From Christensenella sp. UBA1242 (lineage in GTDB: Bacteria > Bacillota > Clostridia > Christensenellales > UBA1242), in contig DBWI01000006.1 in NCBI GenBank assembly GCA_002308915.1, forward strand, positions 1 through 62,847: DNA of 62,847 nucleotides, in the 5' to 3' direction. The translations under genes and the position numbers were made by a program. This document shows positions 1 through 62,847 of this stretch, piece after piece. The notes under the pieces were generated by a model. It made no database searches, was not told the DNA's origin, and saw only the letters and a list, made by a program, of their open reading frames with translations. Each line of letters begins with the position of its first letter. The first letter of the stretch is position 1.

Positions 1-189
1 TTCAGAACAACAGACGTTACAGGAACAATCAAACTTCCTGATGGTGTAGAAATGGTTATGCCAGGAGATAACATCACAATGGATATCACACTTATCACAC
101 CAATCGCTATTGAAGAAGGACTTCGTTTCGCTATCCGTGAAGGTGGCAGAACAGTTGGTTCAGGCGTAGTTTCAAAAATTCTTAAATAA
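1..189 (+). CDS. tuf: Elongation factor Tu, C-terminal fragment (5' end lies outside the window)
   Basis: Frame 1 reads [62 protein letters not shown], the canonical EF-Tu domain III end; TAA at 187-189. Confidence 0.95.
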
Positions 190-258
190 TTTAGATTAAA
201 CCCAATCTAAAGGCAATTAACCCATTGCCAGATGAATATTTGATAAAAGTAAAAAAAA

Positions 259-292
259 AGACAGGAGAATAACCCACTCGTGTCTTTTTTTT
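259..292 (+). terminator. Intrinsic terminator of tuf
   Basis: Stem AGACA.GAG / CTC.TGTCT followed by a T8 run. Confidence 0.7.
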
Positions 293-295
293 ACA

Positions 296-412
296 ACAAA
301 AAATAATCCCCAATTGCTGTGTTAACTGTCAAGCCATTGCCTACAGTCACTTAGGTCACTAAGTTCGTGCGGTCAATGACTTGCCGAGCCTTGCTCTTGG
401 GGTTATTTTTCG
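296..412 (+). ncRNA. Candidate structured RNA / long-hairpin element, copy 1 (homologous to the complement of 54996..55111)
   Basis: 106-nt GC-enriched imperfect hairpin flanked by an A-run and a T-run. Same length as the second copy and about 65% identical to it, with compensatory stem changes. Confidence 0.45.
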
Positions 413-446
413 TTGTAATTGTTGTTGTTCTTTTTTATTGTAATAT

Positions 447-1385
447 TTACTCTTCCCAATATCTATCTTTGGTATTAAGATGAAAATGATTGATGTCTAT
501 ATTGTTCAATCTGCATTTTTCTGCAAAAACTTCAATTATTTTTTCATCTGTCAGTGCTGTTTTGTCTTCTTGATATATTTTTCTTAATTCTTTATAGCTA
601 TTCACTAAAGCTTCAGTTCTTAGCTGGTTGTATGAGCCAAATAGTTTTGGTTCTTCACCAAATCCAATATAGTCATCAAGTTTTGCAAGTAATGGATTTG
701 TAACTTCGCAATTTTGGAACATATGAGGGTATTTTATTTTAAGATTGTGAATCATATCAACAATTTGGTTTGCATAATCATAATCGGTATAAAAAACCAT
801 TGAATCATTTCGTTCATTCAAAGAAAATTTAAATGTTAGTGGCAAGTTGTTATCAATTATATATTTAACTATTGCAGTTGATAAATCTACAATGTTATTC
901 ATATCAATTTCAAGATATAGTCTTACGGTTGGAAACTTGTCTGGTAAATTTTTTATTCTGTCAACGCTTAGGTATTTCGACCAAATTTGACAAAAATATT
1001 CGCCTTGAATTTTTATAGGTGCGTAGTGATTAAAGTCATCAAAAACAAATTCAAAAAATTCCAAATCTTTATAATAGGAGTTAATTTCTTTATTACTTGA
1101 TGCAATATAGACTTTAAGCATGTTATACCAATAATCAGAATAGTGTATGTCGCTTGTTGGTAATTTTTTGAATACATTTTTGTACCAATAATCATAAACC
1201 ATACTCAAAAATTCAATATACGAGTTTTTGTTTATGTGATGAGAAATTTGGTTATAACCAACAAGTTGCTGGTAATCCAATAATTTTGGGTCACCAGTTT
1301 TAACAGCTCTTTTCAAAAGAGCTAATATTTTTTTTGTATTTGGTTCAACCAATTTATGAGAATTAAAAAAATCTTGTTCTGACAT
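447..1385 (-). CDS. Hypothetical cytoplasmic protein, 312 aa
   Basis: Long ORF with SD AAGAGGAAAATATG and its own promoter; no signal peptide or TM segment; no family recognised by eye. Confidence 0.75.
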   Translation of the reverse strand: MSEQDFFNSHKLVEPNTKKILALLKRAVKTGDPKLLDYQQLVGYNQISHHINKNSYIEFLSMVYDYWYKNVFKKLPTSDIHYSDYWYNMLKVYIASSNKEINSYYKDLEFFEFVFDDFNHYAPIKIQGEYFCQIWSKYLSVDRIKNLPDKFPTVRLYLEIDMNNIVDLSTAIVKYIIDNNLPLTFKFSLNERNDSMVFYTDYDYANQIVDMIHNLKIKYPHMFQNCEVTNPLLAKLDDYIGFGEEPKLFGSYNQLRTEALVNSYKELRKIYQEDKTALTDEKIIEVFAEKCRLNNIDINHFHLNTKDRYWEE

Positions 1386-1402
1386 ATTTTCCTCTTGTTT
1401 TT

Positions 1403-1431
1403 ATTGTATAAAATTACATATCATTTGTCAA
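1403..1431 (-). promoter_or_regulatory. Sigma-A type promoter of the 312-aa gene
   Basis: Minus strand TTGACA (1426-1431) - 17 nt - TACAAT (1403-1408). Confidence 0.6.
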
Positions 1432-1498
1432 TGTGCAAAAATGCAAACTTTCACCATTGTAGAAACGATTTGTAGCAACAAAACAATAAAAAAATGTA

Positions 1499-2344
1499 TC
1501 AATATGTTTTTTTGATATATTCCATAATTGCTTGTTGCATATCCATACCGTTTTCAAAAAATGCTGAAAAACCTGCATTTGAATTAGCTTCACAAAACAA
1601 ATATTTGTCACCCGCAATCAAAAAGTCAACACTGCAAAAATGCAAGTCCAAATGTTTTGCGAATTTGTTTGTGGCTGTTTCAATTTCTGGTGGCAAATCA
1701 ACAACCTTTTTTGATGTCGCACCAAGGGATACATTTGAGCGAAAGTCGTTAGTAGTACATATTCTTTTCACAGCACCTGCAATTTTGTCGCCAACAAAAT
1801 ATATTCTCAAATCTTGTCCTTTTGATTTTTCAATATATTCTTGATAGATATAATCAATTTCTTTTTGGATAAATATTTGTTCAAATTCCTCTTTACTATT
1901 TATCAAAAACACATTTGCGCCTTTTGAACCAAAGCGATTTTTTGCAATAAATGGCAAGCCAAGTTGTTCAGCAAGTTGCTCAAATGTCATTTTTCCATAA
2001 AGTGTTTTTGGCTGGGCAATGCCAAGTTGAGAAGCAACAAAATGTGATTCCAACTTATCGAGCGTTGTAAAAGTGCCTTGCCTTGAATTGATAAATTTTG
2101 CGCCTTTCTTTTCCAAAAAAGAGCATAGTGTTGTATTGTATCCACGGGCAAAAACCACATCAGGGAAAGATGTTATTTCTTTTGATTTATAAAAAAGTTT
2201 TTGCTCATAATTTTCAACTGCAAAACTGAAATATTCAAAATAATATATTTCACAATCAATGCCATTTCGTTGCGCTGCTTCAAACATTGTTTTTGAAACA
2301 ACTGAATCTTCAAATTTTTTGTTATAAACAATCCAAAGTTTCAT
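1499..2344 (-). CDS. RimK-family ATP-grasp ligase (alpha-L-glutamate ligase-like)
   Basis: MKLWIVYNK...; ATP-grasp blocks FIAKNRFGSKGANVFLI, YIYQEYIEKSKGQDLRIYFVGDK, CSVDFL..FCEANSNAG; start moved to ATG 2344 behind SD GAGGGTG. Confidence 0.8.
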   Translation of the reverse strand: MKLWIVYNKKFEDSVVSKTMFEAAQRNGIDCEIYYFEYFSFAVENYEQKLFYKSKEITSFPDVVFARGYNTTLCSFLEKKGAKFINSRQGTFTTLDKLESHFVASQLGIAQPKTLYGKMTFEQLAEQLGLPFIAKNRFGSKGANVFLINSKEEFEQIFIQKEIDYIYQEYIEKSKGQDLRIYFVGDKIAGAVKRICTTNDFRSNVSLGATSKKVVDLPPEIETATNKFAKHLDLHFCSVDFLIAGDKYLFCEANSNAGFSAFFENGMDMQQAIMEYIKKTY

Positions 2345-2444
2345 AATCATCACCCTCAGTATTATTATTTTATAATAAATTCTCACAAAAAACAATCATT
2401 TGACTGCACTGGGGGAATACTTAATTAAACATAAGAATAAAATA

Positions 2445-2480
2445 AAAATAGCCTCAAATATTGAGTGCTATTTTTATTTT
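2445..2480. terminator. Bidirectional hairpin terminator after rpsR
   Basis: ATAGCCTCAA-ATA-TTGAGTGCTAT flanked by A-rich and T-rich runs. Confidence 0.6.
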
Positions 2481-2485
2481 TTTTA

Positions 2486-2794
2486 TTATTCACCTTTGAA
2501 TGGAAGAATTGCCATTACTCTAGCTCTTTTGATTGCAACAGCAAGTTCTCTTTGGTGTCTTGCACATGTGCCTGTTTGTCTTCTTGGAAGAATTTTACCA
2601 TTTTCTGTGATATATCTTCTAAGTTTTGCACCATCTTTGTAATCAATTACATTGTTTTTGTCTGTACAAAATGCACAAACTTTTTTTCTTGATACTGGCT
2701 TTTTATATTTTTTTACTCTTTCTGGAGCTGCTTCTTCTTCAACTTTTACGTCTTCTTCAACAGCTTCAGCTTTCATTTCTAATTCTTCTGACAT
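2486..2794 (-). CDS. rpsR: 30S ribosomal protein S18 with an acidic N-terminal extension
   Basis: Core [56 protein letters not shown], preceded by [25 protein letters not shown]. Confidence 0.95.
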
Positions 2795-2813
2795 TATATC
2801 TTTCTCCTTTTAA

Positions 2814-3218
2814 TTAAAATGGAAGAGTATCATCGTCAATTGGTTCAAGGTCAGCTACATCTTTTTTGTCTTCGTCAAGTTTGTCTTGACCTTCGCCACT
2901 ATTTTTTGTTGTTAAGAATTCAACATTGTCTGCAACGATTTCTGTTACATAACGTTTTGTTCCATCTTGAGCGTCATAGTTTCTTACTTGAATAGCTCCA
3001 GAAATGGCACATTTTGAACCTTTTTTAAGATATCTGTGGCAATTTTCTGCTTGACCACGCCATACGATAATATTCAAAAAATCTGTTTCTCTTTCGCCTT
3101 CGGCATTTGAAAAACTTCTAGGAACAGCAAGAGCAAATCTGCAAACTGATACTCCGCTATTTGTTGTTGCGAGTTCAGGGTCTCTTGTTAAGTTTCCAAT
3201 TAAAAATACTTTGTTCAT
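2814..3218 (-). CDS. ssb: Single-stranded DNA-binding protein
   Basis: MNKVFLIGNLTRDPEL OB-fold N-terminus; acidic tip DDDTLPF; sits between rpsF and rpsR. Confidence 0.95.
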   Translation of the reverse strand: MNKVFLIGNLTRDPELATTNSGVSVCRFALAVPRSFSNAEGERETDFLNIIVWRGQAENCHRYLKKGSKCAISGAIQVRNYDAQDGTKRYVTEIVADNVEFLTTKNSGEGQDKLDEDKKDVADLEPIDDDTLPF

Positions 3219-3227
3219 ATATTTCTC

Positions 3228-3506
3228 CTATTTTCTAACAAAAATTTGTCTTACAATATGTTCTGTGATGTTCATGAGCTTTGTCATTTCATCAACAACA
3301 GCGGCATCAGCTTCAAAGTTAACTAATACATAGTAACCTTCGTTTTTGAAGTTGATTGGGTAAGCAAACTTTTTCATTCCAATTTTCTCAAGAGAAAGAA
3401 TTTTTCCACCCTTATCTTCAATCATTGCATTGAATTTGTTGATAAGAGCTTCTTTTTGTTCATCATTTGCGTCTTGAGAAATGATGTATAAAAGTTCATA
3501 CTTCAT
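3228..3506 (-). CDS. rpsF: 30S ribosomal protein S6
   Basis: MKYELLYIISQD...KIGMKKFAYPINFKNEGYYVLVNF; SD AAAGGAGGT 7 nt before ATG 3506; the longer ORF start at 3584 has no SD. Confidence 0.9.
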   Translation of the reverse strand: MKYELLYIISQDANDEQKEALINKFNAMIEDKGGKILSLEKIGMKKFAYPINFKNEGYYVLVNFEADAAVVDEMTKLMNITEHIVRQIFVRK

Positions 3507-3532
3507 ACAAATACCTCCTTTTGGTCTAACGG

Positions 3533-3573
3533 CTCTAAAAAAAAGAGCAAGGCAATATTCAATTGCTTGCTCA
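3533..3573 (-). terminator. Intrinsic terminator between the transglutaminase-like gene and rpsF
   Basis: Minus-strand hairpin GAGCAAGCAAT/ATTGCCTTGCTC followed by T8. Confidence 0.6.
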
Positions 3574-3616
3574 TATCTTATCACATAGGCATTAAAAAAT
3601 CAAGGAAAAAATTGAG

Positions 3617-4987
3617 TTATTCATCTATTTTTGTAGAATTATTTTTTTTGTTTAATCTTTTTTGTCTAAGTTCGTCAAAATGCTTTCTTAATTCAGTACG
3701 TCTATTAAAGTCTGCACGTGACAAAATGTAGAATGGATGCTTTGCTCCAGGTATAAATTGTTGGAAAGATTTGTCTTTTGTTGTTGAAACAACTTTATCG
3801 ACATATTCTTTTGTTTGAAGTATGTTTTTGCCTTCGCAACTGCATACGTGGGTTAAAGCATCAACATAGTTTTGGTATGTTATTGGGGTTGTGTTCTTTT
3901 TGATTTTTTCAACAATACTTCTAAGGAAAGTATATTCAATAACAGATTTTTGGAATGTTGGAGAATCTAGTTGTTTTTTCATTTTTTCAATTTCTTCTGT
4001 AGATTTTCCAGACATTTGCATTCCATTCAAAACTGCATTTGCAAAACGTTTTCTTTCTTTGTCAACATCAATAACATTTAATTGTTTAATAAATTCCAAG
4101 TTTTTTGCATTGCAATTATATAACACTCCAGATGGTCTGTCGTCAGAGTATAGGTATAAACAACCATCTTCAATTCTTGGACATATATTTACATTTGATA
4201 AAAGTTTTACATCATTAAAAGATAATAGGCAATAGTTGAGTGTCATTGTTGCATTGTTATCCACAATACTGTCCCAGCAAGCATCTGCATGATAAAGTCC
4301 AGAAATGCCATATTTTTCATCAACCAATTCAACAACATTCAATCTGTGAGAACCATCATAAAGTCCAGAATCTTTTTTTGTTAAATTAACACTGCTTGAA
4401 TAACATTTTAATCCAGGAGTGTTTAGTCTGTTGCAAATTTCTTTTAGTAGCGTTGCATAGCCAACGCATACAATTTTGTCAGAATTGGTTACGCCATAAA
4501 TTGAACGTGACATAAGTGAATGCTCTGTGCTATTTTCACTTGTATAAACATTATTTGTTGTCATTTTGTAAGCATACATAAACTCTTCAAATGGTGACAA
4601 ATTATGTCTTTTTATTTCTTTCACACAATCATCAACAAATTCGTTTGCTTTGTTGATTTCAAGAATGTTCCAAAGAGCATTGTCTTCTTTGATGAAAAGT
4701 GTTGTGGCATTTTCATCCAAGAATTCTTCAAATTTCTTTATATTGGCTATTTCTTGTGTAGAAAACATATCTTTTTTCGCATTAATATAAAATTCAGTAC
4801 AACAAATTCTGTAACCAATTTGTTGTACATCTTCAATAACTTTCATAAAGTCATCATAGTTGTTGTAGTTGTCCAAATCTAATGTTATGTACAATCTAAA
4901 TTGATTAGGCTTTGCTATTTGTCTAACATTGTTAAGACACCAACTCTTGACTAATATTTCGTTTTTGCTTGGATCAATAGTTTTCAT
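3617..4987 (-). CDS. Cytoplasmic transglutaminase-like (papain-fold Cys-His-Asp) protein, paralog of 53601..54854
   Basis: Ordered DKIVCVGYA (Cys), SHRLN (His), HADACWDS (Asp). Start set at ATG 4987 because the consensus promoter ends 6 nt upstream. The longest ORF would start at 5029. Confidence 0.6.
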   Translation of the reverse strand: MKTIDPSKNEILVKSWCLNNVRQIAKPNQFRLYITLDLDNYNNYDDFMKVIEDVQQIGYRICCTEFYINAKKDMFSTQEIANIKKFEEFLDENATTLFIKEDNALWNILEINKANEFVDDCVKEIKRHNLSPFEEFMYAYKMTTNNVYTSENSTEHSLMSRSIYGVTNSDKIVCVGYATLLKEICNRLNTPGLKCYSSSVNLTKKDSGLYDGSHRLNVVELVDEKYGISGLYHADACWDSIVDNNATMTLNYCLLSFNDVKLLSNVNICPRIEDGCLYLYSDDRPSGVLYNCNAKNLEFIKQLNVIDVDKERKRFANAVLNGMQMSGKSTEEIEKMKKQLDSPTFQKSVIEYTFLRSIVEKIKKNTTPITYQNYVDALTHVCSCEGKNILQTKEYVDKVVSTTKDKSFQQFIPGAKHPFYILSRADFNRRTELRKHFDELRQKRLNKKNNSTKIDE

Positions 4988-4993
4988 GTCATC

Positions 4994-5022
4994 ATTATAT
5001 ACCAGATACAACATAAAGTCAA
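4994..5022 (-). promoter_or_regulatory. Consensus promoter driving a leaderless mRNA
   Basis: Minus strand TTGACT (5017-5022) - 17 nt - TATAAT (4994-4999) - GATGAC - ATG (4985-4987); no SD. Confidence 0.65.
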
Positions 5023-5072
5023 TATGCATATAAATTTATCAATTACTAATAATAAACAAAAAAAGGAGAATT

Positions 5073-6575
5073 ATGAAGAAAAAGAAAACTTGGGTTATTT
5101 TGTCTGTTATTATAGGCTGTTTATTGGTGATTTTTGGAGTAGTATTTTTTGAATTTAAAGATGTAATCTTTAATCAACAAACATTTGCCGATGAAACATA
5201 CATCAATGGAGTTAATGTGTCGGGAATGACAAAAGCACAAGCTCAAAATGTTGTAACTATCCAAATGTTGTCCAAAAGAAGTGATATAAAAATCACACTA
5301 AAAACAGATGACATGGTATATGTTTGGACAGGTGATGATTTTGAAATTGATAATGGAATAATGATGTATGTTGACAATGTTTTTAACTATTTTAACTCTG
5401 GTAATATTTTTGAAAAAAGGTCAAAATTAAAATCTAATGATGGTAAATATTTTAATATGTCATACTCTGAAAGTTTAACTGGTTTAGATGAAAAAATAAA
5501 TAAATTGTGTGAACAATTAAATATAGAAGCAAAAGATGCAGAAGTTGTTTTTGATTCAAAATCTGTTACGCCATTGTCTTTCAAAAGTGGAACTATTGGT
5601 AGACAAGTTGACAAGCAACAACTAAAGTTGTTGATAGACACTAAACTGTTTGAAAGCAATAATATAGAGATTGAAGTTCCAATACAAAATATTTTGCCCA
5701 ATGTTACAAAGATTGACCTAGAAAAGAGTGTTAAAAAGCGTAGTGAGTTTTCTACTAACTACGAAAAATCTTCACAAGATAGAAAGTTTAATGTTAGACA
5801 TGCACTGGAAGCTTTTAATGGGCTAAAGATTGAACCAAATCAAGAGATATCATTTAATAATACCACTGGTCCACGGAATGCGGAAAATGGCTACAAAAAA
5901 GCCAATATTATTTTGAATGGTGTGTATGTTGAAGGATATGGTGGAGGTGTTTGCCAAGCTTCAACAACTCTTTATAATGCTTTGCTTTGTGCAGATATAG
6001 AAATTCTTGAAGTGAACAAGCATACTCTTCCTTCTTCATACATTTGGCTTGGTTTTGATGCAATGGTGAGTGAAGGTGTTAGCGACTTAAGATTTGTTAA
6101 CAATACAAGTCAGCCACTTTATATAAAAACTAGTTGTGATGACAAAAATGCAAAAGTAGAAATATTTGGTGAAGCACTAAGGGATAACGAAAAACTTGTA
6201 AGACGAGTTGAGTTTATTGAAGCAATACCACATCCTGGAGATAGAATTATTCCAGATACCGAAGGTAAGTACTCAAACAAGGTTACTTACAAAGGTGAAT
6301 ATCTTAGATTAAAGTATCCAAAAGAAGGATATAGAGCAAAAGCCTTTATGGATAGATATATTGATGGCGTTTTGGTTGAATCTAAGCAAATTAGAGATGT
6401 AACTTATGAAGCTCAAGAAGGAATAATAATTGAAGGAGTAGAAGATGTTACAGAAGGAATCACATTGCCTCCAAATGATGTAAAATTCATTCCTGCACAA
6501 ACAAAGAGTAATGTAAATCAAGATAATGTTCAAAAGAAAATAACAGTAGAAAATCCGCCAAATTATAATCCATAA
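5073..6575 (+). CDS. VanW family protein with N-terminal membrane anchor
   Basis: TM WVILSVIIGCLLVIFGVVFF; VanW core EISFNNTTGPRNAENGYKKA..GGGVCQASTTLYNA..DLRFVNNT; G5-like C-terminal region; SD AAAGGAG. Confidence 0.85.
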   Translation: MKKKKTWVILSVIIGCLLVIFGVVFFEFKDVIFNQQTFADETYINGVNVSGMTKAQAQNVVTIQMLSKRSDIKITLKTDDMVYVWTGDDFEIDNGIMMYVDNVFNYFNSGNIFEKRSKLKSNDGKYFNMSYSESLTGLDEKINKLCEQLNIEAKDAEVVFDSKSVTPLSFKSGTIGRQVDKQQLKLLIDTKLFESNNIEIEVPIQNILPNVTKIDLEKSVKKRSEFSTNYEKSSQDRKFNVRHALEAFNGLKIEPNQEISFNNTTGPRNAENGYKKANIILNGVYVEGYGGGVCQASTTLYNALLCADIEILEVNKHTLPSSYIWLGFDAMVSEGVSDLRFVNNTSQPLYIKTSCDDKNAKVEIFGEALRDNEKLVRRVEFIEAIPHPGDRIIPDTEGKYSNKVTYKGEYLRLKYPKEGYRAKAFMDRYIDGVLVESKQIRDVTYEAQEGIIIEGVEDVTEGITLPPNDVKFIPAQTKSNVNQDNVQKKITVENPPNYNP

Positions 6576-6594
6576 AAAAAATAAAAATTAGGTA

Positions 6595-6623
6595 TTGACA
6601 AATGGACAAGTATGTGTCATAAT
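6595..6623 (+). promoter_or_regulatory. Promoter of the 59-aa gene
   Basis: TTGACA - 17 nt - CATAAT. Confidence 0.65.
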
Positions 6624-6667
6624 TCAAGTGAAATTGAAATACAGAATCAAATTATATGGAGGCAAAA

Positions 6668-6847
6668 ATGGAGAGAGCAGTTAGTAATTTTTCAGGCATT
6701 GGAAATACAGACAGCAAAGAATTGAAAGTTGTTGAAATTGTTGCTGCTGTGGCAATTAAAGAGAGAACAAATGTTATGACAGACAATCTCAAATATTCAA
6801 ACAAGAAAAATTTGAGCAACAATCTTGATAAAGGTATGGAGTTATAA
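6668..6847 (+). CDS. Small hypothetical protein, 59 aa
   Basis: GGAGG 5 nt before ATG 6668; own promoter and own terminator; MERAVSNFSGIGNTDSKELKVVEIVAAVAIKE... Confidence 0.55.
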   Translation: MERAVSNFSGIGNTDSKELKVVEIVAAVAIKERTNVMTDNLKYSNKKNLSNNLDKGMEL

Positions 6848-6861
6848 TATTAGAATAAATT

Positions 6862-6892
6862 AACAAAGCCAAACTTGGCTTTGTTTTTTTTT
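6862..6892 (+). terminator. Intrinsic terminator
   Basis: AACAAAGCCAA-AC-TTGGCTTTGTT plus a T run. Confidence 0.75.
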
Positions 6893-6956
6893 GTAAAATG
6901 TTTTGAATAAATAAAAATATGTGGTAACATTAAAGTAGTATTGCAAGGAGTATAGT

Positions 6957-7226
6957 ATGAAACAATTTTTGTTTCCAGCAGTTTTTTTAAAAGAAGAAGA
7001 CAAATATGTAGTTTTATTCCCAGACTTAAACATAACAACAGATGGCGACACAATAGAAGAAGCTTATTTGTTTGCAAAAGACAGTCTAAAGGTTTATTGC
7101 ACATATGTAGTTAAATTTGATTTGGATATAGACACACCATCAAAGTTTGAAAAGGTTTGCAAAGACAATCCTCAAAATTTGGTTATGCTTGTCGATTGTT
7201 TCATTATGCCAAACAAAACAAAATAA
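6957..7226 (+). CDS. HicB-like (UPF0150) antitoxin-fold protein with no adjacent HicA
   Basis: FPAVFLKEEDKYVVLFPDLNITTDGDTIEEAYLFAKDSL matches the HicB N-terminal domain pattern; SD AAGGAG. Confidence 0.6.
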   Translation: MKQFLFPAVFLKEEDKYVVLFPDLNITTDGDTIEEAYLFAKDSLKVYCTYVVKFDLDIDTPSKFEKVCKDNPQNLVMLVDCFIMPNKTK

Positions 7227-7230
7227 AAAC

Positions 7231-7256
7231 AAAAAAGAGCGTTGCTCTTTTTTTTA
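7231..7256 (+). terminator. Intrinsic terminator
   Basis: AAGAGC-GTT-GCTCTT plus T8. Confidence 0.7.
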
Positions 7257-7356
7257 TTGTCATTCCTCAATCTCTTTAGTTTGACAATTTGAATATTACA
7301 ATGTAAATTATATAATATAAGTAATACTATAATCGAATAGATATCTAAGGAAAATA

Positions 7357-16159: not shown

Positions 16160-16921
16160 ATGGTTTTATATGGGGATTACCACACACACACAATTTATAG
16201 TGGTAAAAAATTTCATATCAAGCACGCAAAAGGAACAATACTAGAAAATGCTTTTGCGGCAAAACAAAAAGGGTTAAAAGAAATAGCAATAACCGAGCAT
16301 GGATTTAATCATAGGTTATATGGAACAAAAAGAAGTTATCTAAAGAGAATGCGTGAAGAGATTGAACTTGCAAAACAAAAAACAGGAATAAACATTTTAC
16401 TTGGAATAGAAGCAAACATTATATCAAGTGATGGTGATGTTGATTTAACAGAAGAAGACATAAAAAATCTTGATTTTATTATTGTTGGTTTTCATGTCAA
16501 TGCAAGACCATCAAAGTTTTTAGAATTTTTTAAGTTCTTTTTACCAAACATACTTGGTTTTAAAAGACAAAAAGACATAAAAAGAAACACATTGGCCCTT
16601 ATGAAAGCAATGGACAAGTACCCAATAGATTTAATATCTCATCCTGGTGTAAAAATGCCAGTTGATTTCAAATATATTGGCGAACATGCCAAAAAGACAG
16701 AAACACATTTGGAACTTAATGGCAAAAGAATTGCTTACACACCAAAAGATGTTGAAATCTTAAAAAAGTTGAATGTAAAATTTATGATAAATTCCGATGC
16801 ACATTCACCAGCAAGGGTTGGAGAATGTAACAAAGGAACAAATTTTGCAATTAGATATAATATTCCAAGTGAAAATATATCCAATATGGGCAAAAGACCA
16901 AAATTCAAAAAGGAAATGTAA
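16160..16921 (+). CDS. PHP-domain metal-dependent phosphoesterase (histidinol-phosphatase family)
   Basis: GDYHTHTIYS, ITEHGFNH, HPG, NSDAHSP. Confidence 0.75.
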   Translation: MVLYGDYHTHTIYSGKKFHIKHAKGTILENAFAAKQKGLKEIAITEHGFNHRLYGTKRSYLKRMREEIELAKQKTGINILLGIEANIISSDGDVDLTEEDIKNLDFIIVGFHVNARPSKFLEFFKFFLPNILGFKRQKDIKRNTLALMKAMDKYPIDLISHPGVKMPVDFKYIGEHAKKTETHLELNGKRIAYTPKDVEILKKLNVKFMINSDAHSPARVGECNKGTNFAIRYNIPSENISNMGKRPKFKKEM

Positions 16922-17877
16922 TGGGTTTTTCAAGAGATGTAAAAAAAGAAGTATTAGAAAGGAAACCAGAAGATGATGGCTTATGGTTATCTTTTTTGAG
17001 CGGTCTTTTTAATTCATCTGCCTTGATTGATATCAATGAAAATGTTTTGCTAAAATTACATACTGATGTAAAAGAGCTTGTTGACGTTGTCACAAATATT
17101 TGTGAAAAACTTTATGGCACAAGTCCACAAATCAATGTAGAAAAAGCACGCCAAATTCAAAAAAGTGATTATTATCAAATCACCTTTGACACAAAACTTG
17201 CAACGAAACTTCTTTTAGACACGGGTTGTGCTCTATTAAAAGATGGAAAAATCGTTAGATATTTTAGTATTGATGAATATATGGTTCAAGACCCCGAAAA
17301 TTTAAAATATTTTGTTCAAGGTGCATATGTTGGTTGTGGAACATCAAGTATAAAGATAAACAAAAAAGACAGAATGTCCACAGGTTATCATCTTGAGTTT
17401 GCATCAAAAAATTATGAGTTTTTAAGTGGACTTGGTCACATATTGGCTCAGTTTGATGTTTCTGCAAAACTTGTGAAAAGAAAAAATCTTTTTATTTTGT
17501 ATGTCAAAGATGCAAATGAAGTAAGCAATGTTCTTGCACTTATGGGGGCATATAATGCAGTGCTTGATTTACAAAATGAAATGGCTCTTAGAACACTTCG
17601 AAACAGAATAAACAGACAAACAAATTGCATGAGTGCAAACATCAACAAAACAGTCAATGCAAGCATTAGACAAAATGATGCAATTTCAAAAATAATCACA
17701 AACATTGGACTTGAAGAATTGCCGCAAGATTTGCAAAACATTGCACTGCTTAGAATGGCAAATCCAGAAGAAAGTTTGGATGAACTTGTAAAACTAGCAA
17801 CATTTCCAATAACAAAAAGTGGATTAAGTTATAGACTAAACAAAATAATAAAAATCGCAGATAAAATTAAGGAGTAA
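16921..17877 (+). CDS. whiA: DNA-binding protein WhiA
   Basis: MGFSRDVKKEVL N-terminus, degenerate LAGLIDADG middle domain, C-terminal HTH; ATG shares 1 nt with the upstream TAA. Confidence 0.88.
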   Translation: MGFSRDVKKEVLERKPEDDGLWLSFLSGLFNSSALIDINENVLLKLHTDVKELVDVVTNICEKLYGTSPQINVEKARQIQKSDYYQITFDTKLATKLLLDTGCALLKDGKIVRYFSIDEYMVQDPENLKYFVQGAYVGCGTSSIKINKKDRMSTGYHLEFASKNYEFLSGLGHILAQFDVSAKLVKRKNLFILYVKDANEVSNVLALMGAYNAVLDLQNEMALRTLRNRINRQTNCMSANINKTVNASIRQNDAISKIITNIGLEELPQDLQNIALLRMANPEESLDELVKLATFPITKSGLSYRLNKIIKIADKIKE

Positions 17878-17879
17878 TA

Positions 17880-20800
17880 ATGGAACAATTTGTACATCTT
17901 CACAATCACACAGAGTTTTCTCTTTTAGATGGTGCAGCAAAAATAACAGATCTTGTCAAAGAAACCAAAGAACGTGGTTGGAAGGCTGTTGCAATAACAG
18001 ATCATGGTAATATGTATGGCGCATTGCAGTTTTACACTGCATGTCTTGGTGCAGGCATAAAACCAATTATTGGATGTGAATTTTATCTTTGTGATGACTA
18101 TACAAAAAAGACGGGAAAACAAAATTTTGATCACTTAATATTACTCGCAAAAAATAATGATGGCTACAAAAACTTATTAAAACTTAATTCTATTGCATTT
18201 ATTGATGGATTTTATTACAAACCAAGAATTGACTACAAACTATTGGAACAATACTCTAATGGTCTTATTTGTCTTAGTGCATGTCTTGCTGGAAGAATAC
18301 CAAAATTAATTTTGGCACACAGAATGGAAGATGCAACAGATTTTGCAAGAAAAATGCAAAATATGTTTGCACCTGGTGATTTTTATCTTGAAATTCAAAA
18401 CCATGGAATGCCAGAAGACAAAATTGTAACACTTGGGTTAGAACAAATAGGAAAAGAACTTGGCATCAAATTGGTTGCCACAAACGATTGTCACTACATT
18501 AAAAAAGAAGATGCAGAAATGCAAGATGTTTTGATGTGTGTACAAATGGGCAAAACATTAGACGACCCAGACAGATTCAAATTTTCAACTCAAGAGTACT
18601 ACTACAAAACATATGACGAAATGAAAGAACTTTTTGTTGGCTATGAAGATGCACTATTAACAACATTGGAAATTGCTGACAAATGTGATGTTGTAATTAG
18701 AAGAAAAACTCACGGGGAAATGGGACTTGATGAAAGATATTGTCTTCCTGCAAGCGAGAACTTTATTCCTGAATATGTTCCAGAAGGTGGACTTACACCT
18801 TTTGAATTTATGAAAAAGTTGACTTACGACAACTTGCCTAAAAAATATCCAAATGCATCGCAAGAAGTATTAGATAGAGTAGAGATGGAACTTACAACCA
18901 TTCATGACCAAGGCTTTGTTGAATATTTCTTAGTTGTGTGGGATTACATAAATTGGGCAAAAAACAACGGAATACCTGTTGGGCCAGGTCGTGGTAGTGG
19001 TGCAGGAAGTATTGTCGCATACTTAATGGGAATAACAAAGGTTGACCCACTAAAGTATCAATTATTCTTTGAAAGATTTATTAACAAAGAAAGAGTATCA
19101 ATGCCCGACTTTGATATTGACTTTGATTTCGATAGAAGAACAGAAGTTATAGAATATGCAAAAAGGAAATATCATCCAGAAAATGTTTCATATATTGTAA
19201 CATTTGGAAAAATGCAGGCAAAGAATGCCATAAAAGATGTAGGAAGAGTTCTAAGAATTCCATATGCCGAAACAGACAAGATAACAAAGTTAATACCATC
19301 AAGACTTCCAGAAGGAATCAAAAAACCACCTGTTCTTGCATATTATTTTGGCAAGACTGGCAAGCCGGAGAACGACAAGTTTATCAATCACGAATTAAAA
19401 GAAATTTATGATAGTGATGATGACCTAAAAAGAGTTATAGATATTGCAATAAAGCTAGAAGGTTTTCCAAGGAACACATCAATGCATGCTTGCGGAGTTT
19501 TGATTGCTCCACATCCAGTACAAGAATTTGTTCCACAATCAAGAAATGGTGATGAAATAACAACTCAATACGATATGGTTGAGCTTGAATCGCTTGGTTT
19601 ACTCAAAATGGACTTTTTGGGTCTAAAAACCCTTACAGATATTGACAAAGCATGCCAATATGTTAAAGAAAATCACGGAGTAGAATTAGACTTTGACAAA
19701 ATTGGTTATGACGACAAAAATGTTTTTGATTTAATTTCAACAGGAAACACAACAGCAATATTCCAGCTTGAAAGTGGTGGTTTCCAAAGCTTTTTAAAAG
19801 AGCTTAAGCCAAGTGGTCTAGAAGATATTATCGCCGGAGTTTCTTTGTATAGACCAGGCCCAATGGATGCAATTCCAAGATATGTAAGAAACAAGTTCCA
19901 TCCAGAGCAAGTTGAATATCCACATGAATGTATCAAAGATATTCTAAAAGTTACTTATGGCTGTATTGTTTATCAAGAGCAAGTTATGCAGATTTGTCAA
20001 GCAATGGGTGGCTATAGTTTGGGACAAGCAGACAATGTTCGTAGAATTATGGGTAAGAAAAAAGTTGACAAAATGGCATACGAGCGTGAAAAATTTATCA
20101 ATGGTTGTGATGATCCAAAACATCCAATTCCTGGCGCAGTAAAGCTTGGTGTTCCAAAAGAAGTTGCCGAAAAAGTATTTTCCGAAATGGAAAGTTTTGC
20201 GTCATACGCGTTCAACAAATCTCACGCAACAGCATATGCAATGCTAACTTATCAAACAGCGTATCTCAAGTGCTATTACGAAGTTGAATTTTTAACATCA
20301 ATTATCAACAACAGAATCACCAATGCAGATGAAATCAAAAGATATGTTGCTTATTCAAGACAAGAAGGTATAGAAGTATTGCCTCCAGACATCAATAACA
20401 GCAAAACATATTTCTCTGTTGAAAATGGCAAGATTAGATATGGATTAAGTGGTCTAAAGGGTGTTGGAATTAGTGCTATTGATGTAATAATAAATGAACG
20501 TACAAAAAATGGTAAATTCAAAGACATATATGACTTTATATCTCGTATGATGGAAGTTTCTCCAAGCATAATAAACAAAAAGAGTATGGAAAGTTTAATA
20601 TTCAGTGGAGCTCTTGATACTTTTGGTCTTCATCGTTCTCAACTTAGTGAAATGTATGAAGGTATTATAGAAAAAGTAGCAAAAGATTTAGAGACCAAAA
20701 GAACAGGACAATTCTCTTTGTTTGATATGTTTGGTGGAGAAGCCTCAAAAGAAGTAGACAAAATTGATGTTCCAAAAATTAAGGAATTTAACAAAGAAAC

Positions 20801-21482
20801 AAAATTGAAATTCGAAAAAGAAATTTTGGGTGTATATTTGTCAGGACATCCCTTGCAAGAATATTTGGACAAGTTCAAAACATTCAATTTTAATTCTTCA
20901 ATGATACACAAAGATGAAGAAGACCAAATTTCCGAGTATGGTGAAGATGAATCTGGTGCAGACCTTGAGTTTGAAGGTTTAACAGACGGAATGCGAATTA
21001 ATTGTGGTGGAATAATCACAGAAGTAAAAAAGATATTCACAAAGTCTTCAAATCTTCCAATGGCAATTGTTGATGTTGAAGATATGTATGGAACTTTTTC
21101 TTGTATGATTGCTCCAAAAAATTATGATAAAATAAAAGCATTACTTGTTGAAGATAATATCGTTGAAATATATGGCAGATTTTCATACAGACCAGGCAGA
21201 GATCCAGTTATTTCTGTTGACAGAATGTCTATTATGGAAAAACAAACAGAACCAGAAGAAAAAATTGATAAAACATTATATCTAAAATACAACACCAAAG
21301 ACCAAAAATTAAGTGATAAATTAAATTTAATTTTATCTTTATATCCAGGAGAGATACCAGTTGTTGTTAGATGTGAAAGTGACAAAAAGGCATACAAACA
21401 GGCAAAAAAAGTTAATGGAAATAATCACTTAATAAACGAATTGGTTGGACTTATTGGCGAAGCTAATGTTATATTAAAATAA
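17880..21482 (+). CDS. dnaE: DNA polymerase III alpha subunit (DnaE type)
   Basis: FVHLHNHTEFSLLDGA PHP N-terminus, GPGRGSGAGS, MPDFDIDF, 1200 aa. Confidence 0.95.
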   Translation: MEQFVHLHNHTEFSLLDGAAKITDLVKETKERGWKAVAITDHGNMYGALQFYTACLGAGIKPIIGCEFYLCDDYTKKTGKQNFDHLILLAKNNDGYKNLLKLNSIAFIDGFYYKPRIDYKLLEQYSNGLICLSACLAGRIPKLILAHRMEDATDFARKMQNMFAPGDFYLEIQNHGMPEDKIVTLGLEQIGKELGIKLVATNDCHYIKKEDAEMQDVLMCVQMGKTLDDPDRFKFSTQEYYYKTYDEMKELFVGYEDALLTTLEIADKCDVVIRRKTHGEMGLDERYCLPASENFIPEYVPEGGLTPFEFMKKLTYDNLPKKYPNASQEVLDRVEMELTTIHDQGFVEYFLVVWDYINWAKNNGIPVGPGRGSGAGSIVAYLMGITKVDPLKYQLFFERFINKERVSMPDFDIDFDFDRRTEVIEYAKRKYHPENVSYIVTFGKMQAKNAIKDVGRVLRIPYAETDKITKLIPSRLPEGIKKPPVLAYYFGKTGKPENDKFINHELKEIYDSDDDLKRVIDIAIKLEGFPRNTSMHACGVLIAPHPVQEFVPQSRNGDEITTQYDMVELESLGLLKMDFLGLKTLTDIDKACQYVKENHGVELDFDKIGYDDKNVFDLISTGNTTAIFQLESGGFQSFLKELKPSGLEDIIAGVSLYRPGPMDAIPRYVRNKFHPEQVEYPHECIKDILKVTYGCIVYQEQVMQICQAMGGYSLGQADNVRRIMGKKKVDKMAYEREKFINGCDDPKHPIPGAVKLGVPKEVAEKVFSEMESFASYAFNKSHATAYAMLTYQTAYLKCYYEVEFLTSIINNRITNADEIKRYVAYSRQEGIEVLPPDINNSKTYFSVENGKIRYGLSGLKGVGISAIDVIINERTKNGKFKDIYDFISRMMEVSPSIINKKSMESLIFSGALDTFGLHRSQLSEMYEGIIEKVAKDLETKRTGQFSLFDMFGGEASKEVDKIDVPKIKEFNKETKLKFEKEILGVYLSGHPLQEYLDKFKTFNFNSSMIHKDEEDQISEYGEDESGADLEFEGLTDGMRINCGGIITEVKKIFTKSSNLPMAIVDVEDMYGTFSCMIAPKNYDKIKALLVEDNIVEIYGRFSYRPGRDPVISVDRMSIMEKQTEPEEKIDKTLYLKYNTKDQKLSDKLNLILSLYPGEIPVVVRCESDKKAYKQAKKVNGNNHLINELVGLIGEANVILK

Positions 21483-21493
21483 GGAGAATTATT

Positions 21494-22369
21494 ATGAATA
21501 TAGGAATATTGTTTAGTGGTGGCGATGGCCCAGGAATGAATAATTGTCTTTATAATTTATATAAGGGTCTTTACAAAAACAATAATATAATTTTGTTTTA
21601 TGAAGGCTTTAAGGGTTTAATAAATAACAAAACAATACAATTTGATATCAAAGAATTAAAACAATATTCAACAGAAGGTGGAATTTGTATTAAGTCTTCA
21701 AGATGTCCAGAATTTGCAACAAAACAAGGTGTTCAAAAAGGTATAAAAACATATGAAGATAACAACCTTGATGTTCTTATTGTTATGGGTGGAAATGGTT
21801 CGCTTAGGGGCGCTCATGAGCTTGTGGAAGAAGGCAAGAACATAATGTTTATACCATGTTCAATAGACAATGATATAACAGATTGCGATTATTCAATTGG
21901 CTACACAACAGCGTGTCAAAATTGTATTGAATATATCACAAGTGTACATGACACAATGGAAAGTTTTTCAAGAGCATGCATTTATGAAGTAATGGGCAGG
22001 GATTGTGATAAAATTGCAAATTTTGTTGCACACAGCATAGATGCAGATTATGTATACAATAACAAAGATTGTTCACTTGAAGAATGTGTAAAATCAATTA
22101 AAAGCAAAAATCCTGTTATTATTCTTAGAGAAAACATATTAGATATAAAAGATTTTGCGGCAAAGTTTGAACAAGCAACTGGCATAGAAACAAGATACTG
22201 TGTAATAGGTTATTATCAACGTGGTGGTAGACCAACAGATGAAGAAATAATATTCTCAAAAGCAATAGCAGATAACTGTTGTAATTTAATTAATCAAAAA
22301 CAATTTAACAAGCAAATATTGCTTAAAGATAACAATGGTACATTTATGCCAGTAATTAAGGAAGTGTAA
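21494..22369 (+). CDS. pfkA: ATP-dependent 6-phosphofructokinase (short, divergent)
   Basis: GILFSGGDGPGMN, MGGNGSLRGA, IPCSIDNDI, EVMGRDC, GYYQRGG; SD AAGGAG. Confidence 0.85.
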   Translation: MNIGILFSGGDGPGMNNCLYNLYKGLYKNNNIILFYEGFKGLINNKTIQFDIKELKQYSTEGGICIKSSRCPEFATKQGVQKGIKTYEDNNLDVLIVMGGNGSLRGAHELVEEGKNIMFIPCSIDNDITDCDYSIGYTTACQNCIEYITSVHDTMESFSRACIYEVMGRDCDKIANFVAHSIDADYVYNNKDCSLEECVKSIKSKNPVIILRENILDIKDFAAKFEQATGIETRYCVIGYYQRGGRPTDEEIIFSKAIADNCCNLINQKQFNKQILLKDNNGTFMPVIKEV

Positions 22370-22371
22370 TT

Positions 22372-22818
22372 ATGGAACATTTATTTGATGACATATTAGA
22401 AAAAGATGAAAAAATCATAGCAGTAATAAAGCCAAACAAAAAAAGGTATTGGAAAAATCTTTTGTTTTTTGCTATTCCGCTATTTTGGCCACATTTGATT
22501 ATGATGCTAGTTGCAAGTTTGTTTACTTTGCCATTCTTTTTTGCTCATGGTTATAACAATCTATATTATGCATACACAAACAAAAGACTTATTCGCAGAA
22601 GTGGGTGGATTGGAGTAGATTATAGGTGTTTGGAATACAAAGATGTGACGGCGACTTCTGTGACAGTTGGATTTTTGGATAAGGGTTGCAAAACAGGCTC
22701 GCTTGGTTTTTCAAGTCCAAGCGTTCATGCTGGAACTCCAATGACTTTTAGTTATGTTAATAATCCTTATGATGTAATGAGAGAAATTAAAGAACAAATG
22801 AACAATATAGAAAAATAA
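22372..22818 (+). CDS. Membrane protein with a bacterial PH (bPH_2/YdbS-like) domain
   Basis: Two TM helices, then YTNKRLIRRSGWIGVDYRCLEYKDV. Confidence 0.6.
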   Translation: MEHLFDDILEKDEKIIAVIKPNKKRYWKNLLFFAIPLFWPHLIMMLVASLFTLPFFFAHGYNNLYYAYTNKRLIRRSGWIGVDYRCLEYKDVTATSVTVGFLDKGCKTGSLGFSSPSVHAGTPMTFSYVNNPYDVMREIKEQMNNIEK

Positions 22819-22832
22819 CAAAAAAACAAATA

Positions 22833-22866
22833 AAAAGAGTGTAAAAATTAAAACACTCTTTTTTTA
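22833..22866 (+). terminator. Intrinsic terminator
   Basis: AGAGTGT-loop-ACACTCT plus T7. Confidence 0.75.
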
Positions 22867-22916
22867 TGTTTGAATAATATTTTTATTTTTTACATAAATA
22901 TGGTAATATATAAAAT

Positions 22917-23819
22917 ATGAAAAAGAAAATTTTGGCGATTTTAATATTAGTTTTTGCAATTTTCCTTTGTGGTTGTGAAGTTCCACCGCAATATACTGTT
23001 GCTGCAAGAAGTGACGGGACGGTTTTGCAAATGTTATACATTCCATTCTCTGGAAAGGAATTTCATGATATGGGAGTTGATGATGATAAAATTGCAGAGC
23101 TTGCTTCTGGATTAAAGAATATATTTGCAAATTACTTTACCAATATGCGACAAAATTTTGTTACAAAACTTGAAAGTGATGATGGTTTATCTGAAGATGA
23201 CAAAACGAACTTATTAGTTGGTTGTCCAGGTGATTATGACGTACAAGGGACAGGGGGTGTTAATGGTATAACATTTCAATTAGAGTTTGCTTCTGCATTG
23301 CATTATTACTATTTTAATTCAAGCTTAAAATATTATGAGTTAATTGAAGAACTAAACAAAGATACATCGGTAACTCAAGAAGGCATCTTTACAAACAAAG
23401 TAACAAACACAAATGCAACTGTATTTGGATTGTATACAAGTTATGATTCAACAAAAACTTTTGCAGAATATATGACAGACAGATGTAAAGCTGTGCTAAA
23501 AGAAGAAACAAGTTTAACTGATAAACAAATTGAGCAAGTTGTTCCAAAAACATATATGTATAGATATGGAACTACATCAAGAAAAATTCATTCAGATGCA
23601 GACCGAGTTAGATATATTAACAATATTTATTATCACGAATGGGATATAACACTCGACAATAGTGCAAGAGAAATTAGCACTTGGACATTAACAATCAACC
23701 GTGGAGTTTGGTATGTAACAATATTGGGTTCAGCATTCTTATTGATTGCAATATTATTTATTGTTGCAAAAGTTAAAGAAAAAAAAGATAAAACACAAGT
23801 TGTAATTGAAGAGCCATAA
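22917..23819 (+). CDS. Lipoprotein with an additional C-terminal TM anchor
   Basis: MKKKILAILILVFAIFLCGC lipobox; C-terminal VWYVTILGSAFLLIAILFIVA. Confidence 0.75.
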   Translation: MKKKILAILILVFAIFLCGCEVPPQYTVAARSDGTVLQMLYIPFSGKEFHDMGVDDDKIAELASGLKNIFANYFTNMRQNFVTKLESDDGLSEDDKTNLLVGCPGDYDVQGTGGVNGITFQLEFASALHYYYFNSSLKYYELIEELNKDTSVTQEGIFTNKVTNTNATVFGLYTSYDSTKTFAEYMTDRCKAVLKEETSLTDKQIEQVVPKTYMYRYGTTSRKIHSDADRVRYINNIYYHEWDITLDNSAREISTWTLTINRGVWYVTILGSAFLLIAILFIVAKVKEKKDKTQVVIEEP

Positions 23820-23882
23820 AAATGCCATCTTGACACCCAAAATTATTTGCAGTATATTTTTATTGTATTGGGAGATTGTATA

Positions 23883-24359
23883 ATGAATAACAAAGAAGAA
23901 GTACAAGCAAAATTAAATGATAAAAAAACAGAGTTAGAAAAGTTAGAAAAATTGATGTCAGATCCAAAAAATTACGAAATGAGTCCTGCGCAAGTAATGC
24001 CAAAAATAATGAGTTATTACATCGGTGGTTTAGGTATAATGGGATTCATAATTACTGCAATTTCTGCAATCTTTGCACCAATAACAATTCCATTGTTAAT
24101 TGGTTCTGGTGTTTTCTTAGCAACTGGTGTAACATTATTTGCAGTGGGAGAACATATCGAAAGAAATTTTCATTCAAGGAAATATAGATTAAAAAATGAT
24201 ATTTTTGCATTACAAAGAGAAATAGATACATTAAGTGCAGAACTTGGCAAGGAAGATAGCAATTCTTTCCTAAAACAAGATGAAAAAATTATTTTATCAA
24301 CTTTTGTTCCAGAAGGACAAAATAAAGACAAGGCAAAATATGATATAGGAAAAGAATAA
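23883..24359 (+). CDS. Coiled-coil / 2-TM / coiled-coil membrane protein (paralog of 24867..25406)
   Basis: Promoter TTGACA-17-TATATT at 23830; SD GGGAG; start at MNNKEEVQ. Confidence 0.7.
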   Translation: MNNKEEVQAKLNDKKTELEKLEKLMSDPKNYEMSPAQVMPKIMSYYIGGLGIMGFIITAISAIFAPITIPLLIGSGVFLATGVTLFAVGEHIERNFHSRKYRLKNDIFALQREIDTLSAELGKEDSNSFLKQDEKIILSTFVPEGQNKDKAKYDIGKE

Positions 24360-24364
24360 TTATA

Positions 24365-24393
24365 AAAAACTACTGTTTTGCAGTAGTTTTTTT
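24365..24393 (+). terminator. Intrinsic terminator
   Basis: AAACTACTG-TTTT-CAGTAGTTT plus T run. Confidence 0.8.
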
Positions 24394-24402
24394 ATATTAT
24401 GT

Positions 24403-24430
24403 TTGAAATAATTCATTTTTGTTATATAAT
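24403..24430 (+). promoter_or_regulatory. Promoter of the leaderless smr-domain mRNA
   Basis: TTGAAA - 16 nt - TATAAT - 6 nt - ATG 24437; no SD. Confidence 0.55.
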
Positions 24431-24436
24431 ACAAAT

Positions 24437-24778
24437 ATGGATTACAAGGTATTAAACTTAAAAGAAAACTCCCCAACAATTGAGCAGGCTTTAGCAATTT
24501 TCGAAATAAATGTTTCTGCCTACAAATTAGAAGGTGTAAAAGTTGTAAAAGTTATTCATGGCTACGGTTCTCATGGCGTTGGCGGAGATATTTGTTTGCA
24601 ACTACGAAGATTGCTTAGGTCAATGAAAAAGGGAAAGAAAATCAAAGACTTCTTGCTTGGTAATGAATGGGATATGTCAAACGAGAAATGCATAAACATT
24701 TTAACTGAGCTAAAAGATTGTTATAATGATGAGGATTTGGGGAATTCTAATCCGGGAATAACAATAGTTGTTTTGTAA
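24437..24778 (+). CDS. Stand-alone Smr-domain protein
   Basis: LNLKENSPTIEQALAIFE...VKVVKVIHGYGSHGVGGDI fits the Smr pattern (LDLHG-like motif ... IHGKG). Confidence 0.72.
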   Translation: MDYKVLNLKENSPTIEQALAIFEINVSAYKLEGVKVVKVIHGYGSHGVGGDICLQLRRLLRSMKKGKKIKDFLLGNEWDMSNEKCINILTELKDCYNDEDLGNSNPGITIVVL

Positions 24779-24866
24779 TGGCTTTATCAAAAAGTGATGC
24801 AAATAATTAGCGCATATTGACAAGTAATGTTTTTTTTGTTATATTTCTAATATAGGAGAGAACAAC

Positions 24867-25406
24867 ATGGAAGAAATAGTTAATTTAAAAAATGAAATTG
24901 ACAAAAAAGAAAAGAAATTAAAGAAACAAAAAGAATGGCTTGAATATTCAAAATTAGATGCCAAAACATCAAAAAGATTTGGAGCACCGGTTAGAGGTGC
25001 TGGACTAAAAATTGCTGGTCTTGTAGCGATGATGTTGGGCATTATTTTAGTCGTTCCTGCGATAGCATTCTGGTATACAGCTTTGGCTTTACCTTTGGGA
25101 ATAGCAGGGGTTTCTTCGTTTGCACTTGGTACATCTGGGATTGTTGGTGGAAATATACTTGAAAAAAATTTTGATAAAACAATTTCTAAGTGTGAAAAAG
25201 AAGTAGAAGAATTGAATGATGAAATTGAATCGCTAAAACACAAATTGGCAGAGTTTGAATCAGATTCAAAAAAAGTTGGCGAAGTTGAAGAGAAAAAAGA
25301 GACGGAAGATGTACGAGAATTAGAAGAAGACAAAAAGTTTACAAAAAAGAAGACATTTGGAAAGGAAAAATCCAAAAGTCAAGAAGAAGTTGGAAAAGAA
25401 TTGTAA
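24867..25406 (+). CDS. Coiled-coil / 2-TM / coiled-coil membrane protein (paralog of 23883..24359)
   Basis: SD TAGGAGAG; shared post-TM block G.[HN]I[EL][RK]NF followed by a heptad-like region. Confidence 0.7.
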   Translation: MEEIVNLKNEIDKKEKKLKKQKEWLEYSKLDAKTSKRFGAPVRGAGLKIAGLVAMMLGIILVVPAIAFWYTALALPLGIAGVSSFALGTSGIVGGNILEKNFDKTISKCEKEVEELNDEIESLKHKLAEFESDSKKVGEVEEKKETEDVRELEEDKKFTKKKTFGKEKSKSQEEVGKEL

Positions 25407-25412
25407 TAATTG

Positions 25413-25438
25413 AACCACTGCATTGCAGTGGTTTTTTT
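25413..25438 (+). terminator. Intrinsic terminator
   Basis: AACCACTGC-ATT-GCAGTGGTT plus T7. Confidence 0.8.
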
Positions 25439-25483
25439 AACCTTAAATAAAAATTTTTCATATATACAAAAGTGGAGAATTTT

Positions 25484-27334
25484 ATGAAAGGAATAAAGAT
25501 ACACAAAACTTCTTTTGTTGATGACAAAACAGAACTTGTTGGTGATGTTGTTATTGGTAAAAATTGTACAATAAAAAATTCAAGAATCATCAACTCACAA
25601 ATTGGTGATAACACAAAAATTGTTGATAGTAACATTGAAGATAGTAAGATAAAAAACAATGTAACAATAGGGCCATATTCGCACCTAAGACCAAACTGTG
25701 TTATTGATGATAATGTTCACATTGGTAATTTTGTTGAAATAAAAAACTCCTATATTGGCAAGAGAACAAAAATTCCCCATCTAAGTTATGTTGGGGATGC
25801 GATTGTTGGAGAAGATAACAATATTGGTTGTGGAGTTATTTTTTGTAATTATGATGGAAAAAACAAAAGCAAAACTTTTGTTGGAAGTCGTGTTTTTATT
25901 GGGAGCAATTGCAACATCGTGGCTCCTGTCGTGATTGAAGACGAAAGTTTTATTGCAGCAGGAACAACTGTAACCAATAATGTGGAAAAAGGAAAGTTTT
26001 GTATTGGCAGAGTAAAGAATGAAGTAAAAGACGGAATTTTTAACCAATACTTGCAAAATTTTGTACCAAAACCAAAGTACTTTGGAACAGATGGTATTCG
26101 TGGAATTTATGGAAAAGATTTAACTTGTGAACTTGCCACAAAGGTTGGTTTTTCATTAACCAAAACATCAAAAAATCCAAGAATAGTTGTTGGCATGGAC
26201 ACAAGGCCGAGCGGTAAAGAATTGTTGAATGCTTTTGCGAGTGGTGTTTGCTGTGGTGGTGGAAGCGTGTACTATGCGGGTGTAATTTCAACACCTGGAG
26301 TAGCATATTTGACAAGGTTTTTTGGTTTTGATTATGGTGTTGTTATAACAGCTTCTCATAATCCCGTAGAATACAATGGAATAAAGATTTTTGACAAAAA
26401 TGGGTATAAAATCAATGAAAATCAAGAAAATTTGATAGAAAAACGCTTATTTTTGCCACAAATAACTAAAAATATTAAAACCAAAGAAGTGTTGCCCGAT
26501 GCTTATTTTGAATATATTTTTAGTGTAAGTAAATATGATTTAAGTGGAATAAAAATATTTTTAGATTGCTCAAATGGTGCACTTGGGAATTATGCAACAA
26601 GGATATTTGAAAAGACTGGTGCAAAAGTAATTTCAAAAAACTTGTTTGGAGAAATAAACAAAGATGCAAGTGTTTTAGATGTTGAGTTGTTTGCTAAAAA
26701 CATGAAAGAGGCAAACGCCGATATTGGTTTTTGTTTTGATGGCGATGGTGACAGAGTTATGTGTATTACATCAAATGGCAGAGTTTTGGACGGAGATGAT
26801 ATACTATATATTTTGGCTCGTTACAAAAAACAAAAATGTGTTGTTGGAACAATAATGAGTAATCTTGGCATAGAAAAATCATTAAACAAAATTGGTGCTC
26901 ATATGATTAGGACAAATGTTGGCGACAGAAATATTGCACGAGTAATGAAATCAAAAAGATATACACTTGGTGCAGAAGAATCTGGTCATGTGATAATTGG
27001 AGATTTGACAACAACTGGGGATGGACTTCTTACTGCAATGTATCTAATGAATATATACAAAGAACGGAAAGATTTGTTTGATTGTGCAGAAAAATTATAT
27101 AAATATCCAACAAAATCATGCAAATATAAGACAAATAACTTAAAAATTACAAAAAACAAAGATTTTCAGTCAGAATTAAAACATATTGAAGACAAGTTAA
27201 AACAAAGTGGAAGAATAATTGTTCGTCCAAGTGGAACAGAACCAGTAATAAGGATTACTGTTGAGCATAAAGATGATACTGTTGCATCAAAAATTGCTAA
27301 TGAAATAATTGAGCTTATAAAAAAGTATGAATGA
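25484..27334 (+). CDS. glmM: Fusion protein: GlmU-type GlcN-1-P acetyltransferase (LbH) domain plus phosphoglucosamine mutase
   Basis: N-terminal IGPYSHLRPN, HIGNFVEIK, HLSYVGDAIVG, IGCGVIFCNYDGKNKSKT, VAPV, AAGTTVT (GlmU C-domain). From about nt 26075, YFGTDGIRG and TASHNPVEYNGIKIF (GlmM). ATG 25484 lies behind a GGAG. Confidence 0.85.
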   Translation: MKGIKIHKTSFVDDKTELVGDVVIGKNCTIKNSRIINSQIGDNTKIVDSNIEDSKIKNNVTIGPYSHLRPNCVIDDNVHIGNFVEIKNSYIGKRTKIPHLSYVGDAIVGEDNNIGCGVIFCNYDGKNKSKTFVGSRVFIGSNCNIVAPVVIEDESFIAAGTTVTNNVEKGKFCIGRVKNEVKDGIFNQYLQNFVPKPKYFGTDGIRGIYGKDLTCELATKVGFSLTKTSKNPRIVVGMDTRPSGKELLNAFASGVCCGGGSVYYAGVISTPGVAYLTRFFGFDYGVVITASHNPVEYNGIKIFDKNGYKINENQENLIEKRLFLPQITKNIKTKEVLPDAYFEYIFSVSKYDLSGIKIFLDCSNGALGNYATRIFEKTGAKVISKNLFGEINKDASVLDVELFAKNMKEANADIGFCFDGDGDRVMCITSNGRVLDGDDILYILARYKKQKCVVGTIMSNLGIEKSLNKIGAHMIRTNVGDRNIARVMKSKRYTLGAEESGHVIIGDLTTTGDGLLTAMYLMNIYKERKDLFDCAEKLYKYPTKSCKYKTNNLKITKNKDFQSELKHIEDKLKQSGRIIVRPSGTEPVIRITVEHKDDTVASKIANEIIELIKKYE

Positions 27335-28178
27335 TTTTGAGATAATTCAAAGTGGCATAAATAGTTTTAAAAAAGATAGACGAATTGAAACAATAAAAAT
27401 AGGCAAATCAACTCTTGGTGAAATGATGTATGCCTTTCATAAAGGGAGTTACACTTCGCCACAAATACTTATCACAGGTGGTATTCATGCAAGAGAATAC
27501 ATATCATCACTTGTTGTAACAAATTTGATATTTGATTGGGATATGGAATATGGTTGCTACTTTGTCCCGCTTGTCAATCCAGATGGAGCAAGGTTGTGCA
27601 CATGTGGTGATTATTTTATAAAAGATGAAGACTATAAGGCGATGTTGCAAAGGTTGAATAAAAATTCAACTAATTTCAACAAATGGAAAGCAAATATAAG
27701 AGGAGTTGACCTTAATCAAAACTTTGATGCTGGCTGGGGCAAAAGCAAGTTTTGTTCGGTAATTCCAGGGAGTTCTGGATTTTGTGGTGAAAGTGTCAAC
27801 AGTGAAATAGAAACAAAAAACATACAAAACTTTATTGGTGGAATAAATATTCAACTATCATTTTGCTATCATTCCAAGGGGAAAGTGGTTTATTATGGTT
27901 ATGAAAAACTAGCCAAAGACATATTACAAAAGGAAAAGTTTATGGCAAAAACGCTTTGCAAAGTTCTAAAATACAAAAAAATTCGTTCAATAGGCTCAAC
28001 TGGTGGGCTTGGAGATTATATTGGTTACAGACTGGGTATTCCAAGTGTTACAATTGAACTTGGAAGTGACAGGTATTGTCATCCAATACCTTGTGATATG
28101 ATAAAACGTATATATAAAAACCAATATAAGGCACTAAAAATCTGCGTTCAGAGGTATTATGATAGATTTACACAATGA
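27327..28178 (+). CDS. M14-family zinc carboxypeptidase (gamma-D-glutamyl-diamino-acid peptidase-like)
   Basis: ITGGIHAREY, VPLVNPDGARL, GVDLNQNF, CYHSKG; overlaps the upstream gene by 8 nt. Confidence 0.8.
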   Translation: MNDFEIIQSGINSFKKDRRIETIKIGKSTLGEMMYAFHKGSYTSPQILITGGIHAREYISSLVVTNLIFDWDMEYGCYFVPLVNPDGARLCTCGDYFIKDEDYKAMLQRLNKNSTNFNKWKANIRGVDLNQNFDAGWGKSKFCSVIPGSSGFCGESVNSEIETKNIQNFIGGINIQLSFCYHSKGKVVYYGYEKLAKDILQKEKFMAKTLCKVLKYKKIRSIGSTGGLGDYIGYRLGIPSVTIELGSDRYCHPIPCDMIKRIYKNQYKALKICVQRYYDRFTQ

Positions 28179-28962
28179 TTGTCTCACGGCAAAAATTACA
28201 AAAAATAGGCTGGAAAGCTATTTATTTGCTTGCCAAAAGCACTTAAGCAAGCTATATTGTCCAGTTTTTACAACAGAACTAAATAACCCAGTTGAATTTA
28301 TAAATGATAAACAAAAACTTTTGCAAAAGTTTTCTTACACACAAATCTGTATTGAAGATATTGGTTTTTTACCTTCAAATGACTTTGATTTTTTGTTATC
28401 AATAAAACCCAAATATGTTGGCATTGTGTGGAATAATTCCAATATGTATGGCTGTGGTGCGTACAGCCAAGGTGGATTAACGCAAAAAGGAAAAACTCTT
28501 GTAAAATTTCTTGAAAAGAATAATATAATTGTTGACACAGCACATATGAACTATAGAACTTTTTTTGATTTTGTTAACATCACACAAAAACCAATTTTTT
28601 GTTCCCATACTGGGTTATATTCTGTTGTTAATGACAAACGAAATTTTACAGATGAGCAAATAAAAATTATTGTTCAATCTGGTGGAATTTTTGGACTATT
28701 TTTTGTTGGAAAATATTTAACAAAAAGCAGTACTTTTTTGGGTGATGATGTAGTTAAAAACATTGACTATTTTGTTCAAAAATTTGGAGCAAAAAATCTT
28801 GCGATTGGTACAGATTTTTACGGTACAAAAGATCTCCCTCGTGATATTCAAAATTATAGTCAAATTGAAAAAATTAAGCAAAAAATGGGTAAAATTGGGT
28901 ACAAAAACACTCAAATTGATGATATTTTTGACTTTAATGCACAAAAATTGGATAATTGGTAA
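28159..28962 (+). CDS. M19-type membrane-dipeptidase-family protein (short form)
   Basis: MIDLHNDCL, DTAHMN, FCSHTG, AIGTDFYG; overlaps the upstream gene by 20 nt. Confidence 0.62.
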   Translation: MIDLHNDCLTAKITKNRLESYLFACQKHLSKLYCPVFTTELNNPVEFINDKQKLLQKFSYTQICIEDIGFLPSNDFDFLLSIKPKYVGIVWNNSNMYGCGAYSQGGLTQKGKTLVKFLEKNNIIVDTAHMNYRTFFDFVNITQKPIFCSHTGLYSVVNDKRNFTDEQIKIIVQSGGIFGLFFVGKYLTKSSTFLGDDVVKNIDYFVQKFGAKNLAIGTDFYGTKDLPRDIQNYSQIEKIKQKMGKIGYKNTQIDDIFDFNAQKLDNW

Positions 28963-28974
28963 TCATTTTTGAAA

Positions 28975-29006
28975 TAAAAAAAAGACACGTTTTTGTGTCT
29001 TTTTTA
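28975..29006. terminator. Bidirectional terminator
   Basis: A8-GACAC-GTTTTT-GTGTC-T6. Confidence 0.75.
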
Positions 29007-31031
29007 ATTACCAAAAGTTAAAAATTTTGATGGATTTCCAGCAAACAAAATTCTTAGTTGATGCATGGCTCTTGTTGATGCAACATACAGTGCTTCTTTG
29101 TCTATTGGATTTCTGAAATTTTCGTCATCACAATCAACAATAATTATGGCATCAAATTCAAGACCTTTAACAAGAAAAGTTGGAGCCAAAACAATGCCAT
29201 CACTAAAGTTCAATGTTTCAATTGTAAGGTGTCTATATTTTAATTTTCCGTATAGCAATTTGTTTAGTTGCTCGCACTGAGAAATTGTTTTTGTTAAAAT
29301 TCCAATATTTTTATGATTACACTCTTCAAAGTATTTTACTGATTGCAAAATGTAATCAATTTTTTGTTGTAAATTTGAATATTTTGCAATTTGGACTTTT
29401 GAACCATGTCTTTGTACAATATCAACATTTGTTCTTCCAATCAAATTGTTTGCAAAAGTTGTAATTTCGTATGTTGAACGATAACTTTTGTTGAGCGATA
29501 ATACTTCATAACCATTTGCGCACACTTTGCCATAATTTTCAATAATGTCATTTTTTGAACCACTAACACTTTGCAATGTATCACCCAGAATTGTTTTTAC
29601 GCAAGGGAACATTGTGTTAATAATTTTGAATGTTAGTGGGTTGTAATCTTGGAACTCATCAATGAGTAGATGTTTGATTTTATTGAATGTTGTGTGGCCA
29701 TAAAGATATTGTTTAATATAGAGCAATGGTACTGCATCTTCGTATTTTATTTTGTTTGTTTTAACAAAGCTTGAATGGTAGTAAGTTTGCAAAAATGCGT
29801 TATAAATGGTAAAAATATCGGTTTTTTGCATCATTTTTGCTATATTTTTGTTAATTTCTGACCTCGGCATTGTTTTGTCATATCTTTTTGCTTCGTCAAA
29901 AATGTATTCTTTTATCCAATCAATTTTTAAGTACACAGGTCTATTTTTGTATTTCACACTATACAAATCTTGAAGCATTCCTTGGTCAATTATCAGCATT
30001 TTGTCGTAGTATATATCAAAAGGTTCAAATGCGTTATTAAAGTATTCCTCGCAAAATTTTTGGATATCATCGCAAAACTGCATACTGTTTTTTAGTTTGC
30101 AATTTTTTACTTCAAACTCATCTGTAAGCAATCTTTCAACTTGTTCTGTTTTACTTTCAATTTGATATGGTATGTCAAGCTCTTCTTTTAGGATTTCGTC
30201 TAGCACTGTTTCTGCAATATTTTCTTCGCCAAGTTCTGGAAGTACATTTGATATATAATCCGAGAAAAATCTGTTTGGGGACAAAATGAGTATAGATTTT
30301 GAATTTAGAGTTTTTCTGTGCTTATACAACATATATGCAATTCTGTGAAGTGCAATGGATGTTTTTCCACTTCCAGCAACTCCGTGAACAATCATATCAT
30401 TTTGTGTTTCTCGTCTAATAATTTGGTTTTGTTCTTTTTGAATAGTTGAAACAATGTTTTTCATTTTTTCACTATTTGTTTTTGCCAAAACTTCTTGCAA
30501 AATACTGTCATCAATCTTTATGTCACTTTCAAGAGCAAAAACCATTTTCCCATTTTCAATTTTGTATTGGCGTTTGCTATTGATGTTTCCAGTTACTTTT
30601 CCATTTTCTGTGTCATACTCGCCATGACCAACATCAAAGTTATAATATAGTTCGCTAAAAGGTGCACGCCAGTCAACAATGTATACTTTTGTGTCAACTT
30701 TAATTCCTTTTAGACCAATTCTATAAAATAATCTGTCGTTATCCGAAGTTGTAAAATCTATTGCTCCAAAGTAAGGTGATTTTTGCGAGGCCCTAAAAGA
30801 AACAAGTTCTGCAATATTTTGTTGTTGGGTTTCTTCAAGCATGGAAATTTGGTTCTGGGCAAAAGCTTTTTCTGCATTATCCATTTCATAGATATTTTCC
30901 CAAGCATAAGACATGTTTTCTTTTATGCTGTCCAAAAGCTGCTTATCACGACTTTCAACATCTTCAATTTTGGTTTTTATAATTTTTAGAACATTATCAA
31001 GAAAGTCTAATTCTTCCTTTGGTATTTCCAT
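29004..31031 (-). CDS. helD: HelD-type UvrD-like helicase (RNA polymerase recycling factor family)
   Basis: YFGAIDF..VDWRAPFSELYY N-terminal region, VHGVAGSGKTSIALHRIAYMLY, LLIDEFQD. Confidence 0.8.
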   Translation of the reverse strand: MEIPKEELDFLDNVLKIIKTKIEDVESRDKQLLDSIKENMSYAWENIYEMDNAEKAFAQNQISMLEETQQQNIAELVSFRASQKSPYFGAIDFTTSDNDRLFYRIGLKGIKVDTKVYIVDWRAPFSELYYNFDVGHGEYDTENGKVTGNINSKRQYKIENGKMVFALESDIKIDDSILQEVLAKTNSEKMKNIVSTIQKEQNQIIRRETQNDMIVHGVAGSGKTSIALHRIAYMLYKHRKTLNSKSILILSPNRFFSDYISNVLPELGEENIAETVLDEILKEELDIPYQIESKTEQVERLLTDEFEVKNCKLKNSMQFCDDIQKFCEEYFNNAFEPFDIYYDKMLIIDQGMLQDLYSVKYKNRPVYLKIDWIKEYIFDEAKRYDKTMPRSEINKNIAKMMQKTDIFTIYNAFLQTYYHSSFVKTNKIKYEDAVPLLYIKQYLYGHTTFNKIKHLLIDEFQDYNPLTFKIINTMFPCVKTILGDTLQSVSGSKNDIIENYGKVCANGYEVLSLNKSYRSTYEITTFANNLIGRTNVDIVQRHGSKVQIAKYSNLQQKIDYILQSVKYFEECNHKNIGILTKTISQCEQLNKLLYGKLKYRHLTIETLNFSDGIVLAPTFLVKGLEFDAIIIVDCDDENFRNPIDKEALYVASTRAMHQLRILFAGNPSKFLTFGN

Positions 31032-31105
31032 ATTTCCTCACAAAAAAATAAAAATCGCTTAATACTACCATAAAAAATAATAAATTTCAACCACAAAAAC
31101 GATAT

Positions 31106-31135
31106 TTGACAAAAATATTTATATTAGTGTAAACT
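31106..31135 (+). promoter_or_regulatory. Candidate promoter
   Basis: TTGACA - 18 nt - TAAACT; strong SD AAGGAGGTG before ATG 31160. Confidence 0.5.
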
Positions 31136-31159
31136 AATAATAAATAAGGAGGTGGGGTT

Positions 31160-32971
31160 ATGTACATGTCAAAGTATAGAAAACATAACAACGCCTTCTT
31201 TTTGCTTTGCTACAGTTTGTGTTTGGTTATGACACTAATGTTAATTTTATCCTTTATCAGTCCAACAGATAAATTCATTTTGGCAGCAGACACATACTGG
31301 TCAAACAACAAGTCAACATCTGTAGAAAGCGTTAGTAGTGTATATCAAATAAGGTCAGGAAAAGACTTGGCATTCTTTTTCCATTCAACAAGTGCAAAAA
31401 AAGCAGTGCTTTATTGTGATATAGATATGTCAGCACATGTTTGGGATGGTCCAGAAAGTGTTTCCATAAACAAAGAATTAGATGGCAAAGGTAACACAAT
31501 AACAGGTCTTAGATACAAAGGAACAAACAATGGACTTGTTGCAAAATCGACTGCTGGTACTTTTACATTCAAGAATATGAGTGTATACATAGATGCAACA
31601 ACCAGTGCAAATGGTTCAACCGGAGCATTTGTTGGTGAAAAGACTGGTGGAAGTTTAACAATAAGCAGTTGTTCTGTGTATGGTAGCATTTCAAATTCAG
31701 GTTCATATTCAAGCAGAAATGTTGGTGGTATGGTAGGAAAAACTAATGAACTTACTGCAACAAGTTGTTTTAACTATGCAGCAATAAGTGGTAGTGCAAC
31801 ATCATATAGTCTTGGTGGAATAGTAGGTAATGCTTCATCAAGTACATTAACACTATGTTCAAATTCAGCTGCCATTTCTGGAACAGCAACATATATCGGT
31901 GGACTTGTTGGATATTCTGGTGGATTAACAATGAGTAATTCAAGAAGTTGCAATAGTGGAGCAATAACAAACAATTCAACAAGTAGTTACACTGGTGGAA
32001 TTGTTGGTTATGCAATACCAACAAACACAACAATAAGTTATGTATACAACACTGGAGTAATTACATCAAGCTCCACTGGTGGTGGACTTGTTGGGGCATC
32101 TTCAAAAACTATAACTTTTGGAAATGTATATAACAGTGCAAAAGTATCAGTACTAAACAAGGCAGGTGGTTGGGAAATTGTTGTTAATGATGGAGAAGTC
32201 GCTCGTCTTAAAGGAGGAGTGCCATATCAACAATACAACAATGCTCCTATAATAAATAATGATAGTGGACCAACTTATACAGAGGAAGATTATTGGTATA
32301 CGGTAAAAGCAACATTAAAAATATATGAAACAAAATTAGTTGATGTTTCTTTTATTGGAGATGGAAGCTACAACAAAAGTGGTTCAAAACTTTATTCAAT
32401 AAATCCGCATAATAGTAGTACAACTGCAGATTTAAAGTTTGTTTTAAATGGGAAATATGTCAGCAATGGAACAACAATAAAGACATTTGGTGGCTCTGAA
32501 TTTTATCTTAACAATTATTCGTCTAAATATGTATATTCTGAAAAAATAAACATAGAAACGGGAATAAACTCTTATTGGTATGCACAAAATTATTATCCAT
32601 TTAGGTATGCTATATTTGGTTATGAGATATATGATTTACCAAATCAGCACTATAGTTATTATAAAGATTTAGTCAGTGCGGATCTTGTTGGAATAACTAT
32701 ATATCGTTCTGGAAATAATTTTACCATGTATCCAACTTTGGATATATCTTATACAATAATAGATGGTGGTTATCATGGGGGCAATGGATACGATACAATA
32801 ACAACAGATGTTTGTGGAACATATTCTTACACATATACTGCATCAAGTACACAAAATATAAATTATATTAGCGAAGATTCAATCAAATCAGCATCATTTG
32901 AAGGTAGTTACTTTTCAACAAATTCTCAAATAAATGGTGGTTTGCCATATTTTCCAGAGATGTATTGGTAA
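31160..32971 (+). CDS. Secreted or anchored GLUG-motif repeat protein
   Basis: N-terminal TM FFLLCYSLCLVMTLMLILSFI; repeated GGMVGK / GGIVGN / GGLVGY / GGIVGY / GGLVGA units. Confidence 0.6.
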   Translation: MYMSKYRKHNNAFFLLCYSLCLVMTLMLILSFISPTDKFILAADTYWSNNKSTSVESVSSVYQIRSGKDLAFFFHSTSAKKAVLYCDIDMSAHVWDGPESVSINKELDGKGNTITGLRYKGTNNGLVAKSTAGTFTFKNMSVYIDATTSANGSTGAFVGEKTGGSLTISSCSVYGSISNSGSYSSRNVGGMVGKTNELTATSCFNYAAISGSATSYSLGGIVGNASSSTLTLCSNSAAISGTATYIGGLVGYSGGLTMSNSRSCNSGAITNNSTSSYTGGIVGYAIPTNTTISYVYNTGVITSSSTGGGLVGASSKTITFGNVYNSAKVSVLNKAGGWEIVVNDGEVARLKGGVPYQQYNNAPIINNDSGPTYTEEDYWYTVKATLKIYETKLVDVSFIGDGSYNKSGSKLYSINPHNSSTTADLKFVLNGKYVSNGTTIKTFGGSEFYLNNYSSKYVYSEKINIETGINSYWYAQNYYPFRYAIFGYEIYDLPNQHYSYYKDLVSADLVGITIYRSGNNFTMYPTLDISYTIIDGGYHGGNGYDTITTDVCGTYSYTYTASSTQNINYISEDSIKSASFEGSYFSTNSQINGGLPYFPEMYW

Positions 32972-32984
32972 AAAATTGAGAATC

Positions 32985-33016
32985 AAAAAACCCACTCATT
33001 TTGAGTGGGTTTTTGT
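32985..33016. terminator. Bidirectional terminator
   Basis: AACCCACTCA-TTTT-GAGTGGGTT plus T run. Confidence 0.8.
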
Positions 33017-33024
33017 TGTTTTTA

Positions 33025-33408
33025 TTACACTTTTTTGTTTAGGTATTTAAGCAAAATGTCTATTGATTGAGAAAGTTCTGAAGATTGCTCGTGAAGTATT
33101 TTGTTCAAGCTGTCAAGATATTCATTGAGCATTTGTTTGCCTTTTGGAGCAATTTGATATGTTATTGCTCTGCCATCAGATAATGACTTTTGACTATAAA
33201 TAAGTCCGTCAGCAATCATCTTTTTTGTAAGAAGTGCCAAGTTTGACTTAACAATACCAAGTTTTGATACAAGAATTTGTGGACTAACGCTTTGATATTC
33301 GTCAACAAAATACAACACCTTTAAAACGTTGTTTGTTGCATCGTTTTTTGAAATGTTGCAAATTGTTTGAGATAGTGCTTTTATTTCCAAAATTTTTCTT
33401 GCGTTCAT
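33025..33408 (-). CDS. MarR-family transcriptional regulator
   Basis: Winged-helix pattern SPQILVSKLGIVKSNLALLTKKMIADGLIY...DGRAITYQI. Confidence 0.8.
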   Translation of the reverse strand: MNARKILEIKALSQTICNISKNDATNNVLKVLYFVDEYQSVSPQILVSKLGIVKSNLALLTKKMIADGLIYSQKSLSDGRAITYQIAPKGKQMLNEYLDSLNKILHEQSSELSQSIDILLKYLNKKV

Positions 33409-33415
33409 ACAATTT

Positions 33416-33443
33416 ATTATAAAATATTATTTATAGATGTCAA
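33416..33443 (-). promoter_or_regulatory. Consensus promoter of the leaderless marR-family mRNA
   Basis: Minus strand TTGACA (33438-33443) - 16 nt - TATAAT (33416-33421) - 7 nt - ATG 33408. Confidence 0.65.
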
Positions 33444-33490
33444 ACGAAATGCTTGTAGTTTTTCAAAAATTAATTTATAATTTACTCATA

Positions 33491-35722
33491 ATGATTTTAG
33501 AAGGGACAATTGAAGAAATAATTTTCCGCAACGATTCCAACGGATATACTGTTGCCATGCTTAGCCATGGGGAAGAATACACAACAGTAGTTGGAAAGTT
33601 TTTGAGCGTCAACATTGGGGAAAATGTTAGACTTACAGGAAAGTTTGTTACAAACAACAAGTATGGCGAGCAGTTTAGTTTTGATACAAGTGAGATAATT
33701 TATCCAAGCACAATTGCTGGGATTGAAAAGTATCTTTCTAGTGGACTAATTAAAGGCATTGGGCCAGTAACAGCAGCTGCAATTGTTGACAAGTTTAAGG
33801 AAAACACATTTGAGATAATTGAGTTTTGTCCACAAAAATTAAGTGAAGTTAGGGGAATTAGTTCAAAAAAAGCAGCTGCAATTGGTGACGCTTTTGGTGA
33901 ACTCAAAAAAATTCAAAACAGTGTTATGTTTTTGCAAAGTTATAACATTTCAACAAACATGGCACTCAAAATTTATGAAATTTACCAAGACAGAACTATT
34001 GAACTGGTAAAAGAAAATCCATACAGACTTGTTGAAGATGTTGATGGCATTGGCTTTGCAACAGCAGACAAGATTGCTCAAAATATGGGCATAAGTCCAG
34101 ATAGTGCGTTTAGAATGCGTGCTGGTTTTTTGCATCTTCTTAACGAAAATTCCGAAAAGAATGGCAACACATATATTCCAAGAGAAGTTCTTGTTGATAA
34201 TCTTGCCAAACTTTTGGGACTTGACAAAGATAATTACGAAGGTGAGTTTGCTGCAGTGCTTGACAATCTTGCACTTGACAAAGTTATTACAACATTTTTT
34301 AAGGCTCCATACAATGTTGTCATGCTCACCAAATATTATTATATCGAAACGGGTATTGCTCAAAAATTGGCACTACTCAATGTTAGTGCAAAGCAAAACC
34401 AGTTTGATGTAACAAAAGATATTGAACATTTTGAAAAAGTTAATGATATCAAGTTTGACCAAAGTCAAAAAGATGCAATTATCCATAGCGTTAATAATGG
34501 TGTCAATTTGATTACTGGTGGACCTGGTACAGGAAAAACAACAATTGTTAAGTGTATAATGACAATTTTGCATCAACAACGCAACAAAGTAATGCTACTT
34601 GCTCCAACAGGCAGAGCTGCAAAACGACTTTCCGAGAGTACTGGCGAAGAAGCAAAAACAATTCATCGTGGGCTTGAAGTTGACTTTAGAAGTGAGCAAG
34701 GAAGATTTGTTCACAACGAGAGTAATCCACTAGACACAAATGTTGTTATTGTGGACGAAGTGTCTATGGTTGATGTAATGCTTATGCATGCACTACTCAA
34801 AGCATTGCCAAGAGATTGCAAACTTATTTTGGTTGGAGACAAAGACCAGTTGCCAAGTGTTGGCGCAGGCAATGTTTTGGACGATATAATCAAAAGCGGA
34901 GTGATAAACATAGACTATTTAACCAAAATTTTTAGACAAGAAGAAAATAGTTTGATTATATCAAATGCACATATGATAAATGATGGACAAATGCCAGTTC
35001 TAGACAATTCGTCATCAGATTTCTTTTTTGATGCAAAAGTATATTTAACAGACATAAAAGACACAATAGTAGATATGGTTACAAAGCGTTTACCAAAATT
35101 CACAAATCTTGAAACTCCAAAAATTCAAGTTCTTGCACCGCTAAAAGCTGGTGTTTGTGGAATAGAAAATCTCAACAAAAGTTTGCAAGATGTAATAAAT
35201 CCATCATCAATCACAAAGGTTGAAGAAATTGTTGGAAGTCAAATTTTCCGTGAAGGTGACAAAGTTATGCAAATGTCAAACAACTATGACCTTGTTTGGA
35301 TAAAAAGAGATGGTGTTTTTGCAGAAGAGGGAGCAGGAGTATTCAATGGCGATATTGGGTACATCTACAAAATAGACAGAAGAACAGGTGAAACAATAAT
35401 TTGGTTTGAAGATGGCAGAGAATGTGTTTATCCAAGAACAGAACTATATCAACTTTCACTTGCATATGCAATAACAATCCACAAAAGTCAAGGTAGTGAG
35501 TTTGATGTTGTTGTTATTCCAGTTATCAGTGGAACAGGAATGATACTCACAAGAAATTTAATTTACACAGCAGTAACTCGTGCCAAAAAGATGGTTGTTT
35601 TGGTTGGCGAAAAGAAAAATCTTAAAAGAATGATTAGCAATGTTTACACAGTTCAAAGATTTACAATGCTAAAAGACTTTTTGTTGACGGCGAATGAAAA
35701 AGCACTAGAACTATTTGGTTAA
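33491..35722 (+). CDS. recD2: RecD2-type ATP-dependent DNA helicase
   Basis: GGPGTGKTT, VIVDEVSMVD, ITIHKSQGSEFD, TAVTRAK. Start uncertain: ATG 33491 follows TTGTAG-17-TATAAT-9 nt, and the longest ORF start at 33437 overlaps the marR -35. Confidence 0.85.
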   Translation: MILEGTIEEIIFRNDSNGYTVAMLSHGEEYTTVVGKFLSVNIGENVRLTGKFVTNNKYGEQFSFDTSEIIYPSTIAGIEKYLSSGLIKGIGPVTAAAIVDKFKENTFEIIEFCPQKLSEVRGISSKKAAAIGDAFGELKKIQNSVMFLQSYNISTNMALKIYEIYQDRTIELVKENPYRLVEDVDGIGFATADKIAQNMGISPDSAFRMRAGFLHLLNENSEKNGNTYIPREVLVDNLAKLLGLDKDNYEGEFAAVLDNLALDKVITTFFKAPYNVVMLTKYYYIETGIAQKLALLNVSAKQNQFDVTKDIEHFEKVNDIKFDQSQKDAIIHSVNNGVNLITGGPGTGKTTIVKCIMTILHQQRNKVMLLAPTGRAAKRLSESTGEEAKTIHRGLEVDFRSEQGRFVHNESNPLDTNVVIVDEVSMVDVMLMHALLKALPRDCKLILVGDKDQLPSVGAGNVLDDIIKSGVINIDYLTKIFRQEENSLIISNAHMINDGQMPVLDNSSSDFFFDAKVYLTDIKDTIVDMVTKRLPKFTNLETPKIQVLAPLKAGVCGIENLNKSLQDVINPSSITKVEEIVGSQIFREGDKVMQMSNNYDLVWIKRDGVFAEEGAGVFNGDIGYIYKIDRRTGETIIWFEDGRECVYPRTELYQLSLAYAITIHKSQGSEFDVVVIPVISGTGMILTRNLIYTAVTRAKKMVVLVGEKKNLKRMISNVYTVQRFTMLKDFLLTANEKALELFG

Positions 35723-35727
35723 ATTTT

Positions 35728-36459
35728 ATGACAAAATTTAAAATATTAGAAAACATAACAAAAACCATTTTTCCAGAAACATTCACTTGCGTATTTTGTG
35801 GTGATGAGATTTTTGATGACAACAAATATGCAACTTGTGAAAAATGTAACAACAAATTACCATTTATTACGGGCAAAACTTGTGAAAAGTGTGGTGAGCC
35901 ATTAAACAATATGGCAAACTTTTGTGACAGATGTCAAAATGCACATCACACATTCAACAAGTGTTGCTCGGTTTTTGTTTATCAAGATGAAATAAAAAAC
36001 AAAATTCAAAACTTTAAGTTTTGGAACAATAAATATTTTGGCAAACCATTTGCAGAATATATGGCAAATTGTTATCGCAAAAATAGTTTTAGTTGTGATT
36101 TGGTTATTCCTGTTCCAATTCATCAAAAACGCTTAAAAGAAAGGGGATACAACCAAAGTGAGATTTTGGCAAAATACATTTCTCAAATACTAAACTTGCC
36201 CCTAAACACAGCAAGTTTGCAAAAAATCAAACAAACAAAAGACCAAGTGGATTTGGATTTCAAGGAAAGGAAATCAAATCTTGAGGGCGCATTCAAAGTA
36301 TTTGAAAAACAACAAATAAAGGGAAAAACTATTTTACTTGTTGATGATGTTTTCACAACTGGTTCAACACTTGATGCTTGTTGTGATGTGCTTTTTAAGG
36401 CAGGTGCAAAAGCAGTTTTTGGTTTAACACTTGCTCACACAGTGGTAAAATTGGATTAA
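35728..36459 (+). CDS. comFC: ComF family protein (ComFC-like phosphoribosyltransferase fold)
   Basis: N-terminal Cys pairs CVFCG..CEKC..CEKCG..CDRC; ILLVDDVFTTGSTL. Confidence 0.85.
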   Translation: MTKFKILENITKTIFPETFTCVFCGDEIFDDNKYATCEKCNNKLPFITGKTCEKCGEPLNNMANFCDRCQNAHHTFNKCCSVFVYQDEIKNKIQNFKFWNNKYFGKPFAEYMANCYRKNSFSCDLVIPVPIHQKRLKERGYNQSEILAKYISQILNLPLNTASLQKIKQTKDQVDLDFKERKSNLEGAFKVFEKQQIKGKTILLVDDVFTTGSTLDACCDVLFKAGAKAVFGLTLAHTVVKLD

Positions 36460-36526
36460 ATACTTGTAATATTATAATATTTGTAGTAAGATATAAAAGC
36501 GAATTTATTTAGGAGTTAAAAAAAAT

Positions 36527-39205
36527 ATGTGCTTATTTTCAGGTGAAAAAAGAAGATTAAAGGTATTAGAAAAAGTTGCAGACCAAGTTTTGGCGCAAGA
36601 AGAAAAATATAAAGCAATGGACAACGAAACATTAGTTAATCAAACAAATGTTCTCAAGCAAAGATTAGCTGATGGCGAGACATTAAACGATATTATGGTT
36701 GATGCATTTGCAGTAGTAAGAGAAGCTGCAGCAAGAGTTCTTAACATGCGTCACTTTAAGGTTCAAATTATGGGTGGTGTTGCACTTCATCAAGGCAGAA
36801 TTGCAGAAATGAAAACAGGTGAAGGTAAAACACTTGTTGCCACACTTCCAGCATATTTGAACGCACTTGCTGGCAAAGGTGTTCATGTTGTTACAGTCAA
36901 TGAATATTTGGCAAAACGTGACGCTGAATGGATGGGCAAAGTTCACAGATTTTTGGGACTAACTGTTGGTGTTGCAATTAGCGGAATGGAAGAAAAAGCA
37001 AAGAGAGAAGCATATAATTGCGATATCACATATTGTACAAACAACGAGCTTGGTTTTGACTATCTTCGTGACAACATGGTTGTTGACAAAAACCAACGCG
37101 TACAAAGGGGACATCAATTTGCAATTGTCGATGAAGTTGATAGTATTTTGATTGATGAAGCCAGAACACCACTTATTATTTCTGGTCGTGGTATGAAGTC
37201 AAGTGAAACATATTATTCAGCAGACAGATTTGCAAAAACATTAACAAAAGATGAAGATTTTGAAATTGACCCAAAAATTAAGGCAATTCACTTAACAGAA
37301 CAAGGAACAGCAAAAGCAGAAAGATATTTTAAGGTTGACAACTTAAGTGATGTCGACAATCTCGAACTTGACCATCATATTATGAATGCACTCAAAGCTA
37401 ACTATATTATGAAGTTAGACGAGAACTATATTGTAAAAGATGATGAAATTTTAATCGTTGATGAATTTACTGGTCGTTTGATGCAAGGCAGAAGATACAG
37501 CGATGGTCTTCACCAAGCTATTGAAGCCAAAGAAGGCGTAAAAATTAAAGACGAAAACAAAACACTTGCAACAGTAACATTCCAAAACTACTTTAGACTT
37601 TATCACAAACTTTCTGGTATGACAGGTACTGCAAAAACAGAAGAAGACGAGTTTAATGGAATATATAACGTTGACGTTATCACAATCCCATCAAACAAAC
37701 CAAACCACAGAGTTGACTATCAAGATATTGTTTACAGAACAGAAAAAGGCAAAATTGAAGCAATAATTGATGAAATAAAAACAGTACACGAAACAGGACA
37801 ACCAATCTTAGTTGGTACAGTTAACATTGACAAGTCAGAAGAGCTTAGTGCAGCGTTAACAAGAGCAAAAATTAGACACGTTGTATTGAATGCAAAAAAT
37901 CACCAACAAGAAAGTGAAATTGTTGCTCAAGCAGGTAGACTTGGAGCAGTAACAATTGCAACAAACATGGCAGGTCGTGGAACGGATATTTTGCTTGGTG
38001 GTAACCCAGAATATATGGCAGTAAAAAGACTTCGTGATGAAAAGTATGAAGAAGACCAAATATCTTTTGCAACTTCATACGCTCCATCAGAAGATGAAAA
38101 ACTTTTGGAAGTTCGTGAAAAATATCGTGAATATTACGAAGAATTCAAAAAAACAACAGATGCCGAAAAAGAAGAAGTAATAAAAGTTGGTGGTCTTCAT
38201 ATAATAGGAACAGAAAGGCATGAGTCAAGACGTATTGACAATCAACTTCGTGGTCGTGCAGGACGTCAAGGTGACCCAGGTTCATCAATATTCTTCCTTT
38301 CACTTGAAGATGACCTTTTGGTAAGATTTGGCGGCGAATGGCTACGCAAGATGGCAGACTTCCTTAGAATTGATGACTCAACTCCACTTCAAATGCGTAT
38401 GCTTTCTGGTAGTATTCAAAATGCTCAAAAGAGAATTGAAGCTCAAAACTATGCTTCCAGAAAATCAGTTTTGCAATTTGATGATGTTATGAGCAAGCAA
38501 CGTCAAATTATATACGGCGAAAGAAACAAAGTTTTGGATGGCGTTGATGTTCACGAACAAATTATGGAAATGTATCCAGAAGTTGTTGAAAGAATATGCA
38601 ACACATATCTTGATGCAGACAAACCATTCTTTGAATGGGATTTAACTTCACTTAACAATGGATTAGAAGACAAATTATTCCCAAAGGGTACAAATCTTGT
38701 TAATGAAGAGTTTGTAGAAAATTGTGAAATTCCAGATGTTGTAGACAAAATTTTGCAAGTAATATACGATAAATACAAAATCAATATTGACACAACCAAG
38801 GAACTTGGTATAGACTTTAGTATGTTTGAAAGATTAATTCTTTTGAGAGTTGTTGACTCACTTTGGATGGACCACATTGACCAAATGCAAATTCTCAGGA
38901 ACGAAATTGGTCTTCAAGCATATGGACAACGTGACCCTGTAACAGAATACAAACGTCAAGGATATGAAATGTTTGACCGTATGGTAGACAAAATTCATGA
39001 CGATGTTACAGCGTTCTTGCTTAATACAAAAATTGAAGTAAGCAAGCAAGTTGAAATGCCAAAACAAAAAGAACTAAAACCTACAGAAATTGTTGACAAT
39101 GGTCCAAAGAACCCTGTAACAAAAAAACATGAAGTAGGTCGCAATGACCCATGTCCATGTGGTAGCGGCAAAAAGTACAAGAATTGTTGTGGCAAAAAGG
39201 AGTAA
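36527..39205 (+). CDS. secA: Preprotein translocase ATPase SecA
   Basis: MRHFKVQIMGGVALHQGRIAEMKTGEGKTL, DEVDSILIDEARTPLIISG, C-terminal CPCGSGKKYKNCCG. Confidence 0.95.
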   Translation: MCLFSGEKRRLKVLEKVADQVLAQEEKYKAMDNETLVNQTNVLKQRLADGETLNDIMVDAFAVVREAAARVLNMRHFKVQIMGGVALHQGRIAEMKTGEGKTLVATLPAYLNALAGKGVHVVTVNEYLAKRDAEWMGKVHRFLGLTVGVAISGMEEKAKREAYNCDITYCTNNELGFDYLRDNMVVDKNQRVQRGHQFAIVDEVDSILIDEARTPLIISGRGMKSSETYYSADRFAKTLTKDEDFEIDPKIKAIHLTEQGTAKAERYFKVDNLSDVDNLELDHHIMNALKANYIMKLDENYIVKDDEILIVDEFTGRLMQGRRYSDGLHQAIEAKEGVKIKDENKTLATVTFQNYFRLYHKLSGMTGTAKTEEDEFNGIYNVDVITIPSNKPNHRVDYQDIVYRTEKGKIEAIIDEIKTVHETGQPILVGTVNIDKSEELSAALTRAKIRHVVLNAKNHQQESEIVAQAGRLGAVTIATNMAGRGTDILLGGNPEYMAVKRLRDEKYEEDQISFATSYAPSEDEKLLEVREKYREYYEEFKKTTDAEKEEVIKVGGLHIIGTERHESRRIDNQLRGRAGRQGDPGSSIFFLSLEDDLLVRFGGEWLRKMADFLRIDDSTPLQMRMLSGSIQNAQKRIEAQNYASRKSVLQFDDVMSKQRQIIYGERNKVLDGVDVHEQIMEMYPEVVERICNTYLDADKPFFEWDLTSLNNGLEDKLFPKGTNLVNEEFVENCEIPDVVDKILQVIYDKYKINIDTTKELGIDFSMFERLILLRVVDSLWMDHIDQMQILRNEIGLQAYGQRDPVTEYKRQGYEMFDRMVDKIHDDVTAFLLNTKIEVSKQVEMPKQKELKPTEIVDNGPKNPVTKKHEVGRNDPCPCGSGKKYKNCCGKKE

Positions 39206-39209
39206 GATT

Positions 39210-39545
39210 ATGAAATTAGATGACCAAATTTTAATATTAGAAGAAAATGGTGCAAACAAAGTAATATTGCTTTCTGGTGATATTACAGAAGATGAAGATT
39301 TACTTATTGCACATGATCTTAATGGCAAAGAATATTTGATTTATTGGGATTTAGCAAGATACAATACTCCAAAGCCACACGGCTTGTTTGAATATTGGCA
39401 TGGCGACACTCTTCTCAAAGAATTAAGATATCAAACAGCATTACTAGAAAAACATCACATAAGAGCAGGCATGGAAGTTGATGTCAAAGTACTAAAAAAT
39501 ATTGAAAGAGAATTAAACAAAAAAGGCCCAGAACTTACAAAATAG
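39210..39545 (+). CDS. Hypothetical protein, 111 aa
   Basis: ATG 39210 behind SD GGAG, which overlaps the secA stop; the longer ORF start at 39144 lies inside secA. Confidence 0.62.
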   Translation: MKLDDQILILEENGANKVILLSGDITEDEDLLIAHDLNGKEYLIYWDLARYNTPKPHGLFEYWHGDTLLKELRYQTALLEKHHIRAGMEVDVKVLKNIERELNKKGPELTK

Positions 39546-39549
39546 GGTA

Positions 39550-39578
39550 TTGACATAATTTTTATTTGTTATATACTA
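39550..39578 (+). promoter_or_regulatory. Promoter
   Basis: TTGACA - 16 nt - TATACT; SD TAGGAG before ATG 39600. Confidence 0.6.
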
Positions 39579-39599
39579 TAAACAAATAGGAGAATAAAA

Positions 39600-40028
39600 A
39601 TGAAAAAATTTATCAAAAAGATATTAACATCAGGTAGCACACATGCAATTCTTTTGGGGGCAACAGCTGGATTTGGACTTATGTTCATTCTTACTTTGGC
39701 AATTCCTGCACTTTCTGGTTTGCTTGGTTTTGCACTTGGTGCAACATTTGTTTCTGGCGTAGCTTATGCTTTAACAAAGTACGCAGAATTCAGAATTAAT
39801 GCAAGTGAAGGCGAAAAGCTTTTAGCACAAGACCATGCAGAAAAAGAACAAGAAGTTGTTAAAGGTGAAGACTTTGTTTTAACACAAGAAAACGAAGCAA
39901 CACAAGTTCAAGAAAATGAAGTTGTTGCAGAAGCAAAAGTTGAAGAAGTTCAATTAACACCAGAAGAACAAACTCGCAAAAAGATAGAAAAATATTCTGT
40001 TGAAATGGACGAGATGGGCAAGTTCTAA
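39600..40028 (+). CDS. 2-TM membrane protein with an acidic C-terminal tail
   Basis: HAILLGATAGFGLMFILTLAIPALSGLLGFALGATFVSGVAYAL, then a Glu/Gln-rich tail. Confidence 0.7.
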   Translation: MKKFIKKILTSGSTHAILLGATAGFGLMFILTLAIPALSGLLGFALGATFVSGVAYALTKYAEFRINASEGEKLLAQDHAEKEQEVVKGEDFVLTQENEATQVQENEVVAEAKVEEVQLTPEEQTRKKIEKYSVEMDEMGKF

Positions 40029-40036
40029 AATAAAAC

Positions 40037-40078
40037 AAACACAAAAAAAGTCAAACAGAAATGTTTGGCTTTTTTGTT
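40037..40078 (+). repeat. 42-nt perfect direct repeat, copy 1 (also a terminator hairpin)
   Basis: AAACACAAAAAAAGTCAAACAGAAATGTTTGGCTTTTTTGTT is identical to 41661-41702; stem GTCAAACA-GAAA-TGTTTGGC. Confidence 0.9.
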
Positions 40079-40316
40079 ATATCTCAATATTGGTTCTATC
40101 GAACAAAGGTGAATTCATAAATTCTTTTATGCTAATATTAAGTGCGTCAGCAATCAAAAATATCGTAGAAAATTTAACATCTGTAGTTTTTCCGTGAATT
40201 AAATCACTTACTGTTTTTTCGTTTAGGCAAGTTATTTTTACAAGACGGTATTGTGTCATTTGTTTTTCGAACAATAATTCTTTTGTTCTTTTTCCAACTG
40301 CTTCTGCTAGTTTCAT
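40077..40316 (-). CDS. XRE-family HTH transcriptional regulator, 79 aa
   Basis: GKRTKELLFEKQMTQYRLVKITCLNEKTVSDLIHGK; SD AAGGA. Confidence 0.8.
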   Translation of the reverse strand: MKLAEAVGKRTKELLFEKQMTQYRLVKITCLNEKTVSDLIHGKTTDVKFSTIFLIADALNISIKEFMNSPLFDRTNIEI

Positions 40317-40354
40317 ATCTATCCTTTTTTATATTATAAGCGAATTGTAACAAC

Positions 40355-40402
40355 AAAATACCCATATTCAAATAAGGATATTTATTTGACTACGGGTATT
40401 TT
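40355..40402. promoter_or_regulatory. 9-bp inverted repeat in the divergent promoter region (candidate operator)
   Basis: AAAATACCC (40355-40363) and GGGTATTTT (40394-40402), 30 nt apart. Confidence 0.4.
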
Positions 40403-40436
40403 TTTTGATAACATATATTTATTCAAGGGAGAAAAT

Positions 40437-41018
40437 ATGGAAGATGGTTTTTTGAAAGTTGAAGTTAGGGAAAATAAAAATACGACTAATAAAAAAAATC
40501 AAACAAAAAAAATGACAAAAGGACAAATGATAGGACTTATATGTACAGCAATTTTTGTTTTTATTATAAGTATTGTAGTACCTATAGTGGTTAGTACTAT
40601 CACTAAAGATAATTTTGAAAAAGATTTTGGTGGATACGAAACAGCACAGGAATATGTAGATAATTTGGTTGACATTACAAATATAATTCCTGTGGAAAAT
40701 AGTTATATAAGTTCTTGGTATGGTGACAAAATAACAATTAAAAATAATGCAGATAAAAGCGTAAAATACATAAAGTATAGTTTGGCAGCATATAACGCAG
40801 TTGGAGATTATGTTAAAAGTGAATTTGATGATACAAAATTTAATATTACAGGACCAATTGAACAAGGTGAATCTCAAACATATTCAGGGGATAGGACTTA
40901 TTATTGTAAATCAACAATAAAAAGTTTTAAGATTACATATTTTAGTGTTGAATTTATAGATGGAACAAAAGTTGTTTATAACAAAGCGATGATAGAAGTT
41001 TTGAATGGGGGTAAATAA
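40437..41018 (+). CDS. Single-pass membrane protein with an extracytoplasmic beta-rich domain
   Basis: SD GGGAGAA before ATG 40437; TM MIGLICTAIFVFIISIVVPIVV. Confidence 0.65.
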   Translation: MEDGFLKVEVRENKNTTNKKNQTKKMTKGQMIGLICTAIFVFIISIVVPIVVSTITKDNFEKDFGGYETAQEYVDNLVDITNIIPVENSYISSWYGDKITIKNNADKSVKYIKYSLAAYNAVGDYVKSEFDDTKFNITGPIEQGESQTYSGDRTYYCKSTIKSFKITYFSVEFIDGTKVVYNKAMIEVLNGGK

Positions 41019-41662
41019 TGGTTTCTTTTTGGGTTTTTATAGTGATTATATTAGTAGGAGTTACTTGTATAATTTCAGTTGGAATAATGCATGATAACGA
41101 AATAAAAAGAATTGAAGAAATAAATTATTTGCAAGATGCGATAAATAAATTAGAGCAAAACAATTTTATATTTGCAAAAATTGTAAAATTTAATAAACAG
41201 ATTTACAATAAGTCATTAAAAATTTTTGCAATTGCTGTTGATGAAGAAAATAGAAAGATGGCTTTTATTGATGGATTTAATTTTTATACTTATGTTACAA
41301 GTTATGAAAAATTGATCTCATACGAAGTAATAAAAAATGGACAACTTGAAACGTCTGGAAATTTTGGAAATGCACTTTTGGGTGGATTATTGTTGGGTAC
41401 AACAGGAGCCATTTTGGGAGCATCAGCAAAGCAAACTATCACAGAAAAGATTAACGAATTAAAAATTATTATAAGAATAAATGATTTACAAATAAATCAA
41501 TTAGTTTTTGATTTAATAAAAACTACTGCTTTAGAAAATAATAAAATATCAAGAGAAATTTTTGATGGAATTGAAGAAGTAAAATCACTTTTTGAATATG
41601 TAAAGTTTAATGTTGAACATTCACAACCTAAAAAGAAAAAAGCAAAAACAAGTTCAAAATAA
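41018..41662 (+). CDS. Membrane protein with an N-terminal TM and an internal glycine-zipper segment
   Basis: TAATG overlap with the upstream gene; GNALLGGLLLGTTGAILGASA. Confidence 0.7.
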   Translation: MVSFWVFIVIILVGVTCIISVGIMHDNEIKRIEEINYLQDAINKLEQNNFIFAKIVKFNKQIYNKSLKIFAIAVDEENRKMAFIDGFNFYTYVTSYEKLISYEVIKNGQLETSGNFGNALLGGLLLGTTGAILGASAKQTITEKINELKIIIRINDLQINQLVFDLIKTTALENNKISREIFDGIEEVKSLFEYVKFNVEHSQPKKKKAKTSSK

Positions 41663-41702
41663 ACACAAAAAAAGTCAAACAGAAATGTTTGGCTTTTTTG
41701 TT
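41661..41702 (+). repeat. 42-nt perfect direct repeat, copy 2 (terminator hairpin)
   Basis: Identical to 40037-40078; looser similarity extends about 15 nt upstream into both stop-codon regions. Confidence 0.9.
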
Positions 41703-41760
41703 TGTTATTGTGCTAGACAAATTTTTTTATATTTGCTAAAATTTTTCTCGGAGCTAAATA

Positions 41761-42843
41761 ATGATTAACATAAGTAAAAATTGTCAGCAAGAAAAATATG
41801 CAAAATTCCATTATGCATCACGAAAAATGTTATTTGAAGCAAAGTCCATAAAAGTTTTGGCTTATTTGCTTTCTTTTATTCCAATAATTTTGTCTTGCAT
41901 TTCACTTCCAAACAACAAAACAGTTGTGTTTATTGCAACCATGATTTCTTTTGGTCTAACACTTGTTTTAGAATTTACATCAACATTTTTGAATAATCAC
42001 AAAGAGAAGGGAATACTTCTTGGTCAACTATATAATGCATGCATCACAGGAACAACATTTTCAAAAATTCAATATGATAGAGAAATGACAAACGAACTCA
42101 ACGAACTTGCAATCAGAAAATCAGCATCAAGTATGTCAAAACTCACAGAATATCATAGTGTTGATGTTCCAGATGAGATTGATGAAAAATATTCATATTT
42201 GTACATATGCAGAATCAATGCTGCGTCAACAAATTATCTAATGAGCAGAATGTACTATTTTTATATCATTGTGCTTGCTGTAATTATTACTGTATTTACT
42301 TGTTTTGCATTTGTAAAAAATGACACATATGAATTTTTGCAATTAATAATTCAGTTCTATCCACTTGTCATTCCAATTATTCGCAATATTGCATCATCAA
42401 ACAAAACAATGAAGTATTGCACAAAAATATCTGCAGACATAGATAACTATTTTGCAGAAAAGAATCCATCAAGTGATGAGCTTGCAAGATTTGTTTATTA
42501 CACACAAAACTTGGAGTTTGAAGCAATGATGGCAGCACCAGCAAAATACATTGTGTTTTACAAAGTTCACAAAAAAGGTTTAAAAATTCTAACGCAAGGT
42601 GTAACAAAAAGATTTATTGAAGCAAGTAATTTTGGCAAGAAAAAAGTAGCTGCCAAAAAGGAAACAACAAAGCAAGTTGTGGCAAAAGAAAAACCAAAAG
42701 TTGTGGCAAAAGACACAAAAAAAGAACAACCAAAAACAGAAACTGCAGCAAAGAAAAATAGCACAAAAACTACAGAAAATACAAAAAAACAGGCAAGAAA
42801 CACACAAAAACAGCCTCAAAAGACCACAAAAGTAAAAAAATAA
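41761..42843 (+). CDS. 4-TM membrane protein with a ~75-aa Lys-rich C-terminal tail
   Basis: TM pairs at about aa 30-75 and 165-210; tail KKKVAAKKETTKQVVAKEKPKVVAKDTKKEQPK...; family not recognised with confidence. Confidence 0.7.
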   Translation: MINISKNCQQEKYAKFHYASRKMLFEAKSIKVLAYLLSFIPIILSCISLPNNKTVVFIATMISFGLTLVLEFTSTFLNNHKEKGILLGQLYNACITGTTFSKIQYDREMTNELNELAIRKSASSMSKLTEYHSVDVPDEIDEKYSYLYICRINAASTNYLMSRMYYFYIIVLAVIITVFTCFAFVKNDTYEFLQLIIQFYPLVIPIIRNIASSNKTMKYCTKISADIDNYFAEKNPSSDELARFVYYTQNLEFEAMMAAPAKYIVFYKVHKKGLKILTQGVTKRFIEASNFGKKKVAAKKETTKQVVAKEKPKVVAKDTKKEQPKTETAAKKNSTKTTENTKKQARNTQKQPQKTTKVKK

Positions 42844-42850
42844 TAAAAAA

Positions 42851-42878
42851 GCCACTAGAAAACATCTAGTGGTTTTTT
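42851..42878. terminator. Bidirectional terminator
   Basis: GCCACTAGA-loop-TCTAGTGG plus T6. Confidence 0.8.
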
Positions 42879-42887
42879 GTTTCTAAT

Positions 42888-43574
42888 TTACATTTTTTTG
42901 TTTGCTTTATTGTGAAGTTTTAAAAGTAAAAAACCAAGGCCAAAGGTAACCAAAAGCATTCCGGTTGCAGAGAGTGGGATTGCCCAGTTGTGTCCACCAA
43001 AAGTAAAGTTGTAAAAATCTGCCCAACCACCATTTTCTTCGCCAACAAGCACAACCATAACAAAATACATAATGGAATACAATGCAACTGGCAAGAGTAC
43101 CCAAAAATTATTTTTTGTTGTAACTTGGTGCAATGGCTCAAACAACACAAAAGAAATTATTGCAAGTAGTGGTGTAACAAGGTGCATATAAAAATTGTTT
43201 CCCGTGAACATATCAAAATAGCTATAACCCATTGTAACATAGGTTGGGGCAAGGAAGAACACAACAGTAACAAAAGTTAAAGTAACAGCAGTTGTTGAAA
43301 TGTGCTTTAGTAGTGTTAACCATTTTGGATAATTGTTTGTGTCATGAATAAGATTTTTGATTGCATAGACAATAATAACAATTCCAACAATTGCAACAAA
43401 CAAGTTAGAAAGCACAGTAAAAAATCTCAAGGAATGAATGCCACTAAGGCCAAACCATTTTGGGTCTCTGACAATATCTGTCCTAAAAGTTTCTATCATG
43501 CAATGTGTTGTAAATAATACAATGCAAATATTCATTATTAATGAAACAACATTATTTCTTCTTATCTTTTCCAT
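42888..43574 (-). CDS. Polytopic (about 6 TM) membrane protein, possibly Pr6Pr/AIG1-like
   Basis: Start at MEKIRRNN (ATG 43574); LRFFTVLSNLFVAIVG resembles that family motif. The family assignment is tentative. Confidence 0.6.
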   Translation of the reverse strand: MEKIRRNNVVSLIMNICIVLFTTHCMIETFRTDIVRDPKWFGLSGIHSLRFFTVLSNLFVAIVGIVIIVYAIKNLIHDTNNYPKWLTLLKHISTTAVTLTFVTVVFFLAPTYVTMGYSYFDMFTGNNFYMHLVTPLLAIISFVLFEPLHQVTTKNNFWVLLPVALYSIMYFVMVVLVGEENGGWADFYNFTFGGHNWAIPLSATGMLLVTFGLGFLLLKLHNKANKKM

Positions 43575-43607
43575 ACAAAAATAATAGCACAAAGCTACAA
43601 AATCGTA

Positions 43608-43640
43608 AAACAAAAAATCCACTAAAAAAGTGGATTTTGT
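43608..43640 (-). terminator. Intrinsic terminator
   Basis: Minus strand AAATCCAC-TTTTTTA-GTGGATTT plus T run. Confidence 0.7.
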
Positions 43641-43642
43641 TT

Positions 43643-44257
43643 TTAATTTTCTTTTGACAAAACTTTTTTGCACCAAGATTTTTGTTTGCACTCTGGGCAT
43701 TTCATAAATTTTGTTCTTCCCATATGCATTGAAAGCAAAGATTGTTTGTATGTTGGCTCAAACTTGTGATGGCATTTTGCACATTCATAATAGCCGGCAA
43801 CTTGTTCAATTTTGAAGCATATTGCGAATGAAGCCATGCCAATAACAAAACCAACAGCGCCAATAACAATTTTTGCCCACAAAGGCATTTCAATCATGAT
43901 TGCAACCATCCAAGAACTCAAAAGTATAATAATACCCAAAGTTGCCAAATATATTTCCATTCTAAGCAATCTCTTGTCGGCTTTTTCTTTTTGTTTTTTC
44001 ATTTCAAGCAAGTTTAATTCTGCTTGTTTATTGTATTCTTTCATTTCCAATACCTCCCCAGATAATAATTCGTTTACACTAATTTCAAGTATTTTGCATA
44101 ATTCCAACATAATTGATGAATCGGGTAGAGACCTGCCACATTCCCATTTAGAAATTGCTCTGTCTGTGATATGTAGTTTTTCTGCCAATTCAAGTTGTGT
44201 TAAGTTTTTGGTTTTTCTACGCTCGGCAATAAACTTGCCAATTTTTATCATATTCAT
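43643..44257 (-). CDS. Membrane-anchored XRE-family HTH regulator with a C-terminal zinc-ribbon
   Basis: SD AAAGGAGGT before ATG 44257; LTQLELAEKLHITDRAISKWECGRSLP; two TM helices; CAKCHHKF...CPECKQ. Confidence 0.8.
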   Translation of the reverse strand: MNMIKIGKFIAERRKTKNLTQLELAEKLHITDRAISKWECGRSLPDSSIMLELCKILEISVNELLSGEVLEMKEYNKQAELNLLEMKKQKEKADKRLLRMEIYLATLGIIILLSSWMVAIMIEMPLWAKIVIGAVGFVIGMASFAICFKIEQVAGYYECAKCHHKFEPTYKQSLLSMHMGRTKFMKCPECKQKSWCKKVLSKEN

Positions 44258-44302
44258 AGCTTTAACCTCCTTTTCATTTATAGTGTACACAAACTTTTTC
44301 AA

Positions 44303-44325
44303 TCAATCAACATACAGTTGGTTGA
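44303..44325. promoter_or_regulatory. Near-perfect palindrome, candidate operator
   Basis: TCAATCAAC-ATACA-GTTGGTTGA between the divergent regulator and ABC genes. Confidence 0.45.
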
Positions 44326-44407
44326 GTTTGGGGAATATACATCAAAATACTATCACATTTTTTTCATTTATGCTATTATTATATTACAAAAAAGATAGGA
44401 GAAAACA

Positions 44408-45109
44408 ATGAGTGTTATTTTGGAATTTAAGGACATAAACAAAAGTTTTGGCGAAAAACAAGTCCTAAAAAATATCAATCTAAAAATTGAAAGCAACAAA
44501 AAAATTGGTTTGCTTGGCAAAAATGGCAGTGGCAAGTCAACACTTTTCAAACTTGCAAATGATTTGTTAACTCCAACAAGTGGCCAAGTTCTTGTTGATG
44601 GAAAAACAATTTCAAGCGAAACAAAAAAACTTGTATCATATTTGCCAGAAAGGACATATCTTAGTGCAAGTATGAAAGTGAGTGATGCAATAAACTTTTT
44701 TGCAGATTTCTATGAAGATTTTGACAGAGAAAAAGCAGAAAAATTGCTTGTCGATTTACAACTAGACAAAAATATGAGATTGTCAAAAATGAGCAAGGGT
44801 ATGAAAGAAAAAGTTCAACTTGTGCTTGTTATGAGTAGGAATGCAAAAATATATATTTTGGACGAACCACTTGGGGGAGTTGACCCAGCAAGCAGAGATT
44901 ACATTTTGCAAACAATTCTCAAAAATTTCAACAAAGATGCAACACTACTAATTTCAACACATATGATTGCAGACATAGAAAAAATTTTGGATGAAGTTGT
45001 GTTTATTGATGATGGGCAAATTGTTTTACAAGAAGATGCAAACAAGCTTCGTGAAAAAGAAAATTGCACAATAGATGAAATCTTTAGGAGGAAATTTTAT
45101 GTTAGGTAA
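44408..45109 (+). CDS. ABC transporter ATP-binding protein
   Basis: GLLGKNGSGKST Walker A, LSKGMKEKV signature, ILDEP Walker B. Confidence 0.9.
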   Translation: MSVILEFKDINKSFGEKQVLKNINLKIESNKKIGLLGKNGSGKSTLFKLANDLLTPTSGQVLVDGKTISSETKKLVSYLPERTYLSASMKVSDAINFFADFYEDFDREKAEKLLVDLQLDKNMRLSKMSKGMKEKVQLVLVMSRNAKIYILDEPLGGVDPASRDYILQTILKNFNKDATLLISTHMIADIEKILDEVVFIDDGQIVLQEDANKLREKENCTIDEIFRRKFYVR

Positions 45110-45884
45110 ATTATTAAAATATGACTTCAGAAAAAATATGCGCTGGCTTTGGATTTTGTTTGTTGGTGCAATTGTTGCTGCAGGCATAACAAGGGGACTT
45201 GTGGAATTAGGCAAGAGTATAGCATTTTTCAAAGTTCTAAGCATTTTGTTTGATTCTGTGTTTTATGCACTTGTTGCAAATTCATTAATTCAACCTTTCT
45301 TGCGTGGTTTTATGGATTTTTCAAAATCATTGTATGGTGATGAATCATACTTAACACACACGCTTCCTGTTACAAAAAAACAAATAATCAATTCAAAATA
45401 CATCACAACTTTTGCAGAACTATTGATGGGATTTGCAAGTGTTATTATTGCAATTTTGATTAGGTTTGCTTCTCCAACATTTTTGCAGACAATAAAGTAT
45501 ATGCTATCTGCAGTTGTAACTGGTGAGTTTTCTGCATTGCTTGCACTTGTGCTTATGATAGTGCTTGTTATTGTTGAATTTTTGATGTTCAGTTCAATTA
45601 TAAATTTTTCAATTGTTATGGCATACAAATCAAATGAGAAAAAAGTGTTAAAGTCATTTTTGTTCACAGCTGCATTTGCTGCTATTGCAATGACAGTGCT
45701 TTCTGTTGCAATGGTTATAATGTTTGTTGCATTTGGAGTTGATATTTCAAGTTCAACACTCACATTCACTGCACCTGTGTTCTTTGGAATTATCATAACA
45801 GGAATAGTTGTGTATTTACTTTTTACAGTGTTGTTTTATTTCCTTGCAAAAAAGGAATTTGGCAAAGGCGTTAATGTTGATTAA
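45099..45884 (+). CDS. ABC-2-type permease (6 TM)
   Basis: SD AGGAGG before ATG 45099; 11-nt overlap with the ATPase gene. Confidence 0.72.
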   Translation: MLGKLLKYDFRKNMRWLWILFVGAIVAAGITRGLVELGKSIAFFKVLSILFDSVFYALVANSLIQPFLRGFMDFSKSLYGDESYLTHTLPVTKKQIINSKYITTFAELLMGFASVIIAILIRFASPTFLQTIKYMLSAVVTGEFSALLALVLMIVLVIVEFLMFSSIINFSIVMAYKSNEKKVLKSFLFTAAFAAIAMTVLSVAMVIMFVAFGVDISSSTLTFTAPVFFGIIITGIVVYLLFTVLFYFLAKKEFGKGVNVD

Positions 45885-45892
45885 ATAACAAA

Positions 45893-45929
45893 ACAAAAAA
45901 CTCTAACCAAGTTGGCTAGAGTTTTTTTG
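45893..45929. terminator. Bidirectional terminator
   Basis: CTCTAACCAA-GTTGGCTAGAG flanked by A and T runs. Confidence 0.75.
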
Positions 45930-45931
45930 TG

Positions 45932-46417
45932 TCAAATATTTTTTATGTAGTGATGCATTGTGCAAATGCACGGCTTGTGGCCACATTCTTTGCAGTCAAA
46001 GTCTGGACACAAATTTCCCCAATAATTTGGTATTGTTTGAGTTTTAACAAATCCAAAATTTTCCAATAACTTTTGACTGTTTGTATGACCATTTGCTTCA
46101 ATTGCGCAACATTCAACTTTGTTATATTTTTTTGCCTTTGCAATGTCAATGGCAATGTCCATAAATGTTGACCCAATTTTCATTTTTTGAAAGTCAGGGG
46201 ATATAACAATCATGTCAATATAAAAGTATTCTTTTTCTTCATGACAAATCAAACATCCAACAACTTGGTTGTCACAAAGTGCAAGTTTGATAATATATTT
46301 TTCAATGTTTTCAAAAATCTCATCACTATCCGAGCCTTCGCCCCATTGAGCATTTTGCAAGGCAAACAGTTCGTCATAATATTGTGTTGTGTAATCAACA
46401 TATTTTAATTCTTTCAT
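45932..46417 (-). CDS. GNAT-family N-acetyltransferase with a Cys/His-rich C-terminal tail
   Basis: MIVISPDFQKMKIGSTFMD (acetyl-CoA-binding region pattern); tail CPDFDCKECGHKPCICTMHH. Confidence 0.78.
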   Translation of the reverse strand: MKELKYVDYTTQYYDELFALQNAQWGEGSDSDEIFENIEKYIIKLALCDNQVVGCLICHEEKEYFYIDMIVISPDFQKMKIGSTFMDIAIDIAKAKKYNKVECCAIEANGHTNSQKLLENFGFVKTQTIPNYWGNLCPDFDCKECGHKPCICTMHHYIKNI

Positions 46418-46511
46418 ACAATTTCCTTAAAATCTCCTATAATTACTATATCACAATTGTTGTTGATAGTGTTATCAAATTATGTTTATTTATTTATAAT
46501 AAATATAATAC

Positions 46512-46540
46512 TTGAAAAATTGTCATTGTTATTGTATAAT
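46512..46540 (+). promoter_or_regulatory. Promoter
   Basis: TTGAAA - 17 nt - TATAAT. Confidence 0.65.
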
Positions 46541-46568
46541 CAAAAACAGATAAAAGAGAGAATAAATT

Positions 46569-47141
46569 ATGTTTAGTGAAGAAGATAAAAAACAAATAAG
46601 AAAAATATTCAAGCAAAGTTTGTTCAAAAGAATTTTTAGGGGACAAGATAGTGAATCAGATATCACCAAAAAAGTTGTAAAAAACAGCAATCTTTCTCCT
46701 GCAAAAAAGTGTATTGTTCTTATTGATATGTACAAGTACTATTTTGCTCAAGGAATAGAAAGTGATGCAAAGCTTCAAGCATATGAACTTTATTATGAAC
46801 AATTTATGATTAACGGTCAAAAAGATGAAGCTAGGTTTATGGAGTGCTATAGCTATAGTTACGACGATATTTTGTTTTTCAATTTGGTAACTTTAACAAA
46901 AGCGATTGAAGATATAAAAGGACAAGGCATTGACTATTCAGAACTTTCAACCACCAAACAAAAATATGTTCAAATGATACAAGAATTAAAAGAAAATTGT
47001 GGTTTTGATGCTGATTTTAATTATCCAGCATTTTACACAGACCAAGTATTAAGAAATGATATTTCTCACAAAATGCATTGGTTTGTACAAGATTACAAAA
47101 AGCTTATGGATAACGACAAGTACGAACTTGGAATAAATTAA
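46569..47141 (+). CDS. Hypothetical cytoplasmic protein, 190 aa
   Basis: ORF with SD AGAGAG-like sequence; no recognisable family. Confidence 0.65.
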   Translation: MFSEEDKKQIRKIFKQSLFKRIFRGQDSESDITKKVVKNSNLSPAKKCIVLIDMYKYYFAQGIESDAKLQAYELYYEQFMINGQKDEARFMECYSYSYDDILFFNLVTLTKAIEDIKGQGIDYSELSTTKQKYVQMIQELKENCGFDADFNYPAFYTDQVLRNDISHKMHWFVQDYKKLMDNDKYELGIN

Positions 47142-47160
47142 AAAATAAAAGGACAGGGGA

Positions 47161-48579
47161 ATGAAAAAAATATATGCAGTTTTTATATTTATTTTTTTGG
47201 CAATTTCCACCTGCCTTTTTTTGGGTTGTCAAGATGCAAAATTTCAAATAAATTTGCCAAGTGAAATTGTTTTGCAAAATGAACAAACACCACTTCCAGA
47301 ATTAAAACTTGGTGACAAAAAAGTGAGTTATGATAATTTTTATTACCAAAACGATGATGGTTATATTTATGTTTTTGGTAACATGATTTATTTAACTCAA
47401 GATGCACCAGACCAGTTCAACACGCAACTCAAAGTAATCTATAAAAAAGATACAAATATCTCAAAAACAATAAACATCAAAAAAGTTCATATAGAGATTT
47501 CTTCGTTAAGCATAACATGCAACACAAAAGCGATTTTCCCAGGTGAGAATGTTTTTTACACAATAAATTATTTGCCACAAAATGCAATACTAAGGAATTA
47601 TCAAGTACAATTTGACCATCCTGAATATGTCCAAAGTCAAGACAAAAATTGTTTCAGGCTAGCTGGCAATGTTGAATTTGGAGCAGAGCTAACAATGACA
47701 ATTAATGTTAATCAAAATTTATCAGCCACCTACAAATTTGTGGTCAATGATAATGTTTATGATGTATACAATGTTAACCAACTAAAAAGAATTTCCAACG
47801 ATATTTATGGTTATTACAATATAAAAAGTGATATAGATTTTAGTGATTTTGATTGGAATTTGATAGATGAGTTTTATGGTGTAATTAATGGAAACAATCA
47901 TAAAATTATGCAAATTGAGTACCAAAAACGACTAAAAGATAGGCAAAATAACAATAATTTTGGTTTTATAAAGAATTTGTATGGTACTGTGCGTAATGTT
48001 GTTTTTGACAATTTTAATATATTTGTTCACAAGTTTCATGACAATTTGGAAAACATGACAATTGGTTCAGTTTGTGGTTTGCTTATTAATGGAGAAATTG
48101 ATAATGTAAAAATTATTGATTCAACAATTTATGGCTATCATGACTCTGATGACAAAAAAGTTAAAACAAGATTATACATTGGTGGCGTGGCAGGACAATG
48201 CAAAAATGGAATAATTTCAAATTGTGAAATTGTCAATTCAAAAATTTGGGGAGCAACACACATAAACATTGAGCCATCTTCAATTGCAGATTGTTGGACT
48301 CATGCTGGCGGAATTGTTGGTGACCTTGAATATGGAAAAGTAATATCTTGTACAAGGTCAGACTCAACAACTGTAACTTCGCAAGTAAGGAGTGGAAGTA
48401 ATACTTCTGCCTATCATTGCATTTGTGGGGGAATTGTTGGACATAGCTATTTTGGAAAAATTTTGAATTGTAATTCAACAATATTCAATTTGAAAACAAT
48501 TGAAGATATAGAAGAGAACAGAAAGGCAAATACAAGCAATACACTTGTTGGTGCGATTTGTGCAGAAGTGGTAGAGTAG
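47161..48579 (+). CDS. Lipoprotein with GLUG-type motifs
   Basis: MKKIYAVFIFIFLAISTCLFLGC lipobox; IGGVAGQ, AGGIVGD, CGGIVGH. Confidence 0.7.
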   Translation: MKKIYAVFIFIFLAISTCLFLGCQDAKFQINLPSEIVLQNEQTPLPELKLGDKKVSYDNFYYQNDDGYIYVFGNMIYLTQDAPDQFNTQLKVIYKKDTNISKTINIKKVHIEISSLSITCNTKAIFPGENVFYTINYLPQNAILRNYQVQFDHPEYVQSQDKNCFRLAGNVEFGAELTMTINVNQNLSATYKFVVNDNVYDVYNVNQLKRISNDIYGYYNIKSDIDFSDFDWNLIDEFYGVINGNNHKIMQIEYQKRLKDRQNNNNFGFIKNLYGTVRNVVFDNFNIFVHKFHDNLENMTIGSVCGLLINGEIDNVKIIDSTIYGYHDSDDKKVKTRLYIGGVAGQCKNGIISNCEIVNSKIWGATHINIEPSSIADCWTHAGGIVGDLEYGKVISCTRSDSTTVTSQVRSGSNTSAYHCICGGIVGHSYFGKILNCNSTIFNLKTIEDIEENRKANTSNTLVGAICAEVVE

Positions 48580-48587
48580 GAGGCAAA

Positions 48588-51146
48588 ATGACAGAAGAAA
48601 ATTATATTGTTATACAAGATTTATGCAAAACATATAAGAGTAGTTCCAAAACGAGTGTTGATGCACTAAGGAACCTTAATTTTGCCCTACCACAAAAAGG
48701 TATGATTTTTGTCATTGGAAAAAGTGGTTGTGGAAAAAGTACTCTGCTCAATATTCTTGGTGGACTAGACAGACCAACAAGTGGAAACATATGCATTGCT
48801 GATAAGGTTGTTGATTTCAATAATGAGAGCAGTCTTGACGAATACAGAAATCAGGACATAGGATTTGTTTTTCAAGACCATAACCTAATGGATGATTTTA
48901 ATATTAAAGACAATATCAAAATGTCGCTTACAACTCAAAACAAGAGTGCAAGTGATGAAGAGATTGACGAAATACTCAAACTTGTTGACCTTGATGATTG
49001 CAAAAACAAAATGCCAAACGAAGTTTCTGGTGGACAAAGGCAAAGAATATCAATTGCAAGAACACTAATAAAAAAACCAAAAATAATATTAGCAGATGAG
49101 CCAACTGGAAATTTGGATAGTGTGAACAGCAAAAGAATTTTTGAAACCCTAAAGAATATTTCAAAAGACAATTTGGTGCTTGTTGTAACACATGACTTAG
49201 ATAGTGCCTATGTTTTTGGCGACAGAATTATTGAACTCAAAGATGGTGAAATTATCAATGATGCAATCAAGAAAAACGAATTTGATATAAACAAACTAAA
49301 GCAAAATTACAAAACAGAAGTAGACAAGGCTTTTGAACAAAATAATCAAAAAATTGCAATAAATAATGCAGAAATACAGCAAAAAAGCGTTTCAAAATCA
49401 AAATTAACGTTCAAAAGTGCTTTTAATATCATTTTCAATTGGCTAAAACGTGGCAAGGTTTCACTTATTGTTTCAGTACTAATTTTGGCAATTGCACTTG
49501 GTGGATTTGGAGTTGTAAATACAATAACAAATTACAATTACAACAATTCACTTTCCGATACTCTTTCAAACACAAGTGTTGCAACTGCAATGGTTGTGAA
49601 AGGTCAAATAAACAATGAACAGCACAATGCAGAATTTGACGATGAAGGTTTTACTTATCAAGAATTTGAAAACATTAAATCAGATTACAAGGGAACAAAC
49701 AAAGAGTTGCCTTTGTCGTATAGTTTTCAAAAATATGTTGCAAGTTCAAATAGTGATTACAGAAATACAATAAATGGAATATGTGAGATTACTGGAGAAA
49801 CTAACAGTGATTCAATCAAAACATTTTATAAGGCATCATTATTACTAGGCGAATATCCACAAAAAAATGATAATTATGTTGAAATATTAATTTCTGACTA
49901 CTTGGCAGATAGTATACTTTATTATGGAACAAAATTTGGTGATACTATAATCTATCCAAACACCACACAAGATAGTTTACTTAACAAAACATTTGTTAAC
50001 AGTGGAGTAAATTACAAAATTGTTGGTGTGTACACATGTCAATATAGTGAATTATACAAGTCAAATGATGACAATCTTGACAGCAACAGGTCATACAAAT
50101 ATGCAAGAGACTACATCTATTCTGTAGTGTTAACAAATGACAATGCAGTAAAAAATTATGCAATAAACAATAGCACTTTTGAAATTGATTTATTACTCAA
50201 AGCTAGTGATGATACAGCATATTACAACAACAGTTTGATAATGGCAGGAATGGATACTAAAGCACAAGTAAATTCATTTGCTTTAGCTCAAGGAATTGAC
50301 ATTGTTTTTAGTGCAGATTTTACCAGTGAAAACATAGCAGAAAATGGTATGATAATTTCATTTTCAAAATACCTAGATGTGTTCAATAAGTATGAATTTA
50401 ACGAGCATGGTGATATGATTTCAAACTTTGCAAATTTAACACCTGCAGACCTTCAAAATTTGCAAATTGATGTAAAAATTAACCCAAATACCACAAAAAA
50501 CTATCAAATTATAGGTATTTTTAATGATTTTGAGCAAATTGAAAATGTTGTTATTGTAAACAGAAATGTTAAAAAAAGTTATATAGAAAGTGAAATTTTA
50601 ATTTCAAATATACTAATCAGTTTAATTCAAAATGACACAAAAAATGTTGTAAAAAATTTCCAAAAAAGTCCAACAATTTTATATGCTGCAGCAACAGAAA
50701 GATTGTTGTATTTCAGTGGACTTTTTGATGTTATAAAAGATGTAATTTATCTTGTTATTGCTGTTCTATTTGTGTTTGTTTCCATACTCATGTTTAGTTT
50801 TATTTCAAAGAGTATTCGTGACAAACAAAAAGACATTGGAATAATGCGTTCACTTGGTGCAAACAGAAAAGATATTGCAAAGATATTTTTGCTGAACGAC
50901 CTATTATACATTGTTTCATCTTTTGTGATTGCGGTTGTAATTTATATTGTTGGTTGTGTTGTTGTCAACAACTTGCTTTGTTCAAATCTTGGAATAAATT
51001 TGGCATTGCTTTCCATCAACTTTGTTTCAATAATTTTGATGCTTGCAGTTAGCGTTGGTGTTATTGCACTTGCCAGCATAAGACCAATTTTCAAATATAC
51101 AAAAATGGCACCAATTGATGTTATTAGAAATACAGAACAAAAATAA
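48588..51146 (+). CDS. MacB-type fused ABC ATPase / FtsX-family permease with a large extracytoplasmic domain
   Basis: SD TAGGAGG before ATG 48588; GKSGCGKSTL, SGGQRQR, LADEPTG; TM1 at about aa 300; ~400-aa loop; three C-terminal TM helices. Confidence 0.85.
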   Translation: MTEENYIVIQDLCKTYKSSSKTSVDALRNLNFALPQKGMIFVIGKSGCGKSTLLNILGGLDRPTSGNICIADKVVDFNNESSLDEYRNQDIGFVFQDHNLMDDFNIKDNIKMSLTTQNKSASDEEIDEILKLVDLDDCKNKMPNEVSGGQRQRISIARTLIKKPKIILADEPTGNLDSVNSKRIFETLKNISKDNLVLVVTHDLDSAYVFGDRIIELKDGEIINDAIKKNEFDINKLKQNYKTEVDKAFEQNNQKIAINNAEIQQKSVSKSKLTFKSAFNIIFNWLKRGKVSLIVSVLILAIALGGFGVVNTITNYNYNNSLSDTLSNTSVATAMVVKGQINNEQHNAEFDDEGFTYQEFENIKSDYKGTNKELPLSYSFQKYVASSNSDYRNTINGICEITGETNSDSIKTFYKASLLLGEYPQKNDNYVEILISDYLADSILYYGTKFGDTIIYPNTTQDSLLNKTFVNSGVNYKIVGVYTCQYSELYKSNDDNLDSNRSYKYARDYIYSVVLTNDNAVKNYAINNSTFEIDLLLKASDDTAYYNNSLIMAGMDTKAQVNSFALAQGIDIVFSADFTSENIAENGMIISFSKYLDVFNKYEFNEHGDMISNFANLTPADLQNLQIDVKINPNTTKNYQIIGIFNDFEQIENVVIVNRNVKKSYIESEILISNILISLIQNDTKNVVKNFQKSPTILYAAATERLLYFSGLFDVIKDVIYLVIAVLFVFVSILMFSFISKSIRDKQKDIGIMRSLGANRKDIAKIFLLNDLLYIVSSFVIAVVIYIVGCVVVNNLLCSNLGINLALLSINFVSIILMLAVSVGVIALASIRPIFKYTKMAPIDVIRNTEQK

Positions 51147-51219
51147 AATATTTTTGAGAATTCTTTGACATTGTTTTTTTAACGCTATAAAATTATGTAG
51201 AAATTAAAAGGAAGTACAA

Positions 51220-52005
51220 ATGAACAAGAAAGGTATAAGTGTATATTTTGGGTACAATTTAAAAATTGGTGATGCAGAAAAATTGATTGGTGAACATAAT
51301 TTTGATTGTGTAATAACAAATGCTGACAAAAAATTCAATTATCAAAATGGAACAATAAGGCATCAAATAAAATTATTCAAAAAATATGGTCTTGAAGTGT
51401 CAAGTTTGCATATGGCATATCATGGCAAAGATTTGAGAGAATTCTGGAAAGACACACCAAAAGGTGATGAACTAGAAAAAAACTTAATTCGTGATGTAAA
51501 GATTGCTCACAAATATGGTTTTAGTTGTGTTGTTGTTCATCTTGTTGGTGAAGAAAGTGAAGTTGGTCTTGAAAGAATAAAAAGAGTATTAAAAGTATGT
51601 GAAAAACTTGGCGTTCCACTTGCACTAGAAAATGTTGGTTATCACAAACTTTTAAGATATTGTTTTTCAAATATCAAAAGTGATTATCTCAAACTTTGTT
51701 TTGATATTGGGCACCAAAATGTATTTGAACCACAATATGATGTTTTGGAAGAATTTGGCGACAAGTTGATAACACTTCATCTTCATAGCAATATGGGTGA
51801 AAAAGATGAACACACTCTCAACAAGTACGGCAATGTTGATTGGGAAGCTTTTGCAAAAAGACTTGCCAAACTCAATCCAAACATAAACCTTGATTATGAA
51901 ATTTTGATGCATACTCGTCATTGTGAAAGTGCAAGTGATGTACTAAAAGAAGTTTATGAACAGGCCTGCGAACTTGAAAAAATGATAGAAAAATACAAAA
52001 ATTAA
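51220..52005 (+). CDS. Xylose-isomerase-like TIM-barrel protein (sugar phosphate isomerase/epimerase family)
   Basis: VVVHLVG, LALENV, DIGHQN, HLHSNMGEKDEHT..GNVDWEAF. Confidence 0.62.
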   Translation: MNKKGISVYFGYNLKIGDAEKLIGEHNFDCVITNADKKFNYQNGTIRHQIKLFKKYGLEVSSLHMAYHGKDLREFWKDTPKGDELEKNLIRDVKIAHKYGFSCVVVHLVGEESEVGLERIKRVLKVCEKLGVPLALENVGYHKLLRYCFSNIKSDYLKLCFDIGHQNVFEPQYDVLEEFGDKLITLHLHSNMGEKDEHTLNKYGNVDWEAFAKRLAKLNPNINLDYEILMHTRHCESASDVLKEVYEQACELEKMIEKYKN

Positions 52006-52010
52006 ACAAA

Positions 52011-52037
52011 AACACTCATTTTTGAGTGTTTTTTTTG
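52011..52037 (+). terminator. Intrinsic terminator
   Basis: AACACTCA-TTTT-TGAGTGTT plus T8. Confidence 0.8.
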
Positions 52038-52154
52038 TGCAATTTGTGTAAATTTTACTATTTTTTGTTTTTATTTTTTAGAATGTATTTTGCTATTTAC
52101 TTTTTATTATAACTCTGTTATAATATTTTTGCGTTTAATATAAAGGAGAAAAAA

Positions 52155-53579
52155 ATGAAAAACAAAGCGATTACATCAAGAGATGAAGATTTTGCTCAGT
52201 GGTATACTGACGTTGTAAAAGCTGCACATTTGGCAGAATATTCAAATGTTAAAGGTTGTATCGTTTTTGAACCCAATGGTTATGCACTTTGGGAAAAGAT
52301 GCAAAGCATACTTGACAAAATGTTCAAAGAGACAGGACACCAAAACGTGTACATGCCAGTATTCATTCCAGAAGCATTACTCAAAAAAGAAGGTGAACTT
52401 ATTGCAGGGTTTGCTCCAGAATGTGCTTGGGTAACAACTGGTGGCAGTGCTCAACTTGAAGACAGATATGCAATTCGTCCAACAAGTGAAACTTTGTTTT
52501 GTGATTACTTTAGCACAAAAGTTAAGTCATACAGAGATTTGCCAAAGCTTTATAACCAATGGTGCAATGTTGTAAGATGGGAAAAAGAAACAAGACCATT
52601 CCTTAGAACTCGTGAATTTTTGTGGCAAGAAGGACATACAATTCATGAAACAGAACAAGAAGCAAAAGAAGAAACACTAAGAATGCTTGGAATTTATGAA
52701 AAGTTTTTTAAGGAATATCTTGCAATACCTTGCATAACAGGACAAAAAACAGAAAAAGAAAAATTTGCAGGTGCCGAAAGTACATACACAATAGAAGCAC
52801 TTATGTATAATGGTGTTGCTCTTCAAAGTGCAACAAGCCACTACTTTGGACAAAAATTTTCAAAAGCATATGATGTCAAATTTTTGAACAGAAACAACGA
52901 ATGGGAAAATGTTTATCAAACATCTTGGGGTTGCACAACAAGAATGATAGGTGGGCTTATTATGGTTCACAGTGACGAAAACGGACTTGTTTTGCCACCA
53001 AAGATTGCACCAAGACAAGTTGCCATTGTTCCAATTGGCAGTGATGAAGAAGTTATGGCTTTATGTAAAGATATTTGCACAAAACTTAATGCAAAAGATA
53101 TTGTTTCATTTGTAGATGATTCCGAAAAATCACCAGGATTCAAATTTGCAGAACACGAAGTTAATGGAATCCCAGTAAGAATAGAAATAGGCAAAAGAGA
53201 TTTAGACAATGGACAAATAACACTTGCTCGTCGTGATACTCGTGAAAAGATAAATGTTTCAAAAGACGTAGACATTGTTTTGGAAGTAAGCAAATTGCTT
53301 GATGATATTCAAAACAACTTGTATCAAAGGGCATTAGAGCGTAGAGATGCATTAACATACAGAACAGATAACTTGGAAGAAGTTAAAAAGATTATGAACA
53401 CAAGACCAGGATTTATTTATTCTCATTGGTGTGGTGATGAGGAATGCGAACTCAAGATGAAAGAAATCCGTGGAACAAAATCTCGTTGTATAACAGCAGA
53501 AAAAGTTGGTGCAGATGACAAGTGTGTTGTTTGTGGAAAGCCAGCAAAACATATGGTTGTTTGGGGAATACAATACTAA
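52155..53579 (+). CDS. proS: Proline--tRNA ligase, archaeal/eukaryote-like type
   Basis: FAQWYTDVV N-terminus, IRPTSET, RTREFLWQEGH, C-terminal domain ending VVWGIQY; no editing-domain insertion. Confidence 0.92.
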   Translation: MKNKAITSRDEDFAQWYTDVVKAAHLAEYSNVKGCIVFEPNGYALWEKMQSILDKMFKETGHQNVYMPVFIPEALLKKEGELIAGFAPECAWVTTGGSAQLEDRYAIRPTSETLFCDYFSTKVKSYRDLPKLYNQWCNVVRWEKETRPFLRTREFLWQEGHTIHETEQEAKEETLRMLGIYEKFFKEYLAIPCITGQKTEKEKFAGAESTYTIEALMYNGVALQSATSHYFGQKFSKAYDVKFLNRNNEWENVYQTSWGCTTRMIGGLIMVHSDENGLVLPPKIAPRQVAIVPIGSDEEVMALCKDICTKLNAKDIVSFVDDSEKSPGFKFAEHEVNGIPVRIEIGKRDLDNGQITLARRDTREKINVSKDVDIVLEVSKLLDDIQNNLYQRALERRDALTYRTDNLEEVKKIMNTRPGFIYSHWCGDEECELKMKEIRGTKSRCITAEKVGADDKCVVCGKPAKHMVVWGIQY

Positions 53580-53600
53580 AAACAAAATGGAGTGTTTGTT

Positions 53601-54854
53601 ATGGACTTATTACTATATTCAAAAGATTTAAAAGAACTTGATGAATATATGCCAGATAGTGAAGAAGAAAGAAAAAATATCACTGTCTTTTTAAGGCTAC
53701 CTATGTCTTGCATTGCAACAAAAAAACTTGAGAAAATAGAAAAACTATTTGCACCATACACTGGGTTAAAAAGATTGGCATTTTTGTTTGAGCCAAAAGA
53801 TTACAAAATTTCTCAAGAACAACTAGATACTCTTATTGATTTCCAAGTTGAAAGACCAATTGATTGTTGTATAGAAGATGAATATGACACTTGCGAAATT
53901 GGAAAAGTGTATGCAGCAATGCAAAAAATATACCAATATTGTGATTTTATTAACAAAAATGATTTGTCACCAGTAGAAAGTTTGATGTATGCATATTTGA
54001 TGGCAACAGAAAAGCCATACAAAGAAGAAGGAAAAGGTGAGCCAGAAGAAATATCAAGATCTGTGTTTTCAATAATGAATAATGACAAAATTGTTTGTGC
54101 GGGCTATTGTAGTATTATTAAGGCAATAATAAGCAACCTAAACACAGAAAACATCAAGGTTTTTGACAACACAACAGCAAGCTATGATGAAAATGGCGAT
54201 AAACTTTTACATGCAACTTTAATTTGTTATATCAAAGATGCCAAGTATGGCATTGATGGATATTATCTATTGGACCCAACAGTTGATTCAGAACTTACTT
54301 ATCATCAGGATCCAAAAGACAGAGATTGGTTTGTAAACAACTTTTTGGTAACTCTTGGAGATATCAAATATTCATCTTTTGAGTACAAAGAAGTAAAATA
54401 TGCTGATATGTACATAACTGATACTAATGAACTTTACAGTGAAGAATCAAAACATGAAAGATTAGACAATTCATTAAGATTTGGCGATGAAAAACTTTTG
54501 ATTAACAAAGAATTTCAAAAAGCACTTAATGACAATATAAAAATAATTGATGAGCTTAACAAAAATTATGGAAGTCAAGTAACAGGCATTCCACTAAGCA
54601 CAACAATTCACAAAAACAAAAGGGTAGTAGAAGAAGCGTTATATCACAATTCCGAAGCAATTCCACTTCATGTTACAATTCAATCATTATACAGAATATT
54701 TAATGCGATGAAATTATATTCAACAAAGAGTGAAAATTTCTATTATACAAAAAAGATAATTAACAAAAACATAATTGCTTGCAAAGCATCTGAAAACTTC
54801 AAAGAAGGTGCAGCAAATCAAATAAGCATGTGTGATGATATATACAAAGTATAA
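53601..54854 (+). CDS. Cytoplasmic transglutaminase-like protein, paralog of 3617..4987
   Basis: DKIVCAGYC (Cys), LHATL (His), LLDPTVDS (Asp); SD GGAG 8 nt before ATG 53601, 21 nt after the proS stop. Confidence 0.6.
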   Translation: MDLLLYSKDLKELDEYMPDSEEERKNITVFLRLPMSCIATKKLEKIEKLFAPYTGLKRLAFLFEPKDYKISQEQLDTLIDFQVERPIDCCIEDEYDTCEIGKVYAAMQKIYQYCDFINKNDLSPVESLMYAYLMATEKPYKEEGKGEPEEISRSVFSIMNNDKIVCAGYCSIIKAIISNLNTENIKVFDNTTASYDENGDKLLHATLICYIKDAKYGIDGYYLLDPTVDSELTYHQDPKDRDWFVNNFLVTLGDIKYSSFEYKEVKYADMYITDTNELYSEESKHERLDNSLRFGDEKLLINKEFQKALNDNIKIIDELNKNYGSQVTGIPLSTTIHKNKRVVEEALYHNSEAIPLHVTIQSLYRIFNAMKLYSTKSENFYYTKKIINKNIIACKASENFKEGAANQISMCDDIYKV

Positions 54855-54995
54855 ACTGTATCACAAACAAAGAAAAAATGAAAAAAACAATAAAAAGACA
54901 CTCAAACAAGAGCTTATAAGTGAATAATAATGATTAGTAAACAAAAATTAAAAAATGATAAAATGCAAGGCGATAATTTGTATTAAATAAAAAAC

Positions 54996-55111
54996 AAAAA
55001 AATAGCCACAAGAGTGAGGCTCGGTGAAGTTTGCCGGCGCACGAGTTTACAAATGTAAATGACCGTACTGGCAAGCTCACCAGAAACAAAACTATTGTGT
55101 GCTATTTTTTT
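54996..55111 (-). ncRNA. Candidate structured RNA / long-hairpin element, copy 2
   Basis: On the minus strand it starts 5 nt after the giant gene's stop. It shares TACNGTCA, TCGTGCG, CCGAGCCT and CTCTTG blocks and the 106-nt length with 302-407. Confidence 0.45.
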
Positions 55112-55115
55112 GTTT

Positions 55116-58100
55116 TTATCTTACTTTCATACGCTTACGAAGCTTAATGAACACAATTACTCCAACAACAGCTATAATGCTTGAAGCAACAATCAATATA
55201 ATTGAAATTGCGTTTAGTGGTTCATTTTTTGTTACTTTGTATGAATACAAAAGTTTTCCACTTTCTGTATAAAGTTGAATGAAATATGTTCCAGATTTAT
55301 CAATACTGAATGAATAAGATGATTTAAGTTCACCATCAGCAAAAGCTTGTTTTGAAAGGTGATAATCATTAAGACCAGTAATCTTTAGAACACAATCACC
55401 AACATCTTCAAGTAGGTCAGAAGTATTGAATGATACAATGATAGGATTTGTTGTTGATGAGTTGTCTTCAATTGAAACATTGATTGGGGCAGGTTTATTG
55501 TTAATCCAGAAACTGAATGTGAATTTTTGTCCAAATTCATTTGCTGTGTTAACAGTTATTGTATAATTTCCTGAACCTGTAACAGCATCGTTTACAGAAA
55601 TAAATAAATTCTTTAGGAATAACTTTTTGTAGTATACGCCATCGTCATCTTGAAGTGTTTTTTCAACAAGTTTTCCCATATTTTCATTTGTTATTCTGTC
55701 TGTTATATCAACATTTTCTCTAACAACAGATTCAATATAATAATCTGCATATTCACCAAGTTCGAATGCAGAACGTGATTCGTTTGGTTTGATAATCAAG
55801 AAGTATAGTGGTTGTTCGTTAATATTCTTAACAACGCCATTTTCTGTAACAGCTGCAGAGAACCAAATTTTGTATAATCCTGCTTCTGTGAATATGTATG
55901 ATCTTGTCTCTCTTGAATATTCTGGTGTGTATTCATTACCATTTTTAAGGACGGTAAGTGATGGTTGAGCATTTCTATCGTAATAGCTTAATGTTGAAGC
56001 TGGGATAGAAACTGTTACTGTATCATCATAAACTGCATTATTGATAGGTGATTCACCATTTACGTTATAAATAACACTTCTTAGATATTTTATTGTGTAT
56101 GTAGATAACAATTGATTGAACATATGAGTATTGCCAGCCATATCTTTGAATGATAGGTAATATGTTCCAGAAGATTTCAAGGTAACAATTGTTATATCTC
56201 CTTCTGTTTTTGTTTCTGCATTATATATTTGTTGATTATCTCCAAAATATATTGTTGCAGTAACTTTATTTTCTGGAATGCCATAATATGATTGCCAAGC
56301 AATACGCTTGTATGATGTGTTATTTTCTTCTGTGCTAACAACAAATGATTCTTGAGTTTTTGTTGTATCAAATATTGTTCTTGTACCTTCATTTGTATAA
56401 TAAGAGTACTTTGTTAAAATATTTGTTGACCTTGGAATCACTGTGATTGCAATTGTCTTTTTGAAGTACTTTGATGCGTTTGTGCTATCATTATTAGAAA
56501 CAATATAGATATATGTTGAATAATCTCCATTTCTAATGATTGTTGAGTCTTGAACTTTAACATCTTGGTCTGTGTTGCAAACAATTTCAAATTCACTTGT
56601 GTTAAGAATGTAGTGTGTTGTAATTGTGTATGTTGTATTACTTTCTACAAATGTGTAATTGTTTCCTGTTGGTGTTGCATATTTGTATGTTGAATTGTTT
56701 GACAAATATCTAACTTGATAGAAATCTTCATCATTGTCAGAAATAATAAATTCAAGATATGTGTTATATTGGTCAGCTGTGAATAGTTCTGTATATTTGA
56801 TAATCAATGAGTATAAACCAGGTGAGGTAAGAACTTTTCCAGAAACAATTTGTTCTTTTGTTCCATCTTCATATTCCAAAATAACGGCACAAGGAATTCT
56901 TCCTACATTTTGCTTGAATGTAATTTTTAAATCATTTCCATACATTGTGTCTTTGTTGAACAATGCATTTTGTGAGTTGTTGTAAATATCAAGCAAGGTG
57001 ATGCTAGGGATATAGTTATAAGTTACAAGGTTCAAAGTTTTGTATGGGAGTCCATTGTTTATTTCTTCAATAGCTTCATAAACTCTAATAACAAAGCTTC
57101 TTTCTCCACCAATAATTCCGTTTGCCATATCTTGCTTTGCTGCATACAACACAACAACGCAAAGGTCTGTGGTTGTACTAAAATCAATTCTGCCATAACC
57201 AAGTGCATTAAATTCTCTGTATTCATTTGTGTTTGGTTCAATTTTGAATACTCTTGGTGTTGCACTTGACACAATTGTTATTGTGTCTTTTTTGTAGTTA
57301 TAAACATATGTTATGTCTTTTGTTGAGTAGTAGTATCTTACACCATTTTCATAGTTTTCTACAATATCAACTGAACTATATAGTTCTTTTTCTATTGGCT
57401 CAGAACCATAGATGTTTGTAAGGCTATATTCGTCCATAAAGTTGTCTTTTACAAGGTATTTGTAATATCTGTTCTTTTGTGGTTCGTTGATTGTTATTTT
57501 TAGATATACAGAACCCATATAGTTGACATAAACAGATGAGATAATACTTGTGTTTTCAAGAATTTGGTCTGCACTAGAGAAGTATGTTGCATCTTCTTTT
57601 TTGTACAAGTTTTCTTGAATATACGATGTCATATTTTGTGTTTTAACAAAATGTACAATTTCAACATAATTTGCATAGATTAATGCTGCATTATTTGTTG
57701 AGTTTGTAGGAACTTTAATGAGCAATCCTTCTTCGTTTGCATAAGCAGAAATTGTGCTTGTGTGTTTAACATCAAGTGAAGAGTTAAGAACTGAACAATC
57801 AAATACTATATTGCCAAAGTAAGGAACAAATCCAAATGTTAGCACTTGTTTTTGTGCGCTTGGCAAAAGTCTTGTTATTTGTTCAAGTTCAAATTGACTT
57901 TCTGTTACGTTTGCTGGATTGTATGTGTTTAGATTAATGTAATAACCTTCGGAATAAGGTGTTTTTAGATATTTTGTTGCTCCAACTGTTAATATGCTCC
58001 AGTCATAACCGAACATATCATATTTTGATATAGAGAATGAACTCTTTGCATAAACATTAAATCTTGCACTAACATCTGCATACAAAACGTTCTTCGGATT

Positions 58101-61100
58101 TTCACTAATGTTGTAGGTGATAGGGAAGACATTTGTTTGAGCCATTGCTTCATAGTCGGTAATATAGATTGTATAAACCGTTATGTTTCCAGCCATATCT
58201 CTTTCAACAATTTCCAAATATGGTTTTGTGTGTTGATTTAGAGTTTCTAGGATAGAAGCAAGTGATCTTGCATTAAGAACTTCAAAACCATCTGTTGAAT
58301 TTTCTATTGAGCTTGGCGATGTTTCTTGAACAAATATGTCGTTGTATTTTGTATATACTTTTACTCCGTTTGTTGTTGTTTCAAAATATCTATACAAAAT
58401 GTTATAAGCTTCGCCGTCTGAATGAGAATTAAGGTCAAGTATTGAAGAGATGTTTTGCTTGTCAATTGCAAATGCAAAATATCTATAAAGACCAGTGTTT
58501 ACAGAAGTGTTATATCCACTACCATAAGTTCTAACAAGGTCATAATCAATATTGTTAAGTTCAACTAATCTTCTGATGTTTGCAGCAGGGGCAACTGTGT
58601 CTATAACTAATGAATGAGATGTTCTAAAGTATCCTTCGTTATAATCCATTTCATCGCCTTCATATTGCATAGAGAATGTTATTCTGCTATTGTTTGCATA
58701 TGCACCAATGTTTTTAAGATTGATGTCAACGAAATGACGATTGCCAACTGTTGTAATTTGATTTGAATCAACTTTTACTTGATTTAGGTTGTTTATTTTG
58801 TAATAGATTTGTTCTTTATCTATTTTTGCTTCAAACAAGTTTTCGGAATCAACCCAAGAAAGTCTAACAACATCTTTGTTTGTGTAGTATACACCATTTG
58901 CACTGTTAAATTCCTCATCGTTTACATTTGTGATAGTAAATGCTGGTTCTGATTGATAAATTTGGAATACAAAGCTAAATGTGTTAGGTAGGTAAGCTGT
59001 ATAGCCTTGGTTGATTGTAACTTTGTAATAACCAACCTTTTTGAATGCAATACCACTATTGGTGTTATTGAATTTCAAATAACCATTTGCTGTGCCTTGA
59101 CTTGTATATTTTTCTTTTGACAAAGCAAGTTGAGATTTTTCTGCCGCATAAACTATTTCTGCCGATAGAGCATAGGAATTAATTTTACTTGATGCGTCGC
59201 TTGCATTCCAATTAACAATAGTTTTTTCTTGTCTAAATTGAGGGTCATCTTCATAAGAGTAACCATATTTAACTTCTGGAATAAATACGAACACAGGAAG
59301 TTTGTTTGTTACAAGTATTGCTTCATCGTTGCCTTGCAAGTTGCTTGCAATATAGATGTCGTTGAATACCATTCTTCCGCTGTTGCCATCTTCCAAAACT
59401 TGAAGTTTGATTGCTTCACCAATATAGTTGAACATTGTTCCATCTTCGTCAACGACTTCTGGGGCAGTGATAATGCCATATCTATCAACAATGAAAGTAA
59501 ATGTTCTTGTCATATAGTCATAATTTGCATTAATTCTTTCACTTGTACTTGTTAAGTTTGAATAAACTCTTGTGATTGTATATTTTCCAGCCATTGTTTG
59601 ATACAACGATGTAATTGGACTATATACATATTCTTTGTTTACTTCCCAATTATATGTACCATCACCATTTGGTGTTGCAAGGTTTTCTTCTGGGCTAAGT
59701 CTTGAATAAATTGTAATAGGTGAACCAGGTTGTTCAAATTTGTATCCAAAGATAGTATCAGAATAACTTGTTTTTGAGAAAGGACTATATGTGTATGTGA
59801 TGTTTTCAATTTCCAAAACACCTTCTTCTGGTTTTGGATTGAATGTCAAGTTAATTATCTCATTGCAGCTTGCAAGCAAATTTGCTGTTGTTGGAATATA
59901 ATATTTTGATTGTGTGCTTTGAGTAGTGTCTGTTTGCATAAATGAATCTTGAACAAGTGCTTTTTCTTGGTTGTTGCTTGTTGTGTAGGTAAGTACTGTT
60001 CTAGAAGCATCAGAAGACATGATTACACTATGAGTACCAGAATAGTATTGTTCATAGTTTTTAAAACTTGTCTTATTGTTTTCATCTGCATATTTTGTGT
60101 TTGCATTATCGCGAGTATAGAAAACATATTGAAGTTCATTTGCAACATAACCACCATTGCCATCATCTTTTAGGAATTCGATTTCATATTGGTCTTGACC
60201 TTCAATTGCAAAGTATGTGCCATCACCAATTGAACAATAAACTAATTCATTAATTGGAGTTTTTGTAAAGAATGTGTTTACTGTGTTAATACTCAACATT
60301 TCAAAGTAATTTGTGTATACGTCTGTTTCGTTAAGTATTTTGCTAAGCCATGTATCTTTTACGTCAATAACTCTTGAGCTAATTTTAAGGTTATTGAATT
60401 TGATTACTTTGTGTGTTCCCCAAATTACTGTTACATCAGAAGACAAAATATTTAATCCTTCAATTTCTGTAAACTCGCCATTGATTTTTTGAAGTATCTT
60501 ATTTTGTGTGTTATCAATAATAAAAGCAAAGTATTGTTTGTTGCCAGCTGTATCATAAATTCTAAAGATGTACATTCCGGCTTGGGTTAGGGCATTTGAT
60601 GACCTGATATAGTCGCTTGCAATATTGTTTGCATATTCAACACTTTGTAGTCCACCATCAATATCTCTGTAGTCGAACATATATTGAACAGGAACTGCTC
60701 CATAAGAATATAAGTTTTCTAGCATTGCATTTGAATAGTTTGTTGAATTATCTTTTGTTAAAGGAATGTATTTGTATTCTGCTGTGGTTTTGCTACCACT
60801 AGATTTTTCATTCCACATAACCATAACAGGTTGATTTGTTAAGAAGTCAACTGTTCCTTCTTTAACGTAATATTCGGCATCAAGTTTTGCAAGTGAACTA
60901 ATTTGAATACCTTCAATAGGTGTTTTGTCTATTGAAAAGTTTGTTGAATAATTTCTTGTGTAATTTTTGCCAAAATACATTGTCACGCGATATTTGCCGT
61001 TGTTTTGAAGACCAACAACTTCGCCATCGCCAACAGTAGCATAGAATGTTTCTGCACCTGTGTAGTTGGCTCTAACATAAATATCAACTCTTGTCTTTGC

Positions 61101-62774
61101 ATTAAAGATGCTTGACAATGAAGATTTTCTAACTGTAACGCTTTGGTTTGTAAATGATTGATCCAAAAGTGCTTGGTTGCTTTCATTTTTAATTTCAAAT
61201 TCAGAGGTGTCTTTTGTGATTTGGAATACAAACCATTGAGCACTCAATTGAATACTTCTGTCACCAGAAATTTCTGAAGGTTGCCAATTGTCTTCAACAT
61301 TTGAACCATTGACAAGTGTATGATTTTTGTAAACTAATTTTACAAGATAAATTCCTGTTTGAGTGAATGGGCTGTTGTCATAATCATAATATTGTTGTGA
61401 TTCTGAATTTGGAACAATGCTATATGTTGAACCACTTTTTGCAAGTTTCCAATACTTACTTTGTGTTTGAACAACATCTTCGTTGTTATCTTTATTGAAG
61501 ATTTCTACGTTGTATTTGAATTGAACAGGGGCTTGGTTTGTTGATTGAACTTTGATTGTTGTTCCAAGCAATCCACCTTCGCCTAAGAGTAAAGCAAGAG
61601 TATCTGCTTCTGTGTCAACAGTTGTTGTTGTGCTTGTTATTGAATTTGTGACTTCACCATAGATTGCTTTTTTGAATTCATCTGCTGTTTGATATGTGAT
61701 ATCTGTTATTTCATTTCCAATAACACCATCTTCTAGTGTTTTGAATTCTTTTAGCTCTCCAGAAAATACATCACTGTAATATGCTTGATAACCAAATATT
61801 TCGAGTGCATCACATTTGTTTATTCTTTGAGTGGATATTGCCATATCACTCATATTGTTAGATTGATTCAAGACATCAATATTTCCATCATAAACATATG
61901 TGAATGTGTAGCTAATTGAATATAAGCCAAGGTCATTGAAATATATTATAACATTGTCTGTTGCATCATCTTCTTCAAAATATACAAGGTTGTTATCTGT
62001 TTGAACAGTTGTTCCATCAAACCAAATATTTTGAATTGTGTTGTTCTTTTGGAAAGTTTTTGTTATGCAAAGTCTAAAGTTCTTTTTGTTAAATGTTAAT
62101 GTAGGAAGTTGATTTGTTTTTTGACTGTTTTCTGTTTTTTGATATTGATAAGAATAAACACGGTCATAAGAAGCAGCTGCTCTGTATACTTCATCAAAAG
62201 TAAAGTTAAAAGTTGATTGAACGCATGAGCCATATTTTGATGAACTAAAGTAGTTTTGTTCTTGGAGAACATAATATGTGAATGAGAATGATTTGTTGTT
62301 GTCAACTCCGTTTTCGTTAATGATGTAGTTTATTGTTAAGTCATATCTTCCATAAGGGAAGTAGTCTGCATCGTCTGTTCTTGTGATTATACTAAAAGCA
62401 TTGTCAACATAAGATACTTGAATACCAAGGTCAAACAATTCGCTGTTTGTATAACTTCTTGAGTTGAATGTTATGTATGGGTTGATGTGCTTAATAACTC
62501 TTTGGTCTGTTGGATCATCAATTCTAAGTAATGCTTCAACAACATGTCCATATCTAACGTATGCAACATCTCCATTATTGATGGTTGCATAAGCCCTGTT
62601 GTTTTCTGATGAATCTCCTTCATATGTTGAATACTGAATTACACTAAAATACTCTGGTATGTTTTCTTCTGCCAAAACCAAATTGTTGTTTGTTCTAAAA
62701 GAAAAAACACCAAGGAAACCTAGTGCAATTATTATAAGACTTAGAGCATAATACCTAAAATTAAACTTTCTCAT
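55116..62774 (-). CDS. Giant (2552 aa) surface protein with an N-terminal signal anchor and a C-terminal TM anchor
   Basis: Start at MRKFNFRYYALSLIIIALGFLGVF behind a GGAG. C-terminal IILIVASSIIAVVGVIVFI-KLRKRMKVR. N/T/Y/S-rich beta-type sequence with several D-x-AGN motifs. Confidence 0.85.
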   Translation of the reverse strand: MRKFNFRYYALSLIIIALGFLGVFSFRTNNNLVLAEENIPEYFSVIQYSTYEGDSSENNRAYATINNGDVAYVRYGHVVEALLRIDDPTDQRVIKHINPYITFNSRSYTNSELFDLGIQVSYVDNAFSIITRTDDADYFPYGRYDLTINYIINENGVDNNKSFSFTYYVLQEQNYFSSSKYGSCVQSTFNFTFDEVYRAAASYDRVYSYQYQKTENSQKTNQLPTLTFNKKNFRLCITKTFQKNNTIQNIWFDGTTVQTDNNLVYFEEDDATDNVIIYFNDLGLYSISYTFTYVYDGNIDVLNQSNNMSDMAISTQRINKCDALEIFGYQAYYSDVFSGELKEFKTLEDGVIGNEITDITYQTADEFKKAIYGEVTNSITSTTTTVDTEADTLALLLGEGGLLGTTIKVQSTNQAPVQFKYNVEIFNKDNNEDVVQTQSKYWKLAKSGSTYSIVPNSESQQYYDYDNSPFTQTGIYLVKLVYKNHTLVNGSNVEDNWQPSEISGDRSIQLSAQWFVFQITKDTSEFEIKNESNQALLDQSFTNQSVTVRKSSLSSIFNAKTRVDIYVRANYTGAETFYATVGDGEVVGLQNNGKYRVTMYFGKNYTRNYSTNFSIDKTPIEGIQISSLAKLDAEYYVKEGTVDFLTNQPVMVMWNEKSSGSKTTAEYKYIPLTKDNSTNYSNAMLENLYSYGAVPVQYMFDYRDIDGGLQSVEYANNIASDYIRSSNALTQAGMYIFRIYDTAGNKQYFAFIIDNTQNKILQKINGEFTEIEGLNILSSDVTVIWGTHKVIKFNNLKISSRVIDVKDTWLSKILNETDVYTNYFEMLSINTVNTFFTKTPINELVYCSIGDGTYFAIEGQDQYEIEFLKDDGNGGYVANELQYVFYTRDNANTKYADENNKTSFKNYEQYYSGTHSVIMSSDASRTVLTYTTSNNQEKALVQDSFMQTDTTQSTQSKYYIPTTANLLASCNEIINLTFNPKPEEGVLEIENITYTYSPFSKTSYSDTIFGYKFEQPGSPITIYSRLSPEENLATPNGDGTYNWEVNKEYVYSPITSLYQTMAGKYTITRVYSNLTSTSERINANYDYMTRTFTFIVDRYGIITAPEVVDEDGTMFNYIGEAIKLQVLEDGNSGRMVFNDIYIASNLQGNDEAILVTNKLPVFVFIPEVKYGYSYEDDPQFRQEKTIVNWNASDASSKINSYALSAEIVYAAEKSQLALSKEKYTSQGTANGYLKFNNTNSGIAFKKVGYYKVTINQGYTAYLPNTFSFVFQIYQSEPAFTITNVNDEEFNSANGVYYTNKDVVRLSWVDSENLFEAKIDKEQIYYKINNLNQVKVDSNQITTVGNRHFVDINLKNIGAYANNSRITFSMQYEGDEMDYNEGYFRTSHSLVIDTVAPAANIRRLVELNNIDYDLVRTYGSGYNTSVNTGLYRYFAFAIDKQNISSILDLNSHSDGEAYNILYRYFETTTNGVKVYTKYNDIFVQETSPSSIENSTDGFEVLNARSLASILETLNQHTKPYLEIVERDMAGNITVYTIYITDYEAMAQTNVFPITYNISENPKNVLYADVSARFNVYAKSSFSISKYDMFGYDWSILTVGATKYLKTPYSEGYYINLNTYNPANVTESQFELEQITRLLPSAQKQVLTFGFVPYFGNIVFDCSVLNSSLDVKHTSTISAYANEEGLLIKVPTNSTNNAALIYANYVEIVHFVKTQNMTSYIQENLYKKEDATYFSSADQILENTSIISSVYVNYMGSVYLKITINEPQKNRYYKYLVKDNFMDEYSLTNIYGSEPIEKELYSSVDIVENYENGVRYYYSTKDITYVYNYKKDTITIVSSATPRVFKIEPNTNEYREFNALGYGRIDFSTTTDLCVVVLYAAKQDMANGIIGGERSFVIRVYEAIEEINNGLPYKTLNLVTYNYIPSITLLDIYNNSQNALFNKDTMYGNDLKITFKQNVGRIPCAVILEYEDGTKEQIVSGKVLTSPGLYSLIIKYTELFTADQYNTYLEFIISDNDEDFYQVRYLSNNSTYKYATPTGNNYTFVESNTTYTITTHYILNTSEFEIVCNTDQDVKVQDSTIIRNGDYSTYIYIVSNNDSTNASKYFKKTIAITVIPRSTNILTKYSYYTNEGTRTIFDTTKTQESFVVSTEENNTSYKRIAWQSYYGIPENKVTATIYFGDNQQIYNAETKTEGDITIVTLKSSGTYYLSFKDMAGNTHMFNQLLSTYTIKYLRSVIYNVNGESPINNAVYDDTVTVSIPASTLSYYDRNAQPSLTVLKNGNEYTPEYSRETRSYIFTEAGLYKIWFSAAVTENGVVKNINEQPLYFLIIKPNESRSAFELGEYADYYIESVVRENVDITDRITNENMGKLVEKTLQDDDGVYYKKLFLKNLFISVNDAVTGSGNYTITVNTANEFGQKFTFSFWINNKPAPINVSIEDNSSTTNPIIVSFNTSDLLEDVGDCVLKITGLNDYHLSKQAFADGELKSSYSFSIDKSGTYFIQLYTESGKLLYSYKVTKNEPLNAISIILIVASSIIAVVGVIVFIKLRKRMKVR

Positions 62775-62802
62775 AACATTCTCCATTATATTTTTCAAAC
62801 AA

Positions 62803-62832
62803 ATTTTAGCACATTTCAAATAATTTTGACAA
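62803..62832 (-). promoter_or_regulatory. Candidate promoter of the giant gene
   Basis: Minus strand TTGTCA - 18 nt (ends TGC, extended -10) - TAAAAT. Confidence 0.5.
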
Positions 62833-62847
62833 ATATATTGTGTATAC

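Follow-up and report, generated by a model that had tools for sequence, protein, structure and literature searches.

The window, by which we mean the whole stretch of DNA analysed (62,847 nt), belongs to an uncultured rumen bacterium that is present in bovine, goat and sheep gut metagenomes. Spo0A, WhiA, DnaE and SecA, together with the closest relatives of ProRS and SSB, point to Clostridia seen solely as MAGs. Two copies of a long hairpin, named c1 and c2, are found among the following features:

1-189, + strand: 3' end of tuf (last 62 EF-Tu codons, stop codon at 187-189); the homologs all correspond to EF-Tu domain 3 (PF03143)
about 250-296, + strand: terminator-like hairpin of tuf, composed of an A-run, a stem (GACAGGAG.../...CUCGUGUC) and a T-run, -16.9 kcal/mol
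302-407, + strand: c1, a full 106-nt element, covariance-model score 108-121 bits, E about 1e-25
447-1385, - strand: convergent ORF, 312 aa as listed and 301 aa as called, with a weak HopA1-like match
2447-2472, - strand: short terminator of rpsR (AAUAGCACUCAAUAUUUGAGGCUAUU), a 26-nt hairpin, -18.2 kcal/mol
2486-2794, - strand: rpsR (ribosomal protein S18), last gene of rpsF-ssb-rpsR; a full element follows rpsR in a relative
53592-54854, + strand: convergent 420-aa ORF facing c2, with its stop codon 146 nt from c2
55001-55106, - strand: c2, the second family copy in the window, 97-119 bits
55116-62819, - strand: giant 2567-aa ORF preceding c2, with a C-terminal membrane anchor and without Pfam match

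The window spans one complete contig, and tuf is truncated at its 5' end because the contig begins within it. The separate terminator that the original prediction had assigned to tuf is indeed present, and c1 is located beyond it, 112 nt past the tuf stop codon. On the other side of c1, the stop codon of the convergent ORF at 447-1385 is at a distance of 39 nt, with no second hairpin between them, and c1, when read on the opposite strand, is the sole terminator candidate for this ORF. Just two homologs of the 312-aa ORF were found, both distant, which provides no synteny information. With regard to c2, it begins 9 nt past the stop codon of the 2567-aa ORF, and no stable hairpin was found between c2 and the stop codon of the 420-aa ORF facing it. 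No orthologous empty site for c2 was obtained, gene order beyond proS not being conserved in the relatives. The search of the window for tRNA and tmRNA returned none. In three contigs of more distant relatives, the 3' side of tuf carries plain short terminators instead of the element, and the other copies described below follow rpsR, glnS, PH-domain and giant surface-protein genes; the linkage with tuf is therefore incidental.

The c1 sequence (AATAATCCCCAATTGCTGTGTTAACTGTCAAGCCATTGCCTACAGTCACTTAGGTCACTAAGTTCGTGCGGTCAATGACTTGCCGAGCCTTGCTCTTGGGGTTATT) forms one long imperfect hairpin, in agreement with the initial description of positions 302-407 as a single fold. With its flanks included, the + strand reaches -36.3 kcal/mol (z = -3.4); the - strand is more stable still, at -43.7 kcal/mol (z = -6.3), and on neither strand did any of 200 shuffled sequences fold as well. 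The enrichment in GC over the spacer that had been pointed out is also found, with 46% in c1 and 45% in c2, compared with 20-30% in the flanks and 31% in the window and genome. From base to tip, the element is composed of an A-run, the variable helices P1 and P2, the fixed helix P3, a long helix, a 3x3 internal loop and a 5-bp hairpin, and is then followed by a U-rich run. These parts are distributed in c1 as follows:

302-313, + strand: 5' arm of P1 (AAUAAUCCCCAA), pairing with 396-407
321-328, + strand: conserved block GUUAACUG, 5' strand of the bulged helix P3 according to the pair table
330-346, + strand: 5' strand of the long variable helix, with a conserved ACAG at its end
347-366, + strand: apical module made of the UCA loop strand, the 5-bp hairpin CUUAG-GUCA-CUAAG and the UUC loop strand
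367-383, + strand: 3' strand of the long variable helix, with GUGCG at its start
384-391, + strand: conserved block CCGAGCCU, 3' strand of P3, in which CGAGC is invariant in four copies
396-407, + strand: 3' arm of P1 (UUGGGGUUAUU), continuing into the U-rich tail UUUUUCGUUG at 408-417

The P3 helix of c1 comprises G-C, U.G and U-A pairs, a 3-nt bulge, and then a U.G and a G-C pair. A strain variant at position 342 (T>C) converts a U.G pair of c1 into C-G. A 35-codon hydrophobic ORF beginning within c1 at position 375 was dismissed as a chance occurrence, since the other copies do not have it.

The reverse complement of 55001-55106 has the same length as c1 (106 nt) and, as announced, aligns nearly without gaps (one per sequence), at an identity that had been estimated by hand at about 65% and amounts to 62% in the alignment (66 of 107 columns). 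The blocks TAC-N-GTCA, TCGTGCG, CCGAGCCT and CTCTTG, said to be common to both copies, are identical between them, and the combination TCGTGCG-N8-18-CCGAGCC occurs in the window solely in c1 and c2, for 0.00 occurrences expected. The two compensatory changes that had been reported, namely, pair 5:102 (A-T in c1, G-C in c2) and pair 9:99 (C-G in c1, A-T in c2), are both correct, and the middle stem, described as rewritten yet still pairing, has five out of five pairs compensated; over the entire hairpin, both members are changed in 11 of 34 pairs, with pairing maintained. The fold of c2 matches that of c1 (z = -7.1 and -7.9).

The view of a family restricted to two members could not be maintained, as a third copy was detected in the same species by mapping reads onto c1 and four more by means of covariance models, which is the approach that had been recommended. 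The models were built successively from two, three and six copies, and the search space consisted of about 1.5 Mb of loci anchored on ProRS and SSB homologs. The third copy, c3, is partly seen, in Logan contigs from two runs aligned to c1, at a depth of 4.1 and 4.3 compared with 3.9 and 4.8, respectively, for the c1 locus. Its core is about 87% identical to that of c1, whereas its flanks and basal stem (AUGGCACUCAAUAGUUUC ... CUCUUGAGACCAU) resemble those of c2; c3 is thus a chimera whose base is c2-like and whose core is c1-like. A location of c3 at rpsR in the X3/X4 strains was ruled out because these strains retain the short hairpin at that place. The four additional copies are carried by related uncultured Clostridia MAGs:

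L006, 2094-2197: c4, 8 nt past a PH-domain ORF, 91 bits
L097, 10377-10483 (same in L098 and L099): c5, 10 nt past rpsR, 108 bits
L114, 7901-8001: c6, overlapping the glnS stop codon, AT-rich and degenerate, 74 bits
L118, 1303-1411, - strand: c7, with its 3' half disrupted, in a lineage-specific insert, 63 bits

The two-sequence model retrieved c4 as an independent match (E = 6.5e-5), c5 was likewise matched independently (E = 7e-22), and over the family the E-values range from 1e-13 to 1e-27. The insert harbouring c7 is peculiar to L118, contains repeats and has a messy organisation. Among the copies, only c5 was found to have a DUF3800 gene in its vicinity, 1.3 kb upstream. The roughly 1.5 Mb of related sequence yielded six distinct copies, and switching the filters off added none. 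The strict block pattern gave 0 matches in GTDB genomes; its single match in JGI metagenomes, in a GC-rich coding region, is attributed to chance. A looser 18-base pattern matched eight viral contigs, none of which scored with the covariance model, and nothing accordingly suggests that phages carry the element. The family is real, has few members and is limited to one clade. It represents an unrecorded group of rod-shaped hairpins of rumen and gut Clostridia, new for both RNA and repeat databases.

The alignment used for the structural analysis comprises the six full copies (c1, c2 and c4 to c7). In the refined consensus, 91.5% of the cells are paired, compared with 68% in shuffles and 34-49% with slid partners, and 23 of the 36 pairs show changes on both sides, a number matched by none of 500 shuffles. 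In the long helix, 11 of the 14 pairs are changed on both sides among the six copies: its sequence differs from copy to copy, its pairing is kept, and an A/C mismatch within it is conserved. P1 behaves in a similar manner, all five outer pairs being still paired among copies and four of them displaying changes on both sides. By contrast, P3 has a fixed sequence (GUU-NAC-UG/CGAGC) with a 2-3-nt bulge and two conserved U.G pairs, and GUU..CUG is invariant in c1, c2, c4 and c5. The apical module CAG-UCA-hairpin-YUC-CUG is fixed as well, including the 3x3 internal loop UCA/YUC, and its 5-bp hairpin corresponds to N-UUA-N/N-UAA-N capped by a tetraloop that varies. All six copies keep GUCA, YUC and the UUA/UAA stem core. 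The conserved blocks map in or beside bulges and internal loops, and the intervening helices have been rewritten with compensation. The interior is the most conserved part of the element, whereas the terminal helices P1 and P2 covary, with an identity of 25-69% on their 5' side.

The copies c1, c2 and c5 share 62-69% identity with each other, with invariant loop and bulge blocks. They are about equidistant although c1 and c2 share a genome, which points to old paralogs kept in shape by selection and not to a recent burst. Two further pairings were considered. An alternative 3' hairpin (CCGAG/CUUGG followed by a U-run), which might have served as a switch, is possible in c1, c2 and c5 and involves different columns in c4, and it was not retained. 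The ACUG/CAGU pairing of two conserved blocks varies in length and displays no covariation. The original prediction had suggested that the structure is under selection, beyond the needs of a generic terminator. The selection on structure is supported by the 23 pairs changed on both sides and by the conserved blocks, but the element is not separate from terminators, given its A-run, stem and U-run build. As a warning for annotation, covariation by itself cannot distinguish a functional RNA from a DNA palindrome constrained by its place in a terminator.

Each copy indeed has an A-run on its 5' side and a U-rich run on its 3' side. In c1, the stem CCCCAA/UUGGGG is followed by UUAUUUUU; the tails are ...GUGGCUAUUUUUUU in c2, ...GACCAUUUUUUU in c3 and ...GGGGUUCUUUUUUU in c5, and the U-run of c4 is poor on the modelled strand. 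The copies c2, c4 and c5 begin 8-10 nt past a co-oriented stop codon, and c6 overlaps one. Ordinary terminators of the window and of its relatives have 8-12-bp stems and loops of 3-8 nt, compared with about 82 nt between the P1 arms of the element.

The rpsR locus provides the most direct view of how the core and its stem are associated. In L097 and L111, the rpsR genes are 98.3% identical (289/294 nt) and have the same flanks, and the terminators that follow have a common stem, GAACUCC(C)AA ... UUGGGGUUC. This stem encloses a core of about 80 nt in L097, versus a 7-nt loop in L111. In the window itself, the short rpsR terminator at 2447-2472 corresponds to a local covariance-model match from which the 80-nt core is deleted. 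One of its arms agrees with the c2 P1 helix at 13 of 14 positions and the other at 10 of 11, one pair being compensated, and the 14-mer AATAGCACNCAATA has exact occurrences only in this terminator and in c2. Such near-identity with the P1 arms of c2 (and c3) makes the hairpin look like a core-less relative of the family. Since full and core-less hairpins have stems in common, and on the basis of the L097/L111 pair, the core can be regarded as a module that is present in or absent from one and the same terminator stem. The L097/L111 junctions are not clean and carry no consistent duplication. Slippage across the long palindrome would ease core loss, and the deep divergence of the core favours old elements with repeated loss. 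In other respects, the chimeric c3 and the occurrence of copies at scattered, non-orthologous sites indicate that copying or recombination between sites also takes place. The element is patchily distributed among close relatives, and none of its copies is therefore essential on its own.

As to the strand, the six full copies are all co-oriented with the upstream gene. Orientation is informative for c4, c6 and c7, which sit between tandem genes and share their direction; six or seven copies nevertheless give this argument little statistical weight (about 1 in 8 to 1 in 32). For c4, contigs from four metatranscriptome runs, which give neither the strand nor the exact 3' end, span the upstream ORF and the element and end within the latter at 2109-2158, and the next 640 nt (2160 to 2800) have zero coverage. 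These contigs show that c4 is co-transcribed with the upstream gene and fit a transcript ending at the element. The opposite strand has the more stable fold in five of six copies, and its consensus energy is -37.2 kcal/mol versus -25.4 kcal/mol, with an equal covariation term. On that strand, the A/C mismatch becomes a G.U pair and the UCA/CUC loop a GAG/UGA tandem G.A motif, while the two U.G pairs of P3 become C/A mismatches. Where genes converge (c1, c2 and c5), transcription probably enters the element on both strands.

Our tentative preference, held with slightly less than even confidence, is for an intrinsic and often bidirectional terminator whose loop bears a conserved core bound by a putative factor. 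According to this model, the element would form the 3' end of the mRNA transcribed from the upstream gene, as suggested for copies other than c4 by their orientation and their 0-10-nt spacing. P1 and the U-run would then terminate transcription, and the A-run on the other side may also allow termination of a convergent gene. The nested core of about 80 nt would be selected as a sequence-specific docking site for a putative trans-acting factor, most probably a protein that protects or processes mRNA 3' ends, and its recognition of the bulged helix and of the 3x3 loop would explain why the core is kept. The core itself is a separable module, combined with different basal stems. That it represents a new modular terminator-loop element exchanged as a cassette, be it a mobile hairpin devoid of TIR and TSD or a protein-docking domain, is conceivable if doubtful.

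The main rival, which we consider unlikely, is a selfish non-autonomous mobile DNA hairpin nesting in, or carrying, terminator stems as safe havens. The conserved loops and bulges would then serve a recombinase or transposase as recognition features in single-stranded DNA folded on itself, and pairing would persist since the host terminator would be ruined by an insert that does not pair. A core present or absent in the same terminator behind rpsR genes of 98.3% identity is what such an element would produce, but palindrome slippage would explain core loss without mobility, and the core borders carry no consistent target-site duplication or target motif. Copies at non-orthologous sites of related genomes, a chimeric c3, and the decayed or disrupted c6 and c7 also speak for mobility; on the other hand, the element is very scarce (6 distinct copies in about 1.5 Mb), and divergence within a genome (62%) equals that between species. 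The hairpin is kept about equally on both strands, as would be the case for DNA, yet orientation tracks the upstream gene and not replication, c1 being on the + strand and c2 on the - strand, 55 kb apart. Moreover, conservation is lowest at the ends and highest in the interior, contrary to MITEs, and the scan of 49 ORFs of the 63-kb window (nearly all the non-nested ones of at least 100 aa) returned 0 transposase or recombinase domains.

Two other readings place the function in an RNA product or on the other strand. A multi-copy trans-acting sRNA derived from 3'UTRs, released as a rod by processing and acting via its conserved unpaired nucleotides, has in our estimation a low probability. It would be in line with the co-transcription of c4 with its upstream gene, with the conserved single-stranded blocks, and with host genes that are unrelated, as expected if the RNA product alone matters. 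The conserved bases are nevertheless mostly paired or in small internal loops instead of forming an open seed, no evident promoter or processing site was found, and the anti-Shine-Dalgarno-like CUCCU of c4 to c7 is replaced by CUCGU in both window copies. Just as for the sRNA, we give little credence, and indeed slightly less, to a functional RNA on the opposite strand, one that could terminate the convergent gene or serve as an antisense RNA with the tandem G.A loop and a large conserved internal loop, GGCUCGG / CAGUAAAC. The lower free energy of the consensus fold and of five of the six copies, the mismatch and loop conversions mentioned above and the better U-run of c4 on that strand argue for it, as does c1, whose position behind the terminator of tuf and as sole hairpin after the convergent gene counts against a sense-strand terminator. 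This reading has to face the conversion of the conserved U.G pairs of P3 into C/A mismatches, the lack of a gene reading into c4, c6 and c7 from that side, and c4 RNA contigs that are continuous with the sense ORF, with no coverage where an antisense transcript would begin. Lastly, ordinary intrinsic terminators, alike by chance or recent duplication and conserved in their stem and U-run only, would account for the A-run/stem/U-run build and the location just past stop codons. The typical 8-12-bp stems and 3-8-nt loops nearby, the covariance-model E-values of 1e-13 to 1e-27 and the invariant blocks amid fully rewritten helices leave this idea with a negligible probability, and the plain-terminator reading is excluded by the covariation and covariance-model results.

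With regard to known systems, the Rfam 15 search of the whole window at gathering thresholds gave no match, so that the element corresponds to no recorded family; a match to a known one, which the original prediction had listed as a refuting outcome, did not occur. The same search on six related loci returned tRNA and LSU rRNA only, and E-value scans of c1, c2, c4 and c5 yielded scattered matches of 9-23 bits, none of them recurrent on the same strand. Among these candidates, DUF3800-I (RF02969) matched c4 on its - strand at 14.2 bits and c5 on its + strand at 16.7 bits, for a threshold of 44.2. It was dropped, both scores being far short of the threshold and the two strands discordant. The orphan Rfam motifs (DUF3800-I to -X) are similar to the element in being covarying hairpins with conserved internal loops from metagenomic Firmicutes, whereas the element is located at gene 3' ends, within terminators, and no model reaches threshold on it. 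The attC sites of integrons are also variable-sequence hairpins (57-141 nt) with conserved unpaired bases and a fixed orientation past ORF stop codons. Unlike them, the element has neither RYYYAAC/GTTRRRY core sites, its ends being AAUAAUCCCCAA...UUGGGGUUAUU in c1 and AAUAGCACACAA...UUGUGGCUAUU in c2, nor a cassette array; its hosts are housekeeping genes (tuf, rpsR, glnS), and no integrase was found in the window.

SLS families of bacterial repeated stem-loop sequences have been surveyed (PMC2267715). The REP/BIME, REPIN, ERIC, BOX, RUP and Correia repeats resemble the element as imperfect intergenic palindromes of about 100 nt, often located at gene 3' ends and co-transcribed, with presence/absence between close relatives, and they can stabilise or terminate mRNAs. 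They differ from it in that the element has a very low copy number, deep divergence, variable termini and a conserved interior, and in that no target-site duplication, TIR consensus, cognate transposase or RAYT was seen for it. In particular, the arms of REP/REPIN are built from a single conserved REP unit of about 20-35 nt in inverted orientation, with tens to hundreds of copies, compared with 6 copies in about 1.5 Mb, and the left blocks of the element (GUUUACUG, ACAGUCA) are not the reverse complement of the right ones (CCGAGCC, CUCCUGC). An identity as a MITE, which the original prediction had named as a refuting outcome, is contradicted by the termini, which covary and are 25-69% identical on the 5' side instead of forming conserved terminal inverted repeats, and by the flanks, in which the A-run and T-run are inverted and not direct and for which the L097/L111 pair gives no clean duplication; no transposase domain turned up in the 49 ORFs scanned in the 63-kb window. 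The 3' stem-loops of Clostridium cellulolyticum tune mRNA stability through selective RNA processing and stabilisation (PMC4423207). Like the element, they are stable and located at gene 3' termini in Clostridium, where they act on the upstream transcript. They are not reported to be conserved in sequence, whereas the loops and bulges of the element are conserved across unrelated genes. The element shares the defining features of none of the repeat and stem-loop families compared.

Terminators are commonly treated as generic stems. The element has in common with intrinsic terminators the A-run, the GC-enriched stem and the U-run, the location 0-10 nt past stop codons or between convergent genes, and perhaps, judging from the metatranscriptome contigs, an upstream transcript that would end at or in c4. 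It differs from them by a loop made of a conserved and structured core of about 80 nt instead of 3-8 nt, and by an interior conserved across loci and species that termination does not need. In one clade of rumen Clostridia, terminator sites carry a covarying, sequence-conserved 80-nt module that is swappable in the same stem. A selfish core would amount to a mobile element of an unusual niche, devoid of the classical hallmarks of transposons. If the core binds a factor, it would represent a new layer of 3'-end control, acting on termination efficiency or on mRNA protection and processing, in an abundant uncultured gut lineage, as well as a compact and portable RNA part.

In the window, the rpsR terminator is a hairpin of 26 nt and looks like a member of the family without the core, the conserved inner part of about 80 nt located above the basal stem P1. 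Its position and those of several genes are as follows.

window 2447-2472, minus strand: rpsR terminator, its arms near-identical to those of the copy 2 basal stem
window 7357-11181, plus strand: 1274-aa BspA-type leucine-rich-repeat protein
window 11850-12629, plus strand: Spo0A-like gene, convergent with the adjoining one
window 12705-13487, minus strand: second Spo0A-like gene, matching the Spo0A C-terminal domain only
window 25472-27334, plus strand: 620-aa fusion of a hexapeptide-repeat transferase domain and a phosphoglucomutase/phosphomannomutase
window 55116-62819, minus strand: 2567-aa ORF with a membrane anchor at its C-terminus
L097:8314-9096: DUF3800 gene, 1.3 kb upstream of c5 (the copy following rpsR in a related genome)

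With regard to related genomes, the ~80-nt core inside the common terminator stem is present in L097:10377-10483 and absent from L111:10726-10756, the rpsR genes being 98.3% identical, and its junction corresponds to neither a clean insertion nor a clean deletion. The basal stem of c3, the third copy in the same species, is likewise near-identical to the arms of the window rpsR terminator.

The intergenic region that contains c7 (L118:1101-1680, minus strand) harbours about four tandem copies of a ~19-nt unit, GAGTTTTATTAGTCATTCT. A second fragment, GACGCCGAGCCTCGTCTTGCTTGCTTTTT, is found ~70 nt beyond c7, and its sequence resembles the 3' half of another family element. The whole ~300-nt segment around c7 is absent from L115, which is syntenic with L118. 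Relatives of the P0139 group have, a few kb downstream of rpsR, a serine recombinase accompanied by variable cargo (ArdA, PcfJ, methylase, GmrSD; L102:12396-13967, L103:8722-10428), an arrangement that resembles an integration hot spot close to the rpsF operon.

Within copy 1, position 342 of the window is changed from T to C in strains from three other metagenomes, which converts a U.G pair of the hairpin to C-G. A promoter-like TTGACA-18-GATTAT stretch (303-332, minus strand) lies antisense to this copy and is directed at tuf; its TTGACA is not kept in copy 2. A hydrophobic ORF of 35 codons (MTCRALLLGLFFVVIVVVLFYCNIYSSQYLSLVLR; 375-482, plus strand) also starts within copy 1, and is probably a chance occurrence in T-rich sequence, since no other family copy has an equivalent start codon.

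The contig begins inside tuf (1-189), and contig-end fragments are also frequent among EF-Tu homologs in the database, suggesting that duplicated or highly conserved tuf is a point where assemblies break. As for the other genes, no receiver domain was matched in the second Spo0A-like gene. In the fusion protein, the N-terminal hexapeptide repeat corresponds to a left-handed beta-helix and the phosphoglucomutase/phosphomannomutase part is complete. The 2567-aa ORF, which has no Pfam match, and the BspA-type protein are likely large surface proteins.

Compared with known RNA motifs, c4 and c5 give sub-threshold matches to the Rfam family DUF3800-I, on opposite strands; these matches and the DUF3800 gene near c5 were judged to be probably coincidental.
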